Shown here one piece after another: positions 1-64,000 of a DNA stretch of 64,000 bases (positions within the stretch are counted from its first letter, which is position 1; each line of letters starts with the position of its first letter). Where the stretch lies: assembly GCA_964016885.1 (NCBI GenBank), contig OZ024754.1:31806001-31870000 (forward strand), given 5' to 3'. The notes below the pieces were generated by a model that saw only the letters and a list, made by a program, of their open reading frames with translations, made no database searches and had not been told where the DNA came from. The position numbers and the translations under genes are program-made. The stretch is from Eledone cirrhosa (taxonomy: Eukaryota).

Positions 1-3000
1 CCCATCATGTACCGTCATGTACCATCCACACTGTTCTGTCATGTACCATCCACACTGTACCGTCATGTACCACCCACACTGTACCGTCATGTACTACCCA
101 CACTGTACTGTCATGTACCACCCACACTGTACTGTCATCTACCACCCACACTGTGCTGTCATGTACCACCCATCATGTACCGTCATGTACCACCCACACT
201 GTACCGTCATGTACCATCCTCACTGTACTGTCATGTACCATCCATATTGTACTGTCATCTACCACCCACACTGTACCGTCATCTACCACCCACACTGTAC
301 TGTCATGTACCACCCCACTGTACCGTCATGTACCACCTCACTGTACAGTCATGTACCATCCACACTGTACCGTATGTACCACCCATACTGTGCTGTCATG
401 TACCACCCACACTGTACCGTCATGTACCATCCATACTGTACCGTCATGTACCACCCACACTGTACTGTCATGTACCATCCATACTGTACCGTCATGTACC
501 ACCCACACTGTACTGTCATGTACCATCCATACTGTACCGTCATGTACCACCCACACTGTACTGTCATGTACCATCCATACTGTACTGTCATCTACCACCC
601 ACACTGTACCGTCATGTACCACCCACACTGTACTGTCATGTACCACCACACTGTACCGTCATGCACCACCCCACTGTACCGTCATGTACCATCCACACTG
701 TACCGTATGTACCACCCACACTGTACCGTCATGTGCCATCCACACTGTACTGTCATGTACCACCCACACTGTACCGTCATGTACCATTCACACTGTACCG
801 TTATGTACCATCCAGACTGTACCGTCATGTCCCACCCACACTGTACTGTCATGTACCACCCACACTGTACCGTCATGTACCATTCACACTGTACCGTCAT
901 GTACCATCCAGACTGTACCGTCATGTACCACCCACACTGTACTGTCATGTACCACCCACACTGTACCGTCATGTACCATTCACACTCTACTGTCATGTAC
1001 CACCCACACTGCACCGTCATGTACCATTCACACTGTACCCTCATGTACCACCCACACTGTACTGTCATGTCCCACCCACACTGTACCGTCAAGAAACACC
1101 CACACTGTACTATCATGTACCACCCACACAGTACCGTCATGTACCATTCACACTGTACCGTCATGTACCACCCACACTGTACTGTCATGTCCCACCCACA
1201 CTGTACCGTCATGTACCACCCACACTGTACTGTCATGTACCACCCACACTGTACCGTCATGTACCATTCACACTGTACTGTCATGTACCATTCACACTGT
1301 ACTGTCATGTACCATCCACACTGTACTGTCATGTACCACCCACACTGTACCGTCATGTACCATCCACACTGTACTGTCATGTACCACCCACACTGTACTG
1401 TCATGTACCACCCACACTGTACTGTCATGTCCCACCCACACTGTACCGTCATGTACCACCCACACTGTACTGTCATGTACCACCCACACTGTACCGTCAT
1501 GTACCATTCCCACCGTACCGTCATGTACCACCCACATTGTACTGTCATGTCCCACCTACACTGTACTGTCATGTACCATCCACACTGTACTGCCATGTAC
1601 CACCCACACTGTACCGTCATGTACCGTCCACAATGTACCGTCATGTACCATCCACACTGTACTGTCATGTACTACCCGCACTGTACCGTCATGTACCATC
1701 TACACTGTACTGTCATGTACCACCCACACTGTACTGTGGGTTACCAATCACACTGTACTGTCATGTACCATCCACACTGTACCGTCATGTACCACCCAGA
1801 CTGTACTGTCATGTACCATCCATACTGTACCGTCATGCACCACCCACACTGTACCGTCATGCACCACCCACACTGTACCGTCATCTACCATCCACACTGT
1901 ACCGTCATGTACCATCCACACTGTACCGTCATGTACCATCCACACTGTACCGTCATGTACCACCCACATTGTACCGTCATGTACCACCCATCATGTACCG
2001 TCTTGTACCACCCACACTGTACTGTCATGTACCACCCACACTGTACCGTCATATACCACCCATCATGTACCGGCATGTACCATCCTCACTGTACCGTCAT
2101 GTACCACCCACACTGTACTGTCATGTACCATCCACACTGTACTGTAATGTCCCATCCACACTGTACTGTCATGTACCGTCCACACTGTACCGTCATGTAC
2201 CACCCATCATCATGTACCGTCATGTACCATCGACACTGTACTGTCATGTACCACCCATAATGTACCGTCATGTACCATCCACACTGTTCTGTCATGTACT
2301 ACCCACACTGTACTGTCATGTACCACCCACACTGTACCGTCATGTACCACCCAAACTGTACCGTCATGAACCACCCATCATGTACGTCATGTACCATCCA
2401 CACTGTACCGTCATGTACCACACACTGTACCGTCATGTACCACTCACACTGTACCGTCATGTACCACCCACACTGTACAGTCATGTCCCAACCACACTGT
2501 ACCGTCATGTACCATCCACACTGTACTGTCATGTACCATTCACACTGTACTGTCATGTACCATCCATACTGTACCGTCATGTACCACCCACACTGTACAG
2601 TCATGTACCACCCACACTGTACCGTCATGCACCACCCCACTGCACCGTCATGTACCATCCACACCGTACCGTCATGTACCACCCACACTGTACCGTCATG
2701 TGCCATCCACACTGTACCGTCATGTACCATCCACACTGTACCGTCATGTACCACCCACACTGTACCGTCATGTACCACCCACACTGTACCGTCATGTGCC
2801 ATCCACACTGTACCGTCATGTACCATCCACACTGTACCGTCATGTACCACACACTGTACCGTCATGTACCACTCACACTGTACCGTCATGTACCACCCAC
2901 ACTGTACAGTCATGTCCCAACCACACTGTACCGTCATGTACCATCCACACTGTACTGTCATGTACCATTCACACTGTACCGTCATGTACCATCCACACTG

Positions 3001-6000
3001 TACAGTCATGTACCACCCACACTGTACTGTCATGTACCACCCACACTGTACTGTGGGTTACCAATAACACTGTAATGTCATGTACCACCCACACTGTACC
3101 GTCATGCACCACCCACACTGTACCGTCATGTACCATCCACACTGTACTGTGGGTTACCAATCACACTGTACCGCCATGTACCATCCACACTGTACCGTCA
3201 TGTACCACCCACACTGTACCGTCATGTACCACCCACACTGTACTGTGGGTTACCAATCACACTGTACCGTCATGTACCATCCACACTGTACCGTCATGTA
3301 CCACCCACACTGTACCGTCATGTACCACCCACACTGTACCTTCATGTACCATCCACACTGTACTGTCATGTACCATCCACACTGTACTCTCATGTACCAC
3401 CCACACTGTACCGTCATGTACCACACACTGTACCGTCATGTACCACCCACACTGTACAGTCATGTCCCAACCACACTGTACCGTCATGTACCATCCACAC
3501 TGTACTGTCATATACCATCCAAAATGTACCGTCATGTACCATCCACACTGTACTGTCATGTACCATTCACACTGTACCGTCATGTACCACCCACAATGTA
3601 CTGTCATGTACCACCCACACTGTACTGTGGGTTACCAATAACACTGTACTGTCATGTACCACCCACACTGTACCGTCATGCACCACCCACATTGTACCGT
3701 CATGTACCACCCACACTGTACCTTCATGTACCATCCACACTGTACTGTCATGTACCACCCACACTGTACCGTCATGTACCATCCACACTGTACTGTGGGT
3801 TACCAATCACACTGTACCGCCATGTACCATCCACACGGTACCGTCATGCACCACCCACACTGTACCGTCATGTACCACCCACACTGTACTGTCATGTACC
3901 ACCCACACTGTACCGTCATGTACCATCCACACTGTACCGTCATGTACCACCCACACTGTACCGTCATGTACCACCCACACTGTACCTTCATGTACCATCC
4001 ACACTGTACTGTCATGCACCACCCACACTGTACCGTCATGTACCACCCACACTGTACCTTCATGTACCATCCACACTGTACCGTCATGTACCACCCACAC
4101 TGTACTGTCATTTATCACTCACACTGTACCGTCATGTACCACCCACACTGTACCGTCATGTACCACCCATCATGTACCGACATGTACCATCCTCACTGTA
4201 CCGTCATGTACCACCCACACTGTACTGTCATGTACCATCCACACTGTACTGTAATGTCCCATCCACACTGTACCGTCATGTACCGTCCACACTGTACCGT
4301 CATGTACCACCCAGACTGTACTGTCATGTACCACCCATCATGTACCGCCATGTACCATCCACACTGTACCGTCATGTACCACCCATCATGTACCGTCATG
4401 TACCATCCACACTGTTCTGTCATGTACCATCCACACGGTACCGTCATGTACCACCCACACTGTACCGTCATGTACTACCCACACTGTACTGTCATGTACC
4501 ACCCACACTGTACTGTCATCTACCACCCACACTGTGCTGTCATGTACCACCCATCATGTACCGTCATGTACCAGCCACACTGTACCGTCATGTACCACCC
4601 ATCATGTACCGTCATGTACCATCCACACTGTTCTGTCATGTACCATCCCCACTGTACTGTCATGTACCATACATATTGTACTGTCATCTACCACCCACAC
4701 TGTACCGTCATCTACCACCCACACTATACTGTCATGTACCACCCCACTGTACCGTCATGTACCACCCCACTGTACCGTCATGTACCATCCACACTGTACC
4801 GTATGTACCACCCACACTGTACTGTCATGTACCACCCACACTGTACCGTCACGTACCATCCATACTGTACCGTCATGTACCACCCACACTGTACTGTCAT
4901 GTACCATCCATACTGTACCGTCATGTACCACCCACACTGTACTGTCATGTACCATCCATACTGTACCGTCATGTACCACCCACACTGTACTGTTATGTAC
5001 CATCCATACTGTACTGTCATCTACCACCCACACTGTACCGTCATGTACCACCCACACTGTACTGTCATGTACCACCACACTGTACCGTCATGCACCACCC
5101 CACTGTACCCTCATGTACCATCCACACTGTACCGTATGTACCACCCACACTGTACCGTCATGTGCCATCCACACTGTACCGTCATGTACCGTCCACACTA
5201 TACTGTCAGGTCCCACCCACACTGTACCGTCATGTACCACCCACACTGTACTGTCATGTACCACCCACACTGTACCGTCATGTACCATTCACACTGTACC
5301 GTCACGTACCATCCAGACTGTACCGTCATGTCCCACCCACACTGTACTGTCATGTACCACCCACACTGTACCGTCATGTACCATTCACACTGTACCGTCA
5401 TGTACCATCCAGACTGTACCGTCATGTACCACCCACACTGTACTGTCATGTACCACCCACACTGTACCGTCATGTACCATTCACACTCTACTGTCATGTA
5501 CCACCCACACTGCACTGTCATGTACCATTCACACTGTACCCTCATGTACCACCCACACTGTACTGTCATGTCCCACCCACACTGTGCCGTCATGTACCAC
5601 CCACACTGTACTATCATGTACCACCCACACAGTACCGTCATGTACCATTCACACTGTACCGTCATGTACCACCCACACTGTACTGTCATGTCCCACCCAC
5701 ACTGTACCGTCATGTACCACCCACACTGTACTGTCATGTACCACCCACACTGTACCGTCATGTACCATTCACACTGTACTGTAATGTACCATTCACACTG
5801 TACTGTCATGTACCATCCACACTGTACTGTCATGTACCACCCACACTGTACCGTCATGTACCATCCACACTGTACTGTCATGTACCACCCACACTGTACT
5901 GTCATGTACCACCCACACTGTACTGTCATGTCCCACCCACACTGTACCGTCATGTACCACCCACACTGTACTGTCATGTACCACCCACACTGTGCCGTCA

Positions 6001-8790
6001 TGTACCATTCCCACCGTACCTTCATGTACCACCCACACTGTACTGTCATGTCCCACCCACACTGTCCTGTCATGTACCATCCACACTGTACTGTCATGTA
6101 CCACCTACACTGTACCGTCATGTACCATCCACAATGTACCGTCATGTACCATCCACACTGTACTGTCATGTACCACCCACACTGTACTGTCATGTACTAC
6201 CCACACTGTACCGTCATGTACCATCTACACTGTACTGTCATGTACCACCCACACTGTACTGTGGGTTACCAATCACACTGTACTGTCATGTACCACCCAC
6301 ACTGTACCGTCATGTACCATTCACACTGTACCGTCATGTACCATCCAGACTGTACCGTCATGTCCCACCCACACTGTACTGTCATGTACCACCCACACTG
6401 TACCGTCATGTACCATCCAGACTGTACCGTCATGTACCACCCACACTGTACTGTCATGTACCACCCACACTGTACCGTCATGTACCATTCACACTCTACT
6501 GTCATGTACCACCCACACTGCACCGTCATGTACCATTCACACTGTACCCTCATGTACCACCCACACTGTACTGTCATGTCCCACCCACACTGTACCGTCA
6601 TGTACCAGCCACACTGTACTATCATGTACCACCCACACAGTACCGTCATGTACCATTCACACTGTACCGTCATGTACCACCCACACTGTACTGTCATGTC
6701 CCACCCACACTGTACCGTCATGTACCACCCACACTGTACTGTCATGTACCACCCACACTGTACCGTCATGTACCATTCACACTGTACTGTCATGTACCAT
6801 TCACACTGTACTGTCATGTACCATCCACACTGTACTGTCATGTACCACCCACACTGTACCGTCATGTACCATCCACACTGTACTGTCATGTACCACCCAC
6901 ACTGTACTGTCATGTACCACCCACACTGTACTGTCATGTCCCACCCACACTGTACCGTCATGTACCACCCACACTATACTGTCATGTACCACCCACACTG
7001 TACCGTCATGTACCATTCCCACCGTACCTTCATGTACCACCCACACTGTACTGTCATGTCCCACCCACACTGTACTGTCATGTACCATCCACACTGTACT
7101 GTCATGTACCACCTACACTGTACCGTCATGTACCATCCACAATGTACCGTCATGTACCATCCACACTGTACTGTCATGTACCACCCACACTGTACTGTCA
7201 TGTACTACCCACACTGTACCGTCATGTACCATCTACACTGTACTGTCATGTACCACCCACACTGTACTGTGGGTTACCAATCACACTGTACTGTCATGTA
7301 CCATCCACACTGTACCGTCATGTACCACCCAGACTGTACTGTCATGTACCATCCACACTGTACCGTCATGCACCACCCACACTGTACCGTCATGCACCAC
7401 CCACACTGTACCGTCATCTACCATCCACACTGTACCGTCACGTACCACCCACATTGTACCGTCATGTACCACCCATCATGTACCGTCATGTACCACCCAC
7501 ACTGTACTGCCATGTACCACCAACACTGTACCGTCATATACCACCCATCATGTACCGGCATGTACCATCCTCACTGTACTGTCATGTACCACCCACACTG
7601 TACTGTCATGTACCATCCACACTGTACTGTAATGTCCCATCCACACTGTACTGTCATGTACCGTCCACACTGTACCGTCATGTACCACCCATCATCATGT
7701 ACCGTCATGTACCATCGACACTGTACTGTCATGTACCACCCATAATGTACCGTCATGTACCATCCACACTGTTCTGTCATGTACTACCCACACTGTACTG
7801 TCATGTACCACCCACACTGTACCGTCATGTACCACCCAAACTGTACTGTCATGAACCACCCATCATGTACTGTCATGTACCATTCACACTGTACTGTCAT
7901 GTACCATTCACACTGTACCGTCCTGTACCACCCACACTGTACCGTCATGTACCACCCACCATGTACGTCATGTACCATCCACACTGTACCGTCATATACC
8001 ACACAGCTTGTACCGTCATGTACCACCCACTCTGTACTGTCATGTCCCACCCACACTGTACCGTCATGTACCACCCACACTGTACTGTCATGTACCACCC
8101 ACACTGTACCGTCATGCACCACCCCACTGCACCGTCATGTACCATCCACACTGTACCGTCATGTACCACCCACACTGTACCGTTATGTGCCATCCACACT
8201 GTACCGTCATGTACCATCCACACTGTACCGTCATGTACCACCCACACTGTACCGTCATGTACCACCCACACTGTACCGTCATGTACCATCCACACTGTAC
8301 CGTCATTTACCACACACTGTACCGTCATGTACCACTCACACTGTACCGTCATGTACCACCCACACTGTACAGTCATGTCCCACCCACACTGTACCGTCAT
8401 GTACCATCCACACTGTACTGTCATGTACCATCCAAAATGTACCGTCATGTACCATCCACACTGTACTGTCATGTACCACCCACACTGTACTGTCATGTAC
8501 CACCCACACTGTACCGTAATGTACCATTCACACTGTACTGTCATGTACCACCCACACTGTACCGTCATGTACCACCCACACTCTACCGTCATGTACCATG
8601 CACACTGTACCGTCATGTACCATGCACACTGTACCGCCATGTACCACCCACGCTGTACTGTAATGTCCCATCCATACTGTACCGTCATGTACCACCCACA
8701 CTGTACCGTCATCTACCACCCACACTGTACCCTCATGTACCACCCACACTGTACCGTCATGTACCACCCACACTGTACCGTCATGTACCG
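1..8790. repeat. 24-bp tandem satellite (consensus CATGTACCAYCCACACTGTACYGT), roughly 365 units, runs off the left edge of the window
   Basis: Unit read directly. The 8-aa periodicity of the ORF track (HVPPTLYR / MYHPHCTV / SCTTHTVP) equals 24 nt. The array ends abruptly at about 8790 (…gtcatgtaccg|tctttattg). Confidence 0.97.
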
Positions 8791-8929
8791 TCTTTATTGT
8801 CCTCTTTATGTAAACCCTGTCTTTCTCATAAAGAAACCATTATTATTACCACGCACACATACACACAGTCTGTGCTGTTATAATGTTTTTCTTTATTTAA
8901 ACCCTTTGTAGTTAATAAAGGAATCTTAG

Positions 8930-9368
8930 TAGTATCGGTAGAGCGCCGGAAACCCTGCTTTGCAGCATAGAATTACGGACCTTCACGATCTGAGTTCAAA
9001 TCCCGCCAAAGTTAGCTTTGTCTTTCATCCTTACGGGGTCGATAAAATAAAGCACCAGTAACGTACTGGGGTCGATTTAATCGACTTTCCCTTCTCTTCA
9101 AATTGCTGGCCTTGTGCCTGAAGTAAAAACAATTATTAAAAGGTCGGTGGATTGGCAGTATCGGTAGAGCGTCTGACGCCATGCTTCGCGACATAGAGCT
9201 ATGGCCCTTTACGTCCCAAATTCAAATCCCGCCGAGGTTAGCTTTGCCTTTCATCCTTAAGAGATCGATAAAATAAAGCACCAGTAATGCAGTGGAGTCG
9301 ATTTAATCGACTTTCCCCTTGCCCCCACAAAAATTTGCTGGCCTTTTGCCAAGATTAGAAACCATTAT
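8930..9368 (+). mobile_element. Two tandem tRNA-derived SINE copies (Deu/Nin-like central domain, subfamily with GTCGATTTAATCGAC hairpin)
   Basis: A-box-like TGGCAGTATCGGTAGA, B-box GAGTTCAAATCC, core GCCTTTCATCCTT..GGGGTCGATAAAATAAAG.ACCAG and tail GCTGGCCTTGTGCC. The same family recurs about 12 times in the window. Confidence 0.85.
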
Positions 9369-11095
9369 TTTGCCTACGAAAAGGTAATGCAATGTGCGTC
9401 TCTTGTAGTAATGGCGGGGTTTTGCTCATATTGACTTTGTAATAGAATACTCTGTACCATTAAATGTAAACAAATGTCTATAGAATCACTTGGTGCAAAG
9501 GAAATGTGGCACACTCGCACACACACACGCACACATATATGTGTGTGTGGGGAGGGGGGTGTTTAGAAATGCTAACAGTAAAAATAGTACTCTATAGTTT
9601 ATTTATTAAGTGGAATTTATACAAAATCTCAAGTAGGTTTACTACTGAGAAACTAAGAGGCGGCCGTAACTGCTAAACTAATAGAGCTCCATATGGTTAT
9701 CTTCTACTCAAGTCGTATCCGATTCACTTGCTTCTGCAATATCTGTAAATGTGTATTTGTAACAGCAATTCACCACGTCTACAACCAAATGAGGCACAAA
9801 TCCCTAGCCATGCACAACACAACATATACCCATGCACAGTATTTTCACTGGGTATATGTTGTTGTTATTCTCTGTTCAAAGCCCTTTCAAAACTAAATTA
9901 ATATGGGCCACTCAGAAGGCGATAAAAGAGTTTTGTCAGGTCGCTTTGTGTAACGATTATCGGTGTCACCTGGCATAAGACAGATTCGTGGTTTGATTTC
10001 CATAGTCATCAACACTTCAAAATTGAATATTTAATTTTGCACACACACATACACACACACACACACACTTACACACAACACTATAGAAGCACGCTTATTT
10101 TTGCATCACACACACACACACATAAACATATATATATATATATATATCCATACACACATCCAATTAACACACCCAGCGCAAACACTATACACGCACGCCC
10201 TCAGTTACGCTAGTAAAACAACACCAATACAACTGTTGCATCCCCCTCCCAAAAAAACAAACATACACATATGAACACATCGAACATATTTGCCCGATAA
10301 AGATGCATAACAAATAACATACAATGTCATATATACACATTGAACCCAAAACATTTCTGTACCCACACATGCAGACACCCGTCTTATACGCCGCACCAAG
10401 TACACATAAACAACTCTGCAATCTTTACCAATAACAAGAGCATTCACTCACACGCAAGCACACACATACACATACAATTTTATACATGAACATAGGCACT
10501 TAAGCTTTAGAATAATTCACAAATACACGTAAATACACACATACGCCCGTCAAACAAAAACACAAAAGCATTTTAGCCAGATCTGACGACCTCTAAAAAC
10601 CCAAATGCGGAGTACCAAAAAAAAAAAAAAAAAAAAAAAAAAATGCCCCCAAACGGGGCGAAATGAGGCAAAATAGGGAGATTTTACATAATGAAAGCTA
10701 TAGCCATTTTCGTAAGAGAAGACATCTCTCACCTACCCTAAAGTGGGTGGGAGATCTCCCCGGCGGACGGGGAGAGTCGACAGGGTTGTTTTAGTACAAG
10801 ATTTGTAAGAGTGTGTTTACAATCACTAAGTAGAATATTTGGTGCTTTCATCGGTGAAAGATTTTAATTCAAAGCTACAACGTTGCAATATTTTAATATG
10901 TGCAGCAACATGTTGATGTCTGTGGCAATATTTCACGCTACTGCATTGTATTGTAATATTTTGATGTGCATGACATTAGTTAGGAGCAATAATTGATGTG
11001 TGACACTATTTCAAGCCACCGCATTGCATCGCAACATTCTGAAATGTGTTTAGTGGTTCCTCTTATTTTTATACTCTTTATATGTGACTGTGTGT

Positions 11096-11215
11096 AGGCG
11101 CGTGGCTGTGAATGGTTAGGGAATTGGATTCGCAATCGTGAGGTTGTGATTTCGATTCCCAGGCCGGGCGATGCGCTATGACCTTCAGCATGACACTTTA
11201 TTTCACGTTGCTCCC
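11096..11215 (+). mobile_element. tRNA-derived SINE, second family (5' part)
   Basis: tRNA-like head GCGTGGCTGTGAATGGTTAGG…TTCGATTCCC followed by GACACTTTATTTCACGTTGCTCC. Related reverse copies lie at about 11940-12058 and 14970-15083. Confidence 0.65.
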
Positions 11216-12072
11216 TTTGCCTGGATTTGCGACCGGCAGATAGTATTAGCAATTTGAAACATTGTTTCCTCGGTCCGATTTGACGAGCTCCATCCCACTA
11301 GTTAAGCGAATGACGTCTGGGATCTTGTCACTCGACTATCGTCGATATGTGGCTGTTATTGAAATGAAGAGAAAAACGACGTCCGAACGAGTATCCTCCA
11401 CTTCCAACTAACTTACCCTCCACCTCTGGGTCTCGACCGACAGGGTGGAGAATACATTGCCCCGGAGGTCTGCGAGGGAGACGCTCTGGAACAACAACTA
11501 CACCTCGCGGGACTCGCACCAGCGGGCGGCGAACTCCTCGCCGACTTTAGTGCAACAGCACTCACTCCCATACTTCCCACAACAAAAGCAACAAGCCGGC
11601 AACAACCGTTGGCACCAAGCTTGGAGTATCGGCGGGAAAGTTAGTTACTATGGTGATATCTATCTATCTTTCACATAGTCCCCCCCCTCTCTCTCTCCCT
11701 CTCTCTGTATTTCTCTGTAATAGTTTTGGTGTATGAACATTTCGGGTGGCGAACGGCCTTCAGGAACAAATTAAATTCGCGAACCGGGGTCCCACTGTAA
11801 AAATGTAGTTATTTAGTCTGTCTCAGGCCCGGAGGTTCACCAGGCAGGTGTTTATCCCAGTTTGCATGGCGTTAAGTACAATACTTCCCCTGGACAGAAT
11901 GCTAGTCCATCGCAGGGTTAAACTCCTAGTTGAGTATATTGGAGCAATGTGAAATGAAGCGTTTTGCTCAAAAACACAACACACAACCCAGTCCAGGAAT
12001 TGAACCCACAACTTTATAGTCATAAGTCCAACATCTTTACCACTAAGCCATGCGCTTCTATGTTATTTAGAT

Positions 12073-12203
12073 AATTGTTTCTACTTTTGGCACAAGGCCA
12101 GCAATTACCCCAGTGCATTACTGGTGTTTTATTTTATCGACACTGTAAGGCAAAGTTAACCTCAGCGGGATTTGAATTCAGACCATAAAGGGCCGTAACT
12201 CTA
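12073..12203 (-). mobile_element. Partial tRNA-derived SINE (main family)
   Basis: Reverse-complement match to the 8930 family (GGCACAAGGCCAGCAATTACCC…GGCAAAGTTAACCTC..CGGGATTTGAA). The head is replaced by a (GT/AT) microsatellite. Confidence 0.8.
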
Positions 12204-12469
12204 TGTGTATGTGTGTGCAAAGTATGTGTATGTGTACGTGTGTGTATGTATGTGTACGTGTGTATGTGTATGTGCGTGTATGTGTGTGTGTATGTATGTG
12301 TGTGTGTGTTTATGTACTTGTGTGTATTTATGTACGTGTGTATGTGTGTGTGCGCGTGTGTGCGTGCGTGAATGTGTACGTGCGTGTACGTGTGTGTATG
12401 TATGTTAGTACGTGGGTGTTTGTGTTTTAGGTTCACAAACAAATCCACAAACAGACAGAAATTGCCTTT

Positions 12470-12501
<32 letters not shown>

Positions 12502-12813
12502 CGCAAGATGTATGGTAGGTCGTATGTGAATCGCGATGATCACGTCTGACCTACCAAATATGTGACGGTAGCTAGTTAAGCTCTATGCGTGTAAGCAGAG
12601 CAGAAATATTAGTGAAAAAGAACAAAGGAACTATTATGACATTATAACGAGTTTATTGCCGACAGCCGTTTCGTCCGACCATATAAATTATATATATATG
12701 GTGGCTGCCAACTCGTTTTCGAGTACGGCCACTACTTTATATTCATGTATGTATATATATATATACATACATACATACATATATATATTTATATAATATA
12801 TATATCTATCTAT

Positions 12814-13175
12814 CTAGGGCGGGTAAAATTCCCGAGATCCATGGACGAGTTCTCTCCAGCGGTCTCTGTCCCCCATTATCGCTGCCATGTCCTGCGTCTC
12901 CAACAGACCAGTGTCTGTCCTTAGGGCATCAACATACGTTAACCTTGGTCTTCCCCTTCCAGTGTGTCCATGCAGGGGCTCCCACAGGAGCACTGAGTGC
13001 AGTGTCAATTCTGGATGTCGGTGAGCATGTCCAGCTAACCTCAGTATCCTCTGTGTCACTTTTGAGTTCACTTTTGGGAGGCTCTCATACAGCTCTGAGT
13101 TCTTCATCCTCAGTGTATACTGATTAATGTTCAGAGCTATCCTCAGCATTCTCGTGTAGCACCCATCCACCTTCT
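12814..13175 (-). mobile_element. 3' fragment of an RTE-clade LINE ORF
   Basis: Translation LDGCYTRMLR…RLRLAGH.HRH…LLWEP..G..GRGRPRLTYVD.L..D…M.DRD.WR matches the typical RTE-type C-terminus. It is followed on its strand by an (ATAG)/(AT) microsatellite tail. Confidence 0.85.
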
Positions 13176-13533
13176 GAGTCCTGGGTATGACATTAAACTA
13201 CATCCAGTGGCAAGGCTCCAGTTCGGGAGTTCAGGGGATGTGGGGAATGTGGAGTTACCCCTTAGTTGTCATAACTCCCAGGTCTGCTCTGGCCCGGAGT
13301 AGTAGTATTTGTTAGGGTCCCATTTATGGGTTAAATAATTACCTTATTCGAGTGGCGCCGGTAAGGTATTGTCAGCCATTGAAAAGAAATATGGAGAGTC
13401 TATCTAACATCACTAGGGTTAGAGCCCCTAACTACACTGTCAAGGAGCAGTCTGGTCGTTATGATTCTGCTGGCTTAGAGCCACAGGGAGGGCCAGTGGA
13501 TGATGGACCAGCTGTCTCTGAGACAAATATAAA

Positions 13534-13603
<70 letters not shown>

Positions 13604-13744
13604 AGTAGGATTTCGCTTCAAGCATAGCTTTATACAAATATGTATAAATATTTCGTATCTCCAAAGAAATACGTTTTTAGGAAGCCGTAGTTATGCAAAC
13701 ACCGGGGCGCCAACGCCTTCTGGTGCTGTCCAGCAGAAGCAAGG

Positions 13745-13797
13745 GGGACAACCGTCTATGCATTTCAGGCTTAACTGCCCATCGTCAGCACGGTCCC
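13745..13797 (-). ncRNA. Type I hammerhead ribozyme motif (minimal stem III)
   Basis: Minus strand reads gggaccgtg-CTGACGA-tgggcagttaagcct-GAAA-tgca-TA-gacggttgtccc. Confidence 0.7.
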
Positions 13798-14166
13798 TCC
13801 CACCGCTTGCGACTGCTGGACTAGAAGACAGGCGAGAATATATAGTTTTCTCGTCTGTGTAAATGAGGTGATTAATCTCATTTGCATATGAAGCTGCATA
13901 AGTTGGCTCAACTTATAATAGAAAAGAAATAGGATTTCGCTTCAAGCATAGCTTCATACAATATGTATAAATATTTCGTATCTCCAAAGAAATACGGTTT
14001 TAGGAAGCCGTAGCTATGCAAACACCGGGGTGGGGGGGGGGGGGGGGGGCTGACGCCCTCTTGTGATGTCCAGCAGAAGCAAGAGGAATTAATCACCTCA
14101 TTTACACAGATGAGAAAACTATATATTCTCGCCTGTCTTCTAGTCCAGCAGTCGCAAGCGGTGGGA

Positions 14167-14220
14167 GGGACCGTCCTGACGATGGCCAGTTAAGCCTGAA
14201 ATGCATAGACAGTTGTCCCC
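14167..14220 (+). ncRNA. Type I hammerhead ribozyme motif (minimal, palindromic TGCA loop III)
   Basis: gtc-CTGACGA(14176-82)-tggc cagttaa gcct-GAAA(14198-201)-tgca-TA-gac. Stem I gtc/gac is extendable with ggga/tccc. Confidence 0.8.
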
Positions 14221-14297
14221 CTTGCTTCTGCTGGACATCACCAGAAGGCGTTAGCCCCCCGGTGTTTGCATAGCTAAAAAAAAAAAAAAGAATCACC

Positions 14298-14420
14298 TCA
14301 ATTGTAGTTGGTGTTCTGAATAATCTAATTTTATAATTTTATAATTTTGCTAACGCGATCTACATACTAAAATTGAAAAATTATAAAATTAAATTATTTA
14401 GAACACCAACTACAATTGAA
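14298..14420. repeat. Fold-back palindrome with about 40-50 bp arms
   Basis: TCAATTGTAGTTGGTGTTCT…AATTTTATAATTTT versus AAAATTATAAAATT…AGAACACCAACTACAATTGA. Confidence 0.8.
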
Positions 14421-14669
14421 GTCATTTTTCTCTTTTTTCATATATATATATATACATCTGAGTGTCCCGAATCTTCCAGATCGCAATTTTTCGGTCGTAT
14501 GGCTGATTATAGACTTGTTCTATGTGTGACGGTATTTTAACGATAGTTATAGCTCTGATTTATCTAAATTATTGAGCCCTCTGCCGCTCATATCGAATTT
14601 TGTTTATCGTGAACTCGTGCGCCGATTTTTCGATACTCGATTATTCCACTATATATATATGTATATATA

Positions 14670-14700
<31 letters not shown>

Positions 14701-14965
14701 GATTCAGGACCCCGACGGCTGAGCTCCGGCCGTTTCGACGGCTAGATCCGAACTAAGTCATCACTATTGGTGAGAACGGCGGGAATCTAGCTGAACTTAT
14801 AAGGGTTACAGTCCATATATGGGCATCGCCATTCTCATACTGGTGGCTTAGTTCGGATCTAGCTGTCGAAACGGCCGGAGCTCAGCCGTCGGGGTCCTGA
14901 ATCTTTTCATGTGTTTCCATTGGTCTTTCCAATTGCTAATACTCTCCATTGGTCGCAACTCCAGG
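14701..14965 (+). mobile_element. Fold-back element carrying the 3' half of a hammerhead (family B, divergent member)
   Basis: Inverted arms 14701-14757 / 14848-14903. The right arm has GAAA-cggc cggagctca gccg-TC-ggggtcc. It begins at a (TA)n tract. Confidence 0.7.
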
Positions 14966-15096
14966 TAGAAGGAGCAACGTGAAATAAAGTGTCTAAGGAC
15001 ATAACGCATCCCTGTCCGGAAATCGAACTCACGACCTCACGATTGCGAATCTAATTCTCTAACCACTTAGCTAAGTGCCTTCACAATATATAGATA

Positions 15097-15127
<31 letters not shown>

Positions 15128-15460
15128 CAGCACCAAAAACCAGACATATGACTGAACGAAAACAAACAAGCAAAAACTAAATAATAAAATCCCCTCTAAA
15201 AATGTGCCACATTGTAAGGCTGAATGAAAAGATAGAAAAAAATTAGACTCGCGTTAAATGAATGTTGATTGAGCATAACAAAGAAGTCTTCTATACTAAG
15301 AATGCGTGTTACGACTGCTACTGCTGCTGTTGATATTTTTCATTCAGTTGTATTTTCACTAATTTCTATTTTGATGGCTGCAAATAAAACAACAAACGGC
15401 AACTGCAAAAACTAAAAACCTACCAGACGAGAAGACACACCCACACACATATATGTATAC

Positions 15461-15530
<70 letters not shown>

Positions 15531-15533
<3 letters not shown>

Positions 15534-15720
15534 AAAATGTTTAACCCCGACGGCAGAGCTCAAGCCGTTTTGATGGCTATTTCTGGAGTCCAGAAATAGC
15601 CGTCGAAACGGCTTGAGCTCTGCCGTCGGAGTTAAACATTTTCCTATTACCCACTCTACTACCCTAAGTATTGAGTACTCTGGTGCGTTATGGTCCATCT
15701 GGTTCCTTACCACCTCCGTT
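15531..15720 (+). mobile_element. Fold-back element, family B
   Basis: Palindrome 15531-15646 centred on ATTTCTGG-AGT-CCAGAAAT. GAAA(15605)-cggc…gccg-TC is present. Conserved tail CCACTCTACTACC..AAGTATTGAGTACT.TGGTGCGTTATGGTCCA. (TA)n on both sides. Confidence 0.8.
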
Positions 15721-15739
15721 ATATATATATATATATATA

Positions 15740-16105
15740 AATAAAATTAGTCCTTCATCAGTGATCTTCCAACTTTCATTGGTATTTCATTGCTTTAAAA
15801 ATCATATACCTCTGATTGGTGCGAGCAATAACTAAATAAAGTTATTGGGACAAGTGAAATAGGGTGAAACGAGCGAGACCTTCCTATCTTTCCGTTGCAA
15901 TACCATCGTTGTTTGTTTACATGTCTCGCTCGTTTCACCCTATTTCACTTGTCCCAATAACTTTATTTAGTTATTGCTCGCACCAACCAGAGGTATATGA
16001 TTTTTAAAGCGATGAAATACCAATGAAAGTTGGAAATCACTGATGAAGGACTAATTTTATTCATATGTAACCCATGTGCAACCACGCAGCACTTCATTTT
16101 TCTTA
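15740..16105 (+). mobile_element. Fold-back element, family E (about 140-bp inverted arms)
   Basis: 15740-15879 is the reverse complement of 15924-16061. The tail CATATGTAACCCATGTGCAACC is shared with 21105-21265 (-) and 43398-43440. Flanked by (TA)n. Confidence 0.8.
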
Positions 16106-16774
16106 TATATATATATATATATATATATACATAGTATTAAGGATACTATTTATGGTTATGTATATACTAAAACTTTTTATAGTTATATATATTTTAAACC
16201 CTAAACAGTGAAAGACAGTAATTTATTACTACCTTATTACCAGTAAGATAAATAGCTCAATGTAATAACATTGGATTAAAGAACAACAAGCTGTAATAAT
16301 CTAACATAATACATCAAGCATCCAATACTGAATCATCGTTAATTATGTGAAGGACATATAATCTATATATTACGTTTCCTGGATTGTGAAAATGGTGGTG
16401 TATACAAAAACCATAACATTATTTTGCTTCTCATTTTTAATATTTCTCTGCACACAAGCTTCTTTATCATACATAAAAAAATACTTTACCAATACAACCC
16501 CCATGATACTCTTGATTACCCGCTTAAAGTGCTTGTATTGCATATAACACCTTGCCGCACAATAATCTTATATAAATAAGACACACGTGCATGCCCCACG
16601 TGTAACTATTGCATACACTAACTACTTCAAACTGCATACACTAACTACTTCAAACTATCCTCTTGCATTATCTTCGTAAACTGCCGATGTTGTATTTTAA
16701 CTTTAATTTTGTTTTAATTTTGTTTTAATATGATTTTAATTTTTGAATGTAAATTGCCATGCTAAAATATTATA

Positions 16775-16960
16775 ATTGCTTTAACTTTAGGCACAAGGCC
16801 AGCAATTACCCAGTGCATTACTGGTACTTTATTTTATCGACCCCGTAAGGATGAAAGGCAAAGTTAACCTCGGCGGGATTTGAACTCAGACCGAAAAGGG
16901 ACGTAACTATGCTAGAAAACATGGCGTCCAACCCTCTACCCATACTGCCAATTCACCGCC
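16775..16960 (-). mobile_element. Full-length tRNA-derived SINE (main family)
   Basis: The reverse complement starts GGCGGTGAATTGGCAGTATGGTAGAG and contains B box GAGTTCAAATCC and the Deu-like core. Confidence 0.88.
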
Positions 16961-17059
16961 CTAAAATATTATAATGGATGTCACCCCACTGTGCATCGAT
17001 ATATACATAGGTTTCTGTATGTCTCTTGTGTTGGAAAGGAGGTCATGTAAAGTAAACAA

Positions 17060-17600
17060 TCATTGAAAAATTGCTCCGAAGGCTCCAAACCTCGGTTTGG
17101 ACGAAACAATAACTAATAAATGGTTTGAACAGAACTTTGATTCATGTAATTTCTATATATATATATATACATATATATATACATATATATATACATATAT
17201 TATTAGTTTTGCGAGGTCTTTGATAGGAAATCGTGTGTCGAAACAAATATTGTTATACTTGTGTTTGTGTCTAAATTATATCTGTATTTTTGACCGTTGG
17301 TCAGTCAATGGTTAACATTGAGGACCGAATAAATTAAATTAATTGATATAAAAGATATAGAAGCGAAAACCAACCAAACAGTGTGTTCTGTTATTAATTC
17401 TGGCAATTTGGCAGTATCGGTAGAGGGTCGGACGCCATGCTTTGACGCATAGAGTTATGACCCTTGCCATTCTGAGGTTGACTTTGCCTTTCATCCTTAC
17501 GGGGTCGATAAAATAAAGTACCAGTAATGTACTGGGTAATTGCTGGCCTTGTGCCAATAGTAGAAACAATTATTACACAAATATGACCCTCCCCAATATA
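17060..17600 (+). mobile_element. Penelope-like pLTR remnant (family K) interrupted by a SINE at about 17409-17572
   Basis: 17290-17408 plus 17573-17597 match the uninterrupted 54028-54175 (…CTGGCAAT|ATTAC.CAAATATGACCCTCCC). A degenerate HHR at about 17070-17110 reads CCGAAGG-c tccaaac ctcg gtttgga c-GAAA. Confidence 0.65.
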
Positions 17601-18042
17601 TACATATATATATATATATGTGTGTATGTGTATATATATTGGAAAATGTGTGAAATCCTTGGTACAGTTAGGTATATTTGAAAAACGGAAAAGAATAACT
17701 TCACTTGTTCTAAACAATTTGATTTAATTTTATAATATTATGAGTTGGTAGATCTAGTAAGTTCTTTGTTAACTTCGGTGGGAAGATTTTTAAAGTTTCC
17801 TAGTTAACTTTCCTGGAGAACTTTCTCGCATCGTCGGTGGCGATTGTCAAACAGATCGGGTCGTGTTGTGATGTGTGACTCTATATATAAGAGAGATTTG
17901 AATGTGCCTGAGGGCTTAATGAGTGTGGGAGTGAAGTAGTGTTGATGAAGATTTAAAGGACATGTAAACATACTTAGAGCCCATATACATTACATACATA
18001 CACACACACACACACGCACATATATATATATACATACATATA

Positions 18043-18522
18043 TGGTGGCTGCCAACTCGTTTTCGAGTACCGCCACTACTTTCTATCCATGTAGGAGAAC
18101 TCCTACCGATGCGCTGAACGAGTGTGACTTTTTAGTCCAGCCAGCGACTTGAACACTCTGGTACAAACACTACACTTGTGACAATTACTGACACATAGTG
18201 CTGGGCCCATGGTACCATGTGACGACAAGTGCAGAGAGATCTCCTGATACAAAGCAATGCCTGTGCTGTGAAGCTTTTATAGTGAGCAAAGGCACTGCAC
18301 AAAGCCAGTCCCACTCTCTTAACCAAGATGATATTTACCAAAAAGAAGAACAAGTCAATATCATTGGATACCATCAGGGTTGCAGGTGTTATATCAGAGT
18401 TTTCCTTCTCTTAGAATTCTGCCTTGACAAAGGCTAAGGGGTCATCTCTCCCGGTGATTTTGGATGGCCATTGACTCTTAAGAGCTCCTTTGCCCTTTGA
18501 CAGGTTTTGTTTTGTTTTGCAC
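18043..18522. repeat. Interspersed repeat, about 480 bp (family H); inverted copy at 55853-56322 and a short piece at 12698-12750
   Basis: Near-identical sequence TGGTGGCTGCCAACTCGTTTTCGAGTAC…GGCCATTGACTCTTAAGAGCTCCTTTGCCCTTTGACAGG in opposite orientations. Each copy abuts (TA)n. Confidence 0.85.
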
Positions 18523-19110
18523 ATACATATATACATATGTTTTGCACATACATATATACATTGTTTTGCACATACATATATACATATATATATACACACA
18601 TATATACATATATATATACATACATATGTATTCCTGCTATATCAAGCGTTAACCTAAAATATCCCTTCCATATACTATACTGATTATGTTGTTATTTCTG
18701 TTTACCTTTTACATACATATATATATATATACACACACCTACATATATACACACACATACACATATCTACACATATATGCACATACATACATATATACGT
18801 ACACACACACACATACACACACATACATATATATATATGTATATATATATATATACATATATATATGTATATATATATATATTTACATACACACGCACAT
18901 ACACATTTATTCATATATACATACACACATACATACACACATATGTATACACATACCCGTACACCTACAGACATACATACAAACAAATCTACACACACAC
19001 ATATGCACATATGCATACACATCTACTCAAGTATTTCAGTTCCCATAAACATTGGGGTGGGGAAGGGGGAATTAATGAAATGTTAGTGTACCTCTGAGGG
19101 TTGGGCAATA

Positions 19111-19574
19111 CTTGGTTTTAGTGTCCTAAATTATCATCATCGACATTCAATTATTAGCTCCACCCACTACACTATACGTCACGACACGTCATCAGCTGCT
19201 GCTGCTTGATTTTTACTGTTGTTAAAAACTGTAAATCTGTTTTTAAAAAAATGTATTTCGCAGCAACATTTTTTCTGTTAAAAACTGTAAATAAATATTC
19301 ATGTAAAAATGAAGCATAGTTTTTCTGTGAAAAACTGTAAATAAATATTTATTTTGTTCAAAAAATAAATAAAAAATCTAATTTTCTCTGTTAATATTTT
19401 AATAAATATTTATTCTAAAAACTCAGTGTTTTTTCGTGTAAAAATGAAGCATGTAAGAAAATGAAGCATGTAAAAATCAAGCAGCAGCAGCTGATGACGT
19501 GTCGTGACGTATAGTGTAGTGGGTGGAGCTAATAATTGAATGTCGATGATGATAATTAGGACACTAAAACCAAG
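19111..19574. mobile_element. Putative MITE with about 105-bp terminal inverted repeats and TA flanks
   Basis: 19111-19216 is the reverse complement of 19470-19574. TA lies immediately outside both ends. The AT-rich interior has TTTTCTGT(T/G)AAAAACTGTAAA subrepeats. Confidence 0.65.
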
Positions 19575-19699
19575 TATCGATTGAATGTTTGAAAGTACGG
19601 GTGTTATCAACGTATATTTGGATATTTTTCTTTTGTCGATATGCGATTTTTTAAAGAAAAAAGAGAGATGGGAGAATCACGTTAATTGAAGATGGAATA

Positions 19700-19957
19700 T
19701 CATTTTTTTTTTGTGTTCAGTAGTGGTTTGTACATTCTAATGAGGAATTCTTTATATTTCCAGAAATGTTCGCTGTCCGACCATATCTTAAAGAAGGGGA
19801 AAATTGTAAATTTTCCATTTCCGCATGTTGCGAAGTGTTCACTGCATGTGGTGTTTCTGACAGAGGGCATCTCTAATTTGTTGTTTATGTACTCGAACTC
19901 TATCATGTAGGCCCGTTCCGGTTTCACCAATGTAGTATTCTTTACATTGTGGGCAGG
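19700..19957 (-). pseudogene. Frameshifted GIY-YIG endonuclease C-terminus of a Penelope-like element
   Basis: One frame reads CPQCKEYYIGETGTGLHDRVRVHKQQIRD, then shifts to SEHFATCGNGKFTIFPFFKI…KE.LIRMYKPLLN. The YIGET, R, H, E and PxLN landmarks are typical of GIY-YIG domains. Confidence 0.8.
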
Positions 19958-20315
19958 GATAGCTTCCTCTCGACCCATTTCTGGGTGAAAGAGGCCACTC
20001 TGCTCGTCACCTCGTCCCAGTTTTTGTCAGTCTGCTGTCTTACGATAATATATATTTACGTATGAAATTAATGTATTTTCTTTTTGTAGATAAAATTATT
20101 TATGTATTCAAAATTAACCTAGGTAGAAGATTCAACTTTTTTTTCTTTTTTTTTTTTGATTATGAAAAAAAATCTAATAAATTGACCCATAAAGGCCCCC
20201 AGGATGGAAAAAAGTTGACAGCGTCGCCCAAGATTCAGATACTCTAACCATTATTAACTGCACATCTTTTATTAGGGAGAGAATTCAGCAAGATAAAAAC
20301 AAGGCATTATTGCAT

Positions 20316-20503
20316 GTGAATTGGCAGTATCGGTAGAGGGTTGGACGCCATGCTTTGTAGCATAGTTACGTCCCTTTACGGCCTGAGTTCAAATCCCGCC
20401 GAGGTTAACTTTGCCTTTCATCCTTACGGGGACGATAAAATAAAGTACCAGTAATGTACTGGGTAATTGCTGGCCTTGTGCCTAAACCTAAAGTAGAAAC
20501 AAT
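20316..20503 (+). mobile_element. Full-length tRNA-derived SINE (main family)
   Basis: GTGAATTGGCAGTATCGGTAGAG…GAGTTCAAATCCCGCCGAGGTTAACTTTGCCTTTCATCCTTACGGGG…GTAGAAACAATT. Confidence 0.88.
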
Positions 20504-21069
20504 TATTGCATTGATGTTCGTTATTTACAGACCAACTGGTCTCAAGACATACTAGAAACTGCAGCCAAATAATAACTAATTAAATCAGGAAGTTTGTATG
20601 ATAGAACGAGGAGAGCTGTCAGGTGAGTTAGTAGGAACAGGTTTAAAATAATATTGATTATACGTACAGTATTCTGTAGGGAAGGCGTAGTTGGGTGTGC
20701 AGGTAGTTCTGTGTATCAGTTGATAATGATAAAAAGTGAACAAACCTCTTTAGATATATTTCAATTATTTTCACTTTTCTTCTTTGAATATAAAAAATAG
20801 TTTCGAATACTTGACTGCTGATAAAATCGCGATAAAACATAAAGGGAGATAATTTGTCACTTTGTATGATAAAATCTGAAAATAAATTATTTGTTTGCTT
20901 TCCATTTAACCAATGTAAATATAACAACACCTTAGAGTCTCTCTAAGCTAGACTAAGTAGTGATTATTTATTAAATGTTCTCAAGTATATTTATATACAA
21001 CTTCATCTATAAACTTGCTATGTTTGTACTATATATGTGTGTTTGTACTATATATGTGTGTTTGTACTA

Positions 21070-21104
<35 letters not shown>

Positions 21105-21669
21105 GAAAAAATGGGGAGAAGAATACTGCTGGTTGCACATGGATAACATGTAATAAAATAAGTCCCTCATCAGTGATTTGCCGACGATCATAGATATTTC
21201 ATTGCATTAAAAATCATATACCTCACGTCGGTGCAATAATAACTAAATTAAGTTATTAGGACAATTAAAACGCGTAAAGCGAGTGAAGCAAGATAACAAC
21301 AAACCGTGGAAGGAAGGGAACAAGCTTCATAGTTATTCTGTTAGCATAAGCTAGGTGAATATATGAGTGCTTAGAAAAAAGACCTTTCAGGAGCGAATTC
21401 AAATGTGAGAGGAGAGAAAATGATTTCGTCGCGAACGGGGTGAAGTGAGAAGAGGAGAAACAGTGAGTGAGTGAGTGGAAGTGTGAGGAAGAGTTAACTG
21501 ACAGAGGGGACGAAAGAAAGTAGGAGAAACAGAGAGAGCGAGGGAGCAGTAAGAGAGAGAGAGAGAAAAAAAAACAGAATCGCAGTTTAGGTAAATATAT
21601 GTAAAAAAATGGGGAGAAGAATACTGCTGGTTGCACATAGATAACATGTAATAAAATAAGTCCCTCATT
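21105..21669 (-). mobile_element. Family E element with about 65-bp terminal direct repeats (500-bp period)
   Basis: AAAAAATGGGGAGAAGAATACTGCTGGTTGCACAT…AAGTCCCTCAT occurs at about 21106 and 21605. 21160-21262 is homologous to 15745-15853. It ends at (TA)n. Confidence 0.75.
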
Positions 21670-21670
21670 A

Positions 21671-22204
21671 AATCATGTCTTTAGAATTATTAGATAAAAT
21701 ATATACCGTTTCTTCTTCCAATTAGCATAATTAACCATATAAAAAATCAATTAGACCAAGCTATAAGAAGAAAGGCTCTTATGAAGTAATCTTCGACAAA
21801 TAACCGAAAGTGGCCTCTTCGCGGTGGCCCCAATAGAGTATTTATCCAACATTTCGACAGCATGTGGAAACTGACTAAATATATCATCAACCATACACAA
21901 TTAGGTGTAAAATTAAACTTAGAAGAAATGTACGGTATGTACACATTTCTTCTAAGTTTAATTTTACACCTAATTGTGTATGGTTGATGATATATTTAGT
22001 CAGTTTCCACATGCTGTCGAAATGTTGGATAAATACTCTATTGGGGCCACCGCGAAGAGGCCACTTTCGGTTATTTGTCGAAGATTTCTTCATAAGAGCC
22101 TTTCTTCTTATAGCTTGGTCTAATTGATTTTTTATATGGTTAATTATGCTAATTGGAAGAAGAAACGGTATATATTTTATCTAATAATTCTTAAGACATG
22201 ATTT
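21671..22204. repeat. Near-perfect long palindrome (about 260-bp arms, few-nt spacer)
   Basis: AAATCATGTCTTTAGAATTATTAG…AGAAGAAATGTAC is mirrored by GTACACATTTCTTCT…CTAATAATTCTTAAGACATGATTT. The centre is near 21935. Confidence 0.93.
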
Positions 22205-22306
22205 ATGATATATTGCTCTGATTATTTAATTTATTAATTCTTCATAGAGCTTACAAGTGACCGGTTGCAACATATATATCTATAACTTTATGTATATGTA
22301 AAACTT

Positions 22307-22362
<56 letters not shown>

Positions 22363-22406
22363 TGTGTGTGTATATATAAACATATAAACATATATATATA
22401 TATATG

Positions 22407-22680
22407 TAGAGGTTATATTTAATTTGTTGAGATACAATAAGCAAAATATTTTTTATAACTGATATAAAGCACTCAACAAATTATTGGAGTAAATATACAA
22501 TATATTAACAAATGGAAACTATATTTATAAAACCATATTTATTTCATTATACATATTTTAAGGGCCACCAGAGCAAACTATGGTGCGCTTTCATCAGATA
22601 AAATATAATATAGGTTAGTTTTATAAATAAATATTGACATACCCTTAAAAAATGCAACCATTCTGGTTGGAATCTCCTGT
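22407..22680 (-). mobile_element. Family C pLTR-like element with hammerhead-like motif
   Basis: Nearly identical to 47130-47388 and homologous to 43490-43735 and 51270-51435. The minus strand has CTGATGA at 22591-22597, with GAAA mutated to TAAA in this copy. (TA)n on both sides. Confidence 0.75.
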
Positions 22681-22681
22681 T

Positions 22682-22779
<98 letters not shown>

Positions 22780-22798
22780 TACACACACACATACACAC

Positions 22799-22833
<35 letters not shown>

Positions 22834-23522
22834 TCCAGGGAGTGTAAGGTGAAGTTACTGTAGTTTCACCCAGGTGAGAAATCGATGTATAGGATGTTTA
22901 GGATTACGTTTATTGATTGATGGCGCGCGTTTCGCAATTGATCAGCTCAAGGTTCGATCTGAATCTATCTGGCCCGACTCTGGACTCAAAAGTTCGTCGG
23001 ACCTCTGCTGTTGTAATGACAACAGAAGAGCTCCGTCGAGGGCTCTTGAAGAGTGTGCATCCTTAACCAGTGTGCATTCTTATACATTTAGATAGGAATT
23101 CTCCTATTACTAGATCGACAAGTGTTGCAAAGACTATGTTTCGTTGGGGACGCCTAATATGACTGACTGGTCTCTGCTAATTTATTCAACGTGTCATCAT
23201 AATAAACAAACATAGATTACTGTATTGCCGTAGTTCCTAAAATCGTCTGAGAGTGGGATCTTTTCTTGAAATATAAAGGACCAATAAAATATTTCCAAGG
23301 TAACTTTACAACACCATTATTGTTGTTATTTTGAATATTTAATGTTCTATTTACATTACTGTAGCTTTCTAAAACACCATTTTCTATACATACCCCAATG
23401 CTTCAAGTAAGTTACAACATCCTTCAATAATTATGTTTTTTTTTCTCACCATATTTCTAGTCCTTTCACTAAATACCTTAACTAAATATTTTAACTGGGC
23501 ACTGACATGCTTTAGATATAAA

Positions 23523-23701
23523 TGTTTCTACTTTTGGCACAAGGCCAGCAATTACCCAGTGCATTACTGGTACTTTATTTTATCGACCCCGTAAGGATGA
23601 AAGGCAAAGTAAACCTCGGCGGGATTTGAATGGCAAGGACCGTAACTCTATGCGCCAAAGCATGGCGTCCGACCCTCTACCGATACTGCCAATCCACCGC
23701 C
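23523..23701 (-). mobile_element. tRNA-derived SINE (main family)
   Basis: Same diagnostic blocks as 16775-16960. Confidence 0.85.
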
Positions 23702-24618
23702 TTATTAGATATAAAGTCTTTCAACAAGACACTTTATTTTTCAAGCTGCTCCTCTCAACTCAGCTGGCAAAAACCAGTTGTTCCGGTAAATCAAAAGGCA
23801 AAACTTGTCGCACACTGTATCACGCCGATTCGTCTTGAGAATTATGTTAATGGTACACGTGTTTGTGGAATGCTCAGCCACTTGCACGTTAATTTCGTGA
23901 GCAGGCTGTTGCATTTATAGAAAAACTGGAACACTCGTTGTCGGTGAAACACACACATGAGCAACAGATTCTAGACATCTATTGCAGCCACTAAACAACA
24001 ATTTTCTCGCTATTAAGAGATATCTCATGATTGTATATGTATTGCATTAATGTCCCATCATTCAAAGATATTTCACACATCACATAACCTGAAATACGAG
24101 CTTGCTTCTAGATTATTTAATCCCAATACTTGCACCCGACGACATATTTTCCGATTAAACACTAAACCTTTTCTTTTTTTGTTTCTTTTATAAAGTCTCA
24201 ACAAACTTGTAAATCAACTATGACTCAGTTGATTTTATTTTTACAAAAGACCCGAGTAGTTACACACTGTCGACGCAGCATAGCTGAATGGTTAAGGAGT
24301 TCACTTTGTAATCATTAGGTCTCAGGTTCGATCCCACTACGATTCATTTGGTTTGGGATACGTGATGTGGGGCACCTAAAAGGCAACGTTTTGGGAGATG
24401 CAAAAGGCATTGATTGATTTTAGTTTGTTGTTACATAAAGGTAAGTGTGATAATATCTTAACAATCGGAATGATCCCATCTACAAGGTCTTATATTTCAT
24501 TTATCCCATGCAATTTAAAAATTATATTCACAAACATATTCAAAGAATGGATGGGTAAATCCTATTGCTTTTGCATGACATTCTACACTTGGGAGATTGA
24601 GGTCGTTGAAAATATTTA

Positions 24619-24799
24619 CGAGGGTCCGCTAAAAAGTTCATAGGCTGACTATGAAGAATTAGTGCTAGAGCTGTGAAACCTTGCATGTATTAATTTCAAC
24701 TCTTCTTATTAATAACTGCATTGTTTTTTCCAGGGACCTTATTTGGTCTTATTCCATGAGAGTATCTTGGTCAGCCTATGAAAAATCAGCCGACCCTCG
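24619..24799. mobile_element. Mariner/Tc1-type MITE
   Basis: TA|CGAGGGTC.GCT…TTCATAGGCTGAC at the left end and GTCAGCCTATGAA…AGCCGACCCTCG|TA at the right end. TA target duplication and CGAGGG termini are typical of mariner elements. Confidence 0.8.
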
Positions 24800-25071
24800 T
24801 AACTTGGTATCTATGGTGACGATGTGAAAGCATCGTAAGGTAAATTGTTTTAAATAACTAAATTCTAACCTTTTAAAAATTTAACAAAGTGATCAGAAAT
24901 ATTTTAAAATAAGCAGTGATTGGATAACTACATACTATGAAGAAAACGAACTCTGATTATGGCCAGTCATTAAAATATACACCGCAAAATTAAACGCTTC
25001 CTATTTTCATTTTAATAACGCAATAAAAAATAATAGAATTCTCAACACTATATATTAACACAGAAATTATT

Positions 25072-26589
25072 TTAATCAATTTTGCTCTTCTTCTTACAAC
25101 AAACAGATAAACATTTTTTTCCAATCAGATATATGAAATATATCAATAGAAATGTCACTGCAAATATAGGAACCAACACATCGATCATGAGAAATTCATA
25201 CAATGGACTCTCTTGACATGGAGATTTTAGATATGTTCCACCATACTTTAAAATATGATCAATATGGCGAGCTGATTTCTTTGCTGGATGTTCGGGACGA
25301 GAGTGAAATATTTCACTTGCTCTTTTAATGTTCTTAGAATATTTATCATTTTCAATCAATTCATTTATTTTTTCTATTAATTCCTCACTAGTAAAGTTTT
25401 CTATGTCTAGAGAAACACCATATCCTTTGGTGGTCATTCTACGTGCATTATAATGTTGATCACCAAATAAGGGAATTCCTAGCATTGGTACACCATGGAA
25501 CAAAGCTTCAAACTGACCACTATTTCCACAATGAGTAACAAACAATTTAGTTTTTGGATGTCCAAGCAGGTCATTTTGTGGTATCCAGTTACTGAGATAG
25601 ATATTCTTATGAGAAAATGATGTTTTCTTCTGTCTCCACACAACATCATATTTTATTTGTTTAAAAGCATTTTGTAGTTTTTCTAATTGAGCATCGGGGA
25701 AATCATCGATATTACTGCCAAATGATACAAGGACTATTCCGTTCTTAGAAGCATTTACAAATTCCAGTAATTCTCCCTTCAAGGGTAGCGAATGTTTTGT
25801 AACGAGACCACCAACATATCTTACGTTTGGAAGTTGGGGTATAGGAAAATCTAAAAGTATATCTTTTTCAATCAGAAAAAATTGTGCCTGGTGCAGTAAA
25901 TCTATCAAAGAGATATCAGGTTTGTCTTTAGCGTATGTTTTGATACTGTGTGGAGGTGATCCTATGGGAGGAATGCTATACTCTACAATAGAAAACAAAG
26001 TAGTTATTATCTTTTCTAAATATGTCATCTTGTCCGTGAATCCGATAATGCTATTTGGGAAAAAACTGGGGAGCCAGGGAATACGATGAATACTGGGAAA
26101 TATCTCAGATCCTGTGATAACAAACGGTATTGAGAGTTGATAAGCAATAATTGTAAGACAATTCGCAAAAAACAACCCGTTGATAACAACTAAACTGGCG
26201 TTGACTGCTCTCAGTGATTCGATCCACTTTTCATTGTTTAAAAATCTATCACACAGTATAGGAAATCTCTTCAATCCGTTTCGCATCATATAAATACGTT
26301 TTGATGTTTCATTCTGCTTCTGTGCGTCAGATCGTATTTTTTCAATTTCTGGTATGTCATCCATTGGAATGGAATGTATGTATTTTTCGTTGCGGTAAGT
26401 TTCAGTGAGTTTTTTACTCAGAGTAAAATAGTTCTTATGTCCATATTTTGTTAATTCGTTTGCTATAGAAATCATCGGATGTATGTGACTATAGAAAGGC
26501 CATGCTAGATATAAAATATTTTCACTGCTAACTGTCCTTAAAGGGATAACAGTGCATAATACCAGAGTTGTGATAAATAAACTCTTCAT
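25072..26589 (-). CDS. UDP-glucuronosyl/UDP-glycosyltransferase (GT1, ER membrane type), copy 1, 505 aa, intronless CDS
   Basis: N-terminal signal peptide; catalytic-His region (PFYSHI); UDPGT signature WIPQNDLLGHPKTKLFVTHCGNSGQFEALFHGVPMLGIPLFGDQ; C-terminal TM helix; dilysine ER-retention tail KKKSKID. Confidence 0.96.
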   Translation of the reverse strand: MKSLFITTLVLCTVIPLRTVSSENILYLAWPFYSHIHPMISIANELTKYGHKNYFTLSKKLTETYRNEKYIHSIPMDDIPEIEKIRSDAQKQNETSKRIYMMRNGLKRFPILCDRFLNNEKWIESLRAVNASLVVINGLFFANCLTIIAYQLSIPFVITGSEIFPSIHRIPWLPSFFPNSIIGFTDKMTYLEKIITTLFSIVEYSIPPIGSPPHSIKTYAKDKPDISLIDLLHQAQFFLIEKDILLDFPIPQLPNVRYVGGLVTKHSLPLKGELLEFVNASKNGIVLVSFGSNIDDFPDAQLEKLQNAFKQIKYDVVWRQKKTSFSHKNIYLSNWIPQNDLLGHPKTKLFVTHCGNSGQFEALFHGVPMLGIPLFGDQHYNARRMTTKGYGVSLDIENFTSEELIEKINELIENDKYSKNIKRASEIFHSRPEHPAKKSARHIDHILKYGGTYLKSPCQESPLYEFLMIDVLVPIFAVTFLLIYFIYLIGKKCLSVCCKKKSKID

Positions 26590-26610
26590 TGTTTTCTACA
26601 AAGTTGTGTC

Positions 26611-26635
26611 CTGAAATAACAGATTTAGAGAGATT
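26611..26635 (-). promoter_or_regulatory. Probable 3' splice acceptor 21 nt upstream of the UGT copy 1 ATG
   Basis: Minus strand TCTCTCTAAATCTGTATTTCAG|GACAC. Conserved at identical spacing in all three UGT copies. Confidence 0.65.
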
Positions 26636-26696
26636 AAACTGTGGTTATATAAGAAATAGAGTTGTCTTTATGCACTAGAATCAGGTAGTTATATGT

Positions 26697-26833
<137 letters not shown>

Positions 26834-27622
26834 TTTACGTTGTATGTTTTAACTTATAGGTTTGTGTTCCACAACAACCACACAACCATTAATTCTTACG
26901 CTGGAGCGGCTATACATTTGACAGAAACAATGGAAAATCGTGAATGGTGGAGATACCGTGTCAGGAACTTTCGACTATGGTTGCGCAATGCCGATGACTT
27001 TAGGGTGAGCTCTGATCGGATGAGTTTGAAATTGCTACGCTGGGTCACCGCCTGCAAGCATTTCCACGGTCATGTCAAACTGTTCTTCGAACTGTTAACT
27101 TACAGATCACAGACATAAACACTGAGGTTTTTAGACCATAAACATGAAAATAATTACTGGTACTGACCGACACACAGATATATAAACACACACATACGCA
27201 CGTTCTTATATTCACACACACACACTCACACAAACGCATAGACATATATTTATGAGTGACTGTTTATGGCCTGAAAAATATATATACCTATTTATTCAGA
27301 CACACACACACATACATATATATACACACACATACATTCACACTCATATACATGTTGATCTGTGTGTGTATGTAGCAGTAGAGAAAAAAAATTGAAGAAA
27401 AACTTACATGAAATAACTATGATACCATACAACGTTTTCTATCTCCCTCTATCCTTCAATAAAAAAACATCTCTCTCTCTCTCTCTCTCTCTCTACGTAA
27501 AATTATATCATACTCTCTTAAAAGTAGGACACATGTCAAGATAACCTGAAAAATTTTCTGCTATGTAATCACACACACACACATATTACACACACACACA
27601 CACATCACACACACACATATAT

Positions 27623-27805
27623 AATTGTTTCTACTTTAGGCACAAGGCCAGCAATTACCCAGTTCATTACTGGTACTTTATTTCATCGACCCTGTAAGGA
27701 TGAAAGGCAAAGTCAAACTCGCCGGGATTTGAACTCAGATCGTAAAGGGACGTAACTATGCTGGAAAGCATGGCGTCCGACCCTCTACCGATACTGCCAA
27801 TCCAC
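27623..27805 (-). mobile_element. tRNA-derived SINE (main family)
   Basis: Same diagnostic blocks. A further partial copy lies at 28889-28977. Confidence 0.85.
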
Positions 27806-30450
27806 ACATACATATATAATATATTATATTTAATTGTTTAATTGATTGTTTGTAAACCTAGTTGAGAGTTTATTCGAGGCTGTGAAAAAATCCTTTGTTC
27901 ACACTTTGAATGCGCCCGCCAAAACAAAACTTCGACCAACTGACCTTCCTCTTTTTTGAGAAAGGTCACGTGAACTCACTGTCAAGTTTACTGCTACGGT
28001 AGGCTGACACAGGAAACGATCGTACAAGCTCCGGCATTTGGATATCTTCTGCTCCTCTGCATTATAAATAGCATTGACCAGGTTTGTGGTCGAAGCGACA
28101 AGATTGGAACCGGAAAACGTTTAAGAGTATGCGTCGTTTAAGTGACCTACACACACGACGGCCAAGGCTCAGTCCGATGTGGGTGCACTCATCATCAAGA
28201 AGGGTACCGTTTGAATGAGAAGGGCACCGATTTGAGCCACATGCCAATGTTTGGTTGCGACACAGAACAAATAAAGTGTTGGTCCAAGGAAGACTCTATC
28301 CTCATGCATTTCATGTCATCCCAGTTGCGTTGATATCCTATAAACTAGTTGACAATGAGCCCATCATCAACCCAAACAGCCTGCACTGACTGGATTTCTT
28401 AGTCCACATTTCATTCTGATATCTCGAAAAGATCTTCGTTGATGAGGGTACGGCTGGAGATGATGGAATATAGATAGACCAGCAGCGCAAGATTACATGT
28501 TGCAGAGAGGCCGAGGCAAAATATCTTCACGCTGAGTTTCGCCTGCTGCCAGCTGACATTGTTAAAATTTACTTTGCAAATATAGTTTGAAATTTTTTGC
28601 TGCGTAGTGGCTTTATACATTCTAGTATTGCTTACACAGTTTCATACCTGCTAACAGCCTCATTTTGAGTGTGTCCGTGAAACACACATATATACCAGGT
28701 CCCAATACAAAGGAACCAAAATCCCACCGTCACTGCACCCGTCTCTCCCGCTCTCCCCATCTCTCTCTAATGTGGGTCCACGCGCTGGCCGCCACGCGGC
28801 CCCGGCGGACAAAATAGAGAAGGTGTTTCCCTGGAGGATGGCGAAGGAGAGGCGCTGGAAGAGCCATTATACGTTAAATCAATTATTTGTTTCTACTTTA
28901 GGCACAAGGCCAGCAATAACTCAGTTCATTACTGGTACTTTATTTTATCGACCCCGTAAGGATGAAAGGCAAAGTCATCAATTATTGTTTATTAAATAGG
29001 CGCAAGAATGGCTGTATAGATAAGGAGTTCGCTTCGCAACCACATGGTTTCGCGTTCACTCCCACATGGTCTTTTACAATAAGTATCACGTGACATCTTG
29101 GAAAAGTGTCTTCTAATGTAGCCACGGATTAACAACAATGTCGTGTCAGTGAAATTTGGTCGATGGAAACAACAGAAAAAAAGGAAAGGCCAATCGTAAG
29201 ATTGGATCAAGGAAACAATGTTTCAACTGGTCTTTCCATTCAAACTATTTAACTGAAGAACGCAACACACCTACCGGTCTAGGAAAGCAAAGCTACGACC
29301 TTATGATCGTGAGTCCAACACTCTAACTGAAAATATAGGGTAGGAGAAAGCAAAGCTGTGTGTGTGTCAGTGTACTTGATATCAAAAGACTATTTCATCA
29401 GCTCAACATTACAATCTGACGATATGTGTATGCGTATGTACAAGTGTGTGTGTGTGCGTGTGAGTATGTTTGTGTGTGTGCGTGTGAGTATGTTTGTGTG
29501 TGTGTGAGTGAGAGAGAGTGTGTGTGTGTGTGTGTGTGTAAACACACAAAATCTACAAATATAGACCACTAGCTTCTAACTGGCCAACCCTTAAAAGGCC
29601 AAACTTGTCATTTGTAAAGAGATTGGACTTGTTGCAAGAAACAGACAAGAAATATTGTAAGGTCAGGTATAGGAAATACCAAAACCTTTAGCTAATAACA
29701 AATATATATGACTTATATATGTTATCTTTATATGTTAGTATTGTTTTCCAGTTGGATAGTTTGATAGCTGGTTACTTAGGCAGCATGTATTAACGGTAGT
29801 GCACTATAGGATATTTAATTGCGAACATAAGGTTCTTAAAATCCTTCGCTAAATACAAACCACAACCTCCCTACGGACAACTGACGCTGCACACCAGGTC
29901 CTAACACGGAATAGCCGAACTCCCACTGTCATCGTCTCCATCTCTCTCGTCCACTCCATCTCTCTGTATTATGAGCAAATGAGGTCCCATGTGCTGGCTG
30001 CCCCATGGCTCCGGCGGTCAGAATGAAGAAGGCGTTTCCTCGAAGGATGGTAAGGGAGTCCCTTCATGAACTGCAGAAGCCGTCAGACATTAAACCTGCT
30101 GCTGCGGCGACGAAGACGACGACTTCTCTAAAGATATTTGAGAATTGACCAAGCAAACTTAATCTTAGTATATTTCTGCAATTATCAAAGGCGTAATATA
30201 GATTCGGTGGTTTGTGGCCTGTCATAGGACTTAGAAATCATACATACCCAATGTTTTAACATGCCAATGAAATGGGTATCTGTCAGTTTCGACGATGAGC
30301 GTTCAGGCTGTTTGATCAAGAGAACAGCTTGCTCGTGAAATTACCGCGTAAGTGGGTAAGAATTCCACAGACACGTGTACACTTAAAATAATTCTAAGGG
30401 AGATTCAGTATGACAGAGTGAGTGATAAGGCTGGCTTTTTTAATTATGCA

Positions 30451-30575
30451 GCTACTACTACTACTACTACTATTACTAGTACTACTACTACTACTACTAC
30501 TGTTGCTGCTACTTACTGCTGCTGCTGCTGCTGCTGCTGCTACTACTATTACTACTAATACTACTCCTGCTGTTG

Positions 30576-30638
<63 letters not shown>
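30451..30638. repeat. Compound (ACT)n/(GCT)n trinucleotide microsatellite
   Basis: Read directly. It follows a SINE-tail-like sequence (GCTCGTGAAATTA…CACAGACACGTGTAC). Confidence 0.9.
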
Positions 30639-30786
30639 TCTTTCATGTTAACACAGAAATTATTATATATAAACTTGCTATCTCTAACGTAAACATAAAC
30701 ACATCGTTTTACATCTTGGCTTTCATTACAACATACAATACAAAATAATAGAATTCTCAACACTATATATTAACACAGAAATTATT

Positions 30787-32305
30787 TTAATCAATTTTTC
30801 TCTTCTTCTTACAACAAACAGATAAACATTTTTTTCCAATCAGATATATGAAATATATCAATAGAAATGTCACTGCAAATATAGGAACCAACACATCGAT
30901 CATGAGAAATTCATACAATGGACTCTCTTGACATGGAGATTTTAGATATGTTCCACCATACTTTAAAATATGATCAATATGGCGAGCTGATTTCTTTGCT
31001 GGATGTTCGGGACGAGAGTGAAATATTTCACTTGCTCTTTTAATGTTCTTAGAATATTTATCATTTTCAATCAATTCATTTATTTTCTCTATTAATTCCT
31101 CACTAGTAAAGTTTTCTATGTCTAGAGAAACACCATATCCTTTGGTGGTCATTCTACGTGCATTATAATGTTGATCACCAAATAAGGGAATTCCTAGCAT
31201 TGGTACACCATGGAACAAAGCTTCAAACTGACCACTATTTCCACAATGAGTAACAAACAATTTAGTTTTTGGATGTCCAAGCAGGTCATTTTGTGGTATC
31301 CAGTTACTGAGATAGATATTCTTATGAGAAAATGATGTTTTCTTCTGTCTCCACACAACATCATATTTTATTTGTTTAAAAGCATTTTGTAGTTTTTCTA
31401 ATTGAGCATCGGGGAAATCATCGATATTACTTCCAAATGATACAAGGACTATTCCGTTCTTAGAAGCATTTACAAATTCCAGTAATTCTCCCTTCAAGGG
31501 TAGCGAATGTTTTGTAACGAGACCACCAACATATCTTACGTTTGGAAGTTGGGGTATAGGAAAATCTAAAAGTATATCTTTTTCAATCAGAAAAAATTGT
31601 GCCTGGTGCAGTAAATCTATCAAAGAGATATCAGGTTTGTCTTTAGCGTATGTTTTGATACTGTGTGAAGGTGATCCTATGGGAGGAATGCTATACTCTA
31701 CAATAGAAAACAAAGTAGTTATTATCTTTTCTAAATATGTCATCTTGTCCGTGAATCCGATCATGCTATTTGGGAAAAAACTGGGGAGCCATGGATTACG
31801 ATGAATACTGGGAAATATCTCAGATCCTGTGATAACAAACTGTATTGAGAGTTGATAAGCAATAATTGTAAGACAATTCGTAAAAAACAACCCGTTGATA
31901 ACAACTAAACTGGCGTTGACTGCTCTCAGTGATTCGATCCACTTCTCATTGTTTAAAAATCTATCACACATCATAGGAAGTTCCCTCAATGCGTTTCGCA
32001 TCATATAAATACGTTTTGATGTTTCATTCTGCTTCTGTGTTTCAGATTGTATTTTTTCAATTTCTGGTATGTCATCCATTGGAATGGAATGTATGTATTT
32101 TTCGTTGCGGTAAGTTTCAGTGAGTTTTTTACTCAGAGTAAAATAGTTCTTATGTCCATATTTTGTTAATTCGTTTGCTATAGAAATCATCGGATTTAAG
32201 TGACCATAAAAAGGCCATGCTAGATATAAAATATTTTTCACTGCTAACTGTCCTTAAAGGGATAACAGTGCATAATACCAGAGTTGTGATAAATAAACTC
32301 TTCAT
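30787..32305 (-). pseudogene. UGT copy 2 with a +1 frameshift just after the signal peptide (pseudogene or homopolymer sequencing error)
   Basis: The homologous ATG is at 32303-32305. The span is 1519 nt versus 1518 in the other copies. It has AAAATATTTTTCACTG (5 T) at about 32228-32243 versus 4 T in copy 1. The remaining frame is open to KKKRKID*. Confidence 0.85.
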
Positions 32306-32782
32306 TGCTTTTCCCGAAGTAGTGTCCTGAAATAATAGATTTAGAGAGATTAAACTGTGGTTATATAAGAAATAGAGTTGTCTTTATGTATTAGAATCAG
32401 GAAGTTATAACGAAAAAACAAATTCCACAATAGAAGGGGAAGAGCTTGGTGGATCATTTACTCTTTTACTCCTTTACCTGTTCCAGCCATCCGGCTGAGG
32501 CCATGCTGGGGTACCTGCCTTAGAGGAATAATTAACGTGTGAGTATTCCACATACACGTGTACACTTAATTATGCTGCTGCTGCTGCTACTACTAATGCT
32601 GCTACCGCCAAGATAGAGTTATGTACATAGAGAGAGAAATGAAACGTCATTTGTTTAGCAAGAGAGAGAGAGAGAGTGAGAGAGAACATGTGTGTGTGTG
32701 CGTATGTGTGTGTATGTGTGTGTATGTGTGTGTGTGTGTCAGAAAGAAGGAGAATACGTCGCCCTCATCTAGTAATAATAAT

Positions 32783-33208
32783 AATTGTTTCTACTTTAGG
32801 CACAAAGCCAGCAATTACCCAGTACATTACTGGTACTTTATTTTATCGACCCCGTAAGGATGAAAGGCAAAGTCAACCTCGGCGGCATTTGAACTCAGAT
32901 CGTAAAGGGACGTAACTCTATGCTGGAAAGCATGGCGTCCGACCCTCTACCGATACTGCCAATCCACCGCCCTTAGTAATAATAATAATAGTTTCTGATT
33001 TAGGCACAAGGCCAGCAATTTTGGGGGACGGGGACGGGGAAGTCTATTAAATCGACCCCAGCGCGTGACTGGTACTTTATTTTATCGACCTCTTAAGGAT
33101 GAAGGGCAAAGCTAACCTCGGCGGGATTTAAAACTCGGAATGTAAAGGGCCGTAACTCTGTGCTGTGAAGCAGGTGTCTGGACGCTCCACCGATTCTGCC
33201 AATTCACC
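32783..33208 (-). mobile_element. Two tandem tRNA-derived SINE copies (main family and hairpin subfamily)
   Basis: 32783-32970 and 32991-33208 carry the same blocks as 8930-9368. (TAA)n flanks the first copy. Confidence 0.85.
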
Positions 33209-33538
33209 AAAGTCTTTTATTGGCCACAAGAGGCCATTAGGACAATATAAAGCCCCAAACAACACAGTACAATTTAGGTTAGGACATCCATTGAAAATAA
33301 ATTAGTAGATATAACAATAACACAGTGATGACTAAATATTTTCTTTAGTTTTCTTTCTATATTTTCATGTGAAATATTTATGTAATAAACTAATAGAGAT
33401 ATATGTGTGTATATGTGTTGAACTTTGACAGCTATAGAATTTCTGTTTGTAATTCCAAGCTATCTATAGTGACAATATATTTGTTTGGTGGGAAATGTGA
33501 ACTTTGCTATTATGTAATATCACGTATACATTGTTTAT

Positions 33539-36500
33539 TTCAATATGTACATGTATAGAGCCGTAACTTCAATATGTACATGTATGGAGCCGTAACTTCA
33601 ATATGTACATGTATGGAGCCGTAACTTCAATATGTACATGTATGGTGCCGTAACTTCTATATGTACATGTATGGTGCCGTAACTTCAATATGTACATGTA
33701 TGGAGCCGTAACTTCAATATGTACATGTATGGAGCCGTAACTTCAATATGTACATGTATGGTGCCGTAACTTCTATATGTACATGTATGGTGCCGTAACT
33801 TCTATATGTACATGTATGGAGCCGTAACTTCAATATGTACATGTATGGTGCCGTAACTTCTATATGTATATGTATGGAGCCGTAACTTCATTATGTACAT
33901 GTATGGAGCCGTAACTTCAATATGTACATGTATAGAGCCGTAACTTCAATATGTACATGTATGGAGCCGTAACTTCTATATGTACATGTATGGAGCCGTA
34001 ACTTCAATATGTACATGTATGGTGCCGTAACTTCTATATGTACATGTATGGAGCCGTAACTTCAATATGTACATGTATGGTGCCGTAACTTCAATATGTA
34101 CATGTATGGAGCCGTAACTTCAATATGTACATGTATGGTGCCGTAACTTCAATATGTACATGTATGGAGCCGTAACTTCTATATGTACATGTATGGAGCC
34201 GTAACTTCAATATGTACATGTATGGTGCCGTAACTTCTATATGTACATGTATGGAGCCGTAACTTCAATATGTACATGTATGGTGCCGTAACTTCTATAT
34301 GTACATGTATGGAGCCGTAACTTCAATATGTACATGTATGGAGCCGTAACTTCAATATGTACATGTATGGAGCCGTAACTTCAATATGTATATGTATGGT
34401 GCCGTAACTTCAATATGTACATGTATGGAGCCGTAACTTCAATATGTACATGTATGGAGCCGTAACTTCAATATGTATATGTATGGAGCCGTAACTTCAA
34501 TATGTACATGTATGGAGCCGTAACTTCAATATGTACATGTATGGTGCCGTAACTTCAATAGGTACATGTATGGAGCCGTAACTTCTATATGTACATGTAT
34601 GGAGCCGTAACTTCAATATGTACATGTATGGAGCCGTAACTTCTATATGTACATGTATGGTGCCGTAACTTCATTATGTACATGTATGGAGCCGTAACTT
34701 CAATATGTACATGTATGGTGCCGTAACTTCACTATGTATATGTATGGTGCCGTAACTTCAATATGTACATGTATGGAGCCGTAACTTCAATATGTACATG
34801 TATGGTGCCGTAACTTCAATATGTACATGTATGGTGCCGTAACTTCTATATGTACATGTATGGAGCCGTAACTTCAATATGTACATGTATGGAGCCGTAA
34901 CTTCAATATGTACATGTATGGTGCCGTAACTTCAATATGTATATGTATGGAGCCGTAACTTCAATATGTATATGTATGGAGCCGTAACTTCAATATGTAC
35001 ATGTATGGTGCCGTAACTTCAATATGTACATGTATGGAGCCGTAACTTCTATATGTACATGTATGGAGCCGTAACTTCAATATGTACATGTATGGAGCCG
35101 TAACTTCAATATGTACATGTATAGAGCCGTAACTTCAATATGTACATGTATGGAGCCGTAACTTCAATATGTACATGTATGGAGCCGTAACTTCAATATG
35201 TACATGTATGGTGCCGTAACTTCAATATGTACATGTATGGAGCCGTAACTTCAATATGTACATGTATGGTGCCGTAACTTCAATATGTACATGTATGGTG
35301 CCGTAACTTCAATATGTACATGTATGGTGCCGTAACTTCAATATGTACATGTATGGTGCCGTAACTTCAATATGTACATGTATGGAGCCGTAACTTCAAT
35401 ATGTACATGTATGGTGCCGTAACTTCAATATGTACATGTATGGAGCCGTAACTTCAATATGTACATGTATGGTGCCGTAACTTCAATATGTACATGTATG
35501 GAGCCGTAACTTCAATATGTACATGTATGGTGCCGTAACTTCAATATGTACATGTATGGAGCCGTAACTTCAATATGTACATGTATGGTGCCGTAACTTC
35601 AATATGTACATGTATGGAGCCGTAACTTCAATATGTACATGTATGGTGCCGTAACTTCAATATGTACATGTATGGTGCCGTAACTTCAATATGTACATGT
35701 ATGGTGCCGTAACTTCATTATGTACATGTATGGTGCCGTAACTTCAATATGTACATGTATGGAGCCGTAACTTCTATATGTACATGTATGGAGCCGTAAC
35801 TTCAATATGTACATGTATGGAGCCGTAACTTCTATATGTACATGTATGGTGCCGTAACTTCATTATGTACATGTATGGTGCCGTAACTTCAATATGTACA
35901 TGTATGGTGCCGTAACTTCTATATGTACATGTATGGAGCCGTAACTTCAATATGTATATGTATGGAGCCGTAACTTCAATATGTACATGTATGGTGCCGT
36001 AACTTCATTATGTACATGTATGGTGCCGTAACTTCAATATGTACATGTATGGAGCCGTAACTTCTATATGTACATGTATGGAGCCGTAACTTCAATATGT
36101 ACATGTATGGAGCCGTAACTTCTATATGTACATGTATGGTGCCGTAACTTCATTATGTACATGTATGGTGCCGTAACTTCAATATGTACATGTATGGAGC
36201 CGTAACTTCTATATGTACATGTATGGAGCCGTAACTTCACTATGTACATGTATGGAGCCGTAACTTCAATATGTACATGTATGGAGCCGTAACTTCTATA
36301 TGTACATGTATGGAGCCGTAACTTCAATATGTATATGTATGGAGCCGTAACTTCAATATGTACATGTATGGTGCCGTAACTTCTATATGTACATGTATGG
36401 AGCCGTAACTTCAATATGTATATGTATGGAGCCGTAACTTCAATATGTACATGTATGGTGCCGTAACTTCTATATGTACATGTATGGAGCCGTAACTTCA

Positions 36501-39500
36501 ATATGTACATGTATGGAGCCGTAACTTCATTATGTACATGTATGGAGCCGTAACTTCTATATGTACATGTATGGAGCCGTAACTTCAATATGTACATGTA
36601 TGGAGCCGTAACTTCTATATGTACATGTATGGTGCCGTAACTTCAATATGTACATGTATGGAGCCGTAACTTCAATATGTACATGTATGGTGCCGTAACT
36701 TCAATATGTACATGTATGGAGCCGTAACTTCAATATGTACATGTATGGAGCCGTAACTTCAATATGTACATGTATGGAGCCGTAACTTCAATATGTACAT
36801 GTATGGAGCCGTAACTTCAATATGTACATGTATGGAGCCGTAACTTCAATATGTACATGTATGGAGCCGTAACTTCTATATGTACATGTATGGAGCCGTA
36901 ACTTCTATATGTACATGTATGGAGCCGTAACTTCAATATGTACATGTATGGAGCCGTAACTTCTATATGTACATGTATGGAGCCGTAACTTCAATATGTA
37001 CATGTATGGAGCCGTAACTTCTATATGTACATGTATGGAGCCGTAACTTCTATATGTACATGTATGGAGCCGTAACTTCAATATGTACATGTATGGAGCC
37101 GTAACTTCAATATGTACATGTATGGAGCCGTAACTTCTATATGTACATGTATGGAGCCGTAACTTCACTATGTACATGTATGGAGCCGTAACTTCAATAT
37201 GTATATGTATGGAGCCGTAACTTCAATATGTATATGTATGGTGCCGTAACTTCAATATGTACATGTATGGTGCCGTAACTTCAATATGTACATGTATGGA
37301 GCCGTAACTTCAATATGTACATGTATGGAGCCGTAACTTCACTATGTACATGTATGGAGCCGTAACTTCACTATGTACATGTATGGAGCCGTAACTTCAC
37401 TATGTACATGTATGGAGCCGTAACTTCAATATGTATATGTATGGAGCCGTAACTTCAATATGTATATGTATGGTGCCGTAACTTCAATATGTATATGTAT
37501 GGAGCCGTAACTTCAATATGTACATGTATGGTGCCGTAACTTCAATATGTACATGTATGGTGCCGTAACTTCAATATGTATATGTATGGTGCCGTAACTT
37601 CAATATGTATATGTATGGTGCCGTAACTTCAATATGTACATGTATGGAGCCGTAACTTCAATATGTATATGTATGGAGCCGTAACTTCTATATGTACATG
37701 TATGGTGCCGTAACTTCAATATGTACATGTATGGAGCCGTAACTTCAATATGTACATGTATGGTGCCGTAACTTCAATATGTACATGTATGGTGCCGTAA
37801 CTTCACTATGTATATGTATGGAGCCGTAACTTCAATATGTACATGTATGGTGCCGTAACTTCACTATGTATATGTATGGAGCCGTAACTTCAATATGTAT
37901 ATGTATGGAGCCGTAACTTCAATATGTACATGTATGGAGCCGTAACTTCAATATGTACATGTATGGAGCCGTAACTTCAATATGTACATGTATGGAGCCG
38001 TAACTTCAATATGTACATGTATGGTGCCGTAACTTCAATATGTACATGTATGGTGCCGTAACTTCACTATGTATATGTATGGAGCCGTAACTTCAATATG
38101 TACATGTATGGTGCCGTAACTTCACTATGTATATGTATGGAGCCGTAACTTCAATATGTATATGTATGGAGCCGTAACTTCAATATGTACATGTATGGAG
38201 CCGTAACTTCAATATGTACATGTATGGAGCCGTAACTTCAATATGTATATGTATGGAGCCGTAACTTCAATATGTACATGTATGGAGCCGTAACTTCAAT
38301 ATGTACATGTATGGAGCCGTAACTTCAATATGTACATGTATGGAGCCGTAACTTCAATATGTACATGTATGGTGCCGTAACTTCAATATGTACATGTATG
38401 GAGCCGTAACTTCAATATGTACATGTATGGAGCCGTAACTTCTATATGTATATGTATGGTGCCGTAACTTCTATATGTACATGTATGGAGCCGTAACTTC
38501 AATATGTACATGTATGGAGCCGTAACTTCTATATGTACATGTATGGAGCCGTAACTTCAATATGTACATGTATGGAGCCGTAACTTCAATATGTACATGT
38601 ATGGAGCCGTAACTTCAATATGTACATGTATGGAGCCGTAACTTCAATATGTACATGTATGGAGCCGTAACTTCAATATGTACATGTATGGAGCCGTAAC
38701 TTCAATATGTACATGTATGGAGCCGTAACTTCAATATGTACATGTATGGAGCCGTAACTTCAATATGTACATGTATGGAGCCGTAACTTCAATATGTACA
38801 TGTATGGTGCCGTAACTTCAATATGTATATGTATGGAGCCGTAACTTCAATATGTACATGTATGGTGCCGTAACTTCAATATGTACATGTATGGTGCCGT
38901 AACTTCAATATGTATATGTATGGTGCCGTAACTTCAATATGTACATGTATGGAGCCGTAACTTCACTATGTACATGTATGGAGCCGTAACTTCAATATGT
39001 ACATGTATGGAGCCGTAACTTCAATATGTACATGTATGGAGCCGTAACTTCAATATGTACATGTATGGTGCCGTAACTTCAATATGTACATGTATGGTGC
39101 CGTAACTTCAATATGTATATGTATGGTGCCGTAACTTCAATATGTACATGTATGGAGCCGTAACTTCACTATGTACATGTATGGAGCCGTAACTTCAATA
39201 TGTACATGTATGGAGCCGTAACTTCAATATGTACATGTATGGAGCCGTAACTTCAATATGTACATGTATGGTGCCGTAACTTCAATATGTACATGTATGG
39301 TGCCGTAACTTCAATATGTATATGTATGGTGCCGTAACTTCAATATGTACATGTATGGAGCCGTAACTTCACTATGTACATGTATGGAGCCGTAACTTCA
39401 ATATGTACATGTATGGAGCCGTAACTTCAATATGTACATGTATGGAGCCGTAACTTCAATATGTACATGTATGGTGCCGTAACTTCAATATGTATATGTA

Positions 39501-42500
39501 TGGTGCCGTAACTTCAATATGTACATGTATGGAGCCGTAACTTCAATATGTACATGTATGGAGCCGTAACTTCAATATGTACATGTATGGTGCCGTAACT
39601 TCAATATGTATATGTATGGTGCCGTAACTTCAATATGTACATGTATGGAGCCGTAACTTCACTATGTACATGTATGGTGCCGTAACTTCAATATGTACAT
39701 GTATGGTGCCGTAACTTCAATATGTATATGTATGGTGCCGTAACTTCAATATGTACATGTATGGAGCCGTAACTTCAATATGTACATGTATGGAGCCGTA
39801 ACTTCAATATGTACATGTATGGTGCCGTAACTTCAATATGTATATGTATGGAGCCGTAACTTCAATATGTACATGTATGGTGCCGTAACTTCAATATGTA
39901 CATGTATGGTGCCGTAACTTCAATATGTATATGTATGGAGCCGTAACTTCAATATGTACATGTATGGAGCCGTAACTTCAATATGTACATGTATGGAGCC
40001 GTAACTTCAATATGTACATGTATGGAGCCGTAACTTCAATATGTACATGTATGGAGCCGTAACTTCAATATGTACATGTATGGAGCCGTAACTTCACTAT
40101 GTACATGTATGGAGCCGTAACTTCAATGTGTACATGTATGGAGCCGTAACTTCAATATGTACATGTATGGAGCCGTAACTTCAATATGTACATGTATGGT
40201 GCCGTAACTTCAATATGTACATGTATGGAGCCGTAACTTCAATATGTACATGTATGTAGCCGTAACTTCAATATGTACATGTATGGAGCCGTAACTTCAC
40301 TATGTACATGTATGGAGCCGTAACTTCAATATGTACATGTATGGTGCCGTAACTTCTATATGTACATGTATGGTGCCGTAACTTCAATATGTACATGTAT
40401 GGAGCCTTAACTTCAATATGTACATGTATGGTGCCGTAACTTCAATATGTACATGTATGGTGCCGTAACTTCAATATGTACATGTATGGTGCCGTAACTT
40501 CAATATGTACATGTATGGTGCCGTAACTTCACTATGTACATGTATGGAGCCGTAACTTCTATATCTACATGTATGGTGCCGTAACTTCAATATGTACATG
40601 TATGGAGCCGTAACTTCACTATGTACATGTATGGTGCCGTAACTTCAATATGTACATGTATGGTGCCGTAACTTCTATATGTACATGTATGGTGCCGTAA
40701 CTTCAATATGTACATGTATGGAGCCTTAACTTCAATATGTACATGTATGGTGCCGTAACTTCAATATGTACATGTATGGTGCCGTAACTTCAATATGTAC
40801 ATGTATGGTGCCGTAACTTCAATATGTACATGTATGGTGCCGTAACTTCAATATGTACATGTATGGTGCCGTAACTTCAATATGTACATGTATGGTGCCG
40901 TAACTTCAATATGTACATGTATGGTGCCGTAACTTCAATATGTACATGTATGGAGCCGTAACTTCACTATGTACATGTATAGAGCCGTAACTTCTATATG
41001 TACATGTATGGTGCCGTAACTTCAATATGTACATGTATGGAGCCGTAACTTCAATATGTACATGTATGGAGCCGTAACTTCAATATGTATATGTATGGAG
41101 CCGTAACTTCAATATGTACATGTATGGAGCCGTAACTTCAATATGTACATGTATGGTGCCGTAACTTCAATATGTATATGTATGGTGCCGTAACTTCAAT
41201 ATGTACATGTATGGAGCCGTAACTTCAATATGTACATGTATGGAGCCGTAACTTCAATATGTACATGTATGGTGCCGTAACTTCAATATGTACATGTATG
41301 GTGCCGTAACTTCAATATGTACATGTATGGAGCCGTAACTTCACTATGTACATGTATGGTGCCGTAACTTCAATATGTACATGTATGGTGCCGTAACTTC
41401 AATATGTACATGTATGGTGCCGTAACTTCAATATGTACATGTATGGAGCCGTAACTTCACTATGTACATGTATAGAGCCGTAACTTCTATATGTACATGT
41501 ATGGTGCCGTAACTTCAATATGTACATGTATGGAGCCGTAACTTCAATATGTACATGTATAGAGCCGTAACTTCAATATGTACATGTATGGTGCCGTAAC
41601 TTCAATATGTACATGTATGGTGCCGTAACTTCAATATGTACATGTATGGAGCCGTAACTTCAATATGTACATGTATGGAGCCGTAACTTCAATATGTACA
41701 TGTATGGAGCCGTAACTTCTATATGTACATGTATGGAGCCGTAACTTCAATATGTACATGTATGGTGCCGTAACTTCAATATGTATATGTATGGAGCCGT
41801 AACTTCAATATGTACATGTATGGAGCCGTAACTTCAATATGTACATGTATGGAGCCGTAACTTCTATATGTACATGTATGGAGCCGTAACTTCAATATGT
41901 ACATGTATGGTGCCGTAACTTCTATATGTACATGTATGGTGCCGTAACTTCAATATGTATATGTATGGAGCCGTAACTTCAATATGTACATGTATGGAGC
42001 CGTAACTTCAATATGTACATGTATGGAGCCGTAACTTCAATATGTACATGTATGGAGCCGTAACTTCTATATGTACATGTATGGAGCCGTAACTTCAATA
42101 TGTATATGTATGGAGCCGTAACTTCAATATGTACATGTATGGAGCCGTAACTTCTATATGTATATGTATGGAGCCGTAACTTCAATATGTACATGTATGG
42201 AGCCGTAACTTCAATATGTACATGTATGGTGCCGTAACTTCTATATGTATATGTATAGAGCCGTAACTTCTATATGTACATGTATGGAGCCGTAACTTCT
42301 ATATGTACATGTATGGTGCCGTAACTTCTATATGTACATGTATGGAGCCGTAACTTCTATATGTACATGTATGGAGCCGTAACTTCAATATGTACATGTA
42401 TGGAGCCGTAACTTCTATATGTACATGTATGGAGCCGTAACTTCTATATGTACATGTATGGAGCCGTAACTTCAATATGTACATGTATGGAGCCGTAACT

Positions 42501-43330
42501 TCTATATGTACATGTATGGAGCCGTAACTTCAATATGTACATGTATGGTGCCGTAACTTCTATATGTACATGTATGGAGCCGTAACTTCAATATGTACAT
42601 GTATGGTGCCGTAACTTCAATATGTACATGTATGGAGCCGTAACTTCAATATGTACATGTATGGAGCCGTAACTTCAATATGTATATGTATGGAGCCGTA
42701 ACTTCAATATGTACATGTATGGAGCCGTAACTTCTATATGTACATGTATGGTGCCGTAACTTCTATATGTACATGTATGGAGCCGTAACTTCTATATGTA
42801 CATGTATGGAGCCGTAACTTCTATATGTACATGTATGGTGCCGTAACTTCTATATGTACATGTATGGAGCCGTAACTTCAATATGTACATGTATGGTGCC
42901 GTAACTTCAATATGTACATGTATGGAGCCGTAACTTCTATATGTACATGTATGGTGCCGTAACTTCTATATGTACATGTATGGAGCCGTAACTTCTATAT
43001 GTACATGTATGGTGCCGTAACTTCAATATGTACATGTATGGTGCCGTAACTTCAATATGTACATGTATGGAGCCGTAACTTCTATATGTACATGTATGGT
43101 GCCGTAACTTCTATATGTACATGTATGGAGCCGTAACTTCTATATGTACATGTATGGTGCCGTAACTTCTATATGTACATGTATGGAGCCGTAACTTCAA
43201 TATGTACATGTATGGTGCCGTAACTTCAATATGTACATGTATGGAGCCGTAACTTCAATATGTACATGTATGGTGCCGTAACTTCTATATGTACATGTAT
43301 GGTGCCGTAACTTCAATATGTATATGTATG
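33539..43330. repeat. 29-bp tandem satellite (consensus AATATGTACATGTATGGWGCCGTAACTTC), about 337 units
   Basis: Unit read directly. ORF periodicity of 29 aa equals 3 units. No obvious indels; variation is nearly confined to a few positions. Confidence 0.97.
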
Positions 43331-43435
43331 ATCCTACAACTCCTGATAGAGTTGTAGGGGCGCAGTATTGACATAAGGCGTTTCTTGGCCATTTTTTCAT
43401 ATGTAACCCATTTGCAACTCCGCGGCGCCCTTATT

Positions 43436-43488
<53 letters not shown>

Positions 43489-43489
43489 A

Positions 43490-43931
43490 AAGTTATATTT
43501 AAATTGTTGGGTTACAACTAGTAAATATTTATAACTGATATAAAAGCACTCGACAAGTATTTGGAGTATATTTACGATATTAAATAAATGGAAACTATAT
43601 TTATAAAACCATATCTATTTCATTATATATATTTCAGGGATATCATATTAACAATATGCTATGCCTTCCTCAGACAAAATACAATATAGACAGTTTTATA
43701 GATAAATAGATTTGACATACCGTACAACATCGACTTGTATTTGATTAATTAATTCAACTTTTCAAATACAAGTCGATGTTGTACGGTATGTCAAATCTAT
43801 TTATCTATAAAACTGTCTATATTGTATTTTGTCTGAGGAAGGCATAGCATATTGTTAATATGATATCCCTGAAATATATATAATGAAATAGATATGGTTT
43901 TATAAATATAATTTCCATTTATTTAATATCG

Positions 43932-43932
<1 letters not shown>
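43490..43932. mobile_element. Family C fold-back element with two inverted hammerhead-like motifs
   Basis: About 43573-43745 is mirrored by 43762-43932. The plus strand reads CTGAGGA(43833-39)-agg…cct-GAAA(43871)-tata-TA. Flanked by (TA)n. Confidence 0.75.
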
Positions 43933-43967
<35 letters not shown>

Positions 43968-43969
<2 letters not shown>

Positions 43970-44285
43970 TAATTCAAAATATTAACAAAATAGATATTCT
44001 TGTGATCAATTATATTTTATTATACATATTTCAGAGGTACTGAGTTAAGTTCAACAGTACGTCCTCATCAGATGAAATAAAATGATACATGACATACCCT
44101 GACATATTAGATGGTTAAGATTTAGTCATTAATAAAATATAATTGATCACAAGAATATCTATTTTGTTAATATTTTGAATTAATATTAATAACTCTGTAA
44201 AACTTTTCAGTTGAGTGCTTCCAATCTATTGTAAAACTCATTCTTTGATGTATTTGTATTCATTGAACCTTGTTTAACTTTTAAA
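43968..44285 (-). mobile_element. Family C-related fold-back element with hammerhead-like motif
   Basis: Inverted arms 43968-44022 / 44130-44184. Minus strand reads CTGATGA-ggacgtactg…cagtacctct-GAAA-tatg-TA (44022-44071). 44207-44285 matches 47583-47668 inverted. Confidence 0.7.
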
Positions 44286-44488
44286 TATATATATATTTTT
44301 CTATTATTTTCATTATTACTTCTTTATTTAGATCTCCAAAATAATTTTAAAAAATTATGTTATGCAATATTTAAATAACTTTTAACATGTTTTATTTGAG
44401 GGAAAACGGGTATTACGATAGGTGACAATAGAGGCCCTATAGATTTGAGCACACTACAGACAGGGAAACCGCTAATGTATATATATAT

Positions 44489-44849
44489 AACAAAGGAATT
44501 GTGGTAAGGAACCAGATGGACCATAACGCACCAGAGTACTCAATACTTAGGGTAGTAGAGTGGGAAATAAGAAAAAGTATGACCCCGACGGCAAAGCTCA
44601 AGCCGTTTCGACGGCTATTTCTGGACCCGTCGAAACGGCTTGAGCTCTGCCGTCAGGGTCATACTCTTTCCTATATATATATATAACGAAGGAAATGTGG
44701 TAAGGAACCAGGTGGACCATAACGCACCAAAGTACTCAATACTTGAGGTAGTAGAGTGGATAATAGGAACCAGTAAGACCCCGACAGCTGAGCTCAAGCC
44801 GTTTCGACGGCGAAACGGCTTGAGCTCAGCTGTCGGGGTCTTACTGGTT

Positions 44850-44853
<4 letters not shown>
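44489..44853 (-). mobile_element. Two adjacent family B fold-back elements separated by (TA)n
   Basis: 44489-44672 and 44685-44853. Each has GTGGTAAGGAACCAG.TGGACCATAACGCACC…GACCCCGAC.GC..AGCTCAAGCCGTTTCG followed by its own inverted copy. Confidence 0.8.
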
Positions 44854-44883
<30 letters not shown>

Positions 44884-44959
44884 ACACTTCAACAGGATTC
44901 TAATAAACATGTGTATACATTATTTGGCACACCCTGTATATAATAATATGTACACATAG

Positions 44960-45030
<71 letters not shown>

Positions 45031-45037
<7 letters not shown>

Positions 45038-45358
45038 GAAATGACAGGAGGCTGGATTTGTGTAAATCCTTGAAAGGTTTATTATACTATCATCATTTCA
45101 ATGACCGGGTTCCGTATGAATCCGGTGATATCATCAGGTATTCGAAATACGTGAATGCAATAGATAAAATCCATGGGATAGCGGTCGCCCTCGGATCCTC
45201 GATTTTCAGCCCCATGGATTTTATCTATTGCATTCACGTATTTCGAATACCTGATGATATCACCGGATTCATACGGAACCCGGTTATTGAAATGATCATA
45301 GTATAATAAACCTTTCAAGGATTTACACAAATCCAGCCTCCTGTCATTTCCTTATAAT
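45031..45358. repeat. Fold-back palindrome (about 147-bp arms, 33-nt loop) starting at (TA)n
   Basis: TTATAATGAAATGACAGGAGG…ATCCATGGG mirrored by CCCATGGAT…CCTCCTGTCATTTCCTTATAA. The ORF track shows near-identical peptides on both strands. Confidence 0.92.
45247..45304 (+). ncRNA. Type I hammerhead ribozyme motif (inverted copy at 45084-45141)
   Basis: atac-CTGATGA(45251-57)-tatcaccgg…ccggttatt-GAAA(45289-92)-tgatca(palindrome)-TA-gtat. Confidence 0.8.
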
Positions 45359-45571
45359 ATTTAACTCCGTACTAGCACCACCAACTACAAAAACAAAGAC
45401 GCTTGAACTGCTTTACGCTGAGTACTCTCTATATTATTACATTACGATTGACCATACGGAATAGACCAGCTCTATCCAGTGGTGAACCTCAAACCTGAAT
45501 ATATATATAGTAATAATAATAAATTTGAAGACTAAAATCCAAAGAGGGCTCGATAAGGATAAATACATATG

Positions 45572-45622
45572 AGTTTCAGAAGATCCCGTTAAGGGTGAAA
45601 GCAGCGATTCTTTGCTTAAACT
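45572..45622 (+). ncRNA. Hammerhead-like motif with variant core CAGAAGA (family J)
   Basis: agttt-CAGAAGA-tccc gttaa gggt-GAAA-gca gcgattctt tgc-TT-aaact. All three stems pair. An identical copy lies at 54405-54455. Confidence 0.7.
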
Positions 45623-46281
45623 TATATCTGTTATTTTAATAAATATATATATATATATATATATAGATAGATATGCCATATATTTCTATACAATGGCTCA
45701 TCTCATGTTTAAATACATGACCTACATTGCCCACTATAGAAATCTATAAATTTAAATTTATTTACATCAATATTTACATCAATATTTCATATTAGAGAAA
45801 GTTAAATTATGAAAACAAAAGAGTAAAGCAAAAGGAGGGGCAGACTCTACTCGTCTGGTTAAGCGGCATATGTCAACTGCGTCCCGAAAACAAGATCACA
45901 TAGAGAACAGCCAGCGACACCCACTGCATCGGTCACCTTACCTCACACAATTAATCCTCAAGCGGGATGTATTCTTGCCAACTTTAATTGACAGGAATTA
46001 CAGAAAAAAAGTAAAGGCGCCGATCGTGAGAATGTGTCAACTGATCTTTCCATTCAAACTATTTTGCTGAAGAACGCAACACACCTAACGGTCCAGGAAT
46101 GCAAACCCACGACCTTATGATCGTGAGTACAACACTCTAACTAATTGACCACGTCCCTTCATGAACTGCAGAAGCCATCAGACACCAGACCACACATCGG
46201 CCGCAAACCTGCCATAACTATCCATGGCGGACTACTATAGATCGCGGCCTGTCATGTGACCTAGAAATTATATATACCTAT

Positions 46282-46538
46282 AAGAATATTTTCGAAACAG
46301 CGAGTGGGTTTGAAATTATTAGAAATGTAAGCTATCGCCGTATTTTGACTAAAGAAATTAAAGAAATTATTTAGCCTGATAGTGGGGTTAAGAACCCTCG
46401 GAGAAATGGAAAAAGATGAGTATTGACGTACATACTAATGTACGTCAATACTCATCTTTTTCCGTTTCTCCGAGGGTTCTTAACCCCACTATCAGGCTAA
46501 ATAATTTCTTTAATTTCTTTAGTCAAAATACGGCGATG
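46282..46538. mobile_element. Palindromic insertion with 12-bp target-site duplication
   Basis: ATATATACCTAT at 46270-46281 and 46539-46550. Internal palindrome 46334-46537 has about 100-bp arms and a 4-nt loop. The empty site is visible in the paralogous sequence near 30235-30265. Confidence 0.8.
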
Positions 46539-46614
46539 ATATATACCTATGTTTTAACATACCAATGGAATGGGGATCTGTCAGTTTCGACGATGAGTGT
46601 TCCAGTTGTTTGAC

Positions 46615-46685
46615 CGAAATTAACGTAATATTCGCCCCACTTATTCCCGAGAGGAATAAGTGGGCGAATATTACGTTAATTTCGC
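46615..46685. repeat. Short fold-back palindrome
   Basis: CGAAATTAACGTAATATTCGCCC(C)ACTTATTCC … GGAATAAGTGGGCGAATATTACGTTAATTTCG. Confidence 0.85.
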
Positions 46686-47097
46686 TATCAGCGTAGGAGA
46701 ATGTATTTCAACTTCCGCTGAAAGGGAAAAATTTTCGCTTCGCCTCGAAAATCTCTCTCTTTGAATTTCGTCACCAGAAGGTAAACATCTCTTGTGCAAG
46801 CGCCATTGCGATAAGCGCAAAATTTCATTATCAGCGCAGGTTTCTATGTGTCTAATAAGTGCCGGGTATATAAGTCAAGTGACCTGCTTTTTATAGATAA
46901 CACTAACTTATTTATTTTGTTGTTAGGATTCTGCCTATATTGACACAAGGCAAAGAGGCAACTGACGTATAACATCGTGAGTAGGAATCTCTTTATTTCA
47001 TGTGAGTATGATTGGTTTCTATCATATATATATATGTATATATGTATGTATATGGAGGGGGGGGGGTCGTGTGTGTATAGCTGTTGAGATAGAAACC

Positions 47098-47129
<32 letters not shown>

Positions 47130-47570
47130 GTAGAGGTTATATTTAATTTGTTGGGATACAACAAGCAAAATATTTTTATAACTGATATAAAGCACTCAAC
47201 AAATTATTGGAGTAAATATACAATATATTAACAAATGGAAACTATATTTATAAAACCATATTTATTTCATTATACATATTTCAAGGGCCACCAGAGCAAA
47301 CTACGGTGGCTTTCATCAGATAAAATATAATATAACTTAGTTTTATAAATAAATATTGACATACCCTTAAAAAATGCAACCATTCTGGAGATTCCAACCA
47401 GAATGGTTGCATTTTTTAAGGGTATGTCAATATTTATTTATAAAACTAACCTATATTATATTTTATCTGATGAAAGCGCACCATAGTTTGCTCTGGTGGC
47501 CCTTGAAATATGTATAATGAAATAAATATGGTTTTATAAATATAGTTTCCATTTGTTAATATATTGTATA
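47130..47570. mobile_element. Family C fold-back element with two inverted hammerhead-like motifs
   Basis: 47215-47388 is mirrored by 47398-47570. The plus strand reads CTGATGA(47467-73)-aag cgcacca…tggtg gcc ctt-GAAA(47505)-tatg-TA. Confidence 0.78.
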
Positions 47571-47668
47571 TATATATATATATTTAAAAGTTAAATTTAA
47601 AAGTTAAACAAGGTTCAATGAATAAATCAAAGAATGAGTTTTACAATAGATTGGAAGCACTCAACAGT

Positions 47669-47773
<105 letters not shown>

Positions 47774-47797
47774 ATTTTGTCAACTATTATTTATCGT

Positions 47798-47835
<38 letters not shown>

Positions 47836-47839
<4 letters not shown>

Positions 47840-49494
47840 ATATGGATGTTGTGTCCCTGTATCCATCTATTGACGTGGATTTTGCTGTGGAGAAATGCGT
47901 AGAAATGATCAGTGAGAGCAATGTTGAGTTCCGTGGGATTGATACCAGTGAGCTGGGACTCCTACTTAAACTTACCTATAGTAATAATTACCTCGACACA
48001 TATGACCTTAGCAACCTGTGCCCTACAAGACCAGCAAGAGGCAGACCACCTACCATTACCTCAATGGCCAAGAAAACCCACACAGATAGATAGAACGGGT
48101 GGACCAGAGCCATACGGACACCCAAAAACCACGATGAACTGAAGAAAATGATTGCACATGCGGTAGGGGCCAGCATAAAACTAACCCTTAAGGAACATAT
48201 GTTCAAATTTAATGGAAAAACATATGCCCAAGAGGAAGGAGCAGCCATTGGTGTTAGCATTGCAGGCGACATAGCTAACTTATTCATGGTATGGTGGGAC
48301 AGTAGACTTAAACTTAAACTTAAAGAACAATTAGAAGACCCCTTAACCCTGATAATGTACTCCCGCTACGTTGATGATATAAACATCGTAGTTAAGACAC
48401 CCCTAGAGAACAGTCAGGAACTAGAGAAAAGCACAATGGAAAGCATCCAGCATATAGCTAACTCCATCCACCAGAGCATTAGAGTTACTATAGACTACCC
48501 AAGTAAACACCCCAACCATCGATTACCTGTACTAGACACAGAGCTCTGGTTAGATACCATTAATAACAAAAAACAAATCCTCCATTCCCATTATGCCAAA
48601 CCCATGACTTCCAAACATCTGATCCACCGAAACTCGGCCGTTTCGGACCATACCAAAATCAACATACTGATTGCGGATTTGGTACGGGTGATGAGAAACG
48701 TGTCCCGCATGTGCAACCCCGAAGAACTAGAGAGACACATACAACACTTCATCCACGGTATGCAGTTCTCTGGCTACAATCAGAGAGATAAAATCAGAAT
48801 GTATAGAGGAGCCAGAACTAAATGGGAAAAAATGGTAAATAATGACATAAATGGGACCTGCCCTTTGTATAGGAGCACATTTTGGAATAGAATAGAAAGA
48901 ACTAGGAATAAGGCTAATAGAATAAACTCATGGTATGATAGCAATAAATACCAGAGTGTAATGTTCATCGATACAACCCCTAGAGGTGAATTAGCTTACA
49001 AATTTAGAAGGGCCCTAAATAAACATAAACTCAATATTAAGATAGTAGAAAGACCAGGTACCTCCGTAAAAACACTTATTAGCAAGACATACCCTTTCCA
49101 AAGACCCTCATGTATAGATAAGAAATGTATAACCTGTAAAATAAGCCCCCATATTAACTGTAAAACTAGAAATGTAGTGTATAGCATAAGATGTACTGAA
49201 GGACAATGTAGAAACAAAAATATAGTGTACATAGGTGAGACAGCTCGTAGTGTAGGGGAACGGATAAATGAACACTGACGAGACCTTCAAGATAGTAAAG
49301 AATCATCTGTACTCTACCAACATGCTAAAATAGAACACAAGGGTAAATTAGAGAACATAGAAATAAAAATAGAATCTACACACAAAAAAGACGCAATGTT
49401 TAGACAAATTACAGAGGCAATAAACATAAAAGAATTACAACCAAAATTAAATAGAAAATATGAGTGGAACAGCAACATCACAACTTACAATTAA
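47836..49494 (+). pseudogene. Penelope-like retroelement ORF (RT + Cys motif + C-terminal GIY-YIG), 5'-truncated, two premature stops
   Basis: A single frame runs from [10 protein letters not shown] through QEEGAAIG, YSRYVDD, LPVLD, CxxxxCxxC, NVVYSIRC…VYIGETARS…RINEH. Reading through the TGA at 49276 gives …RQITEAINIKELQPKLN…* ending 49494. The other stop is TAG at 48091. Confidence 0.93.
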
Positions 49495-50512
<1,018 letters not shown>

Positions 50513-50842
50513 ATATCCAGTCAACTCAAACAAATGTTGAAATTGGATTTCAAAATATCGTATGACTTACGTTTTAACTGGGAGAATGTATTTTTGATAT
50601 TATCGACAGGAGTGGTATGATAGGAATCTAGGGAAATTGATATCCCCAAACTAATGACATTTCTTTCATATAAAATGAACAGGAGGTGGACAAAAGAAGA
50701 TTTTGACTGTCATTTGACTCCTTCTTTGCCTGTCTAATTATTCAGCCTATAGCACCAATCTAAGGTGTTTGCTAATCCACTGAATTATTTTTATATAAGT
50801 TCCCAGTGTCCTCGCATTGTCTGGAAGCTTAGCTGAGATTAG

Positions 50843-50924
50843 ACTCCCTGATGACGTAAGGGTTCTCTGTGGATACTCTCTGTAACCATATTTATCCCCT
50901 TACAGAAACTAATTTAGTTGGAGT
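50843..50924 (+). ncRNA. Type I hammerhead ribozyme with all three stems intact
   Basis: actcc-CTGATGA(50848-54)-c gtaaggg…cccttac a-GAAA(50905-08)-cta att tag-TT-ggagt. Confidence 0.82.
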
Positions 50925-51269
50925 GAAATTTTAGTAAGTAAGTCAATTTTCATAACTTTCTTATTTACGTCTTTCATATAATTGTTCTGCATCCCCTTGC
51001 ATACAACCACAAAGTTACTAAGACAAAACATATATATTTGCTAACATAGGTATGCATCTGTATACATATGTTGGTAGATATACTAATTATTGGGTCACGT
51101 TCACTTCAAAATATTTTTTAAAGATCATGTTCACTTTAAAATAACTTTTAAATTATTAAAATATACACAGACATGTATATAATGTGAAATGAAACTGGAA
51201 GGCCCATATATATACGTGTGTGTATGTATATATATAAATGTGTGTGTGCGTATAGGAGACTCCAACCGT

Positions 51270-51435
51270 GAAGGTTGCATTTTTTCAGGGTATGTCAATA
51301 TTTATTTATAAAACTAATCTATATTATATTTTATCTGATGAAAGCGCACCATAATCTGCTTTGGTGGCCCTTGAAATATGTATAATGAAATAAATATGGT
51401 TTTATAAATATAGTTTCCATTTGTTAATATATTGT
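51270..51435 (+). mobile_element. Family C fragment with hammerhead-like motif
   Basis: CTGATGA(51335-41)-aagcgcacca…tggtggccctt-GAAA(51373)-tatg-TA. It ends in (TA)n. Confidence 0.72.
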
Positions 51436-51449
51436 ATATATATATATAT

Positions 51450-51499
<50 letters not shown>

Positions 51500-51738
51500 G
51501 TTTGTTATATGTATGTGTATGTGTGTGTAAATATATATATATATATATATTTGTACGTACTGCAAGGGGAATCCATTAGGCTCTGCCGTATGGGATACTT
51601 GTGTACAAATATGTATGCACCCATCAATGTGCAATACATGTGTGTGTATGTGTATGTGTACGTGTCGACACGTGTATATCTATAAACATCCAAAGGTGTG
51701 CGAATTTGTGTATGTTTGTGTTGCACCATAGAACATGT

Positions 51739-51997
51739 GTGTTTACGTATGTCATTGTGTTTATATGTGGATATAAATTGTATGTAGGATGTATGCTGAT
51801 GTAGGTATGTATGTCAACGTGTGTATGCTGTGGGTTCGTCTTAGGAAGAAGTGTTTAGACGGGGTCCGTATTTGTTAATAAACACTTCTTCCTAAGACGA
51901 ACCCACAGCATACACACGTTGACATACATACCTACATCAGCATATATCCTACATACAATTTATATCCACATATAAACACAATGACATACGTAAACAC
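51739..51997. repeat. Fold-back palindrome (about 119-bp arms, about 21-nt loop)
   Basis: GTGTTTACGTATGTCATTG…GGAAGAAGTGTTTA mirrored by TAAACACTTCTTCC…CAATGACATACGTAAACAC. Confidence 0.92.
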
Positions 51998-52199
51998 GGT
52001 ATGTTGTTATCTATCCTTCCGTTGTGTTGCTGTAATGTTGTGTTGCTGGTTTGACGGTTCATCTTGATTAGCGTTCTCTAATCTTGTATTATGCTCTGTA
52101 ATACTGACTTGCATGATTGCTGATAACTATTATACATTGAGCTTATTCATATCATGATATAGATAACTTAAGTGGATACTTTTATAACTTAATTCTCTC

Positions 52200-52252
<53 letters not shown>

Positions 52253-52984
52253 AACTCCAAACCGCAACCGGTATGATTCGATCCAGCAATCTCAATATTC
52301 AGTCAGAACCACCCGGATTTAAATATACTAACCTGACATCACTCCACTATTATTAGCTGACAACTGACCTACTGGTCATTAAATCAACATCGAGAATCCC
52401 CAACCTTTCTTTCCCCTTCTCTCTATAGTTACATCACCTCCATTAAAATAAATCAGTCAATCTACCCAGTCTTAATCCCCTATATAACATCACTGTCCCT
52501 TTCACTTTTTATTCTCTATTTATCTATTCTAGCCTTTTTGTCTCATCCTCGAATCCTTACTCTTTACTCTCTATCTCTTGTTCTTTATCTTTTTCCCTCT
52601 TACTGTTTATTCTAATCCTTTAATATTTTTTCTACTGTTTTACATTTTTATTTCGCCAGTTCATAAACTCAATACACTATAATAATACGCCGTCCACTCA
52701 CTAAAATTTGGCCTATCGTATATCGTATTTCTTTTCATGTTATTGTTATCAATACTATCATCACTATTTTACACATCCACTTACTCACCATTATAACTTC
52801 ATCTATCACCACCACTACTACAACTATTATCAATAACCGTATTTTTTATCTTTTTATTATTTTTAATTTTTTTATATTTTTTATCATTTCATTATTTCAT
52901 TGTTTTTTATTATTGGTGTTATTGTTTTCATTTACTTGATTCTCCTATGTATCTATAAGTACCAGAGCCCTGTGTTATATCCTC

Positions 52985-53099
52985 CAGTATTCCGATGATT
53001 TGATCAGAGACACACACTGTATTTAAGGTCGAGTGACACAAATTCTAGTGATTAGCGGCCTTTAGACTCACCTGATCAATGAAACAATTGTTAATACTG
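52985..53099 (+). ncRNA. Hammerhead-like motif with variant core CCGATGA and long stem II insert
   Basis: cagtatt-CCGATGA(52992-98)-t ttgatcag…(about 64 nt)…ctgatcaa t-GAAA(53081-84)-caattg(palindrome)-TT-aatactg. 7-bp stem I and 8-bp stem II. AATAAA and then (TA)n follow. Confidence 0.75.
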
Positions 53100-53148
53100 T
53101 AAATAAAACCCTTTTTGTACAGCCAACCATGTTATTCTTCACTCTTTC

Positions 53149-53180
<32 letters not shown>

Positions 53181-53184
<4 letters not shown>

Positions 53185-53372
53185 AACCAGTAAGACCCCG
53201 ACAGCTGAGCTCAAGCCGATTCGACGGCTAATTCTGGACTGAATTAGCCGTCGAAACGGCTTGAGCTCAGCTGTCGGGGTCTTACTGGTTCCTATTACCC
53301 ACTCTACTACCTCAAGTATTGAGTACTTTGGTGCGTTATGGTCCACCTGGTTCCTTACCACATTTCCTTCGT

Positions 53373-53373
<1 letters not shown>
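53181..53373 (+). mobile_element. Family B fold-back element
   Basis: Palindrome 53181-53294 centred on CTAATTC-TGGACT-GAATTAG, followed by the conserved tail. (TA)n on both sides. Confidence 0.8.
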
Positions 53374-53405
<32 letters not shown>

Positions 53406-53408
53406 AAT

Positions 53409-53595
53409 AATTGTTTCTACTTTAGGCACAAGGCCAGCAAATTACCCAGTGCATTACTGGTACTTTATTTTATCGACCCCGTAGGGATGAAAGGCAAAGT
53501 CAACCTCGGCGGGATTTGAACTCAGATCGTAAAGGGACGTAACTATGCTGGAAAGCATGGCGTCCGACCCTCTACCGATACTGCCAATCCACCGC
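53409..53595 (-). mobile_element. Full-length tRNA-derived SINE (main family) with probable TSD
   Basis: Same blocks as the other copies. AGAATGAATAAT flanks both sides (about 53400 and 53598). Confidence 0.88.
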
Positions 53596-53934
53596 AAAGA
53601 ATGAATAATAACAGGTAGACATCATAAAAAGTGTTGTAATTAACCATTACTGCATCTAGGATAATCCTATATATATTTATATATATATATATATTTTTTT
53701 TATTTTGAGTTAAGATTCTATTGGTTTTTCCCCGGATTACACAAAATCTGCGGATAAAATTTCTGGTCTTGACTTGTTTTGAATTGGGATTAAATTATTT
53801 TCCCATATCTTACCTTAAATATTTTTCATCTTGACATAATAGTCACTTATATATCTGAATTACTGTTGGCTTCTTGCTTACATTAATTTCTCTATTTTCA
53901 TTTATATATATATATATATATATATGAATATAAC

Positions 53935-53975
53935 ACCACTGACGATGTTGCAAATGTGCAACGAAAGATTTATGT
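53935..53975 (+). ncRNA. Minimal hammerhead motif (family K pLTR, 53930-54240)
   Basis: CTGACGA(53939-45)-t gttgca aatg tgcaac-GAAA(53963-66)-gatt-TA. Stem I is weak. Downstream sequence is homologous to the Penelope pLTR tail at 49850-49940. Confidence 0.68.
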
Positions 53976-54239
53976 AAATTATGTAAACTATATATATGTG
54001 TTTGTGTCTATATTGTATCTGTATTATTTTTGACCGTCGGTCAGTCAATGGCAACATTGAGGACCGAGTAAGTTAGATCGCAGATATAAAAGACAGCGAG
54101 AAGCGAAAACCAACCAACAGAGTGTGTTCTGTTATTAATTCTGGCAATATTACGCAAATATGACCCTCCCCAAATATAACAATATCTGTTTCGACACACG
54201 ATTTCATATAAAAAACCTCGCTAAACTAATTCATCGCCG

Positions 54240-54277
<38 letters not shown>

Positions 54278-54404
54278 ATAATAATAAAATTGAAGACTAA
54301 AATCCAAAGAGGGCTCGATAAGGAAAATATATATCAAATATATAAGAACCGTAGAGCAAATATTTATTAAAATAACAGATTAAAGTTTACAGATTGACTT
54401 TGTT

Positions 54405-54455
54405 AGTTTCAGAAGATCCCGTTAAGGGTGAAAGCAGCGATTCTTTGCTTAAACT
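54405..54455 (+). ncRNA. Hammerhead-like motif with variant core CAGAAGA (family J, second copy)
   Basis: Identical to 45572-45622. It lies between inverted repeats 54360-54389 / 54450-54479. Confidence 0.7.
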
Positions 54456-54475
54456 TTAATCTGTTATTTTAATAA

Positions 54476-54507
<32 letters not shown>

Positions 54508-54524
54508 ATATATATATATATATA

Positions 54525-55526
<1,002 letters not shown>

Positions 55527-55704
55527 GACCACCCGTGACCCGTTGGGTCACGTTCACTTCAAAATATTTTTAAAAATCATGTTCATTTAAAAATAATTTT
55601 TAAATAATTAAAATATACACAGACATGTATATAATGTGAAATGAAACTGGAAGGCCCATATATATATACGTGTGTGTATGTATATATATATAAATGTGTG
55701 TGTT

Positions 55705-55737
<33 letters not shown>

Positions 55738-56973
55738 TATCATGTATCCCAGTACAACCTGTCTCATGGTCGGGTCGTTGGCGACTAAACTGGCAACCCC
55801 ACCAAGGTTTCTTGGTGAGGAGGGTGACTTTGAACATCCTGCAGGACTAAAAACAAAACCTGTCAAAGGGCAAAGGAGCTCTTAAGAGTCAATGGCCATC
55901 CAAAATCACTGGGAGAGATGACCCCTTAGCCTTTGTCAAGGCAGAATTCTAGGAGAAGGAAAACTCTGATATAACATCTGCAACCCTGATGGTATCCAAT
56001 GATTTTGACTTGTTCTTCTTTTTGGTAAATATCATCTTGGTTAAGAGAGTGGGACTGGCTTTGTGCAGAGCCTTTGCTGACTATAAAAGCTTCACGGCAC
56101 AGGCATTGCTTTGTATCTGGAGATCTCTCTGCACTTGTCGTCACATGGTACCAAAGGCAAAGCACTATGTGTCAATAATTGTCACAAGTGTAGTGTTTGT
56201 ACCAGAGTTTTCAAGTCGCTGGCTGGACTAAAAAGTCACACTCGTTCAGCGCATCGGTAGGGGTTCTCCTACATGGATATAAAGTAGTGGCCGTACTCGA
56301 AAACGAGTTGGCAGCCACCATATATATATATATATATAAGTATGTGTGTGTATATATATACGTGGGTGTCTGTGATTTATATACACAGGTCATAGACACA
56401 CACACACATATATATTCATACACACTCACATATATATTATACACAACAGCACCACCAGCTCTCTTCCATTCTACTTCTCTGTCTCCTCTCCCTCTCTCTA
56501 TGTCTCTTTTTCAATCTACTCTGTCACAACCACATCTCTTCCACTTTATCCTTCTTTCTCTCTGTTTATGAAGATACCCGGAAAACCCCCATATCTCGGG
56601 AACCCGCGTACTGATTTAGGGGAAACTTGTTTCATTCCTATTTCAGGTCAACTTCCTTTCAAAGTAGAAAAAATGAAATTTCATTTCTCACTCTTAGTAC
56701 GGCTGATACTTAAGTGTAAGTATGTATACGTACATACATATATGTATACAGACGTACAGTAGTATGTATATATATACATACATGCACACATATATATATG
56801 TACGTATGGGTTTACCGAACATTCATTATAATGTTCGGTTTGATTGTAAACAAACAGCCCGAATTAAGCCGTACAGTGTTCGGCAACCATAGAGTATTTC
56901 GCCATTATGTGCCCTTTCGGTTGTATTACATTACAGACAAGCAAGCAAGCAACCGATCACAGAGTTTTAGTAG

Positions 56974-57068
<95 letters not shown>

Positions 57069-57069
<1 letters not shown>

Positions 57070-60000
57070 TTTCTTTATTTGCCACAAGGGCGCAACAAGA
57101 AAAGGGGACAATACAAAGAGATGCCGGGGATTTTACATACAGTCGTGTAAAAAATATAAAAACAAACAATTTCAACAATCGAAATCCCCAATAGGGGGGA
57201 GGCGCCACAAATGGGTTGTTTAATACCCCGTCGATAGAACAACCCTCAACTCCAGGAGCGTGTTGTGCAAGTGCTCCCTTCTTCCTTTTGCTCTCTTCCT
57301 CAACCTACAGGCTTATAAACAGAGAAGGCCCAATCACTCGGGCCATTTTCGCTTCATTCACCGACCTTTCAGTAAATTTACTGGGGTGCAGTGCCTCTCT
57401 CTCCACCCTGATTCTCTTTCTAAAGTGATACTTAAAGAAGGGAATCAATTGTTGTCCGGAGAGAAAGGCATCTGTCCTCAGTCCTCCCAACCTCGTCCAC
57501 CATATAACTTCTTTCACCATAGCCACCGTACAGAGGTAAACCGCCTCTCTTTCGTTTTTGAAAGAGTCTGGCGGTTTGATCCTTACTATGGACTCGGCAG
57601 TCAACTGGATTTGTCCCATACGCGACAGCAGTTGTTCTGCATAGTTCCACAGGTCGCTTACGCCCGGGCTGTGTACAATTGCGTGCAGAACTGTTTCAAT
57701 GTCCCGCGCACATCTTGGACACGTCCTCTTGGAAGGATCCCTGCCAGGGCGTCCGTGCCTGTAGATCTTGTCACGAACCGGTAGAGCTCCTCGGTAGCAC
57801 TGCCAGGCCAGGGACCTCTGGAAGTTGTCCATAGGTCCCGGGCGGAAAGTCCTACCAAACAGACTGGTGAGCTCATCGTCTTCGACGCCCAGAGTCTCTC
57901 CGAGCACGTCGTCGCCCTTGTAACGTACAATCCCTCTATAGAATGTCGAAGTGGAGTCTCCACTGATTGCTGCGCCCGCTTGCCAGAGGACTGTGAGCGC
58001 CTGAGCGCATTCAATGTGCCAGGCGCCCATCGTTTTCGGTCTTTTCTTCACCCAGGACTGCAGCTCCGTTAGCGAGACGAGCTGTGGGAAAGCCTGTCTC
58101 ACAAACGGTGCCCACACCGGTTGGGGGTCGGTGAGGAATACCTGGAGATTCCGCAGCCTCAGCGCATGTTTGCGCATCATCAGCCACGGCATTCCCAGCC
58201 CTCCGTTGGAAGGGTGCTGACAGCAGACGGATCTCCTCACCAGCGGAGCCTGCTTCTTCCACAGAAACTGGAAGAGTATGCGTTCCATCTTGGCGAGGTG
58301 TTCACGGGGACAAGGCACGACAGTCAAGCGGTAGTAGATGACGGACGCTATGAAAGTGTTCGCCACCTCCGCTCGACCTTTCAAGGACAGTTTGCACTCT
58401 GCCCACTTCTGAGTGAGTGCAAACACCTTGGCCGTGACCTCGTTCCAGTTTTTCTCCACCTGGAGGTCTGGACCGAACCAGACCCCGAGCAATTTCACCG
58501 GTCCGTCCAGCGTCCAACGACGCTGTCGGATGTCATCGGTTTGCCTCTCCACGTACCGAGTTGCAAACCGACAGACTTGTCTAGGTTTAGTTTTGCTCCC
58601 GTCAGCGTTTCGTATTCTTTCAGTAAGTTGCCGATCACCCCGATTTCCGAGGTGCTCGACACCATTACCGTCACGTCGTCGGCATCAGCCGACGCCGCTT
58701 TGCGCAGTCCCGGTTCTAGGGGGATGCCCTGCAACAGCTCCAATTTCCGCAGTAGTGGCTCTAGAGTCAATACATACAGAATGGAGGAGAGAGGGCATCC
58801 CTGTCGAATGGAACGCGTGATTGCGAACGGCTCCGATAGGTAGCCGTTCACCTTGACCCTCGAGCAGATGCTGGTGTGCATCACCTCGATCCATCCTCTG
58901 AACACGGGACCGAAACCGGCCGCCTTGAGAACCGCTTCCAAGTATCGATGGTCGACCCTATCGAATGCCTTAGACTGATCCAAGTTGATCAGAGTCCCAC
59001 CGAAGCCGGGTTTACTACCCACCCTCTCTATGATGTATCGCATGAGGTGGAGGTTGTCGTGTATGGACCTGGTCGGGATTGCACACGTTTGCGCTTTCCC
59101 TACCAGGTTCTCGACGACAAGCGCCAACCTCGTCGCTAGCACCTTGGCCAAAATCTTTAACTCTGTGTTGAGCAGAGTTATGGGCCTGAAGTTGTTAATT
59201 TCGTCCCCCTTGTTCTCGTCTTTCCTGATCAGCGTTACTACGCCCTTGCCTGCAGAACTGGGAATTCTCCCGTTCTGCTGCCAATTGCAGTAGACGGCTT
59301 CGAGGACGCCAGAGAACAAGTCCGGCATGCCTATGTAAAATTCGTAGGGTAGACCATCTAGACCGGGTGACTTGCGTTTCCCGCAGCGGCCCAGAGCGTA
59401 CCGTATCTCAGTGTCCGTGATCGGTCTTTCGCAGAACTCGGCGTCCGTGTTCGAGAGACGCGGCAGGCCGTCGAGGTATGAACTAAAGTCCATTGCCCCG
59501 TTCGGCTCACCGTCATTCTGCTCAAACAGTCGCGCAAAGTGCCGCTGAAAGGCCGCGCACATTTGCTTGGGGTCAAGTAGCACGCGTCCGTTTTGGTCTT
59601 TCAAAGATCGAATCGTGGACTTGTTGCCACTTTTTGCCTCCGCCACTCGGACCCAGCTGACAGCTTTCGCTCCTTCATTTCCTAGAGCACGTGTTTTGCT
59701 TCTGACCACGCAGCCTTCGTGTTTCGCATCGAAGAACTGGTCCAGTGCCGTTCTCGACGCTAACACTCTAGCCGCGTTGCCACTTCTAAGTGCCTCCTCT
59801 ACCTTGGCTACTAGTTCTCTTTCTATTCTGTTTTTCTCTAAGGCTAACTCTCTGCTATACCCTATCGATTCTATTCTAATTGCTTTCTTGAGAGAGTACC
59901 ACCATCTATTGTTGACGATGGCTCCCGTTAACTGTTCCTTGACTAGTCTACTTATCCGTTCACTGTAAGCTTTACGTGCCGGCAACGACACGTTCAGCTT

Positions 60001-60529
60001 CCAGTATCCGGGACCCTGTCTATGTATTCTATCACGGTTGACTAAGCAGACGACTAACTTGTGATCTGAATAGGCAACCATGTGCATTCGTGGACAGCTT
60101 AACATCTCCTTGTCCCTTTCTCTAATGAAGAACCTATCTAAATACGATCTAGATGTCCCACTGTGGTGCAGTCGGGAAATCCAGTCGATACCTATCGGCC
60201 AGTTGGAATTGGCCGATTAAAGTTTTGAGGCTGTTGCACCCCGCTCTACTGGGACATGCTCCCACATAGTCCCATCGTGCATCTAGGATACCATTCCAGT
60301 CCCCCACTAAAAGTAAGGAGCGAGACGTTCCCAGAAAAGACTCTAGACGCTTAAAGAAATATGGCCGTGATTGCGATTGCCCGGTCGGGGCATAAACGAC
60401 AACCAGTCTGAAGGCTCCACCTCCGATACTGTTCACGTCTAGGACTACCAGTCTACCCTCCGGATCCAAGTGTACTAGCTGTACTCCGACGTCCAGGTTC
60501 TTCCGAAACATAACAGCCACTTCACCTCC

Positions 60530-60530
<1 letters not shown>
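57069..60530 (-). mobile_element. 5'-truncated L1/Tx1-clade LINE (ORF2: APE, RT, CCHC), inactivated
   Basis: APE motifs (VVVYAP, GDWN, SDH, PGYWKLN). RT motifs (KSPGLDGL, FRPITLLN, LDQSKAFDRV, RQGCPLS), with YADD degraded to DADD. C-terminal CPRC…H. At least two frameshifts. AATAAA at the 3' end, then (CT)n. Confidence 0.95.
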
Positions 60531-60621
<91 letters not shown>

Positions 60622-60646
60622 CGTTTGCTTTGTTACTTCTGTTTAC

Positions 60647-60696
<50 letters not shown>

Positions 60697-60720
60697 TATA
60701 TATACATATATATATATATA

Positions 60721-61742
60721 GGTCGTGTGCAAAAGCACATGTATTAGGCTTGCGACAGATCAGTCTTAAGATATTATCTTAGGAGAAGTGATTTTAATTT
60801 CTGGGTGCCTACCGAAGATCACAGAAAATTGATTACTTCACTAATAATTATTTTATAAATAGTTGTTCCATAATTAATTAATTATTTCATTAGTATAACA
60901 TCCCTTGTGAAACAGGTTTATGCTTTGAAGTTCCGCCCGATCTGCTGAAAAGGTTTGAATTTTGAAATTTAAACTTGTCTAGGCACCAGGCAGTTGCCAT
61001 TTTACGTCTGTAAGTATAGATTTAATATTTAATATTCTCTAGATCGATACAGACGGACTATATGTACTTGAATTAAGGTATTTCTATCTGGCTAAAAAAT
61101 TATTGTCATTTTGCAAAAAAAACACAGTAGTGTTGATCATATATTTTTTTAAATTATAATGTAATGCTCAGAAGTATTTTCTTAGAGCTTAATATTTGTA
61201 ACTGACTACTAAACTGAAATTAATCTGCTCCTACGGTTGAGCTGAATTCATAATCACATATTCACGGCTGCTATTTCTAGCACCATGGATATGAGCCAGA
61301 ATGCTGAGAAGGTCGTGTGCAAAAGCACATGTATTAGGCTTGCGACAGATCAGTCTTAAGATATTATCTTAGGAGAAGTGATTTTAATTTCTGGGTGCCT
61401 ACCGAAGATCACAGAAAATTGATTACTTCACTAATAATTATTTTATAAATAATTGTTCCGTAATTAATTAATTATTTCATTAGTATAACATCCCTTGTGA
61501 AACAGGTTTATGTTTTGAAGTTCCGCCCGATCTGCTAAAAAGGTTTGAATTTTGAAATTTAAACTTGTCTAGGCACCAGGCAGTTGCCATTTTACGTCTG
61601 TAAGTATAGATTTAATATTTAATATTCTCTAGATCGATACAGACGGACTATATGTACTTGAATTAAGGTATTTCTATCTGGCTAAAAAATTATTGTCATT
61701 TTGCAAAAAAAAACACAGTAGTGTTGATCATATATTTTTTAA

Positions 61743-61750
<8 letters not shown>
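60721..61750 (+). mobile_element. Partial-tandem element (about 440-bp direct repeats, 590-bp period) between (TA)n tracts, one large hammerhead-like motif per repeat
   Basis: GGTCGTGTGCAAAAGCAC…AAATTATAAT at 60721-61160 and 61311-61750. Confidence 0.88.
60804..60987 (+). ncRNA. Expanded hammerhead-like motif (core CCGAAGA, GUC site); second copy 61394-61577
   Basis: ggtgccta-CCGAAGA(60812-18)-[90-nt domain II]-GAAA(60909-12)-caggttta…taaacttg-TC-taggcacc. Perfect 8-bp stem I and 8-bp stem III. Confidence 0.72.
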
Positions 61751-61821
<71 letters not shown>

Positions 61822-61824
<3 letters not shown>

Positions 61825-61949
61825 CGAAGGAAATGTGGTAAGGAACCAGGTGGACCATAACGCACCAAAGTACTCAATACTTGGGGTAGTAGAGTGGGTA
61901 ATAGGAACCAGTAAGACCCCGACGGCTGAGCTCAAGCCGTTTCGACGGC
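61822..61949 (-). mobile_element. Family B element, truncated within HHR stem II and joined to the UGT upstream flank
   Basis: Matches 44685-44811. It ends …GCCGTTTCGACGGC, which overlaps by CGGC with sequence homologous to 26990-26993. Confidence 0.8.
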
Positions 61950-62107
61950 ATTGCGCAACCATAGTCGAAAGTTCCTGACACGGTATCTCCACCATTCACG
62001 ATTTTCCATTGTTTCTGTCAAATGTATAGCCGCTCCAGCGTAAGAATTAATGGTTGTGTGGTTGTTGTGGAACACAAACCTATAAGTTAAAACATACAAC
62101 TTAAAGG

Positions 62108-62151
<44 letters not shown>

Positions 62152-62214
62152 ACATATAACTACCTGATTCTAGTGCATAAAAACAACTCTATTTCTTATA
62201 TAACCACAGTTTAA

Positions 62215-62237
62215 TCTCTCTAAATCTGTTATTTCAG
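62215..62237 (+). promoter_or_regulatory. Probable 3' splice acceptor 21 nt upstream of the UGT copy 3 ATG
   Basis: TCTCTCTAAATCTGTTATTTCAG|GACACAACTTTGTAGAAAACAATG. Confidence 0.65.
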
Positions 62238-62258
62238 GACACAACTTTGTAGAAAACA

Positions 62259-63776
62259 ATGAAGAGTTTATTTATCACAACTCTGGTATTATGCACTGTT
62301 ATCCCTTTAAGGACAGTTAGCAGTGAAAATATTTTATATCTAGCATGGCCTTTTTATAGTCACATAAATCCGATGATTTCTATAGCAAACGAATTAACAA
62401 AATATGGACATAAGAACTATTTTATTCTGAGTAAAAAACTCACTGAAACTTTCCACAACGAAAAATACATAATTTCCATTCCAATGGATGACATACCAGA
62501 AATTGAAAAAATACGATCTGACGCACAGAAGCAGACTGAAACATCAAAACGTATTTATATGATGCGAAACAGATTGAAGAGATTTCCTATACTGTGTGAT
62601 AGATTTTTAAACAATGAAAAGTGGATCGATTCACTGAGAGCCGTCAACGCCAGTTTAGTTGTTATCAACGGGTTGTTTTTTACGAATTGTCTTACAATTA
62701 TTGCTTATCAACTCTCAATACCGTTTGTTATCACAGGATCTGAGATATTTCCCAGTATTCATCGTATTCCCTGGCTCCCCAGTTTTTTCCCAAATAGCAT
62801 TATCGGATTCACGGACAAGATGACATATTTAGAAAAGATAATAACTACTTTGTTTTCTATTGTAGTGTATAGCATTCCTCCCATAGGATCAACTCCACAC
62901 AGTATCAAAACATACGCTCAAGACAAACCTGATATCTCTTTGATAGATTTACTGCACCAGGCACAATTTTTTCTGATTGAAAAAGATATACTTTTAGATT
63001 TTCCTATACCCCAACTTCCAAACGTAAGATATGTTGGTGGTCTCGTTACAAAACATTCGCTACCCTTGAAGGGAGAATTACTGGAATTTGTAAATGCTTC
63101 TAAGAACGGAATAGTCCTTGTATCATTTGGCAGTAATATCGATGATTTCCCCGATGCTCAATTAGAAAAACTACAAAATGCTTTTAAACAAATAAAATAT
63201 GATGTTGTGTGGAGACAGAAGAAAACATCATTTTCTCATAAGAATATCTATCTCAGTAACTGGATACCACAAAATGACCTGCTTGGACATCCAAAAACTA
63301 AATTGTTTGTTACTCATTGTGGAAATAGTGGTCAGTTTGAAGCTTTGTTCCATGGTGTACCAATGCTAGGAATTCCCTTATTTGGTGATCAACATTATAA
63401 TGCACGTAGAATGACCACCAAAGGATATGGTGTTTCTCTAGACATAGAAAACTTTACTAGTGAGGAATTAATAGAAAAAATAAATGAATTGATTGAAAAT
63501 GATAAATATTCTAAGAACATTAAAAGAGCAAGTGAAATATTTCACTCTCGTCCCGAACATCCAGCAAAGAAATCAGCTCGCCATATTGATCATATTTTAA
63601 AGTATGGTGGAACATATCTAAAATCTCCATGTCAAGAGAGTCCATTGTATGAATTTCTCATGATCGATGTGTTGGTTCCTATATTTGCAGTGACATTTCT
63701 ATTGATATATTTCATATATCTGATTGGAAAAAAATGTTTATCTGTTTGTTGTAAGAAGAAGAGCAAAATTGATTAA
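62259..63776 (+). CDS. UDP-glucuronosyl/UDP-glycosyltransferase, copy 3, 505 aa, intronless CDS
   Basis: Same architecture and UDPGT signature as copy 1. It differs at about a dozen residues, all in the N-terminal half. Confidence 0.96.
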   Translation: MKSLFITTLVLCTVIPLRTVSSENILYLAWPFYSHINPMISIANELTKYGHKNYFILSKKLTETFHNEKYIISIPMDDIPEIEKIRSDAQKQTETSKRIYMMRNRLKRFPILCDRFLNNEKWIDSLRAVNASLVVINGLFFTNCLTIIAYQLSIPFVITGSEIFPSIHRIPWLPSFFPNSIIGFTDKMTYLEKIITTLFSIVVYSIPPIGSTPHSIKTYAQDKPDISLIDLLHQAQFFLIEKDILLDFPIPQLPNVRYVGGLVTKHSLPLKGELLEFVNASKNGIVLVSFGSNIDDFPDAQLEKLQNAFKQIKYDVVWRQKKTSFSHKNIYLSNWIPQNDLLGHPKTKLFVTHCGNSGQFEALFHGVPMLGIPLFGDQHYNARRMTTKGYGVSLDIENFTSEELIEKINELIENDKYSKNIKRASEIFHSRPEHPAKKSARHIDHILKYGGTYLKSPCQESPLYEFLMIDVLVPIFAVTFLLIYFIYLIGKKCLSVCCKKKSKID

Positions 63777-64000
63777 AATAATTTCTGTGTTAATATATAG
63801 TGTTGAGAATTCTATTATTTTGTATTATATGTTGTATGCTTCTTGCTCCTTTGCTCACACACGCCCAAAAGTGGGTGCAAACGAAAGAAAATAACAATCA
63901 ACACATATTGTGTAACTCAAGAATAGATATATTAACAGTTCGATATATTTATACATTACTAGGTACATCAAACGCTTTCAAATTCTTGTAAACAGGTCTT

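Follow-up and report, generated by a model that had tools for sequence, protein, structure and literature searches.

A window of 64,000 nt of Eledone cirrhosa genomic DNA contains a tandemly repeated 590-nt unit in which an initial annotation, made from the sequence alone, recognized a giant variant of the hammerhead ribozyme, one per unit, in an architecture resembling that of a retrozyme. The locus raises three linked questions: whether the motif is a genuine hammerhead, what kind of element carries it, and whether this copy still cleaves. The features discussed below are as follows, in coordinates of the window.

60695..60720, unstranded: (TA)n target remnant on the 5' side, from the sequence
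60721..61748, plus strand: one-armed, 5'-truncated retrozyme insertion, a whole 590-nt unit and about 438 nt of the next
60804..60987, plus strand: type I hammerhead motif, copy 1, predicted cut after 60979
60804-60811 and 60980-60987, plus strand: stem I, 8 Watson-Crick pairs
60812-60818, plus strand: core, with C3, C4 and G8
60819..60908, plus strand: domain II, 90 nt, a basal U.U followed by weak pairs
60909-60912 and 60977-60979, plus strand: GAAA and GUC, from the sequence
60912..60978, plus strand: long stem III, about 27 pairs with a 13-nt loop, from alignment and fold
60980..61569, plus strand: predicted cut-to-cut monomer of 590 nt, from motif geometry; its existence as RNA is a prediction
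61394..61577, plus strand: type I hammerhead motif, copy 2, predicted cut after 61569
61749..61823, unstranded: (TA)n array on the 3' side, from the sequence

The element is a single young insertion of a dispersed non-coding repeat family. It is set between (TA)n arrays, ends at the "short" 3' end of its family, and has no ATG frame of at least 37 aa anywhere in 60721..61748; the two unit copies differ at 4 of 420 compared bases. The second motif does lie exactly 590 nt beyond the first, but the two direct repeats of the initial annotation amount to 1.74 units (60721 to about 61748) rather than two whole ones. Stem I is a helix of eight Watson-Crick pairs, as described, domain II measures 90 nt, and C occupies core position 4. 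The eight pairs reported for stem III are likewise present, although one of them is G.U (60915.60975) and the helix is to that extent not perfect. What had been taken for a loop III of about 49 nt is mostly helix: the arms 60912-60938 and 60952-60978 of the ~27-pair stem, read off the alignment, form 23 of the 27 pairs in copy 1.

Against the consensus core (C3 U4 G5 A6 N7 G8 A9, G12 A13 A14 A15.1, U16.1 H17), the C at position 4 is the sole mismatch of the window copy. At the base of stem II, where positions 10.1 and 11.1 should pair, the window lineage has U.U. The weakness of basal stem II was named at the outset as the main doubt about the motif, and this was justified, since, besides the U.U base, pairing is found in just 67% of stem II cells. 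A relaxed type I descriptor (stem I at least 8, stem III at least 8) matches just these two places in the window, and matched none of 1500 dinucleotide shuffles of the unit and nothing in 4 shuffled windows. Folding of the motif scores z = -4.1 and that of the predicted 590-nt monomer z = -3.85; the free fold of the window copy forms stems I and III, in the helix order of type I. No loop 1-loop 2 tertiary contact was recognized by eye. The expectation that standard searches would miss the motif is borne out for Rfam, because no Rfam hammerhead matches the window unit at E <= 10; none matches the canonical sister family described next, either.

A DNA similarity search, in which 40 of 931 candidates were scored, and exact-word matching placed the unit in a large family. 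Three exact words have 206, 206 and 256 matches in the 3.0-Gb genome, 206 being the figure for the core word, and the 3' word of a sister family, F, has 478. We compared 145 distinct sites of subfamilies A-E and 60 of family F. The tree of 31 cut-to-cut monomers (6 of 37, being partial or rearranged, were excluded) has the shape of a ladder, in the order F, D, short C, C, B, A, with an offshoot bearing A6U nested within A, along which identity to the window monomer drops from 97% to 73%. The direction of change along the ladder we infer, because the root is a midpoint root. Family F, with a unit of 546-557 nt and 73% identity, has the consensus hammerhead core, closed by G10.1-C11.1. Domain II is 35-44 nt long in F (about 37), 60-64 nt in the intermediate subfamilies, and 90 nt in the window subfamily, and the base of stem II passes from G-C through A-U to U.U. 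Subfamily A adds U4C, and the nested offshoot, which comprises 12 of the sites compared, adds A6U. A and B differ at 21 of 590 columns.

Conservation and covariation of stems I and III among the copies had been set in advance as the check by which the motif should be judged, and the stems are indeed conserved and covary. Pairing was counted in 31 hand-picked copies. In stem I, 99.6% of cells pair, and three of the eight pairs are changed on both sides. Core pair 3-8 is U-A in 16 copies, C-G in 14, and neither in 1 (30/31 paired); sliding the partner as a control lowers pairing from 90% to 17-52%. By eye, 98 of 100 listed cores, out of 206, keep a Watson-Crick 3-8 pair (47 C-G, 51 U-A). Pair 10.1-11.1 is G-C in 8, A-U in 6 and something else in 17, and RNAalifold, unaided, recovered stems I and III but not stem II. 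Position 7 varies among A, G and U and position 17 between C and A, both being free positions of the hammerhead consensus as given in PMC3088659. The counts represent few events on the tree rather than 31 independent ones, and double-changed pairs show no excess over a shuffle control that ignores relatedness and is not taken as a probability (421 of 500 shuffles as high). The subfamily groups were defined by the core, so core conservation within groups is circular and was not counted.

The most telling event, and a recent one, in these alignments is the compensated switch of pair 3-8 between A and B. This pair changes between C-G and U-A twice on the tree, once on the branch to the window copy, and both of its sides are among the 21 differences between A and B, a coincidence with a chance of about 0.0012. 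Covariation across subfamilies, the canonical core of the sister family, and the Penelope-type footprints described below all support the hammerhead identity and retrozyme-like architecture first proposed for the locus, and the hammerhead lineage is almost certainly real.

Insertion anatomy indicates how copies spread. Of 179 chains, 144 terminate within unit 420-449 or 500-509, two narrow zones, and almost always do so in (TA)n; the 5' ends vary, truncation being at the 5' side. Two opposed arms occur at 57 of 125 sites, and where there are exactly two, a long end is paired with a short end in 52 of 56 cases (30 of 30 in F). The family thereby has the insertion anatomy of Penelope, with partial tandems, an inverted 5' copy, a tail on one side and a (TA)n target, and the long/short footprint is as described for Penelope-like elements (PLEs) in PMC8557442. 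Two coding GIY-YIG families in the same genome have the same long and short ends, with tails of about 55 and 45 nt. PLEs have been proposed as mobilisers of animal retrozymes (PMC7229834; 10.64898/2026.07.22.740005), and mobilisation of the Penelope type is very probable here, judging from these footprints. The family also has the hallmarks of a non-LTR retrozyme, a non-coding tandem unit with one type I hammerhead per unit, dispersed in many copies. The RT and GIY-YIG ORF of an autonomous PLE is absent from the unit, and no shared ORF lies upstream. A profile search of about 320 loci found no autonomous partner PLE sharing unit sequence, and none emerged from the 3' ends that follow GIY-YIG frames or from 29 loci belonging to a young PLE family.

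At one locus (L206), a unit abuts, with no (TA)n between them, a young coding PLE whose copies are 98-100% identical. Along L206:1299-3512 (G000:C2:208915500 onward), the retrozyme arm is followed by 9/10 microhomology, and then by a 74-nt inverted piece and the PLE arm. The junction, which may record a template switch or a later deletion, we treat as a lead, because both arms are short-ended and a microhomology deletion explains it equally well. The PLE in question has a CxxC motif before GIY-YIG, which by the description in PMC8557442 is of Neptune/Nematis type.

At three other loci (L149, L008 and L148), units are joined at the 5' end, without a microsatellite, to other elements: a PLE endonuclease end, a second hammerhead family, or another repeat. 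The PLE endonuclease end presumably belongs to a Hydra-like clade.

We favor, with a probability of roughly 0.6, the reading that the window element is a non-autonomous retrozyme whose RNA is copied into (TA)n by a PLE reverse transcriptase and endonuclease, and whose oversized, covarying hammerhead is predicted to be a slow cutter in this copy. Tandem units would be transcribed, and the hammerhead would cut after GUC, at 60979 and 61569, in a minority of molecules, as core covariation and a pile-up of 5' ends suggest. As the anatomy of the copies shows, reverse transcriptase primes at two fixed sites some 60 nt from each other, in many cases from either side of a break, and runs back through one or more units. 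Most passes cross the cut site, the template being an uncut multimer or a religated circle.

A rather unlikely alternative is that the ribozyme is a relic, active in an F-type ancestor and dead in the window subfamily, which would move as uncut multimeric RNA with neither monomer nor circle. The window motif combines U4C, a U.U base of stem II, and a 90-nt domain II, and the soundness of its ribozyme is doubtful by predicted folding. The fold in hammerhead register lies 9.1 kcal/mol above the minimum in the window copy vs 6.1-6.5 in F, a difference that is only suggestive because the energy model omits core contacts, and several subfamilies are predicted to favor a slipped stem II that traps G12 and A13. 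Three of the 21 A/B differences are fixed within the 7-nt core. The A6U offshoot amplified, and a sound core is not needed for movement, since that offshoot spread. Against a relic, the compensated 3-8 switch falls on the short B-to-A branch, along which stems I and III are unchanged. Each lesion has some precedent. As described in PMC3088659, U4C in a viroid is weak in vitro and sufficient in vivo, U10.1.U11.1 is a weak but working natural variant, and a change at A6 is known as A6C, at under 0.1 per min. U.U at the base of stem II is reported for axolotl HHR_Amex2 (PMC7229834), and U3-A8 for Cercyon PLEs (PMC4209133). Counting against continued cleavage, 8 of 9 predicted retrozymes of Xenopus are reported without in vitro cleavage (10.64898/2026.07.22.740005). 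We lean toward the view that the window subfamily still cleaves.

Possible traces of cutting bear on the same choice. In a sample chosen only by the 3' word (66 sites, 91 chains), five 5' ends lie at unit 260-262, immediately beyond the predicted cut, where 0.46 were expected; the bin 260-279 ranks first of 29, and locus L074 folds back exactly on unit 260-261. By subfamily, exact-site ends number 5/78 in A, 0/38 in the A6U group, 1/36 in B and 0/28 in C; their concentration in A, 5/78 vs 1/102 in A2, B and C, argues against a relic, with small numbers and an uncertain assignment of L088. In F, whose core is the better one, none of 100 ends is at the predicted cut (0.8 expected), and 3 are in the next 25 nt (5.1 expected). 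The binomial significance of the pile-up is overstated, because equally strong hot spots occur elsewhere in A-C, at unit 339, 374 and 395 (6-8 ends each). Position 260 begins with TA, a possible microhomology with the target. An excess of ends at 263-284 is found also in the A6U offshoot (5/38), and therefore stalling of reverse transcriptase before the long helix can explain part of the signal.

A further point in favor of a relic is that most passes, 59 of 71 in subfamily A, cross the predicted cut, and two such sites were read through when the window insertion itself was made. At these points the template was therefore unbroken, either as an uncut multimer or as a religated circle. Divergence between arms, 1.71% for units of the same rank and 1.84-1.98% for units of different rank (p = 0.34; p = 0.79 in F), fits both. 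At locus L007, a deletion in the last unit of both arms is absent from the upstream unit, a pattern that leans toward a multimer at that site. That a monomer circle served as template we hold to be slightly less than an even chance. Divergent RT-PCR would be no proof of a circle, because linear tandem read-through contains the same junction.

It is very improbable that the repeat is instead the pseudo-LTR, or 3' end, of an autonomous PLE, seen as 5'-truncated copies. Its footprints are the same as those of coding PLEs, Xenopus retrozymes are described as related to pLTRs (10.64898/2026.07.22.740005), and L149 holds a unit fused, in the same orientation, to a PLE endonuclease end. However, that junction falls in mid-unit, the unit profile has no match in the PLE loci searched, and chains that extend upstream enter another unit, up to 5.5 units in all. 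Of 75 one-armed A-D sites, moreover, 55 have a microsatellite as their 5' flank, and the flanks of the remaining 20 are unrelated and differ from one another. A satellite or rolling-circle repeat arising at the DNA level, in which the resemblance to a hammerhead is due to chance, is disfavored and most improbable: copies are tandem, AT-rich sequence readily forms hairpins, and substitutions lack the strand bias expected of an edited RNA step (among rare variants, A>G 62 vs T>C 81, p = 0.36), but the family is dispersed and 5'-truncated, with two fixed 3' ends and paired long and short arms, and the covariation, the canonical sister core and the shuffle controls all stand against chance.

On the strength of these sequence comparisons, the element is probably a Penelope-mobilised non-LTR retrozyme of a known animal class, with an oversized and eroding hammerhead. 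It resembles the metazoan non-LTR retrozymes described in PMC7229834 and 10.64898/2026.07.22.740005 in its non-coding tandem units, one type I hammerhead in each, low GC content, and coexistence with PLEs; its 590 nt fall within the 51-972 bp retrozyme range given in the latter, and the window lineage shares the U.U base of stem II with HHR_Amex2 of PMC7229834. In contrast, the published animal retrozyme hammerheads, as described there, have a helix III of 1-2 bp and a helix II of about 4 bp, where here stem III has ~27 pairs and domain II reaches 90 nt. The unit is also longer than the 170-400 nt circles described for invertebrate retrozymes, and, unlike in published retrozymes, U3-A8, U4C and A6U are fixed in successive subfamilies.

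Comparison with PLEs, as described in PMC4209133 and PMC8557442, yields likenesses in 5' truncation, partial tandems, an inverted 5' copy, a one-ended tail and (TA)n targets. Core covariation to U3-A8 is likewise described for Cercyon PLEs (PMC4209133), and PLE hammerheads of fungi and protists are reported to have a large helix III (PMC4209133, PMC8557442). Unlike PLEs, the unit has no ORF, and its tail is about 57-62 nt (82 in F) vs the 30-40 bp reported in these two papers, where metazoan PLE hammerheads are described as minimal and dimer-dependent; stem III here is long enough for a monomer fold. Natural core variants, the change from C3-G8 to U3-A8 among them, are described singly in PMC3088659, whereas here several occur together, as an ordered series in one mobile lineage. 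A literature search, mainly of the main texts of open papers, found no cephalopod retrozyme and no comparable long-stem animal hammerhead. New, as far as the literature searched goes, are the long stem III, a domain II reaching 90 nt, and the succession of core changes within one mobile lineage.

That series, comprising canonical F, U3-A8 in D, C and B, U4C in A, and the A6U offshoot, is a natural allelic series every member of which has spread, and it therefore allows cleavage rate to be compared directly with mobility and insertion anatomy. The role of the hammerhead in PLEs and retrozymes is described as unclear in PMC8557442. One speculative and on balance improbable proposal is that the lineage trades ribozyme speed for mobility: a larger domain II and an eroded core would slow cutting, partly cut multimers would serve as templates and imprint the cut site on the 5' ends of new insertions, the canonical family would circularise fully and leave no mark, and the A6U offshoot would move almost without catalysis. 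If so, the genome would bear witness to in vivo cleavage by an animal hammerhead that is among the largest and most degenerate, and would offer a natural experiment on the need of such elements for any ribozyme. In practical terms, Rfam overlooks animal hammerheads whose stems II and III are long, even those with a canonical core.

Several minor observations concern the wider family and the unit itself. Distant superfamily members (L301, L262, L212, L298, L194, L012, L257) exhibit further covariation in stem I and a stem III of 7 to about 27 pairs, and one of them, L298, shares the C at position 4. Another family, which has the 5' strand of stem I and a canonical core word in common with the unit, was considered as a relative and rejected, as it lacks the GAAA/stem I partner and any similarity to the unit. 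Loci L031-L050 belong to a long repeat family, 95-99% identical, that came up through a fortuitous match of 15 nt; several of its copies lie close to the start of a contig. Within the unit, a block at about 545-570 (window 61266-61290) is conserved from A through F and is a possible candidate for an internal promoter; D and F have a TATAAA-like word there, which A and B carry in altered form.

Other hammerheads lie in the same surroundings. The minus strand of window 61823-61950 holds the 3' half of another repeat that targets (TA)n and bears a hammerhead, with GAAAC, a 7-bp stem III hairpin, GUC and a stem I strand; fuller copies of it (L008, L240), often in inverted pairs, have a U3-A8 core and a domain II of about 56 nt. 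Many minimal PLE-type hammerheads with a short palindromic stem III occur together with inverted PLE ends in the same (TA)n arrays, examples being L099, L212, L141, L201 and window 49799-50098. Just upstream of the element, on the minus strand (57305-60649), is a broken LINE with endonuclease, RT and zf-RVT frames, and 500 nt downstream, on the plus strand (62253-63776), is a 507-aa intronless UDP-glucuronosyltransferase frame (PF00201). The window also contains two long minisatellites, at 8-8789 and 33539-43330, with periods of 24 and 29.
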